This document shows, one piece after another, positions 1 through 64,000 of a DNA stretch of 64,000 nucleotides. A model generated the notes under the pieces. It made no database searches and had not been told where the DNA came from. It saw nothing but the letters and a program-made list of their open reading frames with translations. Location of the stretch: NCBI GenBank assembly GCA_041576165.1, contig JBFGLM010000001.1, forward strand, positions 96,001-160,000, in the 5' to 3' direction. The stretch comes from Acidimicrobiia bacterium. Lineage in GTDB: Bacteria > Actinomycetota > Acidimicrobiia > Spongiisociales > Spongiisociaceae. Each line of letters begins with the position of its first letter. Position 1 is the stretch's first letter. A program made the position numbers and the translations under genes.

Positions 1-2
1 CA

Positions 3-419
3 TCGGTCCGGATCGCGTCTGAGTTCCTGGCCGATGGGTGGGTGTTGCGGACCGAAGCACCCGATGGTGCGCGCACATATGAAGTGCAGTCCGGCGGGCT
101 TGCCACCAGTGACGACCTGGCGATGGTGGTGCTCGTCAACGCCGCCAGTGCATCGGCGTCCGAGGTCGTGAGCGCCGCGCTGCAGGAGGCAGGTCGGGCG
201 ACAATCATGGGAGAACCGACCTTCGGCAAGAACACCGTCCAACAGCAGTTCAGTCTTGCGAATGACGGCGCCCTGAAGGTGACGATCGCGCGCTGGGTCA
301 CGCCGGCGGGCGCTTCGTTCGGCGGCCACGGGGTGCAGCCCGACGTCGTGGTCGAGGTACCCGGCGAGGCTGAAGCAGACGTGATGCTGGAGCAGGCGAT
401 CGCTTTCTTCGGGATGTGA
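3..419 (+). CDS. S41 family carboxy-terminal processing peptidase, C-terminal part (5' truncated by window)
   Basis: Motifs VLVNAASASASEVVSAALQ, GEPTFGK, TIARWVTPAG and GVQPD. The frame is open to the window start. Confidence 0.9.
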   Translation, partial: SVRIASEFLADGWVLRTEAPDGARTYEVQSGGLATSDDLAMVVLVNAASASASEVVSAALQEAGRATIMGEPTFGKNTVQQQFSLANDGALKVTIARWVTPAGASFGGHGVQPDVVVEVPGEAEADVMLEQAIAFFGM

Positions 420-450
420 CCATCGCCGGCACCGGCCAGACGGACGGAGG

Positions 451-903
451 CTACGGCTGGTAGGCGTAGCCGGCGTGACTGGGCTCAAACCCGAGCCCGG
501 CATAAAACCGGGCCAGCCGGTCACACCGGCGGTCATGCAGCAGCTGCACCGCCGTGCAGTCTCGTCCTTCGCCGTAGTGGACGGCCCAGCGCACCAACGA
601 AGAGCCGATCCCACGATTGCGCTGCTCCGGAGCGACCCGGAGATCCGCCAGCTGGAGCCGCCGCCGGCCGGTGGCCAGATCGGGAATCTCCACCACCTGC
701 ATGCAGCCGACGACGTCATCGCCCATCACCGCCACGATCAGCCGGTGGGCGGGATCCCATTGAATCGTCTCGAACGCCTGGTGGTGGTCCGCGGTGGGCG
801 CTGGTATGGGCGCTGCTGACGCATCCCGGCTCATCAGCGACACGATCGCTTCCAGGTCATCGGGGTGAGCGTCCCGCAGCGCAATGCCTGCCGGGAGGGT
901 CAT
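451..903 (-). CDS. GNAT family N-acetyltransferase
   Basis: Acetyl-CoA motif LRVAPEQRNRGIGSSL and FYAGLGF. Start reassigned to ATG 903, just downstream of the methyltransferase stop. Confidence 0.85.
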   Translation of the reverse strand: MTLPAGIALRDAHPDDLEAIVSLMSRDASAAPIPAPTADHHQAFETIQWDPAHRLIVAVMGDDVVGCMQVVEIPDLATGRRRLQLADLRVAPEQRNRGIGSSLVRWAVHYGEGRDCTAVQLLHDRRCDRLARFYAGLGFEPSHAGYAYQP

Positions 904-907
904 GGTG

Positions 908-1963
908 TCAATGCCGCACTTCGTAATAGAGATGCGCCGGGTCGGGCGTGTCCAGGACACGCAGCGAACCAAACCCCGCGCCACGAGCAATCTCCCGGGC
1001 CTTTTCCGGATGAAAGCCCATGGTCCCGAGAGCCATTCCGTCGGCGGTCGAGGTGCCCGAGGGGAGGCAGCTGATGATCGAATACCCGTACTGCATGGCG
1101 AGGAGCGGATTGCGGAGATTGTCCTCGAAGACCGGAGCGCATTTCATGTCTTTGATCAGCCATACCCCTTCATCGGCAAGTTGCTGCTTGATTGTTACCG
1201 CTGCGACATCTGGGCGCGGCATGTCGTGCATGCAGTCCAGGGTGGTGATCAGATCGAACGGCTCCGTCTCAGGCGTGTCCTCCAGCGCAGTGTCGTAGAT
1301 CGTCACATTGGTCCGACCTCCCAGGCGGAGGCGGGCGCGCTCCGTAGCCGGAGCCGAGGGATCGACTCCCACCAATGTGGCGTCGGGAAACGCCTCGGCG
1401 AATGCCTCGAGAGCCACGCCTCCCCCACACCCGACATCGGCCATCCGGCCGCCGGCGGCCAGCCGCTCTGCGACGCCTTCGAGCTGCGCCACCACAACCG
1501 GGATCAAGAAGTTCTTGAGCCAGGGGGCATTCATGCGGTCGATCTGCGCAGCTGTTTCCATTCCCATATCGCCGTACGTGAAACCACGGCCGGTACGGAA
1601 GCTATCTGCGACTCGGGCAATGTCTTCGGGCGGCGTGCCGCCGACAAACGCGCCGATTGCACACAGCAGCGACTCCTCGTCAACGAGAACGGCCGCCGCC
1701 TCGTCGGTCAACACGTACATACCGGTTGCCTCCCGCTCGAGGAGCCCGGCCGCAGCCTGGCCCAACAGCCATTCGGCAACCCATCGCTCGTCGAGATTCA
1801 GCGCGTTTGCCAGCTGCCCGGCGGCAGTTGGACCTCTGCCGGCGAGAGCCCTGTACAGCCCGAGCCGATCGCCGAGGTGAATCATGACCGAGACCAGCTC
1901 GCCCTGTTTGTACTTCCACACGTCCAGCGCCAGCTCCTGCGCCCGTTCCATGTCGAAGCTCAT
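908..1963 (-). CDS. Class I SAM-dependent methyltransferase with N-terminal winged helix (Rv2258c-like)
   Basis: SAM motif ADVGCGGG, LDCMHDM, N-terminal LGDRLGLY...ERWVAEWL. Confidence 0.85.
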   Translation of the reverse strand: MSFDMERAQELALDVWKYKQGELVSVMIHLGDRLGLYRALAGRGPTAAGQLANALNLDERWVAEWLLGQAAAGLLEREATGMYVLTDEAAAVLVDEESLLCAIGAFVGGTPPEDIARVADSFRTGRGFTYGDMGMETAAQIDRMNAPWLKNFLIPVVVAQLEGVAERLAAGGRMADVGCGGGVALEAFAEAFPDATLVGVDPSAPATERARLRLGGRTNVTIYDTALEDTPETEPFDLITTLDCMHDMPRPDVAAVTIKQQLADEGVWLIKDMKCAPVFEDNLRNPLLAMQYGYSIISCLPSGTSTADGMALGTMGFHPEKAREIARGAGFGSLRVLDTPDPAHLYYEVRH

Positions 1964-2005
1964 GCGCCTCCTCGCTCGCGTCCGGTCAATCTAGGGCCGG
2001 TGACG

Positions 2006-3046
2006 CTACGGGCTGGGCGGATCGACCTGGCCCGGCCGGGGCGCAGGCTGGCAGCTCCAGTGCCCCCACGCCCCCCGGGGGTGGTTGATCGTGATCGAAT
2101 AGTGCACCAGCCAGGCCGCAGCCGCGATGTTGGGCTCTGGGGCGTAACGACTGGCGCCCGGAAAACCGGCGTTGGCCGAAGCGAAGGCCCAGGTTCCCTC
2201 GAGGAACTGGAAAAGCCCGGCGGCGCCCGATTCGGGGTGAGTGGCGTCCGGGTTGCCCCGGCTCTCGCAGTGCATGACCTCGAGCGCCTCGCCGACCCGA
2301 CCCGGCGGGAAGTAGCGTTGGACCAGAGGCCGCCAATGCTCAACGCCGGTCAGCGCCGCCAGCCGCCGTTCCTCCAGTTCGACGCGGTCCAGCGCCGCCT
2401 GGTACGACTCGTCCGCGGCCGCCACCTGCTCGAGGGCCGCCGCGAGTATCTCCTGGGCGATACCCAACTCCTCGGCCAGGCTCACCTCGGCCACTGCCAA
2501 ACCGTCCCGCAGTCCGCGCAGCTCACCCTCCTGGTCTCCCAGCTCCGCCCGAGCGGCCTCCAGGGTCCCCCGCCGCTCCCGCAACCGATCCATGAAGCCG
2601 ATCGCCAGATCTACGTGCTCGTCCAGCGCCTCGCTAACGACTGCCGCGCCGTGATACGAGTCGCTGAGCCACATCGCCGTCCGCCCCACCGCGGCAGTTT
2701 GATATGCGGCCACTGCGGCCGCTCCGGCAGCCGTGCGCAGCTCTACGACCTCTGCCTCCAGTTGGTCGAGCTCGGCCCTGACCGCCAGGTTGCGGTGTCC
2801 CACCGTCCAGAGGTCCGCGGCCGCGCGGTCAAAACGCTCGACGGTGTCGAGCAGCGTCGACTCCACCTCCGACTCCACGAATTCGGCCGCGACCAGCTCG
2901 GCCGCAGCCGCGTTGAGTTCCGCTTCGGCTCGGCGGGCGTCGGCCCGGGCCGCATCGACCTCGGCCTGTGATTGGCCCAGCGCCACCGGTGGCGGTATGG
3001 AAATGGCCGCGGCCAGAACCAGCACAAGCGCAGCAGCTCGCCGCAT
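2006..3046 (-). CDS. Secreted coiled-coil protein with C-terminal SLT-like lytic transglycosylase domain
   Basis: Signal peptide, long Ala/Glu coiled coil, then CESRGNPDA...SGAAGLFQF...W. Confidence 0.8.
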   Translation of the reverse strand: MRRAAALVLVLAAAISIPPPVALGQSQAEVDAARADARRAEAELNAAAAELVAAEFVESEVESTLLDTVERFDRAAADLWTVGHRNLAVRAELDQLEAEVVELRTAAGAAAVAAYQTAAVGRTAMWLSDSYHGAAVVSEALDEHVDLAIGFMDRLRERRGTLEAARAELGDQEGELRGLRDGLAVAEVSLAEELGIAQEILAAALEQVAAADESYQAALDRVELEERRLAALTGVEHWRPLVQRYFPPGRVGEALEVMHCESRGNPDATHPESGAAGLFQFLEGTWAFASANAGFPGASRYAPEPNIAAAAWLVHYSITINHPRGAWGHWSCQPAPRPGQVDPPSP

Positions 3047-3107
3047 GGACCGAAAGCGTACCGGCCGTCCGCCGGGTCATCGCGCCAATCCCCGGTAGGG
3101 TGCAGGT

Positions 3108-3776
3108 ATGGATCATGTCGTCGCCTACCGGCAGAGCCGAGAACGCCTGACCGACCTGGCCGCCGACCTCTCGGGGGAGAACCGAGCAGCCATCGTCCCG
3201 GCATCACCGGCGTGGACCGTGAAGGACACCTACGCCCACGTGGTCGGCGCGGCAGCCGATGTCGTGCATGGGCGCCTGGACGGCGCCGGCGGCGACGCAT
3301 GGACCGCAGCCCAGGTCGAAGCCCGGGCCACCCACGGTTTGGAGCAAATCCTCGAGGAGTGGGACGGGATAGGACCCCGGTTCGAAGCGAGCCTGGCGGC
3401 CGCGCCCGATGCGCTCTGGCGATTCGTCAGCGGGACCTGGCTCCACGAACAAGACATCCGAGGGGCGATTGGGTTGCGCGGACTGCGCGACACCGAGGGC
3501 GGCGCGGTGGCCCTTCGCTTGGTCGATGCAGTCGCCGACCGGGTGGACAGCGCCGGACTCACGGCGCTGCAGGTGGAGGCCGGCGATCACCGTTGGGTCC
3601 TCGGCCCAGGTGAACCGGCCGTTGTGCTGACGAGCGATCCGTACGAACTCGCCCGGGCGGTGGGTGGACGCCGCAGCCTCCGCCAGATGGCCGCTATGGA
3701 GTGGCAGGGGGATTTCGAGCCGTACATGCCGCTCCTTCCCTCTTACGGACCGACCGCGGTCGACCTGACCGACTGA
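3108..3776 (+). CDS. Mycothiol-dependent maleylpyruvate isomerase family (MDMPI/DinB-like) protein
   Basis: VPASPAWTVKDTYAH and WLHEQDIRGA metal-binding motifs. Confidence 0.85.
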   Translation: MDHVVAYRQSRERLTDLAADLSGENRAAIVPASPAWTVKDTYAHVVGAAADVVHGRLDGAGGDAWTAAQVEARATHGLEQILEEWDGIGPRFEASLAAAPDALWRFVSGTWLHEQDIRGAIGLRGLRDTEGGAVALRLVDAVADRVDSAGLTALQVEAGDHRWVLGPGEPAVVLTSDPYELARAVGGRRSLRQMAAMEWQGDFEPYMPLLPSYGPTAVDLTD

Positions 3777-3939
3777 CGGCCCGGCGCTCATGGCGAGTGG
3801 CCGCGGACCCGGCGGTCAGAGCAAGCCAATCATCGAGCGGCCGCCGCGCTCGTTGGTGGGGAGCGCGCCCACGGTGCCTCCTACCACCCGTACCTGCCGA
3901 CCATTGCTCTTCGCCCCACAAACGCCATACTGCCTGCCC

Positions 3940-4320
3940 ATGTTCGACGGGCAGATAACCTTCATCTACGTAGCCGATCTCGAGCGGTCACACGATTTCT
4001 ATCGCGCCACGCTCGGTCTCAGCCTGGTGCTCGACCAGGGCCGGTGCCGGGTCTACCGGGCAGCCACAGCCGCCTACATCGGGATATGCGACACGCGGCC
4101 TCCTGTGGCGTCGAGTTCGCTGATCCTGACGCTCGTCACCGATGACGTGGACGGTGTGCACACCCGGTTGGTCGACGCCGGTGCTCCTATCGACGTCGCT
4201 CCCCGATCCAACCCCGAGTTTGGGATCTACCAACTGTTCACCCGCGATCCCGACGGCTACGTGGTCGAGGTGCAGCGCTTCGACGATCCATCGTGGGCGA
4301 GCAGTGACGAGAGCATTTGA
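3940..4320 (+). CDS. VOC/glyoxalase family protein
   Basis: ITFIYVADLERSHDFY...LGL and FTRDPDGYVVEVQ. Start reassigned to ATG 3940. Confidence 0.85.
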   Translation: MFDGQITFIYVADLERSHDFYRATLGLSLVLDQGRCRVYRAATAAYIGICDTRPPVASSSLILTLVTDDVDGVHTRLVDAGAPIDVAPRSNPEFGIYQLFTRDPDGYVVEVQRFDDPSWASSDESI

Positions 4321-4349
4321 GGGTCGCGTCGGGGGGCCGGTAGGACCGC

Positions 4350-5549
4350 TCAACCGGCCTGAGGCACTTTTTCAACCCGGCGAGCCAACCCGCCAATGGT
4401 GAGCGCGGCGACACTCAGCGCGCCGGCTACCAGCAGCCACGCCGCCCGGAACGAGACTTGCTCGCTGAGGAGCCCGATCAGGACGGGAGCCAGGCCGGCG
4501 CCGACGAAGACACCCGCCTGCGCGATCGCTGAGGAGGAGGCCACCGACCCGGCATTGGCTCTGACGACGGAATATGTCATCAACCCGGGCCAGCCCCACC
4601 CAGTGGCGAATGCCACCAGCGCGGCGATGGTGAAGCCGAGTCCGGCGGCAACGGATAGAAAAAGCGCGGCGACCGCTCCGGCGGCCATCAACACCGCCAT
4701 GGCCCCAAACCCGCGCCAGCCGAATGCGTCGGCGAGCAGCCCATTGACGATCCGGGCCATGATGGTCACCAATCCCCCAACGGACAGGAGCACCCCCGCG
4801 GTGGCTTCGCTCAGCCCGGACGCCACCGCTGCGGTGACCGTGAAGGTGCCCAGCATCGACGGCGCAACGGTGGCGAACACTCCGCCGATGGCCAGCCTCC
4901 GCAAGCTGGCCGGATCCAGCAGCGCCCGTGTTTCCCGCGGCGAAGTCGTGGCGTCGCCCGGCCCCGGCGCATCCGGTGGGATCAGCAGATAAACCCCCGC
5001 TGCCACGACGGCGCCGGCTGCGAACGACCAGCGCCACCCGGCGTTGACGATGATCAGCGGCACTGCGAGGCCGGCCAGGAGGGTCGACGTGGGAATGCCG
5101 GCATGTTTCAGCCCGAACACCACGCCTTGCCGCTCTCGGGACACGATTTCGGCCAGGGCGGTGTTCGCAGCCGGATTGCCGAATCCATAGAAGAAGGCGG
5201 CCACCATCAGCAGGACGGCGAGTGAGGCCAAATTGCGGATGGCGACCGACATGGCCAGCAACAGAACGCCGGTCCCGATGACGTTGATGCGCATGGCGGT
5301 TCTCCAGCCGATCCGTTCGACCAGACGTCCGATCGGGAAGCTCACGACTCCGGCCGTCAGGAAGAAGGCGGCGGTCAGATAGCCCAGGCCGCCGGCCCGA
5401 AACCCGACGTCCTTGCCGATCGTGATGGCCCCCGCCCCGAGCAAGAACACCGGCAACGTGCCTACCGCGATCAGCAACACGGACAACGCCAGCAGGCGGC
5501 CGTGCAGCGCAGTAGGAAAGAGCTGCGGCGGGCGAGGATGTGGCACCAC
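4350..5549 (-). CDS. MFS transporter
   Basis: About 12 hydrophobic segments, motif-A-like GRLVERIGWR and GLLADAFGWR. The start may be GTG 5546. Confidence 0.85.
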   Translation of the reverse strand: MVPHPRPPQLFPTALHGRLLALSVLLIAVGTLPVFLLGAGAITIGKDVGFRAGGLGYLTAAFFLTAGVVSFPIGRLVERIGWRTAMRINVIGTGVLLLAMSVAIRNLASLAVLLMVAAFFYGFGNPAANTALAEIVSRERQGVVFGLKHAGIPTSTLLAGLAVPLIIVNAGWRWSFAAGAVVAAGVYLLIPPDAPGPGDATTSPRETRALLDPASLRRLAIGGVFATVAPSMLGTFTVTAAVASGLSEATAGVLLSVGGLVTIMARIVNGLLADAFGWRGFGAMAVLMAAGAVAALFLSVAAGLGFTIAALVAFATGWGWPGLMTYSVVRANAGSVASSSAIAQAGVFVGAGLAPVLIGLLSEQVSFRAAWLLVAGALSVAALTIGGLARRVEKVPQAG

Positions 5550-5592
5550 CAGATCGTAGGGTGCCGCCGAGCCGGTTCTGCCGCTCGGTTGC

Positions 5593-6159
5593 CTAATTCA
5601 GGCTGGGGTCGATCGGCATCGAAGCAAGCAGCGACAGCCAGCCGCCCTGACGCCGTAGCACGTCCGACCAGAGGTTATCGGGTTCATGGGAGAAGACGTC
5701 GTCGGGTACTGCCTCCACCACGATCCAGCTGCCGACCGCCAGCTCGCCCTCCAGCTGGCCCGGCCCCCACCCGGCATATCCTGCAAAAACCCGCACCTCG
5801 AGGCTGTCGCCCTCGGCCGGTTCGGCATCCAGATCCACGGCGCGGATCCCGTGTACCTGGGCCCATCCTTCCAGCACGCGTCCCCCAACGCCCCGGGCCA
5901 GGCCCAGGCCACCGCCTTCGCCGACGGGCCCGCCGATGAACACCACCCTTGGCTCCACTGCGAAGGACCACCAGCCGGGCAGATGGTCCAGCAAATCGGC
6001 GTCGGCCGGGCGATTCAGAACAACCCCGGCGGCTCCCTCCTGGTCGTGCTCGAGCACCAGAATCACGGTGCGGGCGAAGTTTGGGTCCAATAGGCCCGGG
6101 CTGGCTACCAACAGCCTGCCGGCCACCGGGTCCCCCGTGGCAGCCCCGTCACCGGACAC
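5593..6159 (-). CDS. YqgE/AlgH (UPF0301) family protein
   Basis: GRLLVASPGLLDPNFARTVI, GVVLNRP, FAGYAGWGPGQLEGE, DPSLN end. GTG 6159 is preceded by GGGAGG. Confidence 0.9.
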   Translation of the reverse strand: MSGDGAATGDPVAGRLLVASPGLLDPNFARTVILVLEHDQEGAAGVVLNRPADADLLDHLPGWWSFAVEPRVVFIGGPVGEGGGLGLARGVGGRVLEGWAQVHGIRAVDLDAEPAEGDSLEVRVFAGYAGWGPGQLEGELAVGSWIVVEAVPDDVFSHEPDNLWSDVLRRQGGWLSLLASMPIDPSLN

Positions 6160-6359
6160 GGTCCCTCCCAACCGTGCTGACAGGCGCAGGAGGCGTCTCG
6201 ATTTGCCGAGGCGCGGCGGCATCGACGGGTGCCTTTCGGCGGCGCCCCACATGTCGCTGGGCAGGCAACGCTCGCATGGGCAAACGCTACCGTCCGGCAC
6301 ACGAAATTGGAGGGGGCCCCGGCCCGGGCCGGGCCCGGCGGAGCCGTTAAGGTACCGGG

Positions 6360-8651
6360 ATGCCTGGCTCAATCCTCGGAAACGTCGTGAAGCGAGTGGA
6401 GGACCCTCGGTTCATCACCGGCACCGGCAGCTATCTAGACGACAAGCAACTCGACGGCCTCGTGCACATGGTCACCGTTCGCTCACCCGTTGCCCACGGC
6501 GTGATCACCGAGATCGACACGGACTTCGCAAAATCGATGCCCGGGGTGGTCGGCATCTACATCCACGGCGATCTGGAGATCGCTGACCTCCGAGGCACCG
6601 GTGGTGCGCCCAGACAGGCCGCAATGCCGGTACCGGCCCGCGATCGGGTGCGGTACGTCGGTGATGTTGTCGCCGCGGTAGTGGCGGAGACGCAACGCCA
6701 GGCGCAAGACGCGGCGGATCAAGTATGGGTGGAGATCGATCCATTGCCTGCGGTAGCGGATGCCTCCGCAGCCACCGCAAATGGAGCCCCCGTCATCTGG
6801 GAAGAGATCGGTACCAACGTCGTGAAAGAAACCGATCACCATCCAGATGGCGATCCGCTGGCCGACGCCGACGTGGTGGTCTCCGCCACGTTCGTGAATC
6901 AACGGCTGGCGGCGGTGCCGCTCGAGAACAACTCGGCCCTCGCCTATCCAGACCCTGAAACCGGGGGACTCGTCCTGTGGGCGGGCACCCAGAACATCTT
7001 CGGCCACCGGAGCGGTGTTGCTCGGGCCCTGGGAATGGATGAAGGCCTGATCCGGGGCCGCATGCCCGACATGGGTGGTGGGTTTGGCGCCAAGTTCCCC
7101 GTCTATCCGCAGCAAGTACTGGTAGCGGCACTGGCCCGCCACCTGGAGCGGCCGGTGAAGTGGATCGAGACTCGGAGCGAGAACCTGACGATCATGACGC
7201 ACGGTCGCGATCAGATCCAACACGTGAAGCTCGGCGCCAAACACGACGGCACGTTCGTAGGCATGACGGTCGAGATCGATGCGAACGTCGGGGCCTATCC
7301 AACGTTCGGCGTCTTCCTTCCCGGGCTGACGCTGAGGATGGCGCCCGGCGTGTACAACATTCCCAAGGTCTCGGCGAAAGCGCGCTGCATAGCCACCAAT
7401 ACCACACCGACACACGCGTACCGGGGGGCCGGCCGCCCCGAAGCTGCGTCGCTGCTGGAGAGAGTCGTCGACATGCTCGCCACCGAGCTGAATATGGACC
7501 CTGTCCAGCTGCGACGCGTCAACTTCATATCCAACGACGCGTTCCCGTTCGAGACCGCAACCGGTGAGACCTACGACGTCGGCGACTATGCGGCCGCTCT
7601 CGACCGGGCGGTGAAGCTGGCGGGTTACGAGGAGCTTCGCGCCGAGCAGGCGCAGCGCCGGGAACGCGAGGACCGGGTGCAGATTGGCATCGGGGTGTCG
7701 GCGTATGTCGAGATAACGGCACTAGCCCGCGGCGACTGGGGCTCGGTCGTGGTGGATCAAGACGGTGGGATCACCGCGCTCGTCGGCACCAGCGGCCATG
7801 GCCAGGGCCACGAAACCGCGTTCGCCCAGATCGTGGCCGAGCTGTTCAAGGTGCCGATCGAGCAAGTCCGGGTGGTGGAAGGCGACACCAAGCTGATAGC
7901 TCGCGGCGAAGGAACCGGGGGCTCGCGGTCCCTCCAGATTGGAGGCTCGGTGATCCTGCAGGCCGGAGAGGGCGTGATCGACAAGGCCAAGCGGCTGTTC
8001 GCCCACCTCAATGAGGTTGCCACCGAAGACGTTGTCGTGTTCGACAACGGCTCAGTCGGCGTCGCCGGAGTACCAGACTCCGGCATGACGTGGGGTGAGC
8101 TGTCGCAGGCGGCCCACGATGCCGACCGGCGCCCCGCCGACATGGAGGCCGGTCTCGAATACGCGACGGAGTTCGAATCGGAGCGAGCCTCATTCCCATT
8201 CGGCGTCCACATATGTGTCGTAGAAGTCGACACCGAGACCGGGGATGTACGGGTGCGGCGCCACATCGCCGTGGACGACTGCGGCCGGATCTTCAACCGG
8301 CTGCTCGTGGACGGCCAGGTCCACGGTGGCGTGGCCCAGGGAGTCGGCCAGGCTTTGCTCGAACATGTCCAGTACGACGCCGACGCCAATCCCGTCACCG
8401 CCAATTTGGTCAGCTATCTGATCCCCGGGGCAACCAACGTGCCGTCAGTCGAGGTGGATCACACCGAGACGCCCACACCGCTCAATCCGCTCGGCGCGAA
8501 GGGGATTGGGGAGTCGGGGACGATCGGGTCGACTCCGGCTGTGCAAAACGCCGTCGTGGACGCGCTGGCCCATCTCGGGGTGCAGCACATCGACATGCCG
8601 GCCAGCCCCTCCCGGGTGTGGACCACGATCCAGGCCACGCGCCGCACCTGA
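6360..8651 (+). CDS. Xanthine dehydrogenase-family molybdopterin-binding subunit (form II CoxL-like)
   Basis: RVEDPRFITG, GGGFGAK, active-site loop AYRGAGR, GQGHET, GAKGIGESG. Confidence 0.9.
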   Translation: MPGSILGNVVKRVEDPRFITGTGSYLDDKQLDGLVHMVTVRSPVAHGVITEIDTDFAKSMPGVVGIYIHGDLEIADLRGTGGAPRQAAMPVPARDRVRYVGDVVAAVVAETQRQAQDAADQVWVEIDPLPAVADASAATANGAPVIWEEIGTNVVKETDHHPDGDPLADADVVVSATFVNQRLAAVPLENNSALAYPDPETGGLVLWAGTQNIFGHRSGVARALGMDEGLIRGRMPDMGGGFGAKFPVYPQQVLVAALARHLERPVKWIETRSENLTIMTHGRDQIQHVKLGAKHDGTFVGMTVEIDANVGAYPTFGVFLPGLTLRMAPGVYNIPKVSAKARCIATNTTPTHAYRGAGRPEAASLLERVVDMLATELNMDPVQLRRVNFISNDAFPFETATGETYDVGDYAAALDRAVKLAGYEELRAEQAQRREREDRVQIGIGVSAYVEITALARGDWGSVVVDQDGGITALVGTSGHGQGHETAFAQIVAELFKVPIEQVRVVEGDTKLIARGEGTGGSRSLQIGGSVILQAGEGVIDKAKRLFAHLNEVATEDVVVFDNGSVGVAGVPDSGMTWGELSQAAHDADRRPADMEAGLEYATEFESERASFPFGVHICVVEVDTETGDVRVRRHIAVDDCGRIFNRLLVDGQVHGGVAQGVGQALLEHVQYDADANPVTANLVSYLIPGATNVPSVEVDHTETPTPLNPLGAKGIGESGTIGSTPAVQNAVVDALAHLGVQHIDMPASPSRVWTTIQATRRT

Positions 8652-8669
8652 ACACCGTGGGCTCGTGGC

Positions 8670-9356
8670 TCAGAACTCAAGGCCGACGGCCCCACACAAG
8701 AAGCGGGTGAACGGAACCGACCGCCGGCAATAGTCCGTGAAGTCCTCCATGAAGTGATCCGAGGTAACGGTGGATTGCTTCACGCGGGTCGATGCAATGA
8801 AATCCTTCCGCTTCAGATCTTCGATCAGTGGATGATCCGCGTCGAAGCCCTTTGGGGGGCGGGCTAGCGTGTCGCCCCCCAGCTCGAAAACGTCGGTGAA
8901 CCGCTTGGTGCGGGAGGCCTTCCTCCAGCCGTCGGGGTCATCGTCGATCGCATGGCGGATCTGGTAGGCCGCCTTCGTTTCCGGTCGCCACAGCCCGACG
9001 CCCATGTAGCACTGACCCGGCTGCAGGTGGAGGTAGAAGCCGGGTGCGTGCACGTCCTTGGCGCGCTCGTGTCGGAAATGCATCCCGGTGTTCGTCTTGT
9101 AGGGGGTCTTGTCCTTCGAGAAGCGGGTATCCCGTTGGATCCGAAACAGCGAACCGCCCACGGTTCGAGAATCTGCCACGAAGTGCGGTGAAATCCTGGC
9201 AAGGGGTTTGGCGAAGTCGTTGATGAAGTCGAGCGCGGGCTCTCGAATGTGCGCCTCATAGGCGTCTTGGTTCGCCTTGAACCAGTCTCGATCGTTGTTG
9301 GCTTCCAGGTCGCGCAGGAAGGCGAACAGCTTTGGCGTGAAGTAACGGGTACCCAT
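8670..9356 (-). CDS. DUF2461 family protein
   Basis: FLRDLEANNDRDWF, FRIQRDTRFSKDKTPYK, PGFYLH. Confidence 0.9.
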   Translation of the reverse strand: MGTRYFTPKLFAFLRDLEANNDRDWFKANQDAYEAHIREPALDFINDFAKPLARISPHFVADSRTVGGSLFRIQRDTRFSKDKTPYKTNTGMHFRHERAKDVHAPGFYLHLQPGQCYMGVGLWRPETKAAYQIRHAIDDDPDGWRKASRTKRFTDVFELGGDTLARPPKGFDADHPLIEDLKRKDFIASTRVKQSTVTSDHFMEDFTDYCRRSVPFTRFLCGAVGLEF

Positions 9357-9494
9357 GACTCAACGCTACCGGGCCGGGCGCAGAGCCGGAAGGGGCCTGT
9401 GGGCCGACCCGCCGCGCCCCCTCCTCCGAACCTCTGCCTGTCCCTCAGGCAGCCGGCCGGGGCCCGGAGAATCCCCCCACGGAGGCGTGACTGA

Positions 9495-9806
9495 TCAGAG
9501 CCAGTCGAGACCGGTCTTGCGCGCAACCGCGTAGGTCACCCCGAACACGGCGGCCACCAGGACCACGGTCGGTATCACCACGAATGTGGTCGGCGAAGGC
9601 CAGAGGGTCCACGTTGCGACTATGGCACCGATCAGAGCGAGCACTGCGACGCCGCCGCCCCATACTGCCAGGCGTCGACTGATGCGCCGCCGGGTGGAAA
9701 CACGGTGCGTTCGTGCGACGGCTCGCCGAGCCATCCGCCCGTGCCGGCGTATGACGTAATCCGGGATGGTGTCCGGTACCTGGACGTCAAACTTGTCGCC
9801 GTTCAT
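9495..9806 (-). CDS. Small hypothetical membrane protein (2 TM)
   Basis: Basic N-terminus and two hydrophobic helices; fills an intergenic gap. Confidence 0.6.
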   Translation of the reverse strand: MNGDKFDVQVPDTIPDYVIRRHGRMARRAVARTHRVSTRRRISRRLAVWGGGVAVLALIGAIVATWTLWPSPTTFVVIPTVVLVAAVFGVTYAVARKTGLDWL

Positions 9807-9926
9807 TCCGTGATCCCCTTACGGTCCTATGGATGCTTCGGCATGGTGCCACTTGTCCTTGAACCGTGCGTTTCGCGAATTCGCACCCGTGGCAGGTTCC
9901 TAGACTGAGGATACGGGGAGGTCGGA

Positions 9927-11222
9927 ATGCATGAGGAAATGCATGAGAAACTGAAGCGGCGCGCGGCAGCAGCCCGCCGGGCGCAACGCAACCTGGGCAG
10001 CGCCGGCGGAGCGCGCCGCACGGAGGTTCTGGTCCATCTCGCACGGCTGCTCCGAGAGCGGGAGTCCGAGCTCGTGGGCGCCAACAAGCTCGACCTTGAA
10101 GCAGCCGAAGGCACCGACCTGCCGCAGCCGATCCTCAAACGATTGGCCCTCACCCCCGCCAAGCTCGAGACGCTGCGGGAAGGAATCAGCCAACTCGTCC
10201 AGAGCGAAGATCCCGTCGGCACCACGATCACCAGGCGGGAGCTTGATGACGGCTTGATCCTCCGTCACGTCCGGGCCCCACTGGGGGTGTTGCTGATCGT
10301 CTTCGAAAGCCGGCCGGATGCCGTGATCCAGATCGGGTCACTGGCCCTTCGCGCAGGGGATGCCGTGCTCATGAAAGGTGGGTCCGAAGCGGCCAACTCA
10401 AACCGGGCGCTGACCGGCGTGTTGCGCGAGGCGGTCGCAGCCGCCGACCTTGATCCGGACGTCGTGCAGAACGTCGAGGGACGGGAAGCGGTCGGCGCCC
10501 TGCTCGAAATGGACGAGGACATCGACCTCGTGATCCCTCGCGGCTCCAACGAGCTGGTTCGATCGATACAGGCCCAGTCGCGGATCCCGGTCCTGGGCCA
10601 TGCCGACGGCGTCTGCCAGCTGTTCATCGACGTCGCGGCAGACGGCGACAAGGCGGTGCGGATCGCAGTCGATGCCAAGACCGACTACCCGGCCGTCTGC
10701 AATGCGATCGAGAACCTGCTCATCCACCGAGCCTTCCCGCACTTCGATGCCGTGCTCGATGCACTGGAGGCGGCTGGAGTCGAGCTGCGTGGCGACAAAG
10801 CCGTAGTCGCGCGGCGGCCGGGCGTGATGCCCGCAACTGACGAAGACTGGTCGACCGAATACGGCGATCTGGTCTTGTCGGTTGCGATCGTGGACGGAGT
10901 CGAGGACGCCGTCGACTTCATCCATACCTACGGCTCCGCTCACACCGAAGCGATTGTGACCGAAGACCAGGACGCTGCTCACCGGTTTTTGAACGACGTC
11001 GACGCCGCCTCGGTCTTCTGGAATGTTTCGACCAGGTTCGCCGACGGCTTCCGGTACGGGCTGGGCGCCGAGGTCGGTATCGCCACCGGCCGTATCCACG
11101 CTCGCGGACCGGTCGGCGTCGAGGGCTTGTTGACGACCCGATGGCTGCTCGAAGGTGACGGCCACATCGCGTCGGACTACGGGCCCGGCAAGCGGTCCTT
11201 CATCCATCGCGACCTGACCTGA
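9927..11222 (+). CDS. proA: Gamma-glutamyl phosphate reductase (glutamate-5-semialdehyde dehydrogenase)
   Basis: FESRP, KGGSEA, IPRGS, catalytic VCNAIE, STRFADGFRYGLGAEVGIATGRIHARGPVG. Confidence 0.95.
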   Translation: MHEEMHEKLKRRAAAARRAQRNLGSAGGARRTEVLVHLARLLRERESELVGANKLDLEAAEGTDLPQPILKRLALTPAKLETLREGISQLVQSEDPVGTTITRRELDDGLILRHVRAPLGVLLIVFESRPDAVIQIGSLALRAGDAVLMKGGSEAANSNRALTGVLREAVAAADLDPDVVQNVEGREAVGALLEMDEDIDLVIPRGSNELVRSIQAQSRIPVLGHADGVCQLFIDVAADGDKAVRIAVDAKTDYPAVCNAIENLLIHRAFPHFDAVLDALEAAGVELRGDKAVVARRPGVMPATDEDWSTEYGDLVLSVAIVDGVEDAVDFIHTYGSAHTEAIVTEDQDAAHRFLNDVDAASVFWNVSTRFADGFRYGLGAEVGIATGRIHARGPVGVEGLLTTRWLLEGDGHIASDYGPGKRSFIHRDLT

Positions 11223-11229
11223 TCGTCAC

Positions 11230-12180
11230 GTGGAACTCGACCCATGGCTGTTCGAGCCCGACTCGATAGACCCCGAAACCGCTGCGTTCAACGAAAACCT
11301 GCGGGTTGTGTCACGGGATGCGCCCAACATCACGACGGTGACGCCCGAGCAACTGAGGGCCGCCCGGGCTCAGGGTGAATCAGTCTTCGGTCTATTCCAG
11401 ACGTCCGACCGTGGAGTTGAGCGGACGATCGATGGGCCGGGCGGGCCGGTCACCCTGCGGCAGATCCTCCCGGCGGGCACTCCCCGGGGCATGCTGTTGC
11501 ACCTCCACGGCGGCGGATGGGTGCTGGGCAATGCCTCGGAGCAGGACCTGCGCCACCTGGCCCTGGCCGATCACCACAACGTCGGAGTGGTTTCTGTCGA
11601 ATACCGGCTGGCGCCGGAGCACCCCTACCCCGCCGCGCCTGACGACTGTGAAGCGGCCGCGCTGTGGCTGGTTAATCACTGCCAGGAAGAGTTCGGGACC
11701 GACCGGCTCGCGATCGGCGGCGAATCCGCCGGTGCGCATCTGACGGCGGTGACGCTCGTTCGGCTGCGCGACCGGCACGGCTACACGGGCTTTCGAGCGG
11801 CCAATCTCGTCTACGGGGCGTACGACCTTGCCATGACCCCGAGCGCCGCTAACTGGGGGGACGAGGTGCTGGTGCTGTCGACCGAGGTCATCGAATGGTT
11901 CCGGGAGGCATTCGTCGATCGGGAGCTGACCCGGGACCCAGACGTGTCGCCGCTGTATGCCGATCTGCGCGGACTGCCACCGGCGCTCTTCACGGTGGGG
12001 ACTCTCGATCCGCTGCTCGATGATTCACTGTTCATGGCGCAGCGCTGGATCGCAGCCGGTAACCGGGCCGAGCTCGCCGTGTATCCCGGCGGGGTGCATG
12101 CCTTCGACTACTTCCCGGATCTCGCCTTGGCCCAGGCCGCAATCGGCCGGATCAATCAGTTCCTCGCAGAGGCGATCTGA
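11230..12180 (+). CDS. HSL-family alpha/beta hydrolase (esterase/lipase)
   Basis: HGGGW, YRLAPEHPYPAA, GESAG nucleophile, DPLLDD, GGVHAF. Confidence 0.92.
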   Translation: MELDPWLFEPDSIDPETAAFNENLRVVSRDAPNITTVTPEQLRAARAQGESVFGLFQTSDRGVERTIDGPGGPVTLRQILPAGTPRGMLLHLHGGGWVLGNASEQDLRHLALADHHNVGVVSVEYRLAPEHPYPAAPDDCEAAALWLVNHCQEEFGTDRLAIGGESAGAHLTAVTLVRLRDRHGYTGFRAANLVYGAYDLAMTPSAANWGDEVLVLSTEVIEWFREAFVDRELTRDPDVSPLYADLRGLPPALFTVGTLDPLLDDSLFMAQRWIAAGNRAELAVYPGGVHAFDYFPDLALAQAAIGRINQFLAEAI

Positions 12181-12192
12181 GGCTCGCCGCGC

Positions 12193-12645
12193 TCAGCCGT
12201 GCAGCCCCGCCAGCACGAAGCGGGACGGGCCATCCAGCACCACCTGGGTTGCCCGGGCGGCGGCGTACAACACAGTGTCGTCATCCGAGCGGACCTCGGC
12301 GGCGGTGAAGATCACCCGCCGGGTGCGGCGGATCACCGACCCATGGGCGATGATCGGGCCGGCCGGGGCGGCGCGGATGAACTCAGCCCGTAGGTCGCCG
12401 GTCAAGAACTCCGGGGGATCGGCCAACCCGTACACACACCAGGCCATGGCCGAGTCGGCCAGCATCGTGATCATGCCGCCGTGTACGACCGGGCCGTTGG
12501 CCGTGGGAATCGTGTAGCCACCGGTATCGGACCAGGAGATCGTGGCGCTGCCGTCCGAGCGGACGTCGATCCAATCGAATCCAACCGTGCTGGCCGCCGC
12601 CACATCGAACTCGCTGACGCGCACTATCCGGATATCACTCTGCAC
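12193..12645 (-). CDS. PaaI family hotdog-fold thioesterase
   Basis: VVHGGMITMLADSAM motif. Confidence 0.8.
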   Translation of the reverse strand: MQSDIRIVRVSEFDVAAASTVGFDWIDVRSDGSATISWSDTGGYTIPTANGPVVHGGMITMLADSAMAWCVYGLADPPEFLTGDLRAEFIRAAPAGPIIAHGSVIRRTRRVIFTAAEVRSDDDTVLYAAARATQVVLDGPSRFVLAGLHG

Positions 12646-12712
12646 CCTTCAACTCCCTCTACACCCGCGATGATCGCTTCACGTGCGGGCTCCCGCCAAC
12701 TCCCGGTTGCCG

Positions 12713-13102
12713 TCATCGAGCACCCGGTCGTAACGCCGTGACTTCGATTTCGACTTTGATCCTCGGATCGGCCAGTCCAGCTTCGATCATCGTCGCGGCC
12801 GGGCGGGCCGCGCCGAAGTAGTCGCGGAGCAGCGGCCAGCACTTCGGGAAGTCGGCGGCGTTGACCAGGTAGTAACGGACGCGCACTATGTCGGAAGCCG
12901 AGCTCCCGGCCTCTCGCAGCGCCCCGTCGATGTTCGCCAGCGCCTTGCGGGTCTGTTCGATGATGTCATCGCTGATCGTCATGGACGGGTAGTCGAATCC
13001 GGTGGTTCCTGAAACGAACACCCAGCGGCCGTCAACCACGGCCCGTGAATAGCCCACCTGCTCCTCGAACGTGCTTCCCTGACTGATGTAGGCGCGACCC
13101 AT
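12713..13102 (-). CDS. RidA/YjgF family protein
   Basis: GYSRAVVDG..VFVSGTTG, RPAATMI, KVEIEVTA. Start ATG 13102. Confidence 0.9.
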   Translation of the reverse strand: MGRAYISQGSTFEEQVGYSRAVVDGRWVFVSGTTGFDYPSMTISDDIIEQTRKALANIDGALREAGSSASDIVRVRYYLVNAADFPKCWPLLRDYFGAARPAATMIEAGLADPRIKVEIEVTALRPGAR

Positions 13103-13185
13103 CGCAGCTCCTGGTTGGGGGGTGGGACGGTACACCGACCGCCGCCCTGCCGGGACCAACCGACCAGGGTGGAGTGTCAGCGGCC

Positions 13186-13494
13186 TCAGACCACGAATCG
13201 GGCGGCTTCGTCCAGCAGGACACGCCAGCGAGGGGCATCAGGCGCGGGTACCTGCACCCATTCTCGAAAAGCCCTCCCGGCCGGGGCGAACGGCCGCCCG
13301 ATACCCTCGGCCACCAACTCGTCGACCCGCGCAGCCGGGAGCTTCACGATCAGGCCTCCCCCTCCGTGATCCGGCATCGCGAAGAACTCTCCGTTGATTC
13401 GCAGGCAGGGCGTCCCCATCATGGTTCCCTCCTCCACGCCGCCGCGCCCCACCAGGTCAGCGGCGAGTTCCCAGAAGAGCTCCATGGGATCCAT
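13186..13494 (-). CDS. Small hypothetical protein (TfoX/YjbR-like fold possible)
   Basis: GTMMGTPCLRINGEFFAM...LIVKLP...FREWV. ATG 13494 with GGAGG RBS; it is the 3' part of track ORF 13186..13929. Confidence 0.75.
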   Translation of the reverse strand: MDPMELFWELAADLVGRGGVEEGTMMGTPCLRINGEFFAMPDHGGGGLIVKLPAARVDELVAEGIGRPFAPAGRAFREWVQVPAPDAPRWRVLLDEAARFVV

Positions 13495-13544
13495 GTTGAC
13501 CTCCATCTGGACCACCGACGTCGCATCCCGGCGGGATTCGACGT

Positions 13545-13991
13545 CTAGAAGTAATACCGGGTCAGCGTCTCGGCCACCGCAGCCGGTCTGGGCGAGCCTT
13601 CCAGTTCGATGGTCACCTCTGCTTTGACCTGAATGCCGTCGTCGGTGTCCTTGACGTCCCGCAGGACCGAGCGAGCTCGGATGCGGGAACCCGCTGGAAC
13701 CGGCGAGATGAACCGCACGCGGTCGAGGCCGTAATTGATGCTCATCTTGGCTTGGGGAAGGCTCAGCCGGGGCGCCAGCGACGCCAGCATCGAAAGCGTC
13801 AGGAATCCGTGGGCGATGGTCGTTCCGAACGGCCCATCCGCCGCTCGTTCCCGGTCGACGTGAATCCATTGATGGTCCTCGGTGGCGTCGGCGAACTGAT
13901 CGATCCGTTCCTGGCTCATGACGAACCATTTCCCGACGCCGATCTCGTCGCCGACCCGTGCCTGCAGGGCTTGCTGTTCAGACGCATCCAT
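13545..13991 (-). CDS. MaoC family dehydratase
   Basis: QERIDQFADATEDHQWIHVD, TIAHGFLTLS, NYGLDRVRF. Confidence 0.92.
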   Translation of the reverse strand: MDASEQQALQARVGDEIGVGKWFVMSQERIDQFADATEDHQWIHVDRERAADGPFGTTIAHGFLTLSMLASLAPRLSLPQAKMSINYGLDRVRFISPVPAGSRIRARSVLRDVKDTDDGIQVKAEVTIELEGSPRPAAVAETLTRYYF

Positions 13992-14137
13992 GCCGGGGAG
14001 GGTACCGAAGTCGGACGCCGTCCACCCACACAAGCTCTCGCCCCGTGCGGCCCGCTATGCATCCCTGACCCACCCCGAGAGCGAATCCGGGGGTGTTCCC
14101 GATGGGGTCAGGGGCTGTGATCGCCGACGCTGGAGGC

Positions 14138-15490
14138 ATGCCAACTGTGACTGCATCAATCCGCCGGGCCCAGCGTCTCGCCGAGGCGACTCCGGCTTCT
14201 CGCAACCGCTACGTCGACTTCCTTCGCGCCGTCTCCATCGTCGCCGTCGTCATCGGCCACTGGCTGATCGCAGCTCCTTACGCGGCCGGCGGCGAGCTGC
14301 GGGGCGTCAACATGCTGGCGCACACCCCGTGGACCCAGTGGCTGACGTGGATCTTCCAGGTCATGCCGGTGTTCTTCGCCGTCGGCGGCTACGCCAACGC
14401 CGCATCATGGAACGCGTCCCGCCGCGCAGGCCACAGCTACGGCACGTGGCTCGCCGCCCGGCTGCGCCGGCTGACGATCCCCCTGCTGCCGCTGCTGGCC
14501 GTGTGGGCAGTGATCGGCATCGGTGGCGCCGCGTTGGGAATCGATGAGGATCTGATGCGCCTCGGGTCCCAGTCGGCCCTGATCCCCGTTTGGTTCCTGG
14601 CGGTCTACGTGGTCATCGTGGCAATGAGCCCGTGGCTGATCGAGGCCTGGGACCGGTACGCGTGGAGATCGTTCCTGGCCCCGGCCGGGGCGACGTTCAT
14701 CGTCGACCGTGCGGTGGCGGGGGGATTGGAACTTCTCGGCTGGGTCAACTTCATCCTGGTGTGGTCGGCAATCCATCAGCTCGGGGTGGCGTGGCGACGC
14801 GGCGCGTTGCCCGCGGCCCCGGCGCGAATCGTGGCAGTGGGTTCGGCCCTCATCGCTGCGTTGTTGGTGACGATTGGCCCCTACCCGGTGGCGATGGTTG
14901 GGGTCCCCGGAGCAGAGGCCTCCAACAACGCTCCCCCCACGCTGGCGCTGATCGTCTTCGGCACCATGCAGATGGCCGCGCTGCTCGCAGTGGAGCCGGC
15001 CGCGCAGCGGATGCTGCAGCGCCCCGCCGCGTGGACGGGCACGATTCTGGTCAATGGGTGGATCATGACGTTGTACCTGTGGCATCTGACCGCCATGGTG
15101 CTGGCAATCGGTGCCATGCTGCTCGTCGGTGGAATCGGATTGGGTATCGAGCCGTCCTCAGTCGGATGGTGGCTGACCCGACCGTTGTGGGTCGTCGGCC
15201 TGCTGGCGGTGACGCTTCCCTTCCTGGTCCTGTTCGGCCGCTTCGAACGACCCCGGCCGGCCCCGGAGGCGTCACCGCATCCGCTGGTGGCGCTCGGGGC
15301 GGTGGCCGCCGTGAGCGCCGGGCTCGGCCTGCTGGCGGCCCAAGGCGTGCAGGGATCGTTCTTCGGGGTCCGGCTCGAGGCGCTGGCGCTGCCAGCGGGG
15401 GCAGTGCTCGGATTGATCTGGGCCGGTCGGACGAGACGGGCATCCGAGGATGCGTCCACGTCCTCCGAGCGGGCGGCCGCCCACGGCTAA
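14138..15490 (+). CDS. Membrane acyltransferase (acyltransferase 3 family)
   Basis: RNRYVDFLRAVSI..VV.GHW, FQVMPVFFAVGG, MTLYLWH, about 11 TM. ATG 14138 follows GGAGG. Confidence 0.85.
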   Translation: MPTVTASIRRAQRLAEATPASRNRYVDFLRAVSIVAVVIGHWLIAAPYAAGGELRGVNMLAHTPWTQWLTWIFQVMPVFFAVGGYANAASWNASRRAGHSYGTWLAARLRRLTIPLLPLLAVWAVIGIGGAALGIDEDLMRLGSQSALIPVWFLAVYVVIVAMSPWLIEAWDRYAWRSFLAPAGATFIVDRAVAGGLELLGWVNFILVWSAIHQLGVAWRRGALPAAPARIVAVGSALIAALLVTIGPYPVAMVGVPGAEASNNAPPTLALIVFGTMQMAALLAVEPAAQRMLQRPAAWTGTILVNGWIMTLYLWHLTAMVLAIGAMLLVGGIGLGIEPSSVGWWLTRPLWVVGLLAVTLPFLVLFGRFERPRPAPEASPHPLVALGAVAAVSAGLGLLAAQGVQGSFFGVRLEALALPAGAVLGLIWAGRTRRASEDASTSSERAAAHG

Positions 15491-16212
15491 CCGGCCGAGT
15501 CGGTGAGCGCCACTCGGATTCGCCGGAAGCCCTTGCCTTTCGACTCGACCTTGGTGATGGCGACCCCTCCCACCTCAGCGGTCGTCTCGACGTGGGTGCC
15601 ACCGTCGGCCTGCCGGTCGAGGCCCACGATGTCGATCACCCGGACCTGGGTGAGCGTAGGCGGTAGCAGGTTCACCTTGGTTCGGATCAGGCTGGGATCT
15701 AGGTCGGCCTCCTCCCGGGGGAGGAACGACACCTCGACCGGGAGCTCCCGGGCGATCGCCTCGTTGAGCGCCTCCTCGAGCGGATCGCGGTCTTCCGGGT
15801 CCCAATCGGGTATCTCGAAATCGAGCCGGCCGTGGCCCGGCTCCATATTCCCGCCGGTCACCGGGCTCTGAAACCGCTCCCAGACGACGCCGCACAGGGC
15901 GTGGAGGCTGGTGTGGGTGCGCATCAGACGGTACCGCCGTTCCCAGTCGATCTCACCCCGCAGTGACGTGCCGGTGGCCGGCAGCGACCCTTCGACCCAG
16001 TGCCAGACGCCGTCCCGGTCCTGAGTGACTCGGGTCACGACCAGTTCGTCGTCCCCGATCCAGAGCGAACCGATGTCGTGCGGCTGGCCGCCTCCGCCGG
16101 GATAGAAGACCGTCCGGTCGAGCAGTATGCGGCCGTCGTCCACGTCGCTGCCCACCACGCTGGCATCCATCGTCGCCGCATAGGCGTCGGTCGAGTAGAT
16201 CCGCTCAGTCAT
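15487..16212 (-). CDS. Alanyl-tRNA editing protein (AlaX-like)
   Basis: LLDRTVFYPGGGGQPHD, IDWERRYRLMRTHTSLH, ADGGTHV..TAEVG. Confidence 0.9.
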   Translation of the reverse strand: MTERIYSTDAYAATMDASVVGSDVDDGRILLDRTVFYPGGGGQPHDIGSLWIGDDELVVTRVTQDRDGVWHWVEGSLPATGTSLRGEIDWERRYRLMRTHTSLHALCGVVWERFQSPVTGGNMEPGHGRLDFEIPDWDPEDRDPLEEALNEAIARELPVEVSFLPREEADLDPSLIRTKVNLLPPTLTQVRVIDIVGLDRQADGGTHVETTAEVGGVAITKVESKGKGFRRIRVALTDSAG

Positions 16213-16301
16213 GCCGCAACGCTAGCGGGCCCCGCCGGCACGACCCACTGCGCCCGCCGCAACCGGTCGTACGAGCGGGGCCGGCCCCTATCCTCAACGC
16301 C

Positions 16302-18332
16302 ATGCATCCACCCCAACCCAAGAAGGTCCGGACCATCCGCTCGTTGCACGGTGAAGATTTCGTTGACGACTACAGCTGGTTGCGAGACCGCAACGACCCG
16401 GACACCATCGCATACCTCGCTGCCGAGAACGAGTACACAGAGAGGGCCACCGCTCACCTCGAGGATCTTCGCACCCAAATCTTCGCAGAGATCAAGACCC
16501 GCACTCAGGAAACCGATCTGTCCGCCCCCGCCAAACGCGGCGAATACTGGTATGCCTCCCGCACCGAGGAGGGCAAGCAGTACCCAACGCACGTGCGGAT
16601 GCGGGCCGAACCAGACGGTCCCGAAGAAGTTCTGCTCGACGTCAACGCGCTGGCTGCCGACCACGAATACCTGCGGGTCGGGGTCTTCAGCGTCTCCCCC
16701 GACGGGCAGATGCTCGCCTACTCGACCGACACCGATGGCAGCGAGAAATATACGATGCGGATCAGAGACCTCGCCGGCGGCGCCGATCTGGACGATGTCC
16801 TGGAGAACACGTACTACAGCGCGGCGTGGTCCGCTGATGGCCGCCACCTCTTCTACACGACCATCGACGCCGCGCACCGGCCGGACAAGATCTGGCGCCA
16901 CGCCCTCGGCACCGCGCAGTCGGAAGACGAACTCGTGCTGCATGAGCCGGATGACCGCATGTTCATTCACGTGACGACGAGCCAGGACGAGCAATATGTG
17001 ATCGCAGCCGCCGGCAGCCAGACGACGGCCGACGCCCGTTACATTCCCGCAGACCAACCAACGGCCGAGTGGCAATGGGTCCTCCCGCGGGAGCATGGCG
17101 TCGAATACCAGGCAGACCACAGAGAGGGGCGCTGGCTGGTGGTCACGAACGACGATGCGGTCAACGGCCGGCTTCTGTCCGTGTCGGTCGGCGACCCCGC
17201 CGACGTGATCGAGGTCATCCCGCACGACCCGGCCCGCAAGCTCAGCGGAGTAGTGGCCTTCTCCCAGCATGTCATCGTCTTCGGGCGCGGCGCCGGGCTC
17301 ACCGCAGTCACAATCCTCGCCGACGGCACCGATCCCCACGACCTCGACTTCGATGAACCGGTGTACACGGTCGGCCCTGAACGCAACCTCGAGTACGACA
17401 CAACAACCTTGCGGATCCACTACCAGTCGCTCGTGACGCCTCGCCGCATCATCGACGTGGACCTCACGACCGGCGAGCGGCGGGTCGTGAAGGAGACGCC
17501 CGTGCTCGGCGGTTTCCACTCGTCCGACTACACGTCGTCGCGTGACTGGGCGACGGCCGCCGACGGGACCCGGATCCCGATCTCCATCGTCCACCGCGCC
17601 GATCTGGACCGAACCCGGCCGGTTCCGGTATTGCTCTATGGCTACGGGTCGTACGAGATCCCGGTCGATCCCACCTTCTCGATCCCCCGCCTGTCGATCC
17701 TGGATCGGGGCGTCATGTTCGCGATCGCTCACATCCGGGGTGGAGGCGAGATGGGAAAGCCCTGGTACGAGTCCGGCAAGATGACCAACAAGGCGAACAC
17801 CTTCGAGGACTTCATCGCTTGTGCCCGCCATCTGATCGACACCGGCGTCACCACACCTGAACTGCTGGTTGCGCGAGGCGGATCAGCCGGCGGCTTGCTG
17901 ATCGGTGCCGTCGCCAACATGGCGCCGGAGCTGTTCAAGGCCTTGATGGCCCAGGTCCCGTTCGTCGACGTCGTCAACACCATGTTGGACGAGACCCTGC
18001 CGCTGACGGTGATCGAGTGGGAGGAATGGGGCAACCCCAAGATCGAGGAGCAGTACCGGTGGATCCGGGAGTACTCGCCCTACGACAACGTGGATGGCCG
18101 CGAGTACCCTGCGATGCTCGTCACCGCCGGGCTCAACGACCCGCGGGTCAGCTACTGGGAACCCGCCAAATGGGTCGCCAAACTGCGTGAAGTCGGCACC
18201 ACACGCGGACCGCTCCTCTTGAAGACCGAGATGGGAGCAGGCCATGCGGGACCCTCCGGCCGCTACGACGCTTGGAAGGACGAAGCGTTCGATCTGGCCT
18301 TCATGCTGGACCAGGTTGGGCTGGCGGGCTGA
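16302..18332 (+). CDS. ptrB: Oligopeptidase B (S9A prolyl oligopeptidase family)
   Basis: DDYSWLRD, YGYGSY, HIRGGGEMG, GGSAGG nucleophile, VPFVD, DPRVSYWEPAKWVAKLR, GAGH. Confidence 0.92.
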   Translation: MHPPQPKKVRTIRSLHGEDFVDDYSWLRDRNDPDTIAYLAAENEYTERATAHLEDLRTQIFAEIKTRTQETDLSAPAKRGEYWYASRTEEGKQYPTHVRMRAEPDGPEEVLLDVNALAADHEYLRVGVFSVSPDGQMLAYSTDTDGSEKYTMRIRDLAGGADLDDVLENTYYSAAWSADGRHLFYTTIDAAHRPDKIWRHALGTAQSEDELVLHEPDDRMFIHVTTSQDEQYVIAAAGSQTTADARYIPADQPTAEWQWVLPREHGVEYQADHREGRWLVVTNDDAVNGRLLSVSVGDPADVIEVIPHDPARKLSGVVAFSQHVIVFGRGAGLTAVTILADGTDPHDLDFDEPVYTVGPERNLEYDTTTLRIHYQSLVTPRRIIDVDLTTGERRVVKETPVLGGFHSSDYTSSRDWATAADGTRIPISIVHRADLDRTRPVPVLLYGYGSYEIPVDPTFSIPRLSILDRGVMFAIAHIRGGGEMGKPWYESGKMTNKANTFEDFIACARHLIDTGVTTPELLVARGGSAGGLLIGAVANMAPELFKALMAQVPFVDVVNTMLDETLPLTVIEWEEWGNPKIEEQYRWIREYSPYDNVDGREYPAMLVTAGLNDPRVSYWEPAKWVAKLREVGTTRGPLLLKTEMGAGHAGPSGRYDAWKDEAFDLAFMLDQVGLAG

Positions 18333-18357
18333 GCCGGCTCCCCCGGCCCCCGGCCGA

Positions 18358-19938
18358 TCAGCGAATGCCGACCGGCCGCCATCCTGGGTCGAATGTGGCC
18401 CCCCAGCTGTCGGACAAGCGTTGCTCTGCGAGCTGGCTCCAAGCCTGCAATGCACAGAACGGAGCACATTGCGGAGTGTCGCCGTTGCGGGTGCCCACGT
18501 GCACGCAACATTGCATCAGGCGCTCCTCGATCATGTTTGACATGTCCATGAACGGCTTGACCGTGAGCCGCACGATCCGCTCGGCCATCAGTGTTCGCAG
18601 CCGTTTGGCGCCGCCTCCCACCACCGCCCGACCGGCCATTCGCAACATGGCGGGTATTCCGAGGTCGCACGTGCGGCACACGATCTCGAACAGGTCTCCG
18701 ATCGTGGGGTGGGAGAGCGACTGTTGCTCCGACAGCAACCCGAGCAGGGAGACTCGGACCGAATCGCGCAGGTCGTTCATGATGTCGGAAGACGCGATGG
18801 TATTGGACACGAGTCCCAGGTGTTCGCGGAGGCGGTCATGGCCGATTGCGCGTACCAGCGACCGCCACGACCCATCGTCCTGTCTGATCATGTAGCCGAT
18901 AGAGCAGCAATGAGGGTGCGAGCAGGGCAGGGCGGTGAGGTCCTCCCACGTCACCACCCCGGCTGTCTGCGGTCCCAGCCGCCGCAACACGCCGCCATGG
19001 GTCAGGCGATCGCGGCGATCAATCGGTCCTGAGCGTCCTGAACCAAACTGCGGCTGGATCGACACCCCGCCGACGAAGGGAGTGTCGAGGGCGAGGCTCA
19101 CGACGGCGCCGATCTCGTCGTCGTTGACATCTTTTGCTGCCGTCATCGTGAGGGTCGTGAAGACACCGGCTTCGCTGAGCCGTGCTACCGCTCGCAGCTT
19201 CATTGCGCTGAGATCGGCACCCCGATGATGGCGGTACGTGGCCGAGCGGAGGCCGTCGAACTGGAGGTAGACCTCGACCCGGTCCCGTCGCGCTTCGAGC
19301 GCAGCGATCAATGAGTCGTCACGTGCCACCGCCACACCGTTGGTGTTGACCAGGATGCGGGTGATGGGACGAGCGGACAGCTCGTCGAGGATGGAGACGA
19401 AATCGGGGTGGAGCGTCGGCTCGCCGCCCGAGAGCATCACCACATCGAGATGATCCCCCTCACGCCCGAGGCGCTGGTCCACGTTGGCCAGCACCTCGCC
19501 CGGCGGGACGACACCGCCGGCATGGGGAGCGGAACCGGCGAAACACGTGGGGCAGCGCAGGTTGCACTCACTGATGATGTCCTCGAGCAGGATGCAGGTG
19601 TGCTGGGTCTGCAGCTCGCCCAGACCCTGCCGGTAGGCCAGGGGGATCTGGTCGTAGTTGCCGGGCGTGTCGGGCACATGCAGTTTGGTAGGGGCGGTCC
19701 AGGTCTCCAGATATCTCAAGATCTGCGGATCCTCGTCGTAGAGGGTTTCCACCCGTCCGTGTTCACGACACCCCCGCACCAGCCATACGCGATCGTCGCG
19801 AACCGACAGGTAACCTGACAACCGCTCGACCAGCTCCAGCGGCCGGTCCGGCCACTGGTCGTGGCAATCGGGGCAAAACGCAACGACGTAGCGGTGGATG
19901 AAATCGCCTCGGAGCGGCATCCCTCGGGCCACCGTCAT
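18358..19938 (-). CDS. Radical SAM protein with tetraether-synthase (Tes/MJ0619)-like motif layout
   Basis: N-terminal CPDC...CREHG, HTC before CNLRCPTC, SGGEPTLHP, YLQFDG, PCSHPHCC, C-terminal QCCVH...PFC. ATG 19938 overlaps the upstream stop (ATGA). Confidence 0.85.
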   Translation of the reverse strand: MTVARGMPLRGDFIHRYVVAFCPDCHDQWPDRPLELVERLSGYLSVRDDRVWLVRGCREHGRVETLYDEDPQILRYLETWTAPTKLHVPDTPGNYDQIPLAYRQGLGELQTQHTCILLEDIISECNLRCPTCFAGSAPHAGGVVPPGEVLANVDQRLGREGDHLDVVMLSGGEPTLHPDFVSILDELSARPITRILVNTNGVAVARDDSLIAALEARRDRVEVYLQFDGLRSATYRHHRGADLSAMKLRAVARLSEAGVFTTLTMTAAKDVNDDEIGAVVSLALDTPFVGGVSIQPQFGSGRSGPIDRRDRLTHGGVLRRLGPQTAGVVTWEDLTALPCSHPHCCSIGYMIRQDDGSWRSLVRAIGHDRLREHLGLVSNTIASSDIMNDLRDSVRVSLLGLLSEQQSLSHPTIGDLFEIVCRTCDLGIPAMLRMAGRAVVGGGAKRLRTLMAERIVRLTVKPFMDMSNMIEERLMQCCVHVGTRNGDTPQCAPFCALQAWSQLAEQRLSDSWGATFDPGWRPVGIR

Positions 19939-20294
19939 GCTCCCGAGAGCGAGGCGACGATCAGCGCCACGCATGTGCCGATCAGCACCAGCAGCACCCC
20001 GAGGCCGAGGAAGAAGCCGGTGAGGAACCTGCCCTGGGCCCGGCGGTAACCCCAAATGGGAATCAGAACGAACAGCGCCAGCGTCACCAGCCCGCCCAGG
20101 GAGGCCGCGCCCCGGGTGGCGCCATCGCTGCCGGTGGCGTTGGCAAGACCGGCGAGGAGGCCGCTGATGAGTGCCCCCCCGAACACCGCAACGAGGAACC
20201 CCAAAAACCCGGCCGTCTTCGGGTAGCGGGTTACGAAGGATCCGCCGCGGCCGTCGGGACGGCCGGGTCCCGCCGGTGGTGGCTGGTTGGTCAC
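19935..20294 (-). CDS. Small membrane protein (119 aa, about 3 TM) with a single Cys in a C-terminal LIGTC motif
   Basis: 3' part of track ORF 19935..20942. GTG 20294 overlaps the Lgt stop (GTGA), and its TGA overlaps the rSAM ATG. Confidence 0.8.
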   Translation of the reverse strand: MTNQPPPAGPGRPDGRGGSFVTRYPKTAGFLGFLVAVFGGALISGLLAGLANATGSDGATRGAASLGGLVTLALFVLIPIWGYRRAQGRFLTGFFLGLGVLLVLIGTCVALIVASLSGA

Positions 20295-21076
20295 GCGATC
20301 CCCGGGACAGCTCGGCCGCGGCGGATCAGGCGCCATGTGATCGATACAACCACCACTGCGAATCCGGTCAGGAGGAACAGCTGGGATCCAGACATGCCGA
20401 ACCAGAGGGCCGGGTTGCCCCGGACGAATTCCAGCGCGAAGCGGGCGATGGCATAAGCGCCTACATACATGGGGAAGAGCCGTCCGGCGAAACGGGCGTC
20501 GTCCCGGACTCGCAACAGGAGCACCAGGGCCAGGACGTGGAACCCAATCTCGTAGAGAAACGAGGGATGCATCGGCAGCCCGAGCCGGCACTGGGGGCAG
20601 AACGGCATCTGCATGGCCTGCTCCGCGCTCACGGCCAGCCCCCAAGGAAGAGAGGTCGTGGTCCCGATCTGCTCGGTGAGGAAACACCCGATCCGGCCGA
20701 TCGCCATACCGAGGGCCACCGCCGGAGCGAAGAAGTCGCCGGTCGAACCACGATATCCGATCAGCTTCTTCGCCACGATCGCCCCTACGTACGCGCCGAC
20801 CAGGCCACCGAGAATGGACCGGCCGGCATGGGTGAAGAGCCCGGTGACAGTCGGTTCGGTCCCTTCGGCCAGGTACCGAATGCCGGTGCCCACCCGGGCG
20901 AACAACCCGCCCCCGACCAGCGCACCGGCCACCACCGTCCATAGTTCATCGCTCCACCGGCCCCGCCGGCGGGCCTCTAGCACGAACACCACACCCGCGG
21001 CGAGGACCCCGACCCCGATGAAGAACTCGTGGGTCGGGATGCTCAGCCCTCCCACCGTGAAGAGGACGGGGACCAT
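20291..21076 (-). CDS. Prolipoprotein diacylglyceryl transferase (Lgt) family protein, rSAM-associated paralog
   Basis: MVPVLFTVG, GRSILGGLVG, DFFAPAVALGMAIGRIGCFL, TSLPWG, HPSFLYE, RFALEFVR. Confidence 0.88.
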   Translation of the reverse strand: MVPVLFTVGGLSIPTHEFFIGVGVLAAGVVFVLEARRRGRWSDELWTVVAGALVGGGLFARVGTGIRYLAEGTEPTVTGLFTHAGRSILGGLVGAYVGAIVAKKLIGYRGSTGDFFAPAVALGMAIGRIGCFLTEQIGTTTSLPWGLAVSAEQAMQMPFCPQCRLGLPMHPSFLYEIGFHVLALVLLLRVRDDARFAGRLFPMYVGAYAIARFALEFVRGNPALWFGMSGSQLFLLTGFAVVVVSITWRLIRRGRAVPGIA

Positions 21077-21135
21077 GGGTTCACGCTAGCTGCGAACACG
21101 CCGGCGCGACCGGCGAGACCCTCACGAAGTTGGCT

Positions 21136-21807
21136 TCAGTCGCGGGCAAGCAGCTGGTCTGCCACTGCGTCCAGGTCGGGCGCGACGATATCGGGACGTT
21201 CGCTGACGGCGGTGAGATACATACCCGGGCGGGCGACGAACGCTCCCAACGCGCCGGCCCGCATTGCGCCGGTAACGTCCCAGTCGTGCGCGGCGATCAT
21301 GCGCAGCTCGCCGATCGGCCGACCCAGCCGCTCGGCCACGGCTCGATACGTCGCAGGGGCGGGCTTGAAAGCTTCCACCATCTCGACGGAGAACGTCTCA
21401 TCGAAGAGGTCGGCCAGGCCGGCGTTGGCCATCTGGTCAGCCACCATCGACCCGCTGGAGTTGGTGAGCGTGACCATCGCAAAGCCGGCGGATCGTATCC
21501 GTTCCAGGGCAGCCCGCACCTCCGGGTGCGGTGGCAGGGCGCGCATGCCGGCCACCACCTCCTGAGCAACTTCTTCGCCGAGTTCGATCCCGGCTCGTCG
21601 GGTAACCAGCAGCAACGCGTCGGTCCCCAGCTCGTCGAACGGCCGGTAGGCGCCAGTGAGGGTCGCAACGAGCGAGTTGCGGAGCATTTGCCCGAACCAC
21701 ACCGGCAACAGATCAACCGTCCCGACTGTTTTTTCAAAGGACGGGCGCAGCGCTCGGAGGTCGAGCAAGGTTTCGTTGACATCGAAGACAAGAGTTTCTC
21801 GGATCAT
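21136..21807 (-). CDS. Haloacid dehalogenase type II
   Basis: FDVNETLLD, LTNS, FKPAP, AAHDWDVTGA. Start ATG 21807. Confidence 0.9.
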   Translation of the reverse strand: MIRETLVFDVNETLLDLRALRPSFEKTVGTVDLLPVWFGQMLRNSLVATLTGAYRPFDELGTDALLLVTRRAGIELGEEVAQEVVAGMRALPPHPEVRAALERIRSAGFAMVTLTNSSGSMVADQMANAGLADLFDETFSVEMVEAFKPAPATYRAVAERLGRPIGELRMIAAHDWDVTGAMRAGALGAFVARPGMYLTAVSERPDIVAPDLDAVADQLLARD

Positions 21808-21886
21808 CCGGGTTCTCCTTGCGGGTGGCTCCAGACGGTCGCTGGCCGCCCGGGCCACGATACGAGTAGCGTGCCGCCCACGAACC

Positions 21887-22624
21887 ATGCCCGATCTGAG
21901 CCTGTTTGTGAACGACCTGGGCGATCCCGTGCCCGCTCTGACCGCCGACGAAATGCGAGAAGTCGACCGCCTCGCCATCGAGGTACACGGGCCGAGTCTC
22001 CTTCAAATGATGGAGAACGCCGGCCGCAACCTCGCCCTGAGCGCACTCGAGCTGTTGGGCAATCGCTGGCGCGATGGGCAACTTCTCGTGCTGGCTGGGA
22101 CCGGCGGCAATGGCGGCGGCGGGATCGCCGCCGCCCGGCACCTGGCCAATCGTGGGGCCGACGTGGCGATCGTCGTGACGAACATCGACGGACTCGAGGA
22201 GGTGCCGACGCTGCAGCTGGACATCTTCAGAGGCACCGACGGCCGCACGCTGGGAGGGTCCGAGCTCGCCTCCACCGAACCAGCGCTGGTGATCGACGCC
22301 ATAATCGGGTATTCCCTGCGAGGATCTCCCCGAGGGGCCGCACTCGACATGATCGAATTCGTCAACGAAAGTTCGGCGCCGGTGGTGTCCCTCGACACGC
22401 CCTCCGGCCTGGATGTCACCTCCGGCACCTGTCCGGGCGCGGTCGTCACGGCCACCACGACGGTCACCCTCGCATTGCCCAAATGCGGTCTCACCGCGCC
22501 GCAGGCCGGCGACGTCGTATTGGCCGACATAGGGATCCCGCCGATCGTGTACAGGTCGCTCGGGCTGGAGTTCACATCGCCCGTTTTCGACCACCGCTAT
22601 CGAGTCCCGCTGGGCCGCGCATGA
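21887..22624 (+). CDS. nnrE: NAD(P)H-hydrate epimerase (stand-alone YjeF-N)
   Basis: MREVDR, MMENAG, GTGGNGGGG, IDAIIG, SLDTPSG, TVTLALPK, LADIGIP. Confidence 0.88.
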   Translation: MPDLSLFVNDLGDPVPALTADEMREVDRLAIEVHGPSLLQMMENAGRNLALSALELLGNRWRDGQLLVLAGTGGNGGGGIAAARHLANRGADVAIVVTNIDGLEEVPTLQLDIFRGTDGRTLGGSELASTEPALVIDAIIGYSLRGSPRGAALDMIEFVNESSAPVVSLDTPSGLDVTSGTCPGAVVTATTTVTLALPKCGLTAPQAGDVVLADIGIPPIVYRSLGLEFTSPVFDHRYRVPLGRA

Positions 22625-23385
22625 CGCCAGCACCCCGCCTCGCCCTCGTCGCCTCACTGGCCCCGGAGGCCCAGCAGGCGGCGGAGCGCCTGTGCGCGAC
22701 GTACACATTCGTCGACCGTGACGAAGCGGACGTGATCGTGGCACTCGGCGGAGACGGTTTGATGTTGCGTACCTTGCATTCGACCGTTGATCGGCCAGTC
22801 CCGGTCTATGGCATGAACCGCGGCTCATTGGGCTGGCTGATGAACCGGTACCGGCCCGATGATTTGATCGAACGGGTGGCTCGGGCCGCGCCGGTCGTCC
22901 TGCATCCGCTCGAGATGGAAGCTGACACCGAGTCCGGCCAGACCCTCCGTGCCTATGCCTTCAATGAGGTGTCGCTCTATCGCCAGACCCATCAAAGCGC
23001 CAAGCTCTCGATCAAGATCGACGGTGTGGAGCGACTGCCGGAGTTGATGGCCGACGGCCTGGTCGTGTCGACGCCGGCCGGGAGCACCGCCTACAACCTC
23101 TCGGCCGGCGGTCCGATCGTCCCGCTCCAGGCGAATGTGCTCGCGGTCACTCCACTCAGTCCGTTCCGTCCGAGCCGCTGGCCCGGTGCGTTGATCCGGG
23201 ACAGCGCCGCCGTGACGGTCGACATTCTGGAAGTCCAGAAACGACCGGTAGGAGCGGTGGCCGATTCAACCGAAGTGCGAAATGTGAGCTCAGTCCGGAT
23301 TCGCAAATCCTCCCAGACCGCCCGGCTGCTGTTCGACTCGGAGGATTCACTCGATGACCGGGTGATGGGTCTGCAATTTGGATGA
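22621..23385 (+). CDS. nadK: NAD kinase
   Basis: LGGDG, GMNRGSLG, FNEV, DGLVVSTPAGSTAYNLSAGGPI. ATG 22621 overlaps the nnrE stop. Confidence 0.92.
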   Translation: MTPAPRLALVASLAPEAQQAAERLCATYTFVDRDEADVIVALGGDGLMLRTLHSTVDRPVPVYGMNRGSLGWLMNRYRPDDLIERVARAAPVVLHPLEMEADTESGQTLRAYAFNEVSLYRQTHQSAKLSIKIDGVERLPELMADGLVVSTPAGSTAYNLSAGGPIVPLQANVLAVTPLSPFRPSRWPGALIRDSAAVTVDILEVQKRPVGAVADSTEVRNVSSVRIRKSSQTARLLFDSEDSLDDRVMGLQFG

Positions 23386-23437
23386 CCCAGCCGGGGGCCG
23401 GAACCACCGACCCCCGCGGGTGTCCGTCCGTCGCCGA

Positions 23438-24319
23438 TCAGAACTCAACGGTCAGTTCGATCATCTCGTTGGCGCGCAAGATGACCGCCGGCACCCTGGC
23501 GCCCTCCTCTATCGTTTCCAACACTGCGTAAAGGTCATCCGCGGTGCTCAACTCGGCCCCGGCGACCGACACCAGCAGATCGCCCTCCCGAATGCCCACT
23601 TGGCCTGCGGGGCTATCGTCCTCGACCACCCGAACCAGCAGGCCGTCGGCTTCCTCCAGCCCGACCGCCCGACGCATCTTGCGGGCGACCTCGTTGGGCG
23701 CAACTCCCACCCCCAGCCTCACCCGGCTTGCGGCTTGACCCGTCCGCAGCCGCGAGATCGTCTGGTCGAGCGTGGGGCCGGCTGGGATCGCCAGGTAAAA
23801 GCCCTCGCCGAGCCGGTTGGTGTTGATCCCGAGCAAGCGACCGTTGCGGTCGACCACCGGCCCACCCGACGACCCGGGGAGGAGCGGCGCCGTGTGTTCG
23901 AGGCTTCCTCGGATCTTGCGGCCCCGCGGACCGCGGAACTCGCGCTGGGTGCCGGATATGTACCCGATGGTCACCCGGAGCCCCTCCCCGCCCGGATTAC
24001 TGAGGCCCAAGACCGGCAGACCGATATCGGGCGTTTCGCCGGCCTCGCGTGAGATCGGCACCATCTCGCCGGTGTCTGCCTCGATGATGGCCAGGTCGGA
24101 TTCGTAATCAGCCGCGACGACGGTGCCCTCCGCCCGCCGTCCGTCACCAAAACTCACTCCGACCCCCTCACGGCGGACGTTGTGGGCATTGGTGAGCACG
24201 ATGCCCGGCTCGATCACGATGCCCGAACCCCGGGGCCCGCGGCGGCCGATCCCTACGACCGATGGACCCACCTGATCGGCGATTTCGCTGATCGCTTGCT
24301 GCATTTCTTCCAAGAGCAC
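23438..24319 (-). CDS. S1C (HtrA-like) serine protease with PDZ domain, no signal peptide
   Basis: GSG, LTNAHNV, SDLA, PGSSGGP triad motifs; PDZ SPAGQVGIREGD. Confidence 0.88.
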   Translation of the reverse strand: MLLEEMQQAISEIADQVGPSVVGIGRRGPRGSGIVIEPGIVLTNAHNVRREGVGVSFGDGRRAEGTVVAADYESDLAIIEADTGEMVPISREAGETPDIGLPVLGLSNPGGEGLRVTIGYISGTQREFRGPRGRKIRGSLEHTAPLLPGSSGGPVVDRNGRLLGINTNRLGEGFYLAIPAGPTLDQTISRLRTGQAASRVRLGVGVAPNEVARKMRRAVGLEEADGLLVRVVEDDSPAGQVGIREGDLLVSVAGAELSTADDLYAVLETIEEGARVPAVILRANEMIELTVEF

Positions 24320-24477
24320 CGCACATCCTTTCGTTGCGGTCTGGTCCGCCGCCTCGCCACCGGATCGGATGTCCGGTAGTCGCCGGCCCTCCGGCCCGCC
24401 GGGCCCAGCCAGCCCAGTGGCAGCGGGGTTGAGATTTGCTGGCTGGTTGTCGGCTCCTCGTCGGCCTCCAGGTTGAT

Positions 24478-24501
24478 ACTTGTTACTTGCAAGTTACAAG
24501 T
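24478..24501. promoter_or_regulatory. 24-bp near-perfect palindrome, probable operator of the adjacent HxlR regulator
   Basis: ACTTGTTACTTGCAAGTTACAAGT has one mismatched pair, is AT-rich in a GC-rich context, and abuts TACCAT -10 before ATG 24514. Confidence 0.75.
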
Positions 24502-24513
24502 TACCATAGAGGC

Positions 24514-24945
24514 ATGCGGGCCGAAGCCGGATCGGAGAGCGAAGTGAATCCCCTCACCGCCGCCTTGGAGCGGGTGGGTGATCGCTGGACGCTGCTGCTC
24601 GTCCAGGCCCTGCTGCGGGGCCCGCGACGGTTCGGCGACCTCGAGCGCGAGATCCAGGGGATCGCACCCAACATTCTCACGAAACGGCTCCAGCATTTGG
24701 GACGCGAGGGCCTCGTGCTCGCTATCCCCTACACCCAACGACCGCTGCGGGTCGATTACCGGCTGACGGGCACCGGCCAGGAGCTGGCCGGGGCGCTCCG
24801 GCTACTGGCTCACTGGGGTGCCCGCCACAGCGAAGCCGACCCACCCCGGCATGATGCCTGTGGGACTCCGTTGGAGCCGCGCTGGCACTGCCCTACTTGT
24901 GAGCGTCAGGTCGCCGATGATGAGGAGGCCATCCGGTTCCTGTGA
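24514..24945 (+). CDS. HxlR family winged-helix transcriptional regulator
   Basis: ALERVGDRWTLLLV, RRFGDL, GIAPNILTKRL, YRLT; C-terminal HDACG...HCPTC. Confidence 0.9.
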   Translation: MRAEAGSESEVNPLTAALERVGDRWTLLLVQALLRGPRRFGDLEREIQGIAPNILTKRLQHLGREGLVLAIPYTQRPLRVDYRLTGTGQELAGALRLLAHWGARHSEADPPRHDACGTPLEPRWHCPTCERQVADDEEAIRFL

Positions 24946-24975
24946 GTCGGGTGGCCGGCGGTGGGTCGGGATCCC

Positions 24976-25863
24976 TCAGCCTTCGATCGTGTGCTCGGGA
25001 CCGCGGAAGAAGCGGGTGGTGGGGTACGCCAGGCTGATGCTGGGATCCTCAGCAAACGCGGCCAGGATGGCCTTCCAAACCATATGGTCGATCGTCCGCC
25101 GGCGGCGGACAACCACCAGCAGCCGGCCGGTGAGCCGAACTCCGTTCTTCACCGCACGAACGTAGACCGTCGGGGTCAAATGCCGATAGCGAAGAAAGTA
25201 GTAAGTGGACGCCTTCTCGATCTCGGCGGCAACCCCGTCGGCCGGATCTGCCGAGAACTCGTCCAGGATCTTCTGGAGCAGTGATTCGGCTCTCTCCCAG
25301 TTCGATTCGAACGTCACCGTGACTTCGATCTCATGCCAGACGTAGGGAAAGCCCTCCGTGAAGTTGGCGGTCGGCTCGGTGAAGAGCAGCCCGTTCGGCA
25401 CGTGCAAGATCCGCCCCGTCGACTGATCCGCATCCACCCAGTTGCGGATCTCCAACAGACTGAAGCGCAGCAGCCGGATGTCGATCACATCGCCGGCGTG
25501 CTTGCCGATCTCGATTCGATCGCCGGCCCGAAACGGCCGCCGCACGAGGATGTAGACCCAGCCGGCGATGTTCTTGATGACGTCGGTGAGCGCGATCGTC
25601 ACACCGGCTGCGATCAGACCGATGAAGGTGGAGATGTTGCCGAGTTCCTCGATCCAGACCACGCCGATCGCCAACACGGCAACACTGACGGCCAGGTAGC
25701 TGAGGGTCTTACGCGATCGGAAGATCGCAGCCGAGTCTTCGAACCGAGTTGTGATCGTCCGAATCGCCAACCAGCGCAGCAGAGCGAGACTGCCGACAAT
25801 GAACACCGTCCACAGCACTTTGGCGCTGTTGGTATCGAGGAACGTATTGAGGTAGTCGGTCAT
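24976..25863 (-). CDS. Small-conductance mechanosensitive channel (MscS family)
   Basis: 3 TM, RRPFRAGDRIEIG..GDVIDI, STGRILHVPN, LAYPT. Confidence 0.9.
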   Translation of the reverse strand: MTDYLNTFLDTNSAKVLWTVFIVGSLALLRWLAIRTITTRFEDSAAIFRSRKTLSYLAVSVAVLAIGVVWIEELGNISTFIGLIAAGVTIALTDVIKNIAGWVYILVRRPFRAGDRIEIGKHAGDVIDIRLLRFSLLEIRNWVDADQSTGRILHVPNGLLFTEPTANFTEGFPYVWHEIEVTVTFESNWERAESLLQKILDEFSADPADGVAAEIEKASTYYFLRYRHLTPTVYVRAVKNGVRLTGRLLVVVRRRRTIDHMVWKAILAAFAEDPSISLAYPTTRFFRGPEHTIEG

Positions 25864-26230
25864 CGGTCACACCCGGCAGTCCGCCGCCCGCCTGGATGGA
25901 AGGTGTCCGTGGGGTCGAGGCGACGGGCAGCACCATCGAGGCACGTACCGACTGGGTCCCCCGCCCCATTCGTTCGCCGTCCCGCGCAGGCCTGACGCGT
26001 TCGCTCCATGCTGCGCACCCTACCGGGGCTGGTACCCCACGCCACAGTCCACGCTCGGCTCTCGACCCGCCAGCCTCTACCCTGCGTGCCACCCTCGGTG
26101 GAGTCCCTGGTGATTCTCGGAAAAAACCAAAAGGTCGTTCTAATATCGGTGGCCGGCGCGGGCCGTACCTCATGACTGCAGTGCGGCCTTCGGTGCCTGC
26201 ACGCTGCCGGAAGCTGCAGGGGAGGGACCG

Positions 26231-26878
26231 TTGACAAATCAGCCCGACAGCAGCGACTGGGTGACCGAGCCGGTTCAGGCTCGTAGCCAGGAAACTCTCA
26301 CCCGGTTTCTGGACGCCGCCGAGGAGCTCCTGAAAGAGCAGTCGTTCGACGACATCACTGTCGCCGAGATAGTGCGCCGAGCGGAGCGGACGGTGGGCTC
26401 CTTCTACGCCAGATTCACCGACAAGGATGCTCTCGTCCGCACTCTCGTCCAGCGTGTGATGGATGAGCTCGTCGCCAACATGCGGGATCGGTTCGCACCC
26501 GACCACTGGCGTGAGACTCCTATTGTGGAAATCGTGTCGGCCGCCGTCGCCGCTGCCGCCACTACGCTCTGGAAGCACGTCCACGTGGCCCGCGCCGCGC
26601 TGATCCTGGCCAGCCGCGACGAGCACGCACGCATCTTTCGGGCTGCCAACTATCAGGCGATGTCGGAAGCTGTCGTCTTCGCCATGAAGGCCTCAGAAGC
26701 GGACCCGGACGACGTTCCCCCCGACAGTGCGATTCGTGACGCCATCGAGGTGGTGACCGCCGTGCTGGACACACGCCTCCTCTACGCCGACTCGTGGAAA
26801 CCCGGGGAGATGCTCGACCTCGGCCGGGAGATAGACGACATCACCGATATCTGTCTACGGGTGCTGCGACTGGGATAG
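26231..26878 (+). CDS. TetR/AcrR family transcriptional regulator
   Basis: QARSQET..RFLDAA, ITVAEIVRRA..TVGSFYARFTDK. TTG start with GGGAGG RBS. Confidence 0.9.
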   Translation: MTNQPDSSDWVTEPVQARSQETLTRFLDAAEELLKEQSFDDITVAEIVRRAERTVGSFYARFTDKDALVRTLVQRVMDELVANMRDRFAPDHWRETPIVEIVSAAVAAAATTLWKHVHVARAALILASRDEHARIFRAANYQAMSEAVVFAMKASEADPDDVPPDSAIRDAIEVVTAVLDTRLLYADSWKPGEMLDLGREIDDITDICLRVLRLG

Positions 26879-27055
26879 TGCCGATCGACGACGCGGGCGC
26901 TGGTCCAGCGAGACCGAACCGCACCGTCCTGCGCGGCCGTTGCCCTCGAGGCCCGCGGCCACCATCTCGCCGGACTCTGATCGAGTCAGCTCCCCCGCCA
27001 TCGGCGCCGCCGGGACGGGTGGCTAGGTTGACTGATCCACGATCGGGATGAGGCC

Positions 27056-27838
27056 ATGACGAGGAGGATCCGGATCGGCGTGCAGCTGGCCCCACAACAC
27101 GCCGAGTATGCCGACATTCGCCGGGCCATACTCCGCGCCGAGGAGCTCGGGGTGGACGTCGTCTACAACTGGGATCACTTCTTTCCAGTCTGGGGCGATG
27201 CCAACGGCAAGCACTTCGAATGCTGGACGATGCTGGGGGCGTGGGCGGAGGTGACCGAGCGTGTAGAGATCGGCGCGCTGGTCAGCTGCAACTCCTATCG
27301 CAACCCGCACCTCCTGGCCGACATGGCCCGCACGGTCGACCACATCAGCGGCGGACGCCTGATCTTGGGCATGGGTTCGGGCTGGTTTGAGCGCGACTAC
27401 ACCGAGTATGAGTACCCGTACGGGACCGCCGGCGGTCGGCTCCGGGAGCTGGAGGTGGGTTTGTACAAGATTCGGCGTCGCTTGTCCCAGCTCAATCCCC
27501 CGCCGACTCGCTCCATCCCGGTGCTTATCGGAGGTGGCGGGGAGAAGCTCACACTGCGGCTGACGGCGCAATACGCCGACATCTGGCATGGCTTCGGCAG
27601 CCCGGACGTCATTCAGCGAAAGAACGCGGTGCTGAACGATTGGTGCGTCCGCCTGGGCCGCGACCCGACCGAGATCGAGCGGGCGGTGGGGGTGGACGCC
27701 GGAACGCCCGTTGCCACCGGTGACGAGCTCTTCGCAGCCGGAGTGACCCAGCTGACGATCGGACTCAACGGTCCCGATTACGATACGGATCCGATCACCG
27801 ACTGGCTGGCCTGGGCGCAGGAGAAGAACGGCCGATGA
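27056..27838 (+). CDS. LLM class F420-dependent oxidoreductase
   Basis: NWDHFFP, GKHFECW, CNSYRNPHLLADMARTVDHISGGR, IGGGGEK. Confidence 0.9.
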   Translation: MTRRIRIGVQLAPQHAEYADIRRAILRAEELGVDVVYNWDHFFPVWGDANGKHFECWTMLGAWAEVTERVEIGALVSCNSYRNPHLLADMARTVDHISGGRLILGMGSGWFERDYTEYEYPYGTAGGRLRELEVGLYKIRRRLSQLNPPPTRSIPVLIGGGGEKLTLRLTAQYADIWHGFGSPDVIQRKNAVLNDWCVRLGRDPTEIERAVGVDAGTPVATGDELFAAGVTQLTIGLNGPDYDTDPITDWLAWAQEKNGR

Positions 27839-27887
27839 GGCGGCCGCCGGTCTCAGCTTGGGACTGGTGATGCTCTAACGTCTCCCG

Positions 27888-28850
27888 ATGCTCATTTGGG
27901 GACTGGTGCTGGTTGTCGCCGGCATTGTGGTGATGTGGCTCGCGGCGGACCCGTTCGTAGTCGCCGCCGCCCGTCTCGCCTATTTGTGGGGAGTCTCGCC
28001 CGTCCTCATCGGCGCGTTGGTGATCGGATTCGGCACATCTGCCCCGGAGCTCCTCGTCAGCGGCATCTCGGCGGCCCAGGGTGAACTCGAAGCTGCGGTC
28101 GGCAACGTGGTCGGCTCGAACGCCGCCAACTTGAGTCTGGTGCTGGGCGTCAGCGCACTGATGTCCCCTGTGTCGGGGCACCTCCGCACGGTGCGGCGGG
28201 AAGGAGCCGTCACGCTGGTGGCGATGGTCATCATGAGCTGGATCATGCTCGACGACCGGCTGGACCGAGTTGAGGGTCTCGCGCTGCTCATGGGCATGGC
28301 CGTCGCCAGCGCATTGATCGTGGCATGGTCCAGGCGCGACATCGCTATCGGGGCGGTCGAGTTGGACATCGAGGGGGTGCATCCTGGCGAGCACTACGCA
28401 GTTTCCCGCGAGCTCCGCAACGCGGCCCTCGGCATCATCGCAATTGTCGTGGGTGCGGCGTTACTGAACCGGGGAGGAACGATCCTGGCCGACGTACTGG
28501 GGCTGACCGGCGGGTTCATCGGCGCCACCATTTTCGCGCTCGGAACCAGCCTCCCCGAGCTCGTCACCGCAATTGCAGCAGCCCGCCGCCGAGCCAACGA
28601 CCTGGTTGTCGGCAACGTCATGGGCTCCAACATCTTCAACTCGCTGTTGGTCGTCGGGAGCGCGGCTGCCCTCGGGCCCGGCGTGCTCAGCGAGCGCCGC
28701 ATAAGCGAGCTCATCATCATGCTGTTGATCGGGGTGGCGGCCGGAACGTTCGTCGCCACCGGGAACCGCCTCAACCGGATCGAGGGCGCCGGGCTGCTGC
28801 TTGCATACGGGGGCTTCCTGGCCGCCACTGCCCAGATGGCGACCGGCTGA
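27888..28850 (+). CDS. Calcium/sodium antiporter (CaCA, YrbG-like)
   Basis: Two alpha repeats GTSAPE...GNVVGSN and GTSLPE...GNVMGSN. Confidence 0.92.
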   Translation: MLIWGLVLVVAGIVVMWLAADPFVVAAARLAYLWGVSPVLIGALVIGFGTSAPELLVSGISAAQGELEAAVGNVVGSNAANLSLVLGVSALMSPVSGHLRTVRREGAVTLVAMVIMSWIMLDDRLDRVEGLALLMGMAVASALIVAWSRRDIAIGAVELDIEGVHPGEHYAVSRELRNAALGIIAIVVGAALLNRGGTILADVLGLTGGFIGATIFALGTSLPELVTAIAAARRRANDLVVGNVMGSNIFNSLLVVGSAAALGPGVLSERRISELIIMLLIGVAAGTFVATGNRLNRIEGAGLLLAYGGFLAATAQMATG

Positions 28851-28865
28851 TCTGCGGCCCACCTG

Positions 28866-29756
28866 TCAGGTCGCGGCCGGATCTAGCGCGGCGCCGATCT
28901 CACGATCGTTGGCCTCGCTGACCACCGGCATCCTGCGGGCAAAGACCCGGAGCAGAATGAGGCCGCCGATCCCCGCCGCCAGCCCGCTCCATTGGCTCCA
29001 GGTGAACGGGCCGAGGGTCGCATCACCGTTGACGTCGAGCGACAGGCGGGCGAAGTCGATGACGAACCGCTGGAAGCCGTACCAGGTCACCCAGGTGGCA
29101 AACAGCTGGCCGTAATGCAGCGGGCGCCCGGACCGGTACAACCAGACGAGAAACACCAACAGCAGGGCTGCGCCCACCAGGTCGTACAACGCCGTGTGGT
29201 GGTAGACGCCGCACAGGCCGTCGGCCCCCGCAGTCGCACATTCCAGCGCATCGTGCTGAGGGGCGACGTCGTAGCCGGGTTTGATGCCGAAGCCGAGGAA
29301 GAACGTCGTTGGGCCGCCGAGGTGCTCGACGATGGCCAGGTCACCGATTCTCCCGACAACGGTACCGAGCGCCATGCCAAAAGAGGCCATGTCCGCGTAG
29401 GCGAGGAACGGAAGCTGCAGCCGGCGCAAACGCAGCCATCCCCCCAGAATGCCGCCGGCATAGCCGCCCAGTATGGAATACGAGCCGGCGGGGTTGAATG
29501 CGTCGCCCAATCCAAAACCAGGATCACCGAGGTGGGCGGGCACCGTCAGGAAACGGGCGCCCAGAATGGCACCAATCAGGGCCCACGTCAGTACCGAGGC
29601 AAACTTCTCTGCGTCGTAGCCCCGAGACCGGACATAGCGGGTGGCCAGCCATGCGCCGGCGAGAAAGCCCAGGGCAGCAAACACCCCGTGCAACGAGAGG
29701 CGGATCGGCCCCACCTCGAAGATGGGTATCGGAGGATATGAGATTGCGCCCAGCAC
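28866..29756 (-). CDS. Lgt family protein (second paralog)
   Basis: YPPIPIFEVGP..LSLHG, GAILGAR, SILGG, GRIGD, HHTALYD, RFVIDFAR. Start set at GTG 29756 (TAACCT 7 nt upstream). Confidence 0.85.
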   Translation of the reverse strand: MLGAISYPPIPIFEVGPIRLSLHGVFAALGFLAGAWLATRYVRSRGYDAEKFASVLTWALIGAILGARFLTVPAHLGDPGFGLGDAFNPAGSYSILGGYAGGILGGWLRLRRLQLPFLAYADMASFGMALGTVVGRIGDLAIVEHLGGPTTFFLGFGIKPGYDVAPQHDALECATAGADGLCGVYHHTALYDLVGAALLLVFLVWLYRSGRPLHYGQLFATWVTWYGFQRFVIDFARLSLDVNGDATLGPFTWSQWSGLAAGIGGLILLRVFARRMPVVSEANDREIGAALDPAAT

Positions 29757-29870
29757 CACGCTGAGGTTACCGCCCCCGGGCACGCATTGAATCAGTCGAA
29801 TGTCGCGCCATGGACTCTGATTGTCCGGCCCGGGGTACAATGGCGCCGTTCCGCCAACCCCCCGCATCGC

Positions 29871-30326
29871 ATGATCGATCCTTCCAATCAACGATACGTC
29901 GCGCCGACCCTCGTCCTGGCCGGGCTGTGGACAGCCGCCGTGTGGGGTTCGAGGCTCCGACTGCTGACAGCGGGCGAAGCCGCTAACTGGCCGACCGTGG
30001 CCCGCATCGTCGTTTCTCTGGCTCTTGCGGGCATGCTGCTGCTGCTGGCAGTCGGCGCTAGCAGTCGCCAGAGTTCGGGTGCGCCTGCGATCCTGTTCGC
30101 GTTCTCCGTCTGGATGGTGATCGTGTGGGTGCCGGCCACGTTGAGCGTGGCGGCGGGCAACGGTTCGTTGTCTTTCAAGGGTGTGCACACCGTCCTCGCC
30201 ATCGTGTCCCTGGCGTTTGGCGCGGCGCTGGCCGGCCAGGCGCGGCGCGAAATGACTTTCAGCCGACCAGCACGTCGATCAGGACCGCCGCGAACAGCAG
30301 TGCCAGGTATACGTTCGAGTAGGTGA
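29871..30326 (+). CDS. Hypothetical membrane protein (about 4 TM)
   Basis: Four hydrophobic helices and TACAAT at 29836. Its 3' end overlaps the convergent heme o synthase gene. Confidence 0.6.
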   Translation: MIDPSNQRYVAPTLVLAGLWTAAVWGSRLRLLTAGEAANWPTVARIVVSLALAGMLLLLAVGASSRQSSGAPAILFAFSVWMVIVWVPATLSVAAGNGSLSFKGVHTVLAIVSLAFGAALAGQARREMTFSRPARRSGPPRTAVPGIRSSR

Positions 30327-31167
30327 ACAACCGCATGGACCGCTGCGGGTCCTGCATGACCCGGAACGCTTGGAGCACAAACCCGGCTCCGAGAGCTACC
30401 GCTGCCAGCATGTACAACCAGCCGAGGCCGGCGACAGGCACCAAGGCCAGTGAGACCATCCCCACGATGCCCGTATACAGCAGGATGTGGCGCGTGGTCT
30501 GTGTGACTCCGGCCACCACCGGCAGCATGGGCACCCCCGCCGCCGCATAGTCCTCCCGATAGCGCAATGAAAGTGCCCAGAAATGAGGCGGGGTCCAGTA
30601 GAAGACTATGGCGAACATGATCCATGCGGCCAGGGAAAGGGAGCCGGTGACTGCGGCCCAACCCACCAGCGTGGGCGCGGCGCCGGCCGCACCTCCGATC
30701 ACGATGTTCTTGGGAGTTGTCCGCTTCAACGCCAGGGTGTAGACCAGCACATAGAACAACAACGCTGCGGTCGACAGTGCCGCTGCCAGTAGGTTGGTCG
30801 CGGCCCACAGCCAGGCGAAACCAGCGAGGCCAAGGACGATTCCGAACCGAAGCGCTGCAGCCGGTTCCACCCGATGGCGGGGCAGCGTCCGCTGCGAAGT
30901 CCGGCGCATCAGCCGGTCGATGTCGCGATCGACGTAGTTGTTGATGGCGTTGGCTCCGCCCGCCGACAGGGTGCCGCCGATGAGCGTGGCTACAACAAGC
31001 CAGGTACCTGGCCACCGGCCGGCGGCCAGGACCATCGACGGTACGGTGGTGATGAGAAGCAGCTCGATGATCCGCGGCTTCATCAACTCCACATATGCCG
31101 CAGCGATCGCTCGCCCCCCTCGAATCGGAGACGCGGGGTCGGTGATCGTCACGCCGGGATCCGCCAT
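30259..31167 (-). CDS. ctaB: Protoheme IX farnesyltransferase (heme o synthase)
   Basis: LMKPRIIELLLITT, NNYVDRDIDRLMRRT, NIVIGGAAG, WTPPHFWAL, DYAAAGVPMLP. Confidence 0.95.
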   Translation of the reverse strand: MADPGVTITDPASPIRGGRAIAAAYVELMKPRIIELLLITTVPSMVLAAGRWPGTWLVVATLIGGTLSAGGANAINNYVDRDIDRLMRRTSQRTLPRHRVEPAAALRFGIVLGLAGFAWLWAATNLLAAALSTAALLFYVLVYTLALKRTTPKNIVIGGAAGAAPTLVGWAAVTGSLSLAAWIMFAIVFYWTPPHFWALSLRYREDYAAAGVPMLPVVAGVTQTTRHILLYTGIVGMVSLALVPVAGLGWLYMLAAVALGAGFVLQAFRVMQDPQRSMRLFTYSNVYLALLFAAVLIDVLVG

Positions 31168-31204
31168 CGGCTCAGGATACCGCTCTGCTCCCGCACAGCC
31201 TCAT

Positions 31205-31814
31205 TCACCGGCCGGCGATCACGGCGGCAGCGGCTACTACCGGCGGGAGCTCCAGCCATCCCCGGTCCGCCCCGACCCTCGGATTGTGGAGATGCGGAAA
31301 TGGGACCGGCGGGATCGGATGACCGAGAAACGGACACAGCTGCTCCCATCCGTCGCCCTCTGTGATGTTCAACTCGAGCAGGTCGTACGGCCCCCCTGTA
31401 AAAGACGACCGGAACTCACGATCGTGCCGCCGGTAACGAGCCAGGTAGTGCTCTTCCTTCCCGGCAGGCGCCCCGACGCCGTCGTAGACCCACTCCCGCA
31501 TCGGAGTCGAGCTGGTCCCGAATTGATCGACAACGCGGCGGATCCAGTCCCCCGCCCGCCGCCACGTGAGGATGAACTTGCTGTCCGGGTACGCAACGTC
31601 GAACTCCCGATAGAGCAGCGGCCACGGATTGTCTCGAAAAGCGTCGTAGCGTCGCACCAGCCGCCGGGCGATAGTGAGCGCCCTCTTGTCGAGATCCGAT
31701 CGGAACACGGCATTGGGACCCGTGACCCGGTAGCCCAGAATGCGAAGAGGCGGCGCCGAGCGAAGTCGTACCCGTCGTGTGAAATCCGATCCCAAAGACC
31801 TTCGGCGGCCGCAT
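31205..31814 (-). pseudogene. Sulfotransferase-family gene with a +1 frameshift (pseudogene or assembly error)
   Basis: ATG 31814 gives MRPPKVFGIGFHTTGTTSLGAA. One extra base near 31748 separates it from LRILGY...DNPW...SKFILT...GDGWEQLCPFLG..PFPHLH in another frame. Confidence 0.8.
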
Positions 31815-31937
31815 CGTCGCCCCCGTCACGTCCGGCGCCCTCGGGCACCAAGCTACCGGGAAGAGACCCCTTCCTGGGTGCTCTGTCCGGGCCGGGGCAC
31901 GCGAAGCTTGCTGCTGGAGGCCGGTAGCCTCCACCCC

Positions 31938-32765
31938 ATGCGCAGTGCTCGGCTCCTCATCTGGATGATGATTCTCACCGCAGGCGCCTGTGGAAGCCCG
32001 GGCCTGGATGAGGACGCGCTGGTCCTGGTCGTGTCCTCGGATCTGGCGGTAGGCCCGAACCGCGTGGCGGTCGGGGCGTTGAACGCCGAAAACGAGTCGG
32101 TCGTCCATCCCGATCTGGATGTCGGCTTCGAGTTCTTCCGGCCGGACGGAACACCGGCCGGAAAAGCGGAGGCCGAGTTCATTTGGGCGATCCCCGATGT
32201 ACGCGGCCTGTGGGTTGCATCCTTCGATTTCGACGTGGCCGGTGCGTGGCAGGTGGGGGTTCGCAACGGAGACGGCAACCTGGCGGTGTCGCCCCCCTTC
32301 AACGTGGCTCTGGAGGCAGCCGCGGTCGACGTCGGCGAGCCGGCCCCGCGGTCGGTATCCAAGACCACCGGCGACGGGAGCCTGGCCGAGATCACGACCG
32401 ACACCTCTCCGGACCCGGCGCTGTACGACCAGACTGTGGCCGACGCGGTGACCTCTGGGCTTCCCTCCGTGATCGTGTTCGCCACCCCGGCGTTCTGCGT
32501 GAGCGCCACCTGTGCCCCCAGCCTCGACACGGTCAAGTCGCTCACCGGCGAGTTCGAGGATGTCAACTTCGTGCACGTGGAGGTGTTCGACAATCTCGAT
32601 GCGCCCTCTCGCGATCAGCTGGTGCTGGCTCCCCCGGTCGCGGAGTGGGGCCTCCAGACCGAGCCGTGGGTCTTTGTGGTAGACGAGGACGGGATCGTCC
32701 GAGCCCGCTTCGAGGGAGCGATCGGCGAGCACGAATTGCGCCGGGCCCTGGACGCAGTGACCTGA
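31938..32765 (+). CDS. Lipoprotein with C-terminal thioredoxin-like domain
   Basis: Lipobox-like LTAGAC, FATPAFCVSATCAP, EPWVFVVDEDGIVRARFEG. Confidence 0.75.
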   Translation: MRSARLLIWMMILTAGACGSPGLDEDALVLVVSSDLAVGPNRVAVGALNAENESVVHPDLDVGFEFFRPDGTPAGKAEAEFIWAIPDVRGLWVASFDFDVAGAWQVGVRNGDGNLAVSPPFNVALEAAAVDVGEPAPRSVSKTTGDGSLAEITTDTSPDPALYDQTVADAVTSGLPSVIVFATPAFCVSATCAPSLDTVKSLTGEFEDVNFVHVEVFDNLDAPSRDQLVLAPPVAEWGLQTEPWVFVVDEDGIVRARFEGAIGEHELRRALDAVT

Positions 32766-32935
32766 ACCACACCCCGTGCCACTGTCTGCACCTGCGCTAC
32801 TCAGCGTGGCCAACTACCCTTCGGGCTGATCACCCCTTGGTCTGAGGTAACGGGCGGGCCGCTTCCCCCCTTTCGGCGGAACCTGGTTGGGGGGGTGCGC
32901 GCCACAACTTGAGCCAAGTATCGAGGTGATTCTCC

Positions 32936-35242
32936 GTGTCCGACGGTCTCACACGACGTCGCTTTCTGCGCTCCGGCAGCCTGGCCGCGTTGGCCGGGAG
33001 TGTGTTCGCGACCACGGCAAACTCTCCGGCGTCTGCAGCAGGCCGCGTCCGGTCCGGGTCGGCGGCCGCCTGGCAGGCCCCGCTCAGCGGCACGATCTCA
33101 GGGACCCAGGACTACGACGCCGGCTTTGAAGTGCCGGCGGGCACCACGTTGCGGTTCGACCCCGACGTCTCTACCACCGTCACCGTGCGGGCCAATGTGA
33201 TCGTGTACGGCACCCTCGAGATGAAGCCGGCCAACGCAAGCATCGTCCACAAGCTGGTTTTCGACGCCGTCGACGAGTCGCTGTTCGAAGGGGGCGGTAC
33301 CGACCCCGCGCCCGATGACACCGGCCTGTGGGTTATGGGGGCCGGGCGGCTCGATCTAGCGGGGGCGGAAAAGCAGGCCTGGAACCGGACTGGAGACCAC
33401 GCGAGCTGGTCGAGCTCGGACGAACTGGTCGTCACCCCCACCGCAGCTGGTGACTACACGTTCAGGAGTCATACCCGGGGGTCGGCGGTACCCACCGTTG
33501 CCAACCCGTACGGCGGCGAGGCGGCCTATCTCGAGCCGTCGAGCCTGGCGTTCTCAGACATCTTCGGCAACACGCATACCGCCAACATCGAGTCGATCGC
33601 TGCCGCCGGGATCACTCGCGGGTGCACAACCGTCCTTTACTGTCCCAACCACCCGGTAACCCGCGGCCAGATGGCTGCGTTCCTGAACCGGGCACTGGGT
33701 CTGCCCGCCGCCCCCTCCGCCGGATTCTCCGACACGATCGGGCACACATTTGCGGACGATATCGACCGGGTCGCGGCTGCTGGTATCACCCTGGGTAGGA
33801 CCCCGAGTAGTTTCGCGCCGGATGATCCGGTCACCCGGGGCCAGATGGCGGCCTTTCTCACCCGGGCCCGTAACCTGCCACCGGCACCCCCCGCCGGGTT
33901 CTCCGACACGATCGGGCACACATTTGCGGACGAGATCAACCGGGTGGCGGCCGCTGGAATCACCCTGGGCACCACTGCGACCACGTACGCTCCCGATGAG
34001 GTGGTCAGCCGGGCACAGATGGCTTCTTTTCTCGCGCGGGCATTCGACCTCCCCGTCCCGGATCTGGGCAACCTCACCGATGGGACGGCCTTTCGGGCCG
34101 AGATCCTGAACCTCACCCGCAACGTTCGGATCGAGGGCACGGCTTCCGGCAAGACGCACATCTTCATCCGGTCGTCGGCGGCTCAGAGCATCCGCTACGT
34201 GGCGATCCGGTATGTGGCGCCTGATTTCAAAAGTGGCAGCGTCGCCGATGTCGGCCCCATCGATGCCACCGGCCGCTATGGAATTCACTTTCATCACTGC
34301 GGCGACGGGTCACGCGGAACGACCGTGGAAGGCTGTGTTGTTCGCGACGCCGATGGGCACGCCTTCGTTCCCCACATGAGTCACGGGATCACGATGGTGA
34401 ACTGCATTTCGTACAACACGCGGATGGATGCGTACTGGTGGGACGAAGGCAAGGCCAACCAGACCGACGACATCATCTGGGACAAATGTGTCGCCGCCGG
34501 GGTGGGGGCGGGGCCCAATCACAATCCCCACCGGGTGGGCGGCTTCGCCCTGCAGTTCGGCGATCGCAACGTCGTCACCAACTGTGTGGCCGTCGGGGTG
34601 GGGGGCAGCAGCGACTCGGCAGGGTTCAAATGGCCGGAGTTCGCCAACAACTCGGTGTGGACTTGGGGCTCAAACGTCAGCCACAACAATCTGCGATCGG
34701 GCTTGTTCACGTGGCAAAACGACACGCGGAACCACGATGTGGGCTTCTTCACGTCGTATCACAACGGCCTCCATGGCATCAACCACGGGGCCTATTTCAA
34801 CGAGTACTTCTATCACGACGCGGTGCTCTACGGAAACGCCGGCGCCGGCGTGATCCTCAAGGCCGTCAATCATCTGGGCACGTCGGCCGCACTCAGGTTC
34901 GAGCGGCTGGTGATCGACGGCGCCGGGATCACACCCACCTTGGTGATCAACGGTCAGCACACGGGGGCCGCCGAGAACATTCCGCTCCCGACCAAGTTCA
35001 CCGACTGCACGATGCTCAACGAGACCGACGTCAAGGTGAAGGTGAAGAACGTCCGCCAGGACGGCGGCATCGGCGGCCAGGGCTTCAAGGATCGATGGGA
35101 CTTCGTGAACTGCGGGATGCAGGTAGCAGACATCTACTTCACCGCCGACGCCGATCCCGAATCGCTGGTGCGAGCACAAAACGGGTCCTCGGCGTTCGAG
35201 GTAGACGTGACCGGCAGCCGAACCATCAGCCCATTTGCCTAG
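32936..35242 (+). CDS. Tat-exported protein: G8/CEMIP-like beta-helix protein with three inserted SLH repeats
   Basis: TRRRFL Tat motif; SLH motifs GITRG/GITLG...VTRGQMAAFL; LNLTRNVRIEG and GRYGIHFHHCGD followed by beta-helix-like repeats. Confidence 0.8.
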   Translation: MSDGLTRRRFLRSGSLAALAGSVFATTANSPASAAGRVRSGSAAAWQAPLSGTISGTQDYDAGFEVPAGTTLRFDPDVSTTVTVRANVIVYGTLEMKPANASIVHKLVFDAVDESLFEGGGTDPAPDDTGLWVMGAGRLDLAGAEKQAWNRTGDHASWSSSDELVVTPTAAGDYTFRSHTRGSAVPTVANPYGGEAAYLEPSSLAFSDIFGNTHTANIESIAAAGITRGCTTVLYCPNHPVTRGQMAAFLNRALGLPAAPSAGFSDTIGHTFADDIDRVAAAGITLGRTPSSFAPDDPVTRGQMAAFLTRARNLPPAPPAGFSDTIGHTFADEINRVAAAGITLGTTATTYAPDEVVSRAQMASFLARAFDLPVPDLGNLTDGTAFRAEILNLTRNVRIEGTASGKTHIFIRSSAAQSIRYVAIRYVAPDFKSGSVADVGPIDATGRYGIHFHHCGDGSRGTTVEGCVVRDADGHAFVPHMSHGITMVNCISYNTRMDAYWWDEGKANQTDDIIWDKCVAAGVGAGPNHNPHRVGGFALQFGDRNVVTNCVAVGVGGSSDSAGFKWPEFANNSVWTWGSNVSHNNLRSGLFTWQNDTRNHDVGFFTSYHNGLHGINHGAYFNEYFYHDAVLYGNAGAGVILKAVNHLGTSAALRFERLVIDGAGITPTLVINGQHTGAAENIPLPTKFTDCTMLNETDVKVKVKNVRQDGGIGGQGFKDRWDFVNCGMQVADIYFTADADPESLVRAQNGSSAFEVDVTGSRTISPFA
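33653..33970 (+). repeat. 174-bp-period intragenic duplication encoding SLH repeats
   Basis: Exact 35-nt match TTCTCCGACACGATCGGGCACACATTTGCGGACGA at 33725 and 33899, with similar flanks. Confidence 0.85.
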
Positions 35243-35279
35243 GTTCGACCCGTTCGATCGGATGCTGCCCTCGCGGCCT

Positions 35280-36356
35280 TCACTCGAGCCCGTACAGCCG
35301 GCAGAGCGCGCCCGACACCGCTGATGGTAAGTACGCGCCGGCGCGCTCACGTCCTGCTTCCCCCAGCCGGCATCGGGTAGCCGGATCTTCCGCCAAGGTC
35401 CGTACGGCGGCGTTGAGGGCTTCCTGGTCGTCGACGGGCACCAACAAGCCGCCCTCGCCGATCACCTCGCGCAGCGCCGGAATGTCGAATGCAACCAGCG
35501 GGATCGCGTTCATCATCGCTTCTGCAGCAACACGACCGAAGGACTCTTGCCGCGACGGCATCAACACCACGTCGGCCTCGTTGTAGATCTCTCGTACGTC
35601 GTGCAGCCGGCCGAGGTGGACCACCCTGTCTTCGAACTGCCGGAGCGCCTCCCAATGCGGGTCCTGCTCGGCCGGCTCCTTGCCGGCGGTCAACAGGCGC
35701 ACCGGCAGGTCGGCCAACGCCGCCATGAGGGCCGGCAACGTGTCGAACCCCTTCCTGGTCGAGTCGCCACCCAGGAACGCCAGGGTGAAGACCTGGCTGT
35801 CGGGCGCCGGTCGGTCGGCGAGCACGAGCGCGGGATCGATCGGGTTCGGCACGACCGTCATCCGGTCGGGAGTGGCGACGCCCGCTTCGAGTATCTGGTC
35901 GGCCGCGGCGTGCGAGACCGCAGCCCACCGCGTGTCCACCTCGGGTGTCCGCCACATCGGTGCGAGCGCCCGGATCTGACGGGGGACATCCACGCCGTGC
36001 GCCCATACCACGAGCGGCACGCGTGTGGCGCGGGCGGCGGGGAATGCCACGGCCATTTCAGGCATGCCATTGGCGTGGATCGCGGCCAGCCGCGTTCCGC
36101 TGGCCAGAGCCCATCGTCGGAGTGACCAGGCACTCAACAGCGCCCGAGCCGTGCGCAGTGGCCCGTGGGCCCGGACGTCCACGAGCTCGTCGAACAAACC
36201 CGTGCTGTCCAGATAACGCGCGGCTTTGCTGCCCATCGGGGCCCCGAGGATGCGATGCACACCCTCGATCACGCCGACATGCGTCTCCAGCGCGCGAATA
36301 GAGCCACCGAGCGCGGGCGGCAGCGAGACAAACAGCACCGATGCGTGAACAGCCAT
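35280..36356 (-). CDS. Glycosyltransferase family 4 (GT-B)
   Basis: VVPNPID, RKGFD, PSRQESFGRVAAEAM (ExxxxxxxE). Confidence 0.9.
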   Translation of the reverse strand: MAVHASVLFVSLPPALGGSIRALETHVGVIEGVHRILGAPMGSKAARYLDSTGLFDELVDVRAHGPLRTARALLSAWSLRRWALASGTRLAAIHANGMPEMAVAFPAARATRVPLVVWAHGVDVPRQIRALAPMWRTPEVDTRWAAVSHAAADQILEAGVATPDRMTVVPNPIDPALVLADRPAPDSQVFTLAFLGGDSTRKGFDTLPALMAALADLPVRLLTAGKEPAEQDPHWEALRQFEDRVVHLGRLHDVREIYNEADVVLMPSRQESFGRVAAEAMMNAIPLVAFDIPALREVIGEGGLLVPVDDQEALNAAVRTLAEDPATRCRLGEAGRERAGAYLPSAVSGALCRLYGLE

Positions 36357-36364
36357 GGACCCGG

Positions 36365-36428
36365 CGAGCCTATCCCCCGGTCGCGCATATGCAGCGGGAA
36401 AGCTAGACCCCGGGTCCCGATAGGCTCG
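36365..36428. promoter_or_regulatory. Divergent promoter with mirror-image -10 elements (10-bp inverted repeat)
   Basis: CGAGCCTATC at 36365-36374 and GATAGGCTCG at 36419-36428. Each places TAGGCT 7-10 nt before a start codon. Confidence 0.55.
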
Positions 36429-36433
36429 GCGGC

Positions 36434-37354
36434 ATGCGGATCCTCTACCTCGCCGGGCTCGGCCGCAACGGCAGCACGATCGTGAGCAACGTTCTCGGAA
36501 CGGCCCCAGGTCTGTTTCCGGTCGGCGAGGTACGATCGATTTGGAGCCACGGGTTCGGGTCCGGCGCGCTGTGTGGATGTAGCACCCCGATTCCCGAATG
36601 CCCGTTCTGGTCCCAGGTCGCGTCCGTGGGTGGGCTCGACCGCGGCGGGGCGCAACGATCGGCCGATCTCCACCGGCAACTGGTGAAACTCCGCCACCTG
36701 CGAGCGCTGGCGTCGGGGGAGGCGCCGGTGGATCTCGAGAATGACCTGGCGGAGTACCTCGACGTCCTCAGCCGCCTGTATCGCGCGATTCACGAGGTAG
36801 CCGGGTGTGATGTGATCGTCGACTCGAGCAAGGCGGCGCCCTACGCCGCCATCCTCGCCATGCTCGAAGCAGTAGATCTCAGAATCGTTCATCAGGTGCG
36901 CGACGCCAGGGCGTCGGCTCACTCGTGGACTCGGCGGCGCGAACACACCGACCTCCAGGGTGCCATGATGCCTCAATACCCTCCGTGGAAGACCGCCCTG
37001 CTGTGGAACGCATGGAACCTCGGGGCCGAGAAGCTGCGATCGAACCCGTACCACCGCCTGCGCTACGAAGACTTCGTTGGTGCGCCTCGCGCCGAGCTAC
37101 GCCGGGTGCTGGACTTCGCAGGCTTCCCCGATAGAGACGCGCAGTGGGTCGGCGAGCGGACCGCCGCCATCGGCGGGCACCACATGGTCCACGGGAATCC
37201 GTCGCGTGGCATGAGAGGCCCCGTCGAGTTGCGCCCCGACTGCGAGTGGGCCGGGTCGTTGCCCCGCACCTCAGAGGCCCTGGTGCTGGCCATGACGCTT
37301 CCGCTCCACCTGCGCTACGGATACGGCCTGGGGCGCCCACGGCCGCGCCCCTAG
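36434..37354 (+). CDS. Sulfotransferase (carbohydrate sulfotransferase-like)
   Basis: 5'-PSB LAGLGRNGST, CGC..CPFW, VDSSK, 3'-PB VRDARASAHS, LRYEDFV, HMVHGNP. Confidence 0.88.
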   Translation: MRILYLAGLGRNGSTIVSNVLGTAPGLFPVGEVRSIWSHGFGSGALCGCSTPIPECPFWSQVASVGGLDRGGAQRSADLHRQLVKLRHLRALASGEAPVDLENDLAEYLDVLSRLYRAIHEVAGCDVIVDSSKAAPYAAILAMLEAVDLRIVHQVRDARASAHSWTRRREHTDLQGAMMPQYPPWKTALLWNAWNLGAEKLRSNPYHRLRYEDFVGAPRAELRRVLDFAGFPDRDAQWVGERTAAIGGHHMVHGNPSRGMRGPVELRPDCEWAGSLPRTSEALVLAMTLPLHLRYGYGLGRPRPRP

Positions 37355-37535
37355 AACCGGTCCACTCGGCGCTGCCAGGGCACGCTCCACCCTCCAACAA
37401 CACCCGGTCGGCAGTACACTTCGCCCCAGGCCAGGGCATCGGCCGTATTGGGCGACTGGGAGTTCCAACGGTGACGCGCGGATCGGTGTCCGTCCTGCCT
37501 GCGCATAGATGATTAGGTTTGGAGTTGGGGTTCGC

Positions 37536-38528
37536 ATGGAGCCAGTCGTCAACGTGATGGGCGTCAGCAAGACGTATGAGCCATCGCCGCCATGGCTCAG
37601 GATGATGCTGCGGTCGTCCATCAAACAGCCTGTCCATGCGCTGAAGAACGTTTCACTCAGCGTCGACGGTGGGCGCATCGTCGCCGTGGTGGGACCGAAC
37701 GGAGCGGGCAAATCGACACTCTTCCGGGTGCTGACCGGCCTTACCACCCCCAGCGGCGGCTCGGCCACGATCCTTGGTCACGATGTCACCTCCGAATCGG
37801 CCATCGTGCGTCGCCATCTCGGATTCATGCCACCCGAGGAGCGAACCCTGTGGATGCGCCATTCGTGCGCCGAGAACCTCACATTCCATGGCCGGCTGCA
37901 GGGCATGGGGGGCAACCACCTGGCGCGGCGGGTGGATGAGGTGCTGGATGTGGTCGGATTGGGTCGCGCAAAGGACCGTGTGGTTTTCGCGCTGTCCTCG
38001 GGAATGAACGCCCGCCTCCGCCTCGCCCGGTCGTTGCTGCACGAACCTTCGGTGATCATTCTCGACGAGCCCACCGGCACGCTGGACCCAGTGGGTGCCC
38101 ACGAAATGCTCACCGTCATCCAAAAGGTCACGGTCGAACGCAACATCGCCGTCCTCCTCTCCAGCCACCGGATGGAAGACATCGAGGCGCTGCACGACAA
38201 CGTGCTGATGATCTCCTCCGGCCAGGTGGCGTACTGGGGCGACCTCGATGAGCTCCGCTCGAGATGGGAGAAGCCCCAGATCGAAATCGCATTCCGTGAA
38301 CACGACCAGGCCCTCGCCGGGGCGAAGGCGCTCCGCTCGCTGCCGGGGGTAGCCGGCGTGGTTCAGGAGGACCACGTGACCTATGTTGCCACCGACCTGC
38401 CGATCGGCGACCTGCTCGGCCGCCTCAACCGCCAGGTCTCCGGGATCACAAAGGTGGAGGCGACGCGGCGACCACTGCGAGAACTCCTTGCGGACATGCT
38501 CACCAACACCGAAGGCCAGGTGGCGTAA
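37536..38528 (+). CDS. ABC transporter ATP-binding protein
   Basis: Walker A GPNGAGKST, signature LSSGM, Walker B IILDEP, SSH. Alternative start 37509. Confidence 0.92.
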   Translation: MEPVVNVMGVSKTYEPSPPWLRMMLRSSIKQPVHALKNVSLSVDGGRIVAVVGPNGAGKSTLFRVLTGLTTPSGGSATILGHDVTSESAIVRRHLGFMPPEERTLWMRHSCAENLTFHGRLQGMGGNHLARRVDEVLDVVGLGRAKDRVVFALSSGMNARLRLARSLLHEPSVIILDEPTGTLDPVGAHEMLTVIQKVTVERNIAVLLSSHRMEDIEALHDNVLMISSGQVAYWGDLDELRSRWEKPQIEIAFREHDQALAGAKALRSLPGVAGVVQEDHVTYVATDLPIGDLLGRLNRQVSGITKVEATRRPLRELLADMLTNTEGQVA

Positions 38529-39394
38529 TGGCCAGCCAGTTGATCGAACGCCAGCCGGTTCGCCATGCCGCTTCCCAGTTCCACCGGGCTCGGCGCACCG
38601 CGCTCGGGTTTTTGCGGATGGGCTACCTGCGGTCGGTGGCGTACCCCCTCGGGTTCGTGCTCGAGCAGCTCAACGCCCTCGTGTTCCCGGTCGTGTTCGT
38701 CTTCATTGCCCAACTCACCGGGCCGTCCGGTGCAGCCGACCGTTTCGGCGGCGACTACTACACGTTCGTGATCATCGGGATCTTCTCGGTCCATGCCATC
38801 ACTTCGGGTATCAAGGGTTTTTCCGCCGAACTCGATCAGGCCATCGTGCACGGCAACTTCGAAATGCTGCTGGTCGAGCCGATCCGGTGGCGCATGCTCC
38901 CGTTCGCCATGTCGCTGTGGCCGATGATCCTCGGCTTGCTCACGGGCGCCTTCATCCTCCTCTCGGGCGGGGTGCTGGGCGCTGAGTACAACCTGGTGGG
39001 CTTGCTGCCCGCCCTCCCGATCGTTCTTCTCGGCCTCACGGCCGGCCTGTCGGTCTCCATCTTCTCGGCCTCGGTCAAGGTGCTCGCCAAGAAGGGCGAC
39101 CCGATCCTCACCGTCTTCCTGCTCATCGCTCACGTCTTCTCCGGCGCCTACTTTGCGCTGGAGATGATCCCGGGATGGATCCGCTGGGTGTCCTACCTGA
39201 TACCCCATACCTACGTGATCGGCGCGCTGAGGCGGGTGCTGATGCCGGCCGGCTCCACGCTCGACGCGATGACCCTGGACACGGCCCTCGTGGGGCTGGT
39301 GATCTTCAACGTCATCATGTATCCACTGGCTCTGTACCTGTTCGGACGCGGCATGGAGGTGGGTCGCAAATACGGACTGCTCGGCGGCTACTAG
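38528..39394 (+). CDS. ABC-2 type exporter permease
   Basis: 6 TM, GNFEMLLVEP, FSGAYF, IPHTY; TAATG overlap with the ATPase. Confidence 0.9.
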   Translation: MASQLIERQPVRHAASQFHRARRTALGFLRMGYLRSVAYPLGFVLEQLNALVFPVVFVFIAQLTGPSGAADRFGGDYYTFVIIGIFSVHAITSGIKGFSAELDQAIVHGNFEMLLVEPIRWRMLPFAMSLWPMILGLLTGAFILLSGGVLGAEYNLVGLLPALPIVLLGLTAGLSVSIFSASVKVLAKKGDPILTVFLLIAHVFSGAYFALEMIPGWIRWVSYLIPHTYVIGALRRVLMPAGSTLDAMTLDTALVGLVIFNVIMYPLALYLFGRGMEVGRKYGLLGGY

Positions 39395-39455
39395 CCGAGC
39401 CGGTGGGCTGGCCCGACGGGCCGGCGCCTCAGCAGCTCTCGCTAGCCTGAAGCCG

Positions 39456-39752
39456 ATGCGCAAGACGCCCGAGGATCTACCCGACCTGCACGGGGTGCTC
39501 GATCTCGGCCACTCGGCGGGCGGAGACCATCTGCGCAGCATCCTCATCGCGGATCGGCGCCTCACGGCTCAGCAGATCGCCGTGAACGTCCGGGGCACCG
39601 GCCGGATCGGGGGCACCGGCGCGGAGCTGAAGGACACGGCAGCCGGTGAGGTACGCCATGGCATCCATGGGACGAGCCGGCTGGAATGGGGCAGAGGCGT
39701 CGTGTACGCCAAAATCACGCCACACCGCATGTTCACGTTCCACATGCAATGA
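39456..39752 (+). pseudogene. Probable internally deleted pyridoxamine-5'-phosphate-oxidase-like (FMN split barrel) gene
   Basis: The N-terminus (MRKTPEDL..L..LD...G.HLRSI...RRL) and C-terminus (YAKI.P.RMFTF) resemble longer actinobacterial PNPOx-like proteins as I recall them; the middle appears missing. Confidence 0.45.
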
Positions 39753-40222
39753 GAACATTCACGACCACGACGGCAAGCCCGCTCGGACCCATTCAGCTCG
39801 CCGGAAGCGAGCAGTACCTGACCGGCGTGTGGTTCGCCCAACGCCGGCACGCACCGGACACGACGGGTTGGGAAAGCACGCGCACGCCGTTCGAGCGGGC
39901 GCTACTTCAGCTCGAAGCCTATTTCGCGGGCGAGCTGCGGGAGTTCGTCCTGGATCTGGCTCAGGAGGGCACCCCATTTCAACGCCAAGTCTGGGAGGAG
40001 CTGGCGACGGTTCCCTACGGATCCACGATCTCCTACGCCGAGCTGGCCGCTCGCATCGGGCGGCCGGGTGCAGCCCGGGCGGTTGGGGCGGCAAACGGAC
40101 GCAACCAGTTGTCGATCATCATCCCTTGCCACCGGGTGATCGGACACGACGGGCGGCTGGTCGACTACGGCGGCGGGCTCGCCCGCAAACAAGCACTACT
40201 GGAACTAGAAGGAGCGCGTTGA
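39749..40222 (+). CDS. ogt: Methylated-DNA--protein-cysteine methyltransferase
   Basis: GTPFQRQVW, YGSTISY, ARAVGAANGRN, active-site PCHRV. Confidence 0.95.
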   Translation: MRTFTTTTASPLGPIQLAGSEQYLTGVWFAQRRHAPDTTGWESTRTPFERALLQLEAYFAGELREFVLDLAQEGTPFQRQVWEELATVPYGSTISYAELAARIGRPGAARAVGAANGRNQLSIIIPCHRVIGHDGRLVDYGGGLARKQALLELEGAR

Positions 40223-40274
40223 GCAGCCGGCCCCTTCCCGGAGCAAGTCAATCGGCCGCGCCGGTCGGGCGATC

Positions 40275-40517
40275 TCAGACCTTGGCGGCCACCAGATTCG
40301 CGATGGAGTTGATGGACTGGAAATTCTCAGGCACCAACTCGTCATCTTGGACCTCGACGTCCCACTCTTCCTCGATGAACGTGATGATCTTGAAGATGCC
40401 GAGCGAGTCCACGATGTCTTTCTCTAGCAGCTGGTAGTCGTCGGGCAGCTCATTGGCCGGCTTGTCCCAGCCCAGCTCCGTGGCGATGTAGTCCCTGATC
40501 TGATCCTTGATGCTCAT
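40275..40517 (-). CDS. Acyl/peptidyl carrier protein
   Basis: 80 aa, acidic, IVDSLG phosphopantetheine site, PENFQSI; ATGA overlap with the A-domain gene. Confidence 0.92.
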   Translation of the reverse strand: MSIKDQIRDYIATELGWDKPANELPDDYQLLEKDIVDSLGIFKIITFIEEEWDVEVQDDELVPENFQSINSIANLVAAKV

Positions 40518-42106
40518 TGACGTTCCTGTTCCCTTCCAATCTCATCTGCCAACGATCGCCGGTCAATCTTGCCCGTCGATGTTTTCGGTAAGACCTCCGA
40601 CACTCTGAAGAAGTCGGGGATCATGTAGGGAGGCAGCCGTTCCCGGCAATGGGACCGAAGCGCCCGCTCGTCGGCTGGACCGTCGAGCGCCAGCCACGCC
40701 AGGATCTTGTTGGTGACCAGCGGGTCGGTGATGGGCAGCACCGCACACTCCCTGACCCGAGGATGGGCGTACAGCGCCGTCTCGATCTCGCCGAGCTCGA
40801 TGCGGTATCCCCGGCTCTTGATCTGGTTGTCACAGCGCCCCAGAAAGCGATAGTCGCCGTTCTCATTCACGCACACCAGGTCACCGGTGCGATACACGGC
40901 GTCCGAGGATTCCGGCCGGAGCGGGTCTGGGACGAGCCGATCGCGTGTCGTTTCCTCATCACCCCAGTATCCATCCATGACGGTAGATCCTCGCACGCAC
41001 AACTCGCCGACCTCGCCCGGGTTGGCCTCGGTGCCGGCCCCAGTCAGCACGAATGTGTCGACGTCGCTGATCGGCTTGCCGATCGGGATGTCTGTGTGCG
41101 GAGGCGGCGGGGCCGGGACTTCGTAGTAGGTGCACACATTGGTCTCGGTTGGACCGTACTGATTGATGAAGCGAGCGTGCGATGCCTTCCGCATCAGCTC
41201 GCCCAAGTACTTGGAGGGAAACACCTCGCCGGCGAAGCTGATGATCCGCAAGGAGGGCAAGGACCCCGGCCCAAGATCTCCCCGGCGGACCAGCATCGAG
41301 AGGACCGAGGGCACTGAGTACCAGATCGTGATCATGTGGTCCTCGATGAACCGTTTGATCTGAATCGGAAACATCGACGTTTTGTGCGGGACCAGGACCA
41401 CCGCCGCACCGACCAAAGCCGCGCCGAAGATGTCGGCCACGGACATGTCGAAATGGAGTGGCGGCTGGTTGGAGAAGCGGTCGTGCTCGGTCGCTTCGAA
41501 GTAGTCCACGAGCCAGCGGACATACGTCAACCCATTGATATGCGAGAGCTTCACACCCTTGGGAGCGCCAGTCGAACCCGAGGTGTAGAGGATGTAGGCG
41601 AGATCCTGGCCGATACCCCTATACCCAGTGAATTCAGTCGGCTGGGCCTTGATCGCATCGCGTCCGATGACCTTGACTCCGCCAGGAGCATCGAGATCCA
41701 TCGCTTCGGCGTTGGCCACCACCAGATGGGTCAAGCGGGTATCCGCGGCAACAATCTCAGTCCACCGCTCGGCCATCTCGGCCCCGGTGATGACCACCTC
41801 GATCCCGCAGTCCCCCAGAATGTAGGTGGCTCGGGCCGCGGCCGGCGCATACGGGTCAATGGGTACGTAGGCGGCGCCGGTTTTCAGAATGCCGTACAGC
41901 CCGGTAATGGCTTCCAGTGATTTCGCGAGGTACAGACCCACGCGGTCGCCGGGCCGCACACCGAGTTCCACGAGGAGGTTGGCCACTCTGTTGGCGCTGG
42001 CGTCGAGCTCGGCATAGGTGAGCCGGCGGTTCTGATCGATCACGGCCACTCTGTCGGGGAATCGCCTGGCCGACCCCTCGAGCGCGTGGTGCAAGCGGTA
42101 CGTCAT
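40514..42106 (-). CDS. Stand-alone amino acid adenylation domain (DltA/PltF-like)
   Basis: LTYAEL, YILYTSGSTGAPKG, FDMS, YGPTETNVC, YRTGD, QIKSRGYRIELGEIE, LPKTSTGKIDR. Confidence 0.92.
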   Translation of the reverse strand: MTYRLHHALEGSARRFPDRVAVIDQNRRLTYAELDASANRVANLLVELGVRPGDRVGLYLAKSLEAITGLYGILKTGAAYVPIDPYAPAAARATYILGDCGIEVVITGAEMAERWTEIVAADTRLTHLVVANAEAMDLDAPGGVKVIGRDAIKAQPTEFTGYRGIGQDLAYILYTSGSTGAPKGVKLSHINGLTYVRWLVDYFEATEHDRFSNQPPLHFDMSVADIFGAALVGAAVVLVPHKTSMFPIQIKRFIEDHMITIWYSVPSVLSMLVRRGDLGPGSLPSLRIISFAGEVFPSKYLGELMRKASHARFINQYGPTETNVCTYYEVPAPPPPHTDIPIGKPISDVDTFVLTGAGTEANPGEVGELCVRGSTVMDGYWGDEETTRDRLVPDPLRPESSDAVYRTGDLVCVNENGDYRFLGRCDNQIKSRGYRIELGEIETALYAHPRVRECAVLPITDPLVTNKILAWLALDGPADERALRSHCRERLPPYMIPDFFRVSEVLPKTSTGKIDRRSLADEIGREQERQ

Positions 42107-43056
42107 TTACCCCTACCCCTGGTATTGCGACGGTCCTCTGCCCTGGTCAGCACCCAACGGACCATCTCATCAACCATTTCATTCTGCACTGTTACGCGCG
42201 CCATGTTGTGAACTTCTCCATCGCGCAGGGAAACTTCGATCGCGGCTCCCCACGTCATGAGGCCGCCCAGGCGCCCCTCCCGGGCCTTCGAGAAGTCGAC
42301 GTAGTCGGCATCTTTGGATCCGTACGAAAACACGACCGGGACCCGGCGGCGGCCGAGCGTCTGGAGCTGGCTGATGAGCCGGGCGCTCACCCACGGAGTG
42401 GGATCCTCGTATGCCCCGGGTAGATACCGGCGCAATCGGCGCCAGCGGGCGGTGAGGAAGGTACGGGTGAGCCGGAGGTAGCGGCGGCGCCCCTCGGGCC
42501 GGCGAAGGTCGCTGAGCCGGATGGCCTTGACGGCGTGCGCGAAGTAGCCGGCCAGCGTTGCATCGTATGCCATGCGGCTGCCGGTGCCCTCCCCCCGGGC
42601 TCCGTCCCGGACCGGGCATCCGATTGCGTAGACGCCGGCCACCGCCGGGTTGGTGGCCGCGACCTCGAAACTAGCGCGTGCGCCGTAGCAATGCCCGATC
42701 AGCAAAACGTCGCCGGCTTCCGCCGCCATGGCGGCGACTGCGGTGCGGGCGTCGCCGACACTCGGCTCATCGAGCGCGAAGGTCTGCGCCACGCCACTAC
42801 TGTCGCCAGTCCCCGTGTAGTCAAACCTGAGCACCGGGAAACCTTCCGCTGCGAGAGCCCGCGCCATTCGGAAGCCCCACCGATTCGATTGCGAGTGAAC
42901 CACGTGGCCGCCGGCCGACAGAATCACTACCCCCAATCCGCCCCGGGCGCCTTCGGGCAGCGACCACATCGCGGCCAGGCTGGCGGCTCCGCTGTCCAGA
43001 AAGGCAGGGGCGTCTGTGACGTGCTGGGGAGCGTCGCTGATGGTCACTGCGCCCAC
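42103..43056 (-). CDS. Alpha/beta hydrolase fold protein, Cys-nucleophile type
   Basis: RFDYTGTGDS, GHCYG elbow, C-terminal GEVH. Confidence 0.8.
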   Translation of the reverse strand: MGAVTISDAPQHVTDAPAFLDSGAASLAAMWSLPEGARGGLGVVILSAGGHVVHSQSNRWGFRMARALAAEGFPVLRFDYTGTGDSSGVAQTFALDEPSVGDARTAVAAMAAEAGDVLLIGHCYGARASFEVAATNPAVAGVYAIGCPVRDGARGEGTGSRMAYDATLAGYFAHAVKAIRLSDLRRPEGRRRYLRLTRTFLTARWRRLRRYLPGAYEDPTPWVSARLISQLQTLGRRRVPVVFSYGSKDADYVDFSKAREGRLGGLMTWGAAIEVSLRDGEVHNMARVTVQNEMVDEMVRWVLTRAEDRRNTRGRGK

Positions 43057-43925
43057 CCCAGCCTTCGCAGCCAGTCCCGGGCCGCAGCCAATACCTCCGA
43101 CGTCAGCATCCGCTGCTCCTCAGCCACGAAATAGTCCGCGCGGTGATTGGCCACCCACCAGGACTCGCTCTCCGACGCCAGGCTCCGTAGGGTCCGGACC
43201 CCGGCTGCCTGTAATCCGTCCAACACCTCATCCAGCGCCTTTTGGCGGCGCCCGAACTCCACGACGAGCGCATCCCCGCCGTCCGGTCCCAGCTCACCCG
43301 ACAGCGTACGTTCTGCCATCGACGCATAGAAGCCGGGATGTAGCGAGTGTCCCAGCACGTCGACGCCGACTCCGTCCACCAGCTGGTCCCGGAGCCTCTT
43401 AGCGGTCAGATCCGTCTCTCCGTCGTGCACGGCCTGGGCCATGCGGGTGCGGAACAGCTCGTTGAAGTAGCGGCTGCCAGAGATAGCCGGTTCCCACAGG
43501 CTCACCGGCGCCTTCTCCCCAGAAGCTGCGGCTGCGGCAGTGAACGCCGCCAGCCGTGTGCCATGAAATCCGAGTGAGCCTGCGCCCGACCGATGCACGA
43601 TGGCCTCTGCGACGCGGCGAACGTCCTCCAGCAGCCGTTCGAGCGTCAGGAGCGCCGGATCGCCGGTGCTGTTGCCGATCCCACGATGGTGGAAACGGGC
43701 TGCCGCAACTCCGTGCCGCGCCAGGTCACGGGCCAGCAAGACCTCACGCCGGTAGTTGCGGGCAAACTCGGCAAAGAACGGACTGCAGATCACCATGGCA
43801 CCGTCACCCATCCCCGCAGCGGGAAGATGATGAACCACATAGACCTGGTCGGCACCGATCGTCACGAACTCCGCGACCTCTCGGCATCCGGTCGCCCGGT
43901 CGACCCACGTGGCGCTGGTGTTCAT
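43044..43925 (-). CDS. Alpha/beta hydrolase fold protein, Arg-at-elbow type
   Basis: SPFFAE..RNYRREVLLAR, RFHHRGIGNS, GTRLA elbow, LWEP. Start ATG 43925. Confidence 0.8.
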   Translation of the reverse strand: MNTSATWVDRATGCREVAEFVTIGADQVYVVHHLPAAGMGDGAMVICSPFFAEFARNYRREVLLARDLARHGVAAARFHHRGIGNSTGDPALLTLERLLEDVRRVAEAIVHRSGAGSLGFHGTRLAAFTAAAAASGEKAPVSLWEPAISGSRYFNELFRTRMAQAVHDGETDLTAKRLRDQLVDGVGVDVLGHSLHPGFYASMAERTLSGELGPDGGDALVVEFGRRQKALDEVLDGLQAAGVRTLRSLASESESWWVANHRADYFVAEEQRMLTSEVLAAARDWLRRLGWAQ

Positions 43926-43941
43926 CGCTGGCACCACCCCT

Positions 43942-45108
43942 TCAGTCGACCGGGACGCCGGCCAGTTTGGCGATGATGTTGCGCATACTCTCCGAGGTCC
44001 CAACGTAGATGGTGGACGGGATTGCATCGCGCAGATCTTGCTGAATGTCGAAGTCGTGGAGGACGCCGCGCACTCCAAACGTCTGCATGGCGTCCAGCAT
44101 GAACGGCAGATAGTTCTCGCTCACGAACAGCTTGGCCACAGCCGCATCCTGCATCCAGGGCTGGATCGACTCCCCGTACCCGAGCCGGGCAGCCATGTCG
44201 TAGATGACCATCCGGCTCAGGTTGTAGCGCACGATCATGTCGGCCACCTTCGACGACACCTGCTGATGGGCGCCGATGGGTTTGCCGTAGGCCTCGCGGG
44301 TCTTACACCACTCGATGACTTCGTCGAGCACGCGGCCCATTGGGCCGAGCGCCGAGGTCAACAGCACTGCTCGTTCCCACCCGGTCGATTCGGTCAGGGC
44401 CCGCAATCCCCCGCCGACCCGACCCAGCACGTGGGAGGCGGGGACCGCCACCTCGTCGAACACCAACTCTCCCATGTGCACGGTGCGGAGCGCAATCTTC
44501 TCGAAGGTCCGGCCGAGCGCAGCCCCCGGCCAACGCATGTCGACCAAGAAACAAGTCAACGCAAAGGGGCCGCGCCCCTCCCCGGTCTTCGCCCACACCA
44601 TGGCCACGTCGGCGTTTGGCCCGTTGGTGATGAAAGTCTTGGTGCCGGAGAGAACCCAGCCATCCCCATCGGGCCGGGCAGCCGTGGACATGCCCATCGC
44701 GTCCGAACCGCCTGTTTCTTCGGTGAATCCATGGACGAGGGTGAGCTCACCCGCAATGGTTGGCGGCAGGTAGGCCGCCCGCAGCTCAGCCGAACCCAGC
44801 AGCGCGATTGTCATCTGAATGCCGAACACCTGCGAGATGGCCGCATACACCAGCCCGGTATCGCGACAACCTTGTCCCAAGCCCTCGAATGCGGCGACCG
44901 CATGGGACACGGGCGCGCCCCGGCCGCCATATTCCGCGGGCAGGCACATACCCAGCAGTCCTCGATCTGCTACCGCCTTCCAGGCGAGGGGGTCGTACGC
45001 ATCGCCGCGGCGATCTCGCTCGAGACCCCCCGCGGGCAGCGTGTCATGCGCCCACGTTTTGATCTCGTCCCGGATCTGGTCCAGCTCGGGGTCCTGCCAT
45101 GGCTGCAT
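43942..45108 (-). CDS. Acyl-CoA dehydrogenase family protein (prolyl-carrier-protein dehydrogenase-like)
   Basis: TEETGGSD, GTKTFITN, WER, REAYGKPIG.HQ, IYVGTSE. Confidence 0.88.
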   Translation of the reverse strand: MQPWQDPELDQIRDEIKTWAHDTLPAGGLERDRRGDAYDPLAWKAVADRGLLGMCLPAEYGGRGAPVSHAVAAFEGLGQGCRDTGLVYAAISQVFGIQMTIALLGSAELRAAYLPPTIAGELTLVHGFTEETGGSDAMGMSTAARPDGDGWVLSGTKTFITNGPNADVAMVWAKTGEGRGPFALTCFLVDMRWPGAALGRTFEKIALRTVHMGELVFDEVAVPASHVLGRVGGGLRALTESTGWERAVLLTSALGPMGRVLDEVIEWCKTREAYGKPIGAHQQVSSKVADMIVRYNLSRMVIYDMAARLGYGESIQPWMQDAAVAKLFVSENYLPFMLDAMQTFGVRGVLHDFDIQQDLRDAIPSTIYVGTSESMRNIIAKLAGVPVD

Positions 45109-45111
45109 CGC

Positions 45112-46335
45112 CTACCAGTACGTCTGATCGGCCTTCGATGCGTCGATACCCAAAGCCATCTTGCCCAGATAGGACAGACAGTCGTCGCTCTTGGCGGGCA
45201 TCAGCCCGCCGCAGCGAGCGTCGCGGTACAGCCGCTCGAGGGGCATGTGTTTGGAGATGGTGCTGCCTCCGCAGATCCGGATGGCCTGGGAGCCGAGCAC
45301 CGGTCCGAGCTCTCCAACCATGTACTTGGCGCGGTGGATGGCGCGGTTCGCGGCTTCGGACCCGGGGGCCTCACTCACCAGCCGCGCCGCCTCATACGTC
45401 ACCGACCGGGCCGCGCTGAGCTGAACGTCGAGCTCACCAACCATGTGCTGGGTCACGGAGTCATCGGCCATGGTCTGCTCCGTACCGGCCACAGCCTTCT
45501 TCTGCAGGTAATCGGTCATGAACTCGAAGATGGCGCTGCAAATACCGAGATATACGCCGTTGTAGCCTCCCACCTGCCAGTGCGGCTCCCGGGTGAGCTT
45601 GTAGAAGGCCATCCCTTCCGAGCGCATGAACAGGTGCTCCTTCGGCACGACGACGTCTTCCAAATACACCGTATTCGACGCGGTGGCACGCATACCGAGA
45701 ACGTCCCATACATCCTCGATCCGGGTGCCCGGATTGTCGCGGTCGACGACGAAATACGACAAGGTCGGCACATCGCCCGCCGTCTGGGCCGCGGCGCGGG
45801 CGGCCACGACGTAGTAATCCGCGTAGCCGGCCATAGACACGAACGATTTGACACCGTTGAGCAGGTAACCGTCGTTCGTGCGCTCGTAGGTGGTCTTGAT
45901 CTTGGAGTATTGGGCGCCGACGCCCGGTTCGGTGGTGGCCGAAGCGAACACCTTGCGCTGGTTCACGGCTTGATCGAACAGCCACGCTGCGAATTCTCGC
46001 ATTGCGTCACCCCGCCGGCCGGGCACTTCAGACAGGTCCATCTCTGCCACCCCGCCGGTCACGATGTTGTGCATGTTGAAGGTGAGGCCAGTCGCTGCGT
46101 GGCCGATCGAGATCTGCTCCAGAGCTTTCGTGTACGTGAGGAAGTCGGCTCCCGAACCCCCATATTCCTCGGGCACCATGATCCCGAGGAATCCGGCTTC
46201 CTTCAGGTCCTCGAAGTCGTCGGCGGGGAATTCGCCCGTCCGATCGTATGCACCGGCTCGGGTTGCGAAGACCTGACCCAACTGCCGGGCCTGCTCGATC
46301 AGATGGCCGCTGTCCATGCCGCTCATGAGGCTCAA
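45112..46335 (-). CDS. Acyl-CoA dehydrogenase family protein (atypical, lacks the YEG motif)
   Basis: VPEEYGGSG, TTEPG, LNGVKSF, WDVLGMRATAS, LERLYRDARCG. Confidence 0.88.
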   Translation of the reverse strand: MSLMSGMDSGHLIEQARQLGQVFATRAGAYDRTGEFPADDFEDLKEAGFLGIMVPEEYGGSGADFLTYTKALEQISIGHAATGLTFNMHNIVTGGVAEMDLSEVPGRRGDAMREFAAWLFDQAVNQRKVFASATTEPGVGAQYSKIKTTYERTNDGYLLNGVKSFVSMAGYADYYVVAARAAAQTAGDVPTLSYFVVDRDNPGTRIEDVWDVLGMRATASNTVYLEDVVVPKEHLFMRSEGMAFYKLTREPHWQVGGYNGVYLGICSAIFEFMTDYLQKKAVAGTEQTMADDSVTQHMVGELDVQLSAARSVTYEAARLVSEAPGSEAANRAIHRAKYMVGELGPVLGSQAIRICGGSTISKHMPLERLYRDARCGGLMPAKSDDCLSYLGKMALGIDASKADQTYW

Positions 46336-47270
46336 CTTCTGTCGCCGGGCACGGTGCGTTTCATCCAGTCCGACACCAGGTCCAGGAACGCCTCCTGGAC
46401 GGGGACCGACGGGAATCCGTGCACGAGGCCCTCGATGTCGTCCACTATCTCCACCCGACCCTCAGACCGCTCGAGGATGTGGCCCAATCGTCCCTCCCGG
46501 GCTCGGCGGAACTCACCGGTCAGCGGATCCTTTGTCCCGAAGACGAACAAGACCGGAATGTCACGGCTGACCATCTCGTCCAGCGGCTCGAGCAGCATCG
46601 GGCTCACCCAGTCGAGCCCGTCACCCGATTTGAGCGCCAGCCGATGCCGGACCTGTCCGGCGACCTGCTTCAGCTTGGCCTTGCCGAGCTTGATGTAGAG
46701 CTTCCGTCGGCCCGGTTCCGTCAGCGCCGCTTTGATCTTGTTGACGCTGGCAGCTCGCTTGGCGTAATGCGCAATAGACCGGTCTCGGGCCATCCACTCC
46801 GAAACCGCATCCGGATGGTCGTACCCGGCGGAAGGGGGTGTGGCCAGAATCAGCGCCGCAGTCTCTGGTATGTCCGGTGCCGAGGACAGCGCTGTGCGCG
46901 AACCGAAGCACGCACCGATCAGCACGAGCGAGTCGATCCCCAGGCTGCGCAAATAGGCCGCGGCCCCCTGCGTGTCGTCAGTGAACGGGTTGTGCAAGTG
47001 CAGACTGCGAATGACCCCGGTGCTCTCGCCGAGGCCGTGGTAGTCGAAGCGGATGACGTCGTAGCCGTCCCGAGCCAGGCGCCGCGCCAGCCGGACCGCT
47101 AACCGGTTGCGGTGCATCGAGATGTTCACGGTGTCGCCGCCCTGGATCAGGACCACCCCTACACCGTTCGGACGCTCCGGATGTGTGTGGATTCCGAAGA
47201 GCGTGTCGTCCCCCGCTGGGAAGTACACGGGTTGTTCGTGAGCGGCGATCGCTACGTCCTGCATCGTCAT
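46332..47270 (-). CDS. Alpha/beta hydrolase fold protein, Cys-nucleophile type
   Basis: HRNR, RFDYHGLGES, GACFG elbow, GLVH. Start ATG 47270. Confidence 0.8.
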   Translation of the reverse strand: MTMQDVAIAAHEQPVYFPAGDDTLFGIHTHPERPNGVGVVLIQGGDTVNISMHRNRLAVRLARRLARDGYDVIRFDYHGLGESTGVIRSLHLHNPFTDDTQGAAAYLRSLGIDSLVLIGACFGSRTALSSAPDIPETAALILATPPSAGYDHPDAVSEWMARDRSIAHYAKRAASVNKIKAALTEPGRRKLYIKLGKAKLKQVAGQVRHRLALKSGDGLDWVSPMLLEPLDEMVSRDIPVLFVFGTKDPLTGEFRRAREGRLGHILERSEGRVEIVDDIEGLVHGFPSVPVQEAFLDLVSDWMKRTVPGDRS

Positions 47271-47393
47271 TGCTGACACCCCCTGGCGGATCCACGCAAG
47301 GCTAGGCAACGTTTGGGGGGCGCCCCGCCAGCACCCATCCATGACAGGCCAATGTATCGACTCTTGCGCGGCAATAAAACCCACCGGCCTGGT

Positions 47394-48617
47394 TCACAGG
47401 CCGGCGTAGTACTGCCCGACCTCAGTCCCGACAACGCTGTGGTAGCCCGGCTCGAGGTGGCCAATGTTGTCGCGATATCCGCTGCAATCCGGTAGCTCCG
47501 GTGAGAAGCCGGCATTCACCCCGGGTTCGATCGCCGCCACCTGGGCAATCGCCTGGTCGATGTAGGGATGCTGGACCGAAGCCCTCACCTGCTGGCCGTT
47601 CCAGTTGCACACGGACTCGTTGGGTCCGCCGACAACCGGCTGCAGCAGGATCTCACGAGTCGTCGGGTGCTGAAGCCAAATCTGGGTCACCGCTGCGCGG
47701 ATGTTGGCGGTCCACGCGGCCACGTCGCTGCCCGAGATACCGCTGATCGTGAGCACGGCCCGATCGACGATGGGCACCTCGCAGCCCGAAAACGGATCCA
47801 ACGCCCACCCTTCCCAGTCCGAGCCGGCGATCAGGTCCACGCCGGCTCCGCTGTCCCAGCGGAGCTGCCACGAAGCGTCGTCCACACCCGATTCGAAAGC
47901 ACCTCCGTTCGGCTCATACCATTCGCTGGTCTGGGAGAACCCGATGACTTCCGTGCATACGAAGCCCACCCGAGGCGGAGGAACCATGGGAGTCAGGGCG
48001 AGCGCCCGCCCGAGGAAGGTCGCCATTTGATCCCGCCGGACGGACTGTCGAGGACAGTACCGGCTGGTATCGCTCACCGAACAACCCTGGGTCACTCCTG
48101 CCACCGCTACGCCGTCGATATTGCGCTCGTGGACCGAGCCGTCGTCGTCATCGAACACGTCCGCCGAAGAGGCAGTGAGGTTCGGGAACGCACGTACCAG
48201 AAACGTCGCCATCTGGGCCCGGCTCACGGGCTCGTCCGGGCAGTACCGGCGCGGGGCGAATGGATCGCATCCCGATGTCACGCCGATGGCTGCCATGACG
48301 TTGATCCATGCCTCATGCACCGAGCCTTCATCGTCATCGAACGCATCCAGGTGGCCGCCCGGGGGGAGCGAAAGAGCCCGGCCGATGAACGTCGCCATCT
48401 GCCCTCGGGTCACGGCCCGGCTCGGGCAGTAGAACGTGCCGGCCTCATTACACCCAGCGGTGATCGAGGCCGCGGCCACCGCCTCGATGTAGCCCTCGTG
48501 GGTGTTGCCGTCGTCGTCGTAGAACGTGCCGCCCGGTGGCGGCTCGCCGGCCCAGACCAGTCCGTATGGCCAAAAAGACGTCACCGCGAGCACGACCCCG
48601 ACCAGTGCTGTACGCAT
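47394..48617 (-). CDS. Secreted SLH-domain protein with C-terminal SGNH-like domain
   Basis: Signal peptide; three SLH repeats (FYDDDG..HE..I, VTRGQMATF, VSRAQMATF, VRRDQMATF); C-terminal IGFS...DNIGH. Start ATG 48617. Confidence 0.8.
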   Translation of the reverse strand: MRTALVGVVLAVTSFWPYGLVWAGEPPPGGTFYDDDGNTHEGYIEAVAAASITAGCNEAGTFYCPSRAVTRGQMATFIGRALSLPPGGHLDAFDDDEGSVHEAWINVMAAIGVTSGCDPFAPRRYCPDEPVSRAQMATFLVRAFPNLTASSADVFDDDDGSVHERNIDGVAVAGVTQGCSVSDTSRYCPRQSVRRDQMATFLGRALALTPMVPPPRVGFVCTEVIGFSQTSEWYEPNGGAFESGVDDASWQLRWDSGAGVDLIAGSDWEGWALDPFSGCEVPIVDRAVLTISGISGSDVAAWTANIRAAVTQIWLQHPTTREILLQPVVGGPNESVCNWNGQQVRASVQHPYIDQAIAQVAAIEPGVNAGFSPELPDCSGYRDNIGHLEPGYHSVVGTEVGQYYAGL

Positions 48618-48786
48618 GACCCCTATCTCCCGCAGCAAGACGGCTTGCGGAACCCAAACCCTGCTTCCAGCATACCGGGAGGCCGATCCCGACAACGACA
48701 CGGAGTAGCAGCGGCGGTGCCGGTACACTTCACCACCGGAATGACCACGAGCCGACACTCGTGATTCGCGGTCACATCATTCTCGT

Positions 48787-49686
48787 ATGGGGGCGAACAT
48801 GACAGCCAGGGGGGACATACCTCGCTCCGTCCAGATGAAATCGGAGGACGGCTCGATCAGTGAGCCTGCATTCTTCGAAGCACCGACAGGCTCGTTGTTC
48901 GGCGTGACGCACATCCCGAGCAACCCCACCGGCTTGGGCGTCGTGATCTCGTCACCGCTCAACAACGATTTCTTGAAGAACAACCGGCGAGAGGTCTTGC
49001 TGTCGCGCCGCCTGGCCGAGCGAGGAATCGCAGTGCAGCGTTACCACTACGCGGGCACCGGCAACTCCGACGGAGATGCCGCTGCGTTGACCGTACAATC
49101 GATGATCGAGGACTGTGAACAGGCCACGGACCATCTGATGGAACGGACCGGCGTCGAACGCCTTGTGTTTGTAGGCTCACGTATGGGCGGCTTCCCGGCC
49201 GCAACGGCGGCCGCCGGCCGCCACGCACCGCTCGCCATGTGGGAGCCGATCACCGAAGGCCGAAAATACTTCCGGGAGCTGTTCCGCACCGTCATGATCG
49301 TCGGTATGCAGGCCTCAGACGGTGACGGCGCTTCCATGACCGACATCAAAGAGGCATTCGAGCGCGATCGCACCGTCGACGTCGCCGGATTCTCCGTGGG
49401 ATGGGCCATGTATGAGGACGCGCAGCAGCGCCGCCTCGAAGAACAATGCGGGGAGGGAAATGCCCCCGTCTTCCTCGCCCAGTATCGGGAGAAACCCGAG
49501 CTGAAACCAGAGTACGCGAAGCTGGTGGCGGCATGGGAACAGGCCGGGCGAAAGGTCACGGTCCACCACGTCGCATTCGAGGAAGCGTGGCACTTGTTCG
49601 TGTTCGGCTTCAAGGCCGAAGAGGAGCAACAACACAGCCTGAACCTGCTCGATGCGACGGTGGATTGGATCGTGGGTCAGGTATGA
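48787..49686 (+). CDS. Alpha/beta hydrolase fold protein, Arg-at-elbow type
   Basis: KNNRREVLLSR, RYHYAGTGNS, GSRMG elbow, MWEP. Start uncertain (48787, 48799 or 48835). Confidence 0.8.
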   Translation: MGANMTARGDIPRSVQMKSEDGSISEPAFFEAPTGSLFGVTHIPSNPTGLGVVISSPLNNDFLKNNRREVLLSRRLAERGIAVQRYHYAGTGNSDGDAAALTVQSMIEDCEQATDHLMERTGVERLVFVGSRMGGFPAATAAAGRHAPLAMWEPITEGRKYFRELFRTVMIVGMQASDGDGASMTDIKEAFERDRTVDVAGFSVGWAMYEDAQQRRLEEQCGEGNAPVFLAQYREKPELKPEYAKLVAAWEQAGRKVTVHHVAFEEAWHLFVFGFKAEEEQQHSLNLLDATVDWIVGQV

Positions 49687-50642
49687 GCGACGAGCGCCCG
49701 TTCGTCGACGAACCGGTGTTCTTCCCCGCCGAGGATGAGACGTTGTTCGGAATCCATTCCCATCCCATCGCCACGCGTCGCGGGGTTGGGGTTGTGATCA
49801 TTGCCGGCGGCGACAACGTGAATGCCGCCATGAGCCGCAACCGCGTGGGCCGGCGGCTCGCACACACTCTGGCAGCCGATGGGTATGACGTCCTCCGATT
49901 CACGTACCACGGCGTTGGTGAGAGCACCGGGGTGGTCGAGGGGTTGCACGTTCACCGGCCCTTCACCACGGACGTCGTCGGGGCCACCGAGTTTCTCGCC
50001 CGCCGCGGGCTCAGCTGTTTCGTACTCATCGGTTCGTGCTTCGGGGCGCGCACGGCCCTGTCCAGCGCCGCGCTGATCCCCGACACGGCCGGCGTGGTGC
50101 TCATCACCCCACCATCCGGCGCCTATGAGCGGGCAGAGGCCATGGCCGAGTGGATGGCCCGGACCCGCTCATTTCGTGAATATGCCCGGCGCGGGTTCAG
50201 CCTCACCAAGCTCCGCGAGATGTTCGACACGGGCAAGCGCCAGACGTACCTGCAGCTCTTCCGCAAGAAGAGCGTCGCCGTGTTCCAGAAGCTGCTCCGC
50301 CGGCTCCGGCTGGTGGAGAGCGGCGAGTATGACTGGGTCAGCCCGATGTTGCTTGAACCTCTGGACGCCATGGTCGAGCGTCAAGTCCCGGTGCTGTTCG
50401 AGTTCGGGACCCACGACGCCTGGGGATCCGAGTTTCGCGACGCCGCCAAGGGGCCGCTGGGCGCCATCCTCCGGCGGGGCGAAGGCCTGATCGAGGTGGT
50501 CGACGACTTGCCCGGGGTTGCCCACGGTTTGGTGCGGGTCCGGGTGCAGGACTCTTTCCTCGACACCACGGTCACCTGGCTGACCAATCGCGTTCCGGGC
50601 CAGCAGCCAGGGCATGAGGAGCAGAGTGCGGTGGCGGTCTGA
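49683..50642 (+). CDS. Alpha/beta hydrolase fold protein, Cys-nucleophile type
   Basis: SRNR, RFTYHGVGES, GSCFG elbow, GVAH; ATGA overlap with the upstream gene. Confidence 0.8.
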   Translation: MSDERPFVDEPVFFPAEDETLFGIHSHPIATRRGVGVVIIAGGDNVNAAMSRNRVGRRLAHTLAADGYDVLRFTYHGVGESTGVVEGLHVHRPFTTDVVGATEFLARRGLSCFVLIGSCFGARTALSSAALIPDTAGVVLITPPSGAYERAEAMAEWMARTRSFREYARRGFSLTKLREMFDTGKRQTYLQLFRKKSVAVFQKLLRRLRLVESGEYDWVSPMLLEPLDAMVERQVPVLFEFGTHDAWGSEFRDAAKGPLGAILRRGEGLIEVVDDLPGVAHGLVRVRVQDSFLDTTVTWLTNRVPGQQPGHEEQSAVAV

Positions 50643-50654
50643 GCGACCCCCGAC

Positions 50655-51521
50655 TCAGTCGATTCGACGAATCCACGCCGAGGCACGTTCCACGAACGCC
50701 TCTTGTACGGCTACCGACGGGTATCCGTGCAATCGTCCCACTACGGAGGCATCTACTTCGATAGCCGGGGACGCGGCCAGCACTCCCAGCGGCCCTGCCT
50801 GCGCCTCCCGAAACTGGGCGTAGAAATCGTCTTCGGTGCCGTACACGAGGAGCACCCGGCCGCCCCGTCCGGCCACCGCGCGCAGGCCCCCCACCACCGA
50901 GTCCGCAACCCACGGTGTCGGGTTGGCACCCGATGTACGGTACGCCGTCAATGATCGAATCTTGTTCGTGAGGATCCGCAGGTACCGATCCCGGCGGCCG
51001 GCGATCAACAACCCGGCCAGGCCCTTGCGGCCGAAACCCCGCTTGAGAAAGTCGGCGGTCGAGTTGTCCATTGCCTTGCGTTTCTCGGGATCGGCGACGG
51101 GCAAGGCGGACAGCACCAGACCCTCGACGACCGGAAGTTCGGCCGCTACCCCGACGGCCGTTCGCGCCCCGAAACACGAGCCGACCGCATAGATGCGGTG
51201 CACACCCGGTTCGGCGGCGAGCGCGTTGACGATGGCGACGCCGTCGCTCACGAACGGATCGGACAGTGCGAAGGTTTCATTGTTGCCCGTGCTCTCTCCC
51301 ACGCCGCGGAAGCCGACGCGAAGGACTGTGTATCCGTCGGTAGCGAGACCGCGGGCGAACTCAACCGTCCACCGGTTGCGGTGCGAGGGCAGGTTGTGAT
51401 CGCCGCCTCCGTGCAGCACGACCACCCCCACACCGTTGGGCTCTGCTTGCGGCCGGGTCATGATCCCGAACAGGGTTTCGGAACCGACGTCGATGAAGTG
51501 AGGGCTCTCAGCAACGATCAT
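50655..51521 (-). CDS. Alpha/beta hydrolase fold protein, Cys-nucleophile type
   Basis: HRNRW, RVGFRGVGES, GSCFG elbow, GRLH. Confidence 0.8.
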   Translation of the reverse strand: MIVAESPHFIDVGSETLFGIMTRPQAEPNGVGVVVLHGGGDHNLPSHRNRWTVEFARGLATDGYTVLRVGFRGVGESTGNNETFALSDPFVSDGVAIVNALAAEPGVHRIYAVGSCFGARTAVGVAAELPVVEGLVLSALPVADPEKRKAMDNSTADFLKRGFGRKGLAGLLIAGRRDRYLRILTNKIRSLTAYRTSGANPTPWVADSVVGGLRAVAGRGGRVLLVYGTEDDFYAQFREAQAGPLGVLAASPAIEVDASVVGRLHGYPSVAVQEAFVERASAWIRRID

Positions 51522-52396
51522 GAGCGGGCCAGCCAGTCGGCAGTCAGGTCAAGTAGCTGTTTTTCTGCCTGGCGGCTCTGAACCGGAGAGGCGTGCTCGT
51601 CGTAGTTGTGGATCCACCACCCGTCGCCGGGCGGCACGATCGCAACGGTAGCTCGACCGCCGGCGCCGGCGACGGCGTCTGCCAGCAGTTGGATCCCCGC
51701 TTTGACCTTCTCGGTCCGGCTGGCCTGAACCATCAGGACGTCGCCCCAGCCGCCGGTCGGGAACTCCGCGGCGAGCGCAGATTCAAACAGCGCCTTGTGG
51801 ATGTGATAGCCGACAACGTCGAGGCGTCCGGTGACCATGAGCTCCTCTCGCATGGCGGCCGAACTGGAAGTTCCCTCATCGCCGGCAATCACGCCGACCA
51901 TCCGCCGGGTGCGGAAGACCTCATCGAAGTAGCGGCTGACGTCCGGCACCGGTTCCCACAGGACCAAGCGAGCGTCGGGCAAGCGGGACGCGACTGCCGC
52001 TGCGACGTAGCCGGCCAGCCGGGTGCCGACAACATCGACCGTCTCCGTCCCGGTCTCTTCTCGCAGCTGGTCCGCCACCCGGAAAGCGTCGTGGATCATC
52101 GAATCCATGGTCAGGTGAACGGCCGATCCGGAGCTATCACCACATCCGAGGTAGTGGAACCGGCCGGCGGCGATGCCGGATTCGGCCAACCGGCGAGCCA
52201 GGCGCACCTCCCGCCCGTAGTTCTGCATGAATTCGGCATAGAGCGGACTGCAGATCAATGTTGCTCGCCGCGCGTCGTTCGCCTCGTGGACGACCACGAA
52301 CATCGGCGGTTCGCCGACAAACCCCGCTACCTCGCGCCCGCTCGGAGTAGAGCGGACAGCTCGCCCGGCGGCCTCGATCCCTGCATGTGAGCTCAT
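51518..52396 (-). CDS. Alpha/beta hydrolase fold protein, Arg-at-elbow type
   Basis: SPLYAEFMQNYGREVRLAR, RFHYLGCGDS, GTRLA elbow, LWEP; ATGA overlap with the downstream gene. Confidence 0.8.
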   Translation of the reverse strand: MSSHAGIEAAGRAVRSTPSGREVAGFVGEPPMFVVVHEANDARRATLICSPLYAEFMQNYGREVRLARRLAESGIAAGRFHYLGCGDSSGSAVHLTMDSMIHDAFRVADQLREETGTETVDVVGTRLAGYVAAAVASRLPDARLVLWEPVPDVSRYFDEVFRTRRMVGVIAGDEGTSSSAAMREELMVTGRLDVVGYHIHKALFESALAAEFPTGGWGDVLMVQASRTEKVKAGIQLLADAVAGAGGRATVAIVPPGDGWWIHNYDEHASPVQSRQAEKQLLDLTADWLARS

Positions 52397-52526
52397 TCAG
52401 AATCCCCCGGCTTCTGAGCCGGACCAACCCTATGTCGTCCGATGCGTTATCTCAATCCCCTAGCTGGCACTAGTCCGGTTGACCGAGCGGGGACCACACC
52501 TCGCTAGCTCTGGCCGGCAGCATAAG

Positions 52527-52787
52527 ATGGATCAGATGCAGGGGATCCGGGACACCGTCCGGCAGTTCATCGCGGAAGAGCTCGCATCGGGGACGGTGGA
52601 AATCACCGACGACACACCGCTGATCGAGCAAGAGATCATGGACTCGACAGGAATTCTCACGGTGATCGGCTTTCTGGAGGACGAGTACGACATATTCATC
52701 GACGCCGATGACGTGAGTGTCGAACAGTTCCGGACCGTCAACGCTATCGCCGAGCTGGTGCTGGCCAAACAGGCAGAGGGCGAGTAG
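52527..52787 (+). CDS. Acyl/peptidyl carrier protein (second)
   Basis: Acidic, about 86 aa, IMDSTG phosphopantetheine site, QFRTVNAIA. Confidence 0.88.
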   Translation: MDQMQGIRDTVRQFIAEELASGTVEITDDTPLIEQEIMDSTGILTVIGFLEDEYDIFIDADDVSVEQFRTVNAIAELVLAKQAEGE

Positions 52788-52790
52788 CGG

Positions 52791-53678
52791 ATGGAGCCGG
52801 TCGAATCGGGGGGACGTTGGGCGTGGGTGCCGGGACGTAGATTGATCAAGCGTCTGGCGCGCAGCGCCCGCCTCCGTCTGTACGCGAACCCGGTGCGGCA
52901 GTTGTATGAACGTGGCGTCCTGGACCGCAATCGTTTGACCTGGCCCCAGTTCCTGGGAATCGGCGCTCCCAAGGCCGGCACGACCTGGCTGCATCACAAC
53001 CTCGCGGCACACCCCAACCTCTACCTTCCCGACCGCAAAGAATTGCACTTTTTCACCGGGCATCAGTACCGGGGCGTGCGCTGGTACGCCCGCCAGTTCT
53101 CTGCGGCCGGCGACCGGATGCCGGGCGAGATCACGCCGGGATATGCAACTCTGCCGGCCGCAGAGATCGCCGGAATCCGACGCCTCTTGCCTGATGCGCG
53201 GCTCTTGTTGCTGGTGCGCAATCCGGTCGACCGGGCGTGGTCGCATGCCGTGATGAAGCTGGCGCGCGAAACCGGCCGGGCCATCGACGAGGTCCCCGAT
53301 GCCGAGTACATCGCACACTTCCGAGGCGAACATTCGATGCAACGCGGCGACTACCGCCGCATGATCAGTACGTGGACGTCAGTGTTTCCGTCCGAACGGC
53401 TCTGGGTTTGGTCCTTCGACGACATCATCAACAACCCGCAGCGGCTGTTGACATCAGCTTTTCGACATCTCGGAGTTGATGAGGTGACCGATTGGAGCGG
53501 TTTTCCCTACGCCCAGGTGATCGACCGGGGCGTCCACGGCGGCACCGACGTCTTCGACAAATCGCCGGGGCCGGACATCCCCGAGCGGCTGCGACCGGCG
53601 CTGGAGGACCTCCTGCTGCCCCAGATCGAGCAGCTAGCTGAATGCTGGCCGGAGATCGCCAAACCGTGGCTGCCCTAG
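52791..53678 (+). CDS. Sulfotransferase (heparan-sulfate O/N-sulfotransferase-like domain)
   Basis: GIGAPKAGTT, KELHFF, GEITPGY, VRNPVDRAWSH. Confidence 0.9.
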   Translation: MEPVESGGRWAWVPGRRLIKRLARSARLRLYANPVRQLYERGVLDRNRLTWPQFLGIGAPKAGTTWLHHNLAAHPNLYLPDRKELHFFTGHQYRGVRWYARQFSAAGDRMPGEITPGYATLPAAEIAGIRRLLPDARLLLLVRNPVDRAWSHAVMKLARETGRAIDEVPDAEYIAHFRGEHSMQRGDYRRMISTWTSVFPSERLWVWSFDDIINNPQRLLTSAFRHLGVDEVTDWSGFPYAQVIDRGVHGGTDVFDKSPGPDIPERLRPALEDLLLPQIEQLAECWPEIAKPWLP

Positions 53679-53738
53679 CCGGCCGGAGCCCCGCAGTCGG
53701 GCGGCCCACAATGTGGCGGATCACCTAGCATCGCGGGC

Positions 53739-54503
53739 ATGGACAGGGGGTTTGTCGCCGGGATTGGGTTGATTCTGGTCGTCGCCGCGTGTGGTGGCGG
53801 GACGTCCCTGCCGGGGGCTCCATCCACCGATGCCACGGCCGTCAGCACCGCTGCAACCTCCCGCGCCTCGACGACCACCGCCCCGCCCGCAACGACGCGC
53901 ACGACCGCGGCCACAACCACCACACCGGCACCAATCGCGGCGACCCCGAGCGAGCTTCCCGAGGGAACCGTCGGCTTCGTCGGATGCTCGGTGTCCCAAA
54001 ACGCAGTCGCGGGATACACCCGTTTCCTGGGCGGCACGCGAATGTGGCCACCGAGCGCCCCCTACGGCGGCGGGTCGCTTGGGCGGTGGGAGCGCGGGCT
54101 ACTTGGTGACAGGAGCCGATACTGGAGCGGGTTTGACGAGCTGCTGGCCGAACACCCAGACACCAAGACGATTTGGTTCTCGCTCTGTACCTTCCGCGGG
54201 GCACCGGTCGACAACGTCGACACGGCGTTGGCGATCCTCACAGAAGTTCGGCGCCGCCTGCCCGACGCAGTGGTCTACGTGTCCGGGCAGCCAACCTATT
54301 CCGGCGGCCACTTCTGCGAGCTGGCGGGCGACACCGGGGCTCAGAAGATGGCGGAGATTGCCGCAGAGCTGGTCAACATGGGGGTGGCCTTGGCGGGACC
54401 GGTGATGGGCCCGCTGGCGGCCGATGAAACCAGCGACGGATGTCACGCCAACGAGACCGGCATGGAGCTGATGGGACGTCAGCTGCTCGACTTCTTCGGA
54501 TGA
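53739..54503 (+). CDS. Lipoprotein with Thr/Ala-rich linker and SGNH-like domain
   Basis: Lipobox VVAAC, T/A-rich linker, FVGCS, DGCHANETG. Confidence 0.75.
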   Translation: MDRGFVAGIGLILVVAACGGGTSLPGAPSTDATAVSTAATSRASTTTAPPATTRTTAATTTTPAPIAATPSELPEGTVGFVGCSVSQNAVAGYTRFLGGTRMWPPSAPYGGGSLGRWERGLLGDRSRYWSGFDELLAEHPDTKTIWFSLCTFRGAPVDNVDTALAILTEVRRRLPDAVVYVSGQPTYSGGHFCELAGDTGAQKMAEIAAELVNMGVALAGPVMGPLAADETSDGCHANETGMELMGRQLLDFFG

Positions 54504-54694
54504 ACCCGCTGAGCCCGAGCCAGAAGGGCTGATGCCGTCTCGCAGCCGGGCGGCGCGGCCGGAAATATGGCACGCCGCGACCTGCTCCGGCGCCCGTTCA
54601 GATTGCTGTGAGGCTCGGCTTGGCTCTGCCTATGGTGCGTCGTAGCATGCGTCTGCCGTTCGGACACCGGCCCGCCGGCGGTAGGGAGTGAGGG

Positions 54695-54720
54695 CCCAGA
54701 AAGGCAGCCCAGAAAGGCAG
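54695..54720 (+). repeat. 13-bp tandem duplication covering the RBS of oxidase subunit II
   Basis: CCCAGAAAGGCAG x2 immediately before ATG 54723. Confidence 0.6.
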
Positions 54721-54722
54721 CG

Positions 54723-55823
54723 ATGGCGAAGAGCACGCCGGAATCCACGGTGAAGCGCATGGGTTGGGTCGGCCGAGCCAGCCGCGGGCGCAACCGTTTC
54801 CTCCCGCTGCTGCTGCTGTTGCTGCTGCTGGCTGCGTGCACTACCGAGGTGCAGCCGCTCAACTCGCTGGACCCGCAGGGGCCCATTGCCGATCAGATCG
54901 ACAATCTGTTCTGGCTCGTGTTCTGGATCGCAACAGCGATCTTCGTCGTCGTCCAGGGTGCGCTGCTGGTCGCGATCTTCGTCTTCCGTGACCGCAAGGG
55001 CCGGACGGAGGTTCCGCGCCAGGTGCACGGAAACGCCAAGCTCGAGATCCTGTGGACGGCGATCCCGACGCTCATCCTCGCCGGCATCGCCGTACCTACC
55101 TTCAGGACCGTCTTCGAACTCGCGGACTGCCCGACCGAGGCGATGCCCGTCGACATCATCGGGCATCAATGGTGGTTCGAGTATCGCTACCCCTGGTATG
55201 ACATCACCACCGCCAACGTGCTCGTGATCCCCACCGACACCGAGGTCTGCGCCAGAATGACCTCGGACGACGTGCTCCACAATTTCTGGGTGCCCAAGCT
55301 GAACGGGAAGCGATATCTGGTACCCGGCCAGCAGACCGAGCTCCGGTTGCTGGCGGTCGAGCCGGGCGAGTATTGGGGACACTGCGCCGAATTCTGCGGA
55401 CTCAGCCACGCCAAGATGCGGGCACGAGTCGAAGCACTATCACAGTCTGAGTTTGAAGCCTGGGTCTCGAATCAGCAGACGCCCGGCGCGATTCTCGAGG
55501 ATGACAGCCTGGCGGCGGCCGGACAGCAAATATTCCTGAACGGCGCATGTACCGGCTGCCACAACATCGCCGGCGTGAACGAGATCAATCCCGACGAGGT
55601 AGCCGTGTACGGTCCCGACCTCACCCACTTCGCTACCCGAAACGTGTTTGCCGGCGCCGTTCTGCCCGACGGACTCAACCCGACGGAGGCCGAGTACGAA
55701 GAGGCGCTTCGGACGTGGCTGGCGAATCCACCGGCAGTCAAGCCCGGCTCCTTCATGGGGAATCAGAACCTCACGGCCGAGGACATCGACGCGTTGATCG
55801 CGTACCTGAGGACGCTGGATTGA
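54723..55823 (+). CDS. ctaC: Cytochrome c oxidase subunit II with fused cytochrome c (caa3 type)
   Basis: Lipobox LLAAC, HQWWFEY, DVLHNFWVP, CuA CAEFCGLSHAKM, heme c CTGCH. Confidence 0.95.
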   Translation: MAKSTPESTVKRMGWVGRASRGRNRFLPLLLLLLLLAACTTEVQPLNSLDPQGPIADQIDNLFWLVFWIATAIFVVVQGALLVAIFVFRDRKGRTEVPRQVHGNAKLEILWTAIPTLILAGIAVPTFRTVFELADCPTEAMPVDIIGHQWWFEYRYPWYDITTANVLVIPTDTEVCARMTSDDVLHNFWVPKLNGKRYLVPGQQTELRLLAVEPGEYWGHCAEFCGLSHAKMRARVEALSQSEFEAWVSNQQTPGAILEDDSLAAAGQQIFLNGACTGCHNIAGVNEINPDEVAVYGPDLTHFATRNVFAGAVLPDGLNPTEAEYEEALRTWLANPPAVKPGSFMGNQNLTAEDIDALIAYLRTLD

Positions 55824-55842
55824 TGATCGAAGGGGAGGATTG

Positions 55843-57882
55843 ATGGCAACCACCACGGCACCATCCGCGAACGCCACCACGACCATCTTCCGGCGGCCGA
55901 CGTCACCTTCCGGGATCTGGTCCTGGATCACCACAGCCGATCACAAGAAGATCGGGATCCTCTACGGGTACACCGCGTTTGTGTTCTTCCTCCTCGGTGG
56001 TATCGAGGCGCTCCTGCTCCGCATCCAACTCGCCGGGCCCGACGGAGCTTTTCTGACCGCGGCCGAATACAACAGCCTGTTTACCACCCACGCGCTCACG
56101 ATGATCTTCCTCTTCGTGATGCCGGCATCTGCCGCGTTCTTCAACTATTTGCTTCCCTTGATGATCGGCGCACGTGATGTGGCGTACCCGCGGATGAACG
56201 CGGTCAGCTACTGGATCTTTTTGTTCGGCGGCATCTATCTGTATTCCAGCCTCATCTTCGGAACATCCCCCGCCCCGGTTGGTGGCAATCTGGTGGGTGG
56301 AGCGACCGACGCCAGCTTCCTCGGGGGGATTCCCAACGGCGGCTGGTTCATGTACGCCCCCAACAGCGGCCTCGAATATTCTCCCGGCACCTCGCTCGAT
56401 TACGCCGCAGTCGGTCTACAGATCCTGGGGGCGGCCTCGCTGATCTCGTCGGTGAACTTCATCGTCACTATCTTCAACATGCGGGCGCGGGGCATGCGCA
56501 TGCTGCGGATGCCGGTGTTCGTGTGGATGACGCTGATCGTGGCGTTCCTGCTGCTCTTCTCGCTGCCCATAATCGCCATTGCGTTGTTCATGCTGACCTT
56601 CGACCGCCAGTTCGGCACCTTGTTCTTCGTGGCCGAGCAGGGTGGTGATCCGGTCCTCTGGCAGCACCTTTTCTGGCTGTTCGGCCACCCGGAGGTGTAC
56701 ATCCTGATCCTCCCGGCGATGGGCATCGTGTCGGAAGTGCTTCCCGTGTTCTCGCGCAAGCCCCTCTTTGGCTATCCCGCCATCGTGTTCGCCGGCGCGG
56801 CCATCGCGTTCCTCGGCTTCGGCGTGTGGGCCCACCACATGTTCTCGTCGGGTATCCCGACGGTCGCCCAGGCCGCGTTCGGGCTCTCGACCATGACGAT
56901 CGCCATCCCGACCGGAATCAAGATCTTCAACTGGTTGGGAACGATGTGGGGCGGGCGGATTCGGCTGACCACACCGATGCTGTTCGCCATCGGATTCGTC
57001 TCCCTGTTCGTCATAGGCGGCCTGTCCGGCGTGACGCACTCGATCGTTCCTTCGGACTGGCAGCAGACCGACACGTACTACATAGTTGCCCACTTCCATT
57101 ACGTGTTGTTCGGGGGCTCCATATTCGGGTTGTTCAGCGGCATGTACTACTGGTTCCCCAAACTCACCGGGCGCATGTACAACGAGGCGCTCGGCAAGAT
57201 CCATTTCTGGCTCATGTTCATCGGCATGAACCTCACCTTCGGGCCGATGCACTGGCTGGGCCTGCAGGGAATGGTGCGGCGCACATGGGTATACAGCGCC
57301 GACGCCGGGCTCGGGATCTGGAACCTCGTCGTGACGATCGGGGCTTTTATCATCGCAGTCTCGATTTTCGTGTTCATGGTCAACTGGTCGTACTCGCGCC
57401 GGCGAGGACAGACCGCTCCCCCCGATCCATGGGACGCGCGGACGCTCGAATGGTCGCTCCCCTCACCCACGCCTGCGTGGAACTTCGGCAAAGAACCCGT
57501 GGTGCACGCCCTCGATGATTTCTGGCATCTGAAATATGAGCCGGTTGAAGGCGGGCGGGTGAAGCGGCGGGAGAACGCCGACGAGATGATCGCCGAACTC
57601 ATGGACCTTCACGCCAACCCGGAGGAGGAGATCCATCTGCCGGCACCCTCCTACTTCCCGTTCTTCGTCGGGCTGGGGGTGCTCCTCATCGGATACGGCA
57701 TCATCTACCACACCCGGCCCTGGGGGATCGCGCTCATCGTCCTCGGGGGACTCATCGCTGTGGGCTCGTTCATGGCGTGGGGTACAGAGCCGCTGGAAGA
57801 AATCCACGACGACCACCACGACGGGCACGAAGGCGACGAGGCGCACCTCGACGCAGCCGACCTAGCCGGGGTGGACGACTGA
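55843..57882 (+). CDS. ctaD: Cytochrome c oxidase subunit I (type A1)
   Basis: DHKKIGILY, YPRMN, GHPEVY, WAHHMF, VAHFHYV. Confidence 0.97.
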   Translation: MATTTAPSANATTTIFRRPTSPSGIWSWITTADHKKIGILYGYTAFVFFLLGGIEALLLRIQLAGPDGAFLTAAEYNSLFTTHALTMIFLFVMPASAAFFNYLLPLMIGARDVAYPRMNAVSYWIFLFGGIYLYSSLIFGTSPAPVGGNLVGGATDASFLGGIPNGGWFMYAPNSGLEYSPGTSLDYAAVGLQILGAASLISSVNFIVTIFNMRARGMRMLRMPVFVWMTLIVAFLLLFSLPIIAIALFMLTFDRQFGTLFFVAEQGGDPVLWQHLFWLFGHPEVYILILPAMGIVSEVLPVFSRKPLFGYPAIVFAGAAIAFLGFGVWAHHMFSSGIPTVAQAAFGLSTMTIAIPTGIKIFNWLGTMWGGRIRLTTPMLFAIGFVSLFVIGGLSGVTHSIVPSDWQQTDTYYIVAHFHYVLFGGSIFGLFSGMYYWFPKLTGRMYNEALGKIHFWLMFIGMNLTFGPMHWLGLQGMVRRTWVYSADAGLGIWNLVVTIGAFIIAVSIFVFMVNWSYSRRRGQTAPPDPWDARTLEWSLPSPTPAWNFGKEPVVHALDDFWHLKYEPVEGGRVKRRENADEMIAELMDLHANPEEEIHLPAPSYFPFFVGLGVLLIGYGIIYHTRPWGIALIVLGGLIAVGSFMAWGTEPLEEIHDDHHDGHEGDEAHLDAADLAGVDD

Positions 57883-58529
57883 TGGCCGACGTCGTCCACG
57901 ATCCGTACGCAGAGAACGCGCTGGAGATCATGTTCCCCCCATCCGAAGGGGGCCATGCGCACGAGAGCACCGGCATCGACAACCGTAAGCTCGGAATGTG
58001 GGTGTTCCTGTCCTCGGAGTTCCTCTTCTTCGGTGCCCTGATCACCAACTACCTGCTTTTCAAAGGGCGTAACTTCGGCGCGAACACCCTGTACCCGGTC
58101 GAGCTGTACGACATTCCGTTCACGTCGATCAGCTCGTTCGTCCTGTTGATGAGCTCACTCACCATGGTTTTGGCTCACAGCGCCCTGGCCAGGGGCGACC
58201 AGCAGCAGACCCGCGTGTGGCTCATGGCAACCTCCCTGTTGGGTCTCGTCTTCATTTCGGGTCAGTTCTTCGAATTCACCGAGTTCATCCTCGAGGGTCT
58301 CAAACTGAACGTGAATCCGGCTGCGTCGGCGTTCTACATGCTCACGGGATTCCACGGCGCCCATGTCGTGATCGGAGTGCTGATGCTCCTCACCCTGTGG
58401 GGATTCTCAATGCGTCGCGGCGGGCTGTCCGAAGCAGAGGGCCTGAACCTCGAACTGGTGGGCCTGTATTGGCACTTTGTCGATATTGTGTGGATTGCCA
58501 TCTTCGTGATCGTGTATCTGATTCAGTAA
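57882..58529 (+). CDS. ctaE: Cytochrome c oxidase subunit III
   Basis: GMWVFLSSEFLFF, FYMLTGFHGAHV, LYWHFVDIVW; TGATG overlap. Confidence 0.95.
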   Translation: MADVVHDPYAENALEIMFPPSEGGHAHESTGIDNRKLGMWVFLSSEFLFFGALITNYLLFKGRNFGANTLYPVELYDIPFTSISSFVLLMSSLTMVLAHSALARGDQQQTRVWLMATSLLGLVFISGQFFEFTEFILEGLKLNVNPAASAFYMLTGFHGAHVVIGVLMLLTLWGFSMRRGGLSEAEGLNLELVGLYWHFVDIVWIAIFVIVYLIQ

Positions 58530-58538
58530 GGACGAACG

Positions 58539-58874
58539 ATGAGCGCCGAGGCCTCAACCCATAGCGAGCACCACGTTCACCACCCGCAGCCGAGCGAATA
58601 CATCAAGATTGCGGTGGTGCTGGCTGTCCTCACGGCGATGGAAGTTGCGCTGTTCTATCTCGAGGAGGGGGTGGATGCCATCGGCCAGTCGATCACGGTG
58701 CCGCTGCTTTTGATACTCAGTGCGCTCAAGTTTGTGATCGTTGTCGGCTGGTACATGCACCTGCGGTTCGAGAAGAGCTTCCTGACCCGGTTCTTTTCGA
58801 TCGGCGCGATTCTGGCGGTCGGCCTCTACTTCATCACGCTGGCTGCGCTCGGCGCAATCAGTATCTTCGGATAG
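58539..58874 (+). CDS. ctaF: Cytochrome c oxidase subunit IV
   Basis: 3 TM, LAVLTAMEV, KFVIVVGWYMHLRF. Confidence 0.88.
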   Translation: MSAEASTHSEHHVHHPQPSEYIKIAVVLAVLTAMEVALFYLEEGVDAIGQSITVPLLLILSALKFVIVVGWYMHLRFEKSFLTRFFSIGAILAVGLYFITLAALGAISIFG

Positions 58875-58880
58875 ACGGCG

Positions 58881-59771
58881 ATGGGCGTGTCCCCGGCCTC
58901 GCTCGCGGCGCCGGTGCCGACCCAAGCCCTCACCGGCCAGGCGTCATCGCTGGACGAGGCATTGACCTGGCATCCCCACGTGGACGTATGGCTGGTGCTA
59001 TTCGTCTTGGGCTTCGGCTATTGGTTTGCCGTCACCCGTCTCGCCCCGCGCAACCTCCCGAATGGTGATACCGCAGTCACCGGCGGTCAGGTGGCGTCGT
59101 TCGTCGCCGGGCTGGTGATGCTCTGGGTTGTGTCCGACTGGCCCATCCACGATCTAGCGGAGGACTCTTTGTTCCTGTTCCATATGCTGGAGCACGTGGT
59201 GTTGGTGCTGGTCGTGCCACCGCTGCTGCTGCAGGGAACACCAAAATGGCTGGCCCGGATGGTACTCGGGGGCCGGCGGGTTCTTCCGGTCGTGCGCCAG
59301 CTGGCCCGGCCCGTGCCCGCCTTCTTCATCTTCAACGTCCTCATGGTCGGTATTCACTGGCCATACGTCGTAGACCTCATGGTGCGTAATCCCCTCGCCC
59401 ATTTCGGCATCCACGCCGCCCTGTTCATCGCTGCGATCAACATGTGGCTACCGGTGTTCTCCCCACTGCCGGAGATACCCCGCATGTCCCCACCCCTGCG
59501 GATGTTGTACTTGTTCCTGTTGTCCCTCGGCCCGACCGTGCCGGCGTCCTTCCTGACGTTTGGTCGCGAGCCCATCTACGCGTGGTATCGCACGACGCCG
59601 AAACCATGGGGACTCGACGCGATCACGGATCAGACACTGGCCGGCCTGCTCATGAAGCTCGGGGGTGGGCTCATCCTGTGGGCGATCATCGTCGTCCTAT
59701 GGTTTCGCTGGTACGCCGACGAGCAACGTTGGGATGAGCTGGAAGCGGAGCTGCGCCGGACGCCGTCGTGA
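58881..59771 (+). CDS. ctaG: caa3-type cytochrome c oxidase assembly factor
   Basis: DWPIHDLAE..LFLFHMLEH, PPLLL.G.P, DQTLAGLLMK. Confidence 0.9.
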   Translation: MGVSPASLAAPVPTQALTGQASSLDEALTWHPHVDVWLVLFVLGFGYWFAVTRLAPRNLPNGDTAVTGGQVASFVAGLVMLWVVSDWPIHDLAEDSLFLFHMLEHVVLVLVVPPLLLQGTPKWLARMVLGGRRVLPVVRQLARPVPAFFIFNVLMVGIHWPYVVDLMVRNPLAHFGIHAALFIAAINMWLPVFSPLPEIPRMSPPLRMLYLFLLSLGPTVPASFLTFGREPIYAWYRTTPKPWGLDAITDQTLAGLLMKLGGGLILWAIIVVLWFRWYADEQRWDELEAELRRTPS

Positions 59772-60073
59772 GACGCGCGGTAGTGGAGATATCGATCTTC
59801 GTTCTGGTGGCCGCGTGCGGCTCCGGCAACGTCGTACGCGGCGTGGTGATCGACGTCACCGGAGACCTCGAGGGTGTCACGTCGTTCACACTGCGGGCCG
59901 ACGGGGGCGAAATCATCGAACTGGTGCCGGATCCAGACGGGGCGTTCGCGTTCCCACTGACTCATTTGCAGGAACACCGCCAGTCGCTGACACCGGTGGC
60001 CGTCACCTTCGAAGAGCGGGGTGGAGTCAAAGTCGCCGTTTCGATAGCCGACGCAGACGGTGACCAGCACTGA
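59768..60073 (+). CDS. Small hypothetical lipoprotein
   Basis: GTGA overlap with ctaG, lipobox LVAAC, beta-rich body, HLQEH. Confidence 0.7.
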   Translation: MRRAVVEISIFVLVAACGSGNVVRGVVIDVTGDLEGVTSFTLRADGGEIIELVPDPDGAFAFPLTHLQEHRQSLTPVAVTFEERGGVKVAVSIADADGDQH

Positions 60074-60118
60074 GACGGTGCGCAGCGCTGGAGCGGATAG
60101 GGTAGCGCCGGGGCGGAC

Positions 60119-61363
60119 TCAGCCGCCCGCTTGCTCACCCTCAGCCGGGGTTTCTCCTTCGGCGGGCGCTTCTCCTTCGGCGGGCGCTTCACCTTCGGCT
60201 GGCTGCTCTGCCACCGCCGGCTCGGTGTGCTCTTCCCCTTCTGCGTGGCCGTCGGCGCTCAACTGGGACGCTACGCCGGCGACGAGGATGAGCGCTACTC
60301 CCACGCCGGCGATGGCCAGGAGAAACTCGCCGCGAGAAATCCGCATGTTGGGCAGGCTCGCCATGAGGAAGGCAAACGTGAGAATGAGCAGCGAAACCAG
60401 CATGGCAATCAGCGGCGCGAATTCGTGGAACGTGACGAGCAAAGAGCCAAGTGGGATGACAAACCCGGCGATGGCGATGGCGGCAACCATCGGTATCATC
60501 AGCCCGGTGCTGATGCGCTGGCGAACCTCTTCCTCGTCCTCCTCGTGGTGGGCCGCCGGGATGCCGAGCACCTGCGTCATGGCCCCGGTGATCGCACCTA
60601 GCAGCGCCCCACCGAGCAGGATGACCACGAGCCCGGACCGCACGCTCAACAAGACACCCCCCGTGACGGACTCCTCGCCGGTTGCCACGAGGACGCCGCC
60701 TGCGACGAAGCCCAGCACCAAGCCGGTGATCGCACCCACGATCACCGCGCTCCGGGTCGTGCCCCGCAGGGCATAGCTGCGACTGGTATAGCTGGGAACC
60801 GCCCGGGCGGCCACAGCGATGATGGCGCCGAATATCGCCGACACAACTCCGATCGTCACCGTGGCGGCAGTTGGCGTCACGGCCACGGCTGCTTCGGGAG
60901 CCTCGCCGACGACATCGGCCCGACCGATGATCAGTGGACTGGAGAGCACCATCCCGATCAGCCCGAACACGGCGCCCAGCACCGCCCCTACCGCAGCACC
61001 GAAGCGAAGTCGCTCTCTGAGCGGGGCGGGCTCGACCTCCTCCTCGTCTTCCTCCACGACCAGCACGGCCGCCGCGGCCGGTGCAGCAGTGGCGGCCGGC
61101 ACCGATTCTTCTGCGACGGCGGGCGCCGGTTCCGCCTCGGCTGCCGGGGTCGGCTCGGCGGCTTCGGCTGGCTCAGGAGCAGGCGGCGCTTCCAATTCAG
61201 GCGACGTCGTACCGCCTCCGACCGCATCACCACCGGCCCATGCCGCCAGCACGTCGTCGACCGAGACGCCTTGCGCGCTGGCACGGGCCGCGGCTGATCG
61301 CATCACTAGTTCTTCGGGAGCGCCGGCCAGCTTTGCGGAGACGGCGGCAACCAAGTCAGACAT
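60119..61363 (-). CDS. Hypothetical multi-pass membrane protein with acidic Ala/Pro/Glu-rich linkers
   Basis: 414 aa, about 7 TM; TAATAT upstream of the ATG; C-terminal AEGEAP repeats. Confidence 0.8.
   Translation of the reverse strand: MSDLVAAVSAKLAGAPEELVMRSAAARASAQGVSVDDVLAAWAGGDAVGGGTTSPELEAPPAPEPAEAAEPTPAAEAEPAPAVAEESVPAATAAPAAAAVLVVEEDEEEVEPAPLRERLRFGAAVGAVLGAVFGLIGMVLSSPLIIGRADVVGEAPEAAVAVTPTAATVTIGVVSAIFGAIIAVAARAVPSYTSRSYALRGTTRSAVIVGAITGLVLGFVAGGVLVATGEESVTGGVLLSVRSGLVVILLGGALLGAITGAMTQVLGIPAAHHEEDEEEVRQRISTGLMIPMVAAIAIAGFVIPLGSLLVTFHEFAPLIAMLVSLLILTFAFLMASLPNMRISRGEFLLAIAGVGVALILVAGVASQLSADGHAEGEEHTEPAVAEQPAEGEAPAEGEAPAEGETPAEGEQAGG
60152..60205 (-). repeat. 18-bp tandem repeat (coding, PAEGEA)
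   Basis: TTCTCCTTCGGCGGGCGC x2 plus a degenerate copy. Confidence 0.7.
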
Positions 61364-61374
61364 CGGCGGCGATA

Positions 61375-61587
61375 TTAGTCCGAACCTGACCGGCGTCTGC
61401 CGTCACGGTCGCTATCCGCGTTATCCGGGTCGTCCGAGCCGGGCGGTGTGAGCTCCTGCTCATGCTCGGCCCGGCGGCGGGCGCGACGCTCTGCCCAACG
61501 AAGGGCCAGCACCGCCAGGCCGGCCGGCACGACGAACCACAAGATCTCGTCCCAACCGCCCTGATGCGCCAGCTGCCAATCAATCAT
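61375..61587 (-). CDS. Small single-TM protein (AHQGGWDE motif)
   Basis: 3' part of track ORF 61375..61953; ATG 61587; TACAAT upstream on the minus strand; one TM and a charged tail. Confidence 0.65.
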   Translation of the reverse strand: MIDWQLAHQGGWDEILWFVVPAGLAVLALRWAERRARRRAEHEQELTPPGSDDPDNADSDRDGRRRSGSD

Positions 61588-61858
61588 GTTCCATGCTCCG
61601 ATCACGCCATTGTACGGAGGGCGACGCCGAGCAGTGCTCCCGGCGAAAGTCGGTGAACCGCGGGTCCCTTTGGTTCCGTAGAATGATCGAGATGACGGAC
61701 TGTGTGGGCCGGCGGTCGAGCCCCGGACTGTCCGGTGCGGATAATCCCGACATTGACCGGCCGGCCTGAACGTTGCCGCGGTCGCAAACTGCAACGCGTG
61801 CCTCGACGCGTACCTCAAATAGCCACGTAACATTGGGCCCGAGACTGATTGAATTGAG

Positions 61859-62506
61859 ATGGAGACCCTTATCCGTAACCGAGCGGTGCTGCCAGTCCTC
61901 TCTCTCGCTTTCGTGCTGCTCGCCGCCGCGTGCGGTTCAGGGGACAAGGGCAACGTATATGAGGACCCCGATGAACGTGTCTTGTTCGAGCTACCCGACG
62001 GATGGAACGTCTACGAGCAGGACGAGCTGATGGGGCTGAGCGACGTCCCGTTCGCAACTGATACCTCTGATCTGCCCGTCATCTCGAGTGTTGCATTTGA
62101 CGGGGCACCCGGGCGCAGCGTCGACAACCTGGTGACGTCGATCGCCAGCGCCAACTACCCGATCGGCTCTCAGGTGATCCGGTCGGTGTCGTCCGACCAG
62201 CGTGACCTCCTATCCAGGTCGCTGCTCGAGGACACCGTCTTCTCGTACAACCGGCTGGAGTCTGCCCAAGAAATCGTCAACGAGGACTTCTCGTTCGGAA
62301 GCGATTATGACGGTATTCGGCGCTTTGTCGGCTTCGTCGACGGCACCACGTCGGAACAGGGAGCGATCTATTTCGTTTCGGTCACCGATCCGACCGATTC
62401 GACGATCTACACGATGGCCGCCGGATGCTCGGTGGCGTGCTTCCAGCAGTATCAGGCCGAGATCCAAGAGGTGGTTGACTCATGGCTGGTGAACACGAAC
62501 CAGTAG
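61859..62506 (+). CDS. Hypothetical lipoprotein
   Basis: Lipobox LAAAC, FELPDGWNVY, C-terminal CSVACF. Confidence 0.8.
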   Translation: METLIRNRAVLPVLSLAFVLLAAACGSGDKGNVYEDPDERVLFELPDGWNVYEQDELMGLSDVPFATDTSDLPVISSVAFDGAPGRSVDNLVTSIASANYPIGSQVIRSVSSDQRDLLSRSLLEDTVFSYNRLESAQEIVNEDFSFGSDYDGIRRFVGFVDGTTSEQGAIYFVSVTDPTDSTIYTMAAGCSVACFQQYQAEIQEVVDSWLVNTNQ

Positions 62507-64000
62507 AGCCCGAACCAGTAGAAGCCGAACCGGTAGAGGCCAAGACAATCCACAGGGGCACGGGCAACCAGGAGCCGCCGCCGCAACCACGCCGAAAGAG
62601 CCAGCCCTGGGATCGGTTGAAGATCCTCGTGCTGCTCGGCTTCTTCCTTGCGTTCATGCTCTCGGCGAAGATCAACGCTCCGTTCACGAGCTTCGAGGAA
62701 GCGCTGGCAGAGCTCTGGTACGAAACTATCGGCCGTGCCCTCATGATCGGCTTCGGGCTCGAGCTGTTGCGCCAGCTGCACTATCTGATCGCGGAACGTT
62801 CGGCGCGGTACTGGAAGTTCTGGCAGGAGGGCCTGTTCGGCGGCGTCGAGCGACAGGCCCAAAAGCGGCTCAGTCCCTGGACCCGCTTCAGGCTTGGCCG
62901 GTACGTGCGGATCATCATCGTCCTGTTGATCTTCGGAGCCATCGTCGACTATTTCGTCGACGGCGTGAGCGGCCCGGTAGAGGCGCTGATCCAGTCACCG
63001 CGGATCATCGCCCGCAACCTGCAGCAGTTCATCTTCTTCCTGTTTGCCCCGCTGTACCTCATCATCCAGTTCGGTGCGCTCTTCTGGTTCCTCTCCCGGG
63101 GTGGCGTCGACACGGTGATGCCCGAGGAGATCAAGACGCGCTACGGCGACGTCTGGGGCCAGGACCACGTGCTGGAGCTGGTCCGCGAGAACGTCGGCTT
63201 CCTCGAGAAACCGGACGAGATCGAAGCCAAGGGGGGCTACATCCCTGGCGGAATTCTGCTCTGGGGGCCTCCCGGCACTGGCAAGACCCTGATCGCCGAG
63301 GCCACGGCCGGCGAGGTGGGGGTGCCGTTCGTGTTCGTCGATCCGGGGGCATTCATCAACATGTTCTTCGGGGTCGGCATCCTGAAGGTCAAAGGCCTGT
63401 TCCGAAAGCTCCGCAAGATCTCATTGCGCCACGGCGGGGTGGTCGTGTTCTTCGACGAGGCCGATTCGCTCGGAAGTCGCGGCAATCTAGCCCAAGGCCA
63501 GTTCGGCCAACCCATGGACGAATTCAACACCACTATCGACGCCTGCCATGGGTTCTCCTACCTGTCGTCGAACAGCCAGCAGCTGATCATGCGCGACTTC
63601 CTCAGCAGAGCGGTGCCGGACCCCCAAGACTCCGGCGCCGGCCAGCCGCGCCGGATCATCATGGGCGGCGGCGGGGGTGGCGGCGGCATGGGCACACTCC
63701 AAGCTCTCCTCACCGAGATCTCGGGCCTCACCAAACCCCGGGGCCTATCGAACCGTCTCCGCAAGAGCCTGGGCATGAAGCCGAAGGCGCCGCCCAAGTA
63801 CCGCATCTTCATCATGATGGCGTCGAACATGCCCCAGGCTCTAGACGAGGCGCTGCTGCGGCCGGGGCGGATCGACCGGATCTACCGCGTCGGCTACCCC
63901 AGTCGGGAAGGACGCATCGCCACGCTCGAGGGCTATCTCGACAAGGTGGATCACGAGCTCACCCAGGAGCAAATCATCGATTTGGCGGTCAAGACGCCCT
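62482..64000 (+). CDS. FtsH-like membrane-anchored AAA+ ATPase (3' truncated; absent from the ORF track)
   Basis: ATG 62482 after GAGGTGG. The open frame gives N-terminal TMs, Walker A GPPGTGKT, Walker B VFFDEAD and SRH ASNMPQALDEALLRPGRIDR. Confidence 0.9.
   Translation, partial: MAGEHEPVEPEPVEAEPVEAKTIHRGTGNQEPPPQPRRKSQPWDRLKILVLLGFFLAFMLSAKINAPFTSFEEALAELWYETIGRALMIGFGLELLRQLHYLIAERSARYWKFWQEGLFGGVERQAQKRLSPWTRFRLGRYVRIIIVLLIFGAIVDYFVDGVSGPVEALIQSPRIIARNLQQFIFFLFAPLYLIIQFGALFWFLSRGGVDTVMPEEIKTRYGDVWGQDHVLELVRENVGFLEKPDEIEAKGGYIPGGILLWGPPGTGKTLIAEATAGEVGVPFVFVDPGAFINMFFGVGILKVKGLFRKLRKISLRHGGVVVFFDEADSLGSRGNLAQGQFGQPMDEFNTTIDACHGFSYLSSNSQQLIMRDFLSRAVPDPQDSGAGQPRRIIMGGGGGGGGMGTLQALLTEISGLTKPRGLSNRLRKSLGMKPKAPPKYRIFIMMASNMPQALDEALLRPGRIDRIYRVGYPSREGRIATLEGYLDKVDHELTQEQIIDLAVKTP
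62497..62541 (+). repeat. 15-bp tandem repeat x3 (coding EPVEP/EPVEA)
   Basis: GAACCAGTAGAGCCC / GAACCAGTAGAAGCC / GAACCGGTAGAGGCC. Confidence 0.75.

What the first reader, a model, noticed from the sequence alone, without database searches (positions are those of the whole stretch)
18358..21076. Coupled operon of an Lgt paralog, a small Cys-bearing membrane protein and a Tes-like radical SAM enzyme: candidate lipid-anchor cross-linking system
Seen: three genes joined by start/stop overlaps (GTGA at 20291-20294, ATGA at 19935-19938), with TAGCGT 6 nt before the first ATG. A second Lgt elsewhere in the window (28866-29756) means this copy could be dedicated. Established: Lgt moves diacylglyceryl from phosphatidylglycerol onto a Cys thiol, and Tes/GDGT-MAS radical SAM enzymes make C-C bonds between lipid tails. 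Inference: this Lgt lipidates the co-encoded small protein, and the rSAM then joins or modifies the lipid tails, giving a macrocyclic or membrane-spanning lipid anchor on a protein, or a protein-templated route to membrane-spanning lipids. I know of no characterised system with this logic.
Basis: partly seen in the sequence, partly recalled or inferred. Interest (0 to 1): 0.88.

Follow-up and report, generated by a model that had tools for sequence, protein, structure and literature searches.

The report
Lgt-like, Cys mini-protein, Tes-like rSAM module
A three-gene operon pairing a divergent lipoprotein-lipidating enzyme, a tiny membrane protein whose only invariant residue is one cysteine, and a relative of the archaeal tetraether-lipid synthase recurs across several bacterial phyla and has no described function, so it probably makes an unknown lipid-protein conjugate.

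Summary
Three minus-strand genes overlap by GTGA and ATGA: an Lgt-family protein (20291-21076), a 119-aa membrane protein "A" (19935-20294), and a 526-aa radical SAM enzyme (18358-19938).

- **Linkage:** it is conserved. Of 84 loci examined, 78 have the Lgt-like gene beside the rSAM gene; 5 of the other 6 lack upstream sequence.
- **Co-occurrence:** in an even sample of 151 genomes of the phylum, both genes occur in the same 5 genomes, and they are adjacent.
- **Protein A:** it is hypervariable (18% mean column identity). Its only invariant residue is a Cys in a G-x-C motif near the outer end of its last helix, about 10 residues before the C-terminus.
- **Lgt-like enzyme:** it keeps the phosphate-binding arginines but has Tyr26→His, His103→Leu and Asn146→Cys. 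These are the substitutions published for M. smegmatis MSMEG_5408.
- **rSAM:** it has the full-length GDGT-MAS fold. It lacks that enzyme's N-terminal cluster cysteines.
- **Protein B:** a second small Cys protein follows the rSAM in 66 of 84 loci, but not here.

No chemistry is shown. My best reading (about 0.4) is that the Lgt-like enzyme lipidates A's Cys and the rSAM modifies the lipid chains. No paper describing this module was found.

The parts
20291..21076 (-). Lgt-family membrane transferase, divergent subfamily (261 aa, P0001). E. coli Y26 is His, H103 is Leu, N146 is Cys (Cys131, codon 20684-20686). R143, Y235, R239, E243 and R246 are kept.
   Evidence: PF01790 E 3.8e-33 over the full length. 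Below all NCBIfam Lgt cut-offs (TIGR00544 73.5 vs 118.9). Residue mapping from the alignment to E. coli Lgt 5AZB. Family conservation: His 73/76, Leu 72/76, Cys 74/76, Arg 75/76. Invariant columns in A2.
19935..20294 (-). Protein A (119 aa, P0002): Pro-rich N-terminus, three predicted membrane helices, invariant Cys108 (codon 19971-19973) in the motif I-G-T-C, 11 residues before the C-terminus.
   Evidence: Translation. No Pfam or NCBIfam family. Positional counterparts in 58 loci. Cys is the only invariant column, 43/43, in A1. Charge bias. GC3 0.83.
18358..19938 (-). Radical SAM enzyme of the GDGT-MAS/Tes/TrsS superfamily (526 aa, P0003). It has a rubredoxin-like CX2C...CX2H site (C22, C25, C57, H60), the CX3CX2C motif (C125, C129, C132), a family-specific C339/H341/H343/C344 plus C421/C424 set, and a C-terminal CC-H...C...C set (C477, C478, H480, C491, C495).
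   Evidence: PF04055 and PF23545. PDB 7TOL E 3.7e-30. AF2 model pTM 0.77. Foldseek top hits 7TOM/7TOL, TM 0.60/0.63. Cys/His conservation in 83 sequences.
21083..21088 (-). TAGCGT hexamer 6 nt upstream of the Lgt-like ATG. It may be a -10 element of a leaderless transcript (untested).
   Evidence: Read directly. No sigma-70 consensus match in the region.
28866..29756 (-). Context only: the non-cassette Lgt homologue of the genome ('Lgt1'). It is also non-canonical, with His, Leu and Asp at the E. coli Y26, H103 and N146 positions.
   Evidence: PF01790 E 1.4e-32. TIGR00544 73.1 vs 118.9. Alignment columns. The genome has three LGT-domain genes and one LspA.

Best explanation
The operon is one copy of a conserved, undescribed membrane module with three core parts.

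1. A divergent Lgt-family transferase. It still has the arginines that hold a phospholipid phosphate, but its lipid-entry and catalytic residues are remodelled (Tyr26->His, His103->Leu, Asn146->Cys).
2. A dedicated mini-membrane protein, A. It is in effect a signal-peptide-like helix (positive inside, N-in/C-out) ending in an invariant G-x-C and a tail of about 10 residues.
3. A cytoplasmic radical SAM enzyme with the fold of the archaeal lipid-tail-coupling enzyme GDGT-MAS.

Most likely mechanism: the Lgt-like enzyme transfers a glycerolipid moiety from a membrane phospholipid to the thiol of A's Cys at outer-leaflet depth, making a lipid-protein thioether conjugate. The rSAM enzyme then uses a 5'-deoxyadenosyl radical to abstract hydrogen from an unactivated carbon of a lipid chain, either of that conjugate or of its donor lipid. 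It cross-links or otherwise modifies the chain; a macrocyclic or leaflet-bridging anchor is the Tes-like option. A would then be a carrier or anchor rather than an enzyme.

Shown here: the genes, their coupling, the conserved linkage and co-occurrence, the residue conservation and the folds.
Inferred: the topology, the acceptor role of the Cys, the lipid donor, the rSAM substrate and every chemical step.
For: **Linkage**
- The Lgt-like gene is on the same strand beside the rSAM gene in 78 of 84 loci. Five of the remaining six have under 300 nt upstream.
- The loci span Actinomycetota, Acidimicrobiia, Chloroflexota, Gemmatimonadota, Acidobacteriota and Dormibacterota records.
- In 151 evenly drawn genomes of the phylum, rSAM orthologues (at least 55% identity) occur in 5. 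Lgt-like genes (at least 48% identity) occur in exactly those 5, and are adjacent.

**Protein A**
- Gap ORFs picked by position and length only show a Cys in the last helix in all 58. Gly sits at -2 in 55 of 59.
- Cys is the only invariant column (43/43) at 18% mean identity.
- K+R before the last helix has a median of 3, and after the Cys a median of 0. The bias holds in 73 of 80. The tail after the Cys has a median of 10 aa.
- Where the gap has no A, an A-like ORF sits upstream of Lgt or downstream. In total 80 of 84 loci have one. The strict filter hit the control strand in 1 of 84 loci against 55 of 84 on the coding strand.
- The genome's second cassette (contig C68) has a 39-aa single-helix 'mini-A' coupled to its Lgt.
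- Only the two cassette A genes match the A-tail HMM in the genome at E below 0.01. That gives one A per cassette.

**Lgt-like enzyme**
- R143, R239, Y235 and E243 are kept. N146->Cys is found in 74/76.
[quoted passage not shown] That is the depth predicted for A's Cys.

**rSAM**
- 7TOL matches at E 3.7e-30.
- Foldseek gives 7TOM/7TOL TM 0.60/0.63, against 0.32 for the next hit.
- GDGT-MAS binds phospholipid tails in a hydrophobic tunnel (paper passages).

**Coupling**
- 38 of 58 A starts overlap the Lgt stop by 4 nt.
Against: - No biochemical data exist.
- Y26, H103 and N146 are essential in E. coli Lgt (Y26A and N146A do not complement; H103Q is not viable), and all three are replaced here. 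The enzyme may not be a diacylglyceryl transferase at all.
- The published view of MSMEG_5408, which carries the same substitutions, is 'presumed low Lgt activity'.
- G-x-C is not a lipobox. Position -1 is G, A or S in only 11 of 59.
- By the positive-inside inference A's Cys is in the outer leaflet, while an rSAM enzyme must be cytoplasmic. The two steps are therefore on opposite faces.
- The rSAM lacks the [Fe4S4]N cysteine triad. It has Lys where GDGT-MAS has the labile Met439, and it has an extra Cys/His set. Its chemistry may differ from C-C tail coupling.
- Protein B, with two invariant Cys, is present in 66 of 84 loci and is unexplained by this model.
- One locus (L062) has A, rSAM and B but no Lgt-like gene within 5 kb.
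Confidence: 0.4

Rival explanations
1. Free-lipid pathway. The Lgt-like enzyme and the rSAM act on membrane phospholipids only, for example head-group exchange or transfer plus chain cross-linking or methylation. A and B are small structural, assembly or redox subunits of the complex. Their Cys residues serve as metal ligands or thiol relays, not as lipid acceptors.
For: - The GDGT-MAS family acts on free lipids.
- Essential Lgt protein-lipidation residues are replaced.
- B is well conserved with two invariant Cys, like a cofactor-binding or redox subunit.
- A or B can be missing from individual loci.
Against: - A's extreme divergence, with a single invariant Cys and a mini-form of 39 aa, fits a substrate or carrier better than a structural subunit.
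- The 1:1 A-per-cassette ratio fits a dedicated partner.
- The Cys is predicted at the same membrane depth as the Lgt catalytic cavity, far from the cytoplasmic rSAM.
Confidence: 0.25
2. Lipopeptide or RiPP-like route. A is a precursor. After modification at the Cys, by the Lgt-like enzyme and/or the rSAM, a protease releases the short C-terminal piece as a lipidated peptide, or removes the helix to leave a tiny lipid-anchored peptide.
For: - It has the logic of a dedicated small precursor plus an rSAM.
- The tail after the Cys is short (median 10 aa) and is conserved within clades, for example C-T-G-[LV]-N-P in the Nocardia and Mycobacterium records.
Against: - No protease or transporter gene is conserved in the cassette; ORF clustering found only rSAM, Lgt, B and antisense artefacts in 20 or more loci.
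- The rSAM has no SPASM or RiPP-recognition match above threshold, only weak core hits.
- Position -1 is rarely G, A or S, so LspA-type cleavage is unlikely.
Confidence: 0.1
3. Thiol or disulfide partnership. The invariant Cys of A pairs with the near-invariant Cys131 of the Lgt-like protein, as a disulfide or a covalent relay, to regulate or anchor the enzyme. The rSAM acts on an unrelated substrate.
For: Two (near-)invariant Cys residues are predicted at similar outer-leaflet depth, one in each protein.
Against: - It does not explain the strict co-occurrence with the rSAM.
- It does not explain the translational coupling of all three genes.
Confidence: 0.1
4. Ordinary paralogy. The Lgt copy is a redundant or decaying housekeeping Lgt that happens to sit beside an unrelated rSAM gene, and the small ORF is not a real gene.
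For: The literature treats the M. smegmatis homologue with the same substitutions as a possibly redundant Lgt.
Against: - Adjacency holds in 78 of 84 loci across phyla.
- Co-occurrence is perfect in a 151-genome sample.
- Family-specific residues are invariant.
- The A Cys is invariant and A has coding-type GC3.
Confidence: 0.03

Closest known systems
Lgt (phosphatidylglycerol:prolipoprotein diacylglyceryl transferase), E. coli structure 5AZB/5AZC
   Same: Full-length LGT domain. R143, G154, Y235, R239, E243 and R246 equivalents are kept. The candidate acceptor is a Cys at the outer end of an N-in/C-out helix, as in a signal peptide.
   Different: Y26->His, H103->Leu, N146->Cys, and E151 variable. 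Below the TIGR00544 cut-off. The partner motif is G-x-C, not a lipobox. There is one dedicated partner per cassette, not a proteome of substrates. It is always linked to an rSAM.
GDGT-MAS / Tes (archaeal tetraether and macrocyclic archaeol synthase, MJ0619; PDB 7TOL/7TOM)
   Same: Rubredoxin-like CX2C...CX2H site, CX3CX2C motif and C-terminal CC-H...PFC cluster motif. Full-length fold, TM 0.60-0.63.
   Different: About 18-19% identity in the structural alignment. The [Fe4S4]N cysteines C73, C77 and C80 align to Leu, Gln and Gly, and Met439 aligns to an invariant Lys. Extra invariant C339/H341/H343/C344/C424. Tes NCBIfam cut-off not met. The hosts are bacteria with ester lipids. It is linked to an Lgt-like gene, which neither the Tes paper passages nor the 2026 review of lipid rSAM enzymes mentions.
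MSMEG_5408, the second Lgt homologue of Mycolicibacterium smegmatis
   Same: The published substitutions Y26H and N146C (passage in bioRxiv 10.1101/2025.03.27.645668 / mBio 2026) are exactly those of this family. Mycolicibacterium and Mycobacterium species carry the cassette.
   Different: I could not check whether MSMEG_5408 itself lies next to an rSAM gene. It is discussed in print only as a low-activity or redundant Lgt.
TrsS (NCBIfam NF045646, radical SAM (seleno)protein of unknown function)
   Same: Best-scoring curated family for the rSAM (198.7 bits).
   Different: The cut-off of 490 is not met. No function is known for TrsS either; it appears only as a table entry in a review.
Radical-SAM/RiPP systems and C-terminal Cys sorting tags (e.g. 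MYXO-CTERM with a proposed Lgt-like lipidation)
   Same: A dedicated small Cys-bearing protein is encoded beside its modifying enzymes. Lipidation of a non-lipobox Cys has been proposed for MYXO-CTERM (passages).
   Different: No SPASM domain, protease or exporter is present. Here the Cys follows the helix, whereas in MYXO-CTERM it precedes it.

Membership tests
Lgt (PF01790 / TIGR00544) | Full-length LGT Pfam domain | tested here: met
   PF01790 E 3.8e-33, residues 3-247 on profile positions 1-239 of 240.
Lgt (PF01790 / TIGR00544) | Score above the NCBIfam equivalog cut-off | tested here: not met
   TIGR00544 73.5 bits vs 118.9. All other Lgt models are also far below their cut-offs.
Lgt (PF01790 / TIGR00544) | 13-residue Lgt motif Y26-H103-G104-G142-R143-G145-N146-E151-G154-Y235-R239-E243-R246 (as defined in the paper read) | tested here: not met
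   Y26->H, H103->L, N146->C, E151->Q or variable. R143, G104, G145, Y235, R239, E243 and R246 are kept.
Lgt (PF01790 / TIGR00544) | Transfers diacylglyceryl from phosphatidylglycerol to a lipobox Cys | not testable with these tools
   Needs an enzyme assay or mass spectrometry.
Tes / GDGT-MAS | Radical SAM CX3CX2C motif and rubredoxin-like CX2C...CX2H site | tested here: met
   C125/C129/C132 and C22/C25/C57/H60 are invariant in 83 of 83 sequences. The motif is as described in the paper.
Tes / GDGT-MAS | N-terminal auxiliary [Fe4S4]N cluster (C73, C77, C80 plus His) | tested here: not met
   The three Cys align to L100, Q104 and G107. No conserved Cys occurs in residues 61-114.
Tes / GDGT-MAS | C-terminal [Fe4S4]C cluster with labile Met439 | tested here: inconclusive
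   The CC-H...PFC motif is conserved (C477, C478, H480, C495). Met439 aligns to the invariant K461.
Tes / GDGT-MAS | NCBIfam Tes model cut-off | tested here: not met
   NF045702 150.9 bits vs 450.
Tes / GDGT-MAS | Full-length fold similarity | tested here: met
   Foldseek 7TOM E 4.9e-21, TM 0.60/0.63 over 566 columns. The next hit is SkfB at TM 0.32. The model has pLDDT 70 and pTM 0.77.
Tes / GDGT-MAS | C-C coupling of lipid tail termini | not testable with these tools
   Needs anaerobic reconstitution and lipidomics.
TrsS (NF045646) | Score above the curated cut-off | tested here: not met
   198.7 bits vs 490.
Lipoprotein signal peptide with lipobox (for protein A) | Positively charged n-region, hydrophobic helix, Cys at its outer end | tested here: met
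   Charge bias in 73 of 80. Cys lies a median of 10 residues from the C-terminus. The topology is inferred, not measured.
Lipoprotein signal peptide with lipobox (for protein A) | Lipobox [LVI][ASTVI][GAS]C followed by a mature protein | tested here: not met
   Position -1 is G, A or S in 11 of 59. Position -2 is Gly in 55 of 59. Only about 10 residues follow the Cys.
rSAM-SPASM RiPP maturases | SPASM or twitch domain, or a RiPP maturase family score | tested here: not met
   Only weak core matches (E 1e-7 to 1e-11, far below cut-offs). The SkfB fold match covers the core only, TM 0.32.

The most novel reading that the evidence does not exclude
This is a new kind of protein lipidation. A dedicated mini-protein is S-lipidated by a specialised Lgt. 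Its lipid tails are then radical-coupled by a Tes-like enzyme, to each other or to a lipid of the opposite leaflet. The product would be a macrocyclic or membrane-spanning lipid covalently held on a protein, in aerobic soil bacteria including Mycobacterium and Nocardia relatives. It would be the first link between the bacterial lipoprotein machinery and archaeal-type tetraether chemistry. It would also give a function to the enigmatic N146C 'second Lgt' of mycobacteria.
Probability: 0.2. Interest if true: 0.92.

Novelty: categorically new. Interest (0 to 1): 0.82.

Why it matters
- **Lgt.** Lgt is treated as a single-purpose housekeeping enzyme and an antibiotic target. A conserved sub-family with a Cys at the essential Asn146 position, always married to a radical SAM enzyme and a one-cysteine mini-protein, means the fold has a second, unknown job.
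- **Tes/GDGT-MAS family.** This family is the only known solution for coupling inert lipid tails, and its bacterial relatives are sought as sources of branched tetraether biomarkers. This clade is large: 3424 clusters at E<=1e-20 in a capped search.
- **Annotation.** In public databases the clade is named only 'radical SAM protein', or it carries the pterin-methylase name. The authors of the GDGT-MAS structure paper say that name is incorrect for their enzyme.
- **Tractability.** The module is small (3-4 genes) and occurs in cultured Nocardia, Mycolicibacterium, Nonomuraea and Agromyces species. It makes a sharp, testable prediction: a Cys-dependent lipid adduct on a protein of 40-120 aa.

Tried and rejected
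- **Complex prediction** of the Lgt-like enzyme (alignment A2) with protein A (alignment A1): no verdict (score 0.17, mark 0.32). It is not used as evidence either way.
- **RNA evidence:** no RNA holder was listed for window:18200-21300.
- **Promoter scan:** no sigma-70 consensus site in 18200-21300, and the two terminator-like hits are at the shuffle level.
- **Families for A and B:** none in Pfam or NCBIfam. The protein Atlas gave only unnamed 'hypothetical protein' clusters.
- **Protein B in the own genome:** not found with one protein query, nor with an HMM on the six-frame translation at E<=10.
- **Flanking genes:** the HAD hydrolase (21136-21978, -) and the S9 prolyl oligopeptidase (16302-18332, +) matched none of the other 83 loci. 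I rejected them as module members.
- **rSAM-B fusion:** I first suspected this from long open frames. It is rejected because the rSAM stop precedes B in every locus.
- **CPxC pair in the Lgt-like head loop:** present in only 56 of 76, so it is not a family feature.
- **Literature:** seven searches found no paper linking an Lgt homologue with a Tes-like rSAM. The 2026 review of lipid rSAM enzymes has 0 occurrences of 'Lgt' or 'lipoprotein'. Supplements (for example Suppl. Fig. 5 of the Lgt paper, and the Tes homologue lists) were not seen and could bear on the distribution claims.
- **MSMEG_5408 neighbourhood:** I could not test whether it lies beside an rSAM gene. MSMEG_5406 appears in one paper only as a zinc-responsive 'hypothetical protein'.

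Full report
**1. What is in the window**

On the minus strand, three ORFs are joined by start/stop overlaps.
- An Lgt-family protein at 20291-21076 (261 aa, P0001).
- A 119-aa ORF at 19935-20294 (P0002). Its GTG start overlaps the Lgt TGA stop.
- A 526-aa radical SAM protein at 18358-19938 (P0003). Its ATG overlaps the small ORF's stop.

TAGCGT sits 6 nt before the first ATG, but no sigma-70 consensus promoter was scored there. All three ORFs have coding-type codon-position GC.

The flanks are a convergent S9 prolyl oligopeptidase (16302-18332, +) and an upstream HAD-family hydrolase (21136-21978, -). Neither recurs in related loci.

**2. Families**

P0001 is a full-length LGT domain (PF01790, E 3.8e-33) but falls below every NCBIfam Lgt cut-off (TIGR00544 73.5 vs 118.9).

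P0003 has a radical SAM core plus the 'HMPTM' zinc ribbon (PF23545). Its best curated hits are sub-threshold: TrsS at 198.7 vs 490 and Tes at 150.9 vs 450. It matches the solved GDGT-MAS structure 7TOL at E 3.7e-30.

An AlphaFold2 model of P0003 (pLDDT 70, pTM 0.77) finds 7TOM/7TOL as full-length matches (TM 0.60/0.63). The next hit, SkfB, covers only the core (TM 0.32). According to the passages I read of Lloyd et al. 2022, GDGT-MAS is MJ0619, and the authors say its earlier pterin-methylase annotation is incorrect. The enzyme holds phospholipid tails in a hydrophobic tunnel.

P0002 has no family in Pfam, NCBIfam or the protein Atlas.

**3. The linkage is conserved**

The own genome holds three LGT-domain genes: the cassette copy, 'Lgt1' at window 28866-29756, and a copy on contig C68. 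The C68 copy is again followed by an rSAM paralogue (60% identity).

A scan of one genome per species found 324 relatives of the rSAM, of which the best 80 were kept. To those 80 I added the window, C68 and two loci from relatives, giving 84 loci. One of them, L006, duplicates L040.

- **Lgt-like gene.** It lies on the same strand beside the rSAM in 78 loci (73 upstream; 5 downstream in the Agromyces records). Five loci have under 300 nt upstream. One (L062) has no Lgt within 5 kb.
- **Phylum sample.** In an even sample of 151 genomes of the phylum, rSAM orthologues (at least 55% identity) occur in G000 and four others. Lgt-like genes (at least 48% identity, E<=1e-64) occur in exactly the same five genomes, next to the rSAM. 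Each of the four others also has a distant second Lgt elsewhere.
- **Distribution.** It is patchy. In the search of 40 relatives (24 same-family, 16 other-family genomes of the order), 0 of 24 same-family genomes and 2 of the 16 other-family genomes had an orthologue.

**4. Protein A**

ORFs chosen only by position and length between Lgt and rSAM exist in 58 loci. All are 2-4-helix membrane proteins, mostly with Pro-rich N-termini, and all carry a Cys in the last helix.

In a 43-sequence alignment with 18% mean column identity, the only invariant column is this Cys (Cys108 of P0002). Gly at -2 is conserved at 90% or more; Gly is at -2 in 55 of 59.

Where the gap is empty, an A-like ORF lies just upstream of Lgt, after B, or after Lgt in Agromyces. 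In total 80 of 84 loci have one. Of the four without, two lack upstream sequence.

The extra A-like ORFs were found with a G-x-C/hydrophobicity filter or an HMM, so their Cys is there by construction. As a control, the strict filter hit the opposite strand in 1 of 84 loci, against 55 of 84 on the coding strand.

The C68 cassette has a 39-aa 'mini-A'. It has a Shine-Dalgarno sequence, a charged N-terminus, one helix and G-V-C, and its stop overlaps the Lgt ATG.

Across 80 A proteins, K+R before the last helix has a median of 3, and after the Cys a median of 0. The bias holds in 73 of 80. The tail after the Cys has a median of 10 residues. By the positive-inside rule (inference), the last helix runs in-to-out and the Cys sits in the outer leaflet. 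That is the geometry of a lipoprotein signal peptide.

The motif is not a lipobox: position -1 is G, A or S in only 11 of 59. Translational coupling is common. In 38 of 58 loci the A start overlaps the Lgt stop by 4 nt, and in 34 of 58 the A stop is overlapped by a start codon.

**5. The Lgt-like enzyme**

I mapped residues on E. coli Lgt from the alignment to 5AZB. The native numbering offset of one residue is from my recall of the E. coli sequence.

| E. coli residue | In this family | Count |
|---|---|---|
| Y26 | His | 73/76 |
| H103 | Leu | 72/76 |
| N146 | Cys | 74/76 |
| E151 | variable | - |
| R143 | kept | 75/76 |
| Y235, R239, E243, R246 | kept | 74/76 each |

The paper passages I read say that Y26, H103, R143, N146, G154 and R239 are essential in E. 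coli. They say N146 (in TM4) hydrogen-bonds phosphatidylglycerol on entry, and that R143 and R239 position the phosphate. [quoted passage not shown]

The window protein therefore belongs to the MSMEG_5408-type subfamily. I could not verify the neighbours of MSMEG_5408 itself.

'Lgt1' of the window is also non-canonical (His, Leu and Asp at those three positions; 73.1 bits). The genome has an LspA.

**6. The rSAM enzyme**

In 83 sequences the following are invariant:
- C22, C25, C57, H60 (the rubredoxin-like site, as in GDGT-MAS).
- C125, C129, C132 (the radical SAM motif).
- C339, H341, C344, C424.
- C477, C478, H480, C491, C495.

H343 is conserved in 82/83 and C421 in 81/83.

The GDGT-MAS [Fe4S4]N cysteines align to Leu, Gln and Gly. 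Its labile Met439 aligns to an invariant Lys. C339 aligns to a Ser. So the fold is the same but the auxiliary metal sites differ.

Public names for the clade are only 'radical SAM protein', 'uncharacterized radical SAM...', 'pyruvate-formate lyase-activating enzyme', or the pterin-methylase name that the GDGT-MAS authors say is incorrect for their enzyme. There are 3424 clusters at E<=1e-20 in a capped search.

**7. Protein B**

Clustering of neighbourhood ORFs revealed a second small membrane protein directly after the rSAM. Its core is about 80 aa, with D-P-L-R-x-C, a second Cys, and an L-x-D-T-R-L-V motif.

An HMM built from 35 members finds it in 66 of 84 loci. It is absent in 14 loci that have sequence there, including the window, C68 and the Mycobacterium/Mycolicibacterium records. 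Four loci lack the sequence. The first Cys is in 66/66 and the second in 65/66. B has no family or name and was not found in the own genome.

**8. Mechanism**

Shown: a 3-4-gene module with strict linkage and co-occurrence, translational coupling, family-specific invariant residues, and a GDGT-MAS-type fold.

Inferred: the Lgt-like enzyme still binds a phospholipid (the arginines are kept), but it handles a different donor or acceptor (Y26, H103 and N146 are replaced). A is its dedicated acceptor or carrier. The rSAM acts on a hydrocarbon chain.

I put about 0.4 on 'A's Cys is lipidated and the rSAM modifies the lipid'. Within that, about 0.2 goes to the Tes-like outcome, a macrocyclic or leaflet-bridging anchor.

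The main rival (0.25) is a free-lipid pathway with A and B as subunits. Lesser rivals are a released lipopeptide (0.1), a thiol/disulfide partnership between the two invariant cysteines (0.1), and ordinary paralogy (0.03).

Points against my reading:
- Residues essential in E. coli Lgt are replaced.
- The motif is not a lipobox.
- The predicted Cys and the cytoplasmic rSAM are on opposite membrane faces.
- The rSAM cluster set is altered.
- B is unexplained.
- Locus L062 has no Lgt-like gene.

**9. Novelty**

Seven full-text searches found no description of an Lgt homologue coupled to a Tes-like rSAM or to such mini-proteins. The 2026 review of lipid-modifying rSAM enzymes does not mention Lgt or lipoproteins. 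The Tes paper passages discuss bacterial homologues only as brGDGT candidates. Supplements were closed and may list members of this clade.

The parts belong to known superfamilies. The system as such is undescribed.

Noticed in passing
G000 contig C68:16499-18977 (locus L012:561-3051): A second, diverged copy of the module in the same assembly: a 39-aa mini-A, then an Lgt-like gene (50% identity), then an rSAM (60% identity), all with overlapping stops and starts. The assembly has 7.5% estimated contamination, so this copy may belong to another organism.
   Followed up: partly
L014-L093, directly downstream of the rSAM (e.g. L043:6569-6874): Protein B is an unnamed membrane protein family with an ~80-aa core and two (near-)invariant Cys (66/66 and 65/66). 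It is present in 66 of 84 loci but absent from the window, from C68 and from the Mycobacterium/Mycolicibacterium records.
   Followed up: partly
window 28866-29756 (-): The non-cassette Lgt homologue is itself non-canonical (His, Leu and Asp at E. coli Y26, H103 and N146; TIGR00544 73.1 vs 118.9). No gene in this genome reaches the Lgt equivalog cut-off, although LspA is present (G000:C2:139899-140309).
   Followed up: partly
window 21136-21978 (-): A HAD-family hydrolase ends 60 nt upstream of the Lgt-like ATG on the same strand. It is not conserved in the other 83 loci, so it is probably not part of the module. A phosphatase next to an enzyme expected to release glycerol phosphate is still worth remembering.
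   Followed up: partly
L062:6554-7449: In this Oscillochloridaceae record, two extra ORFs sit between the rSAM and B. One of them (154 aa) is Cys/His-rich and looked nuclease-like to me on reading the translation; no family search was run on it. No Lgt-like gene lies within 5 kb, while an A-like gene (3752-4303) precedes the rSAM.
   Followed up: no
G157:C52:1789-3138 (unpublished genome; nothing else in the report rests on it): A distant paralogue of the rSAM (36% identity) has one in-frame TGA, as expected for a TrsS-type selenoprotein.
   Followed up: no
Literature (PMC7174638, passages only): MSMEG_5406, two genes from the N146C Lgt homologue MSMEG_5408, is listed as a hypothetical protein that falls about 9-fold under zinc chelation. 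Whether it belongs to an M. smegmatis copy of this module is unknown.
   Followed up: no
window 20594-20605 region (P0001 residues 160-163): A C-P-x-C pair lies in the loop that aligns to the periplasmic head domain of Lgt. It is present in 56 of 76 family members. It may be a disulfide or a metal site in part of the family.
   Followed up: partly
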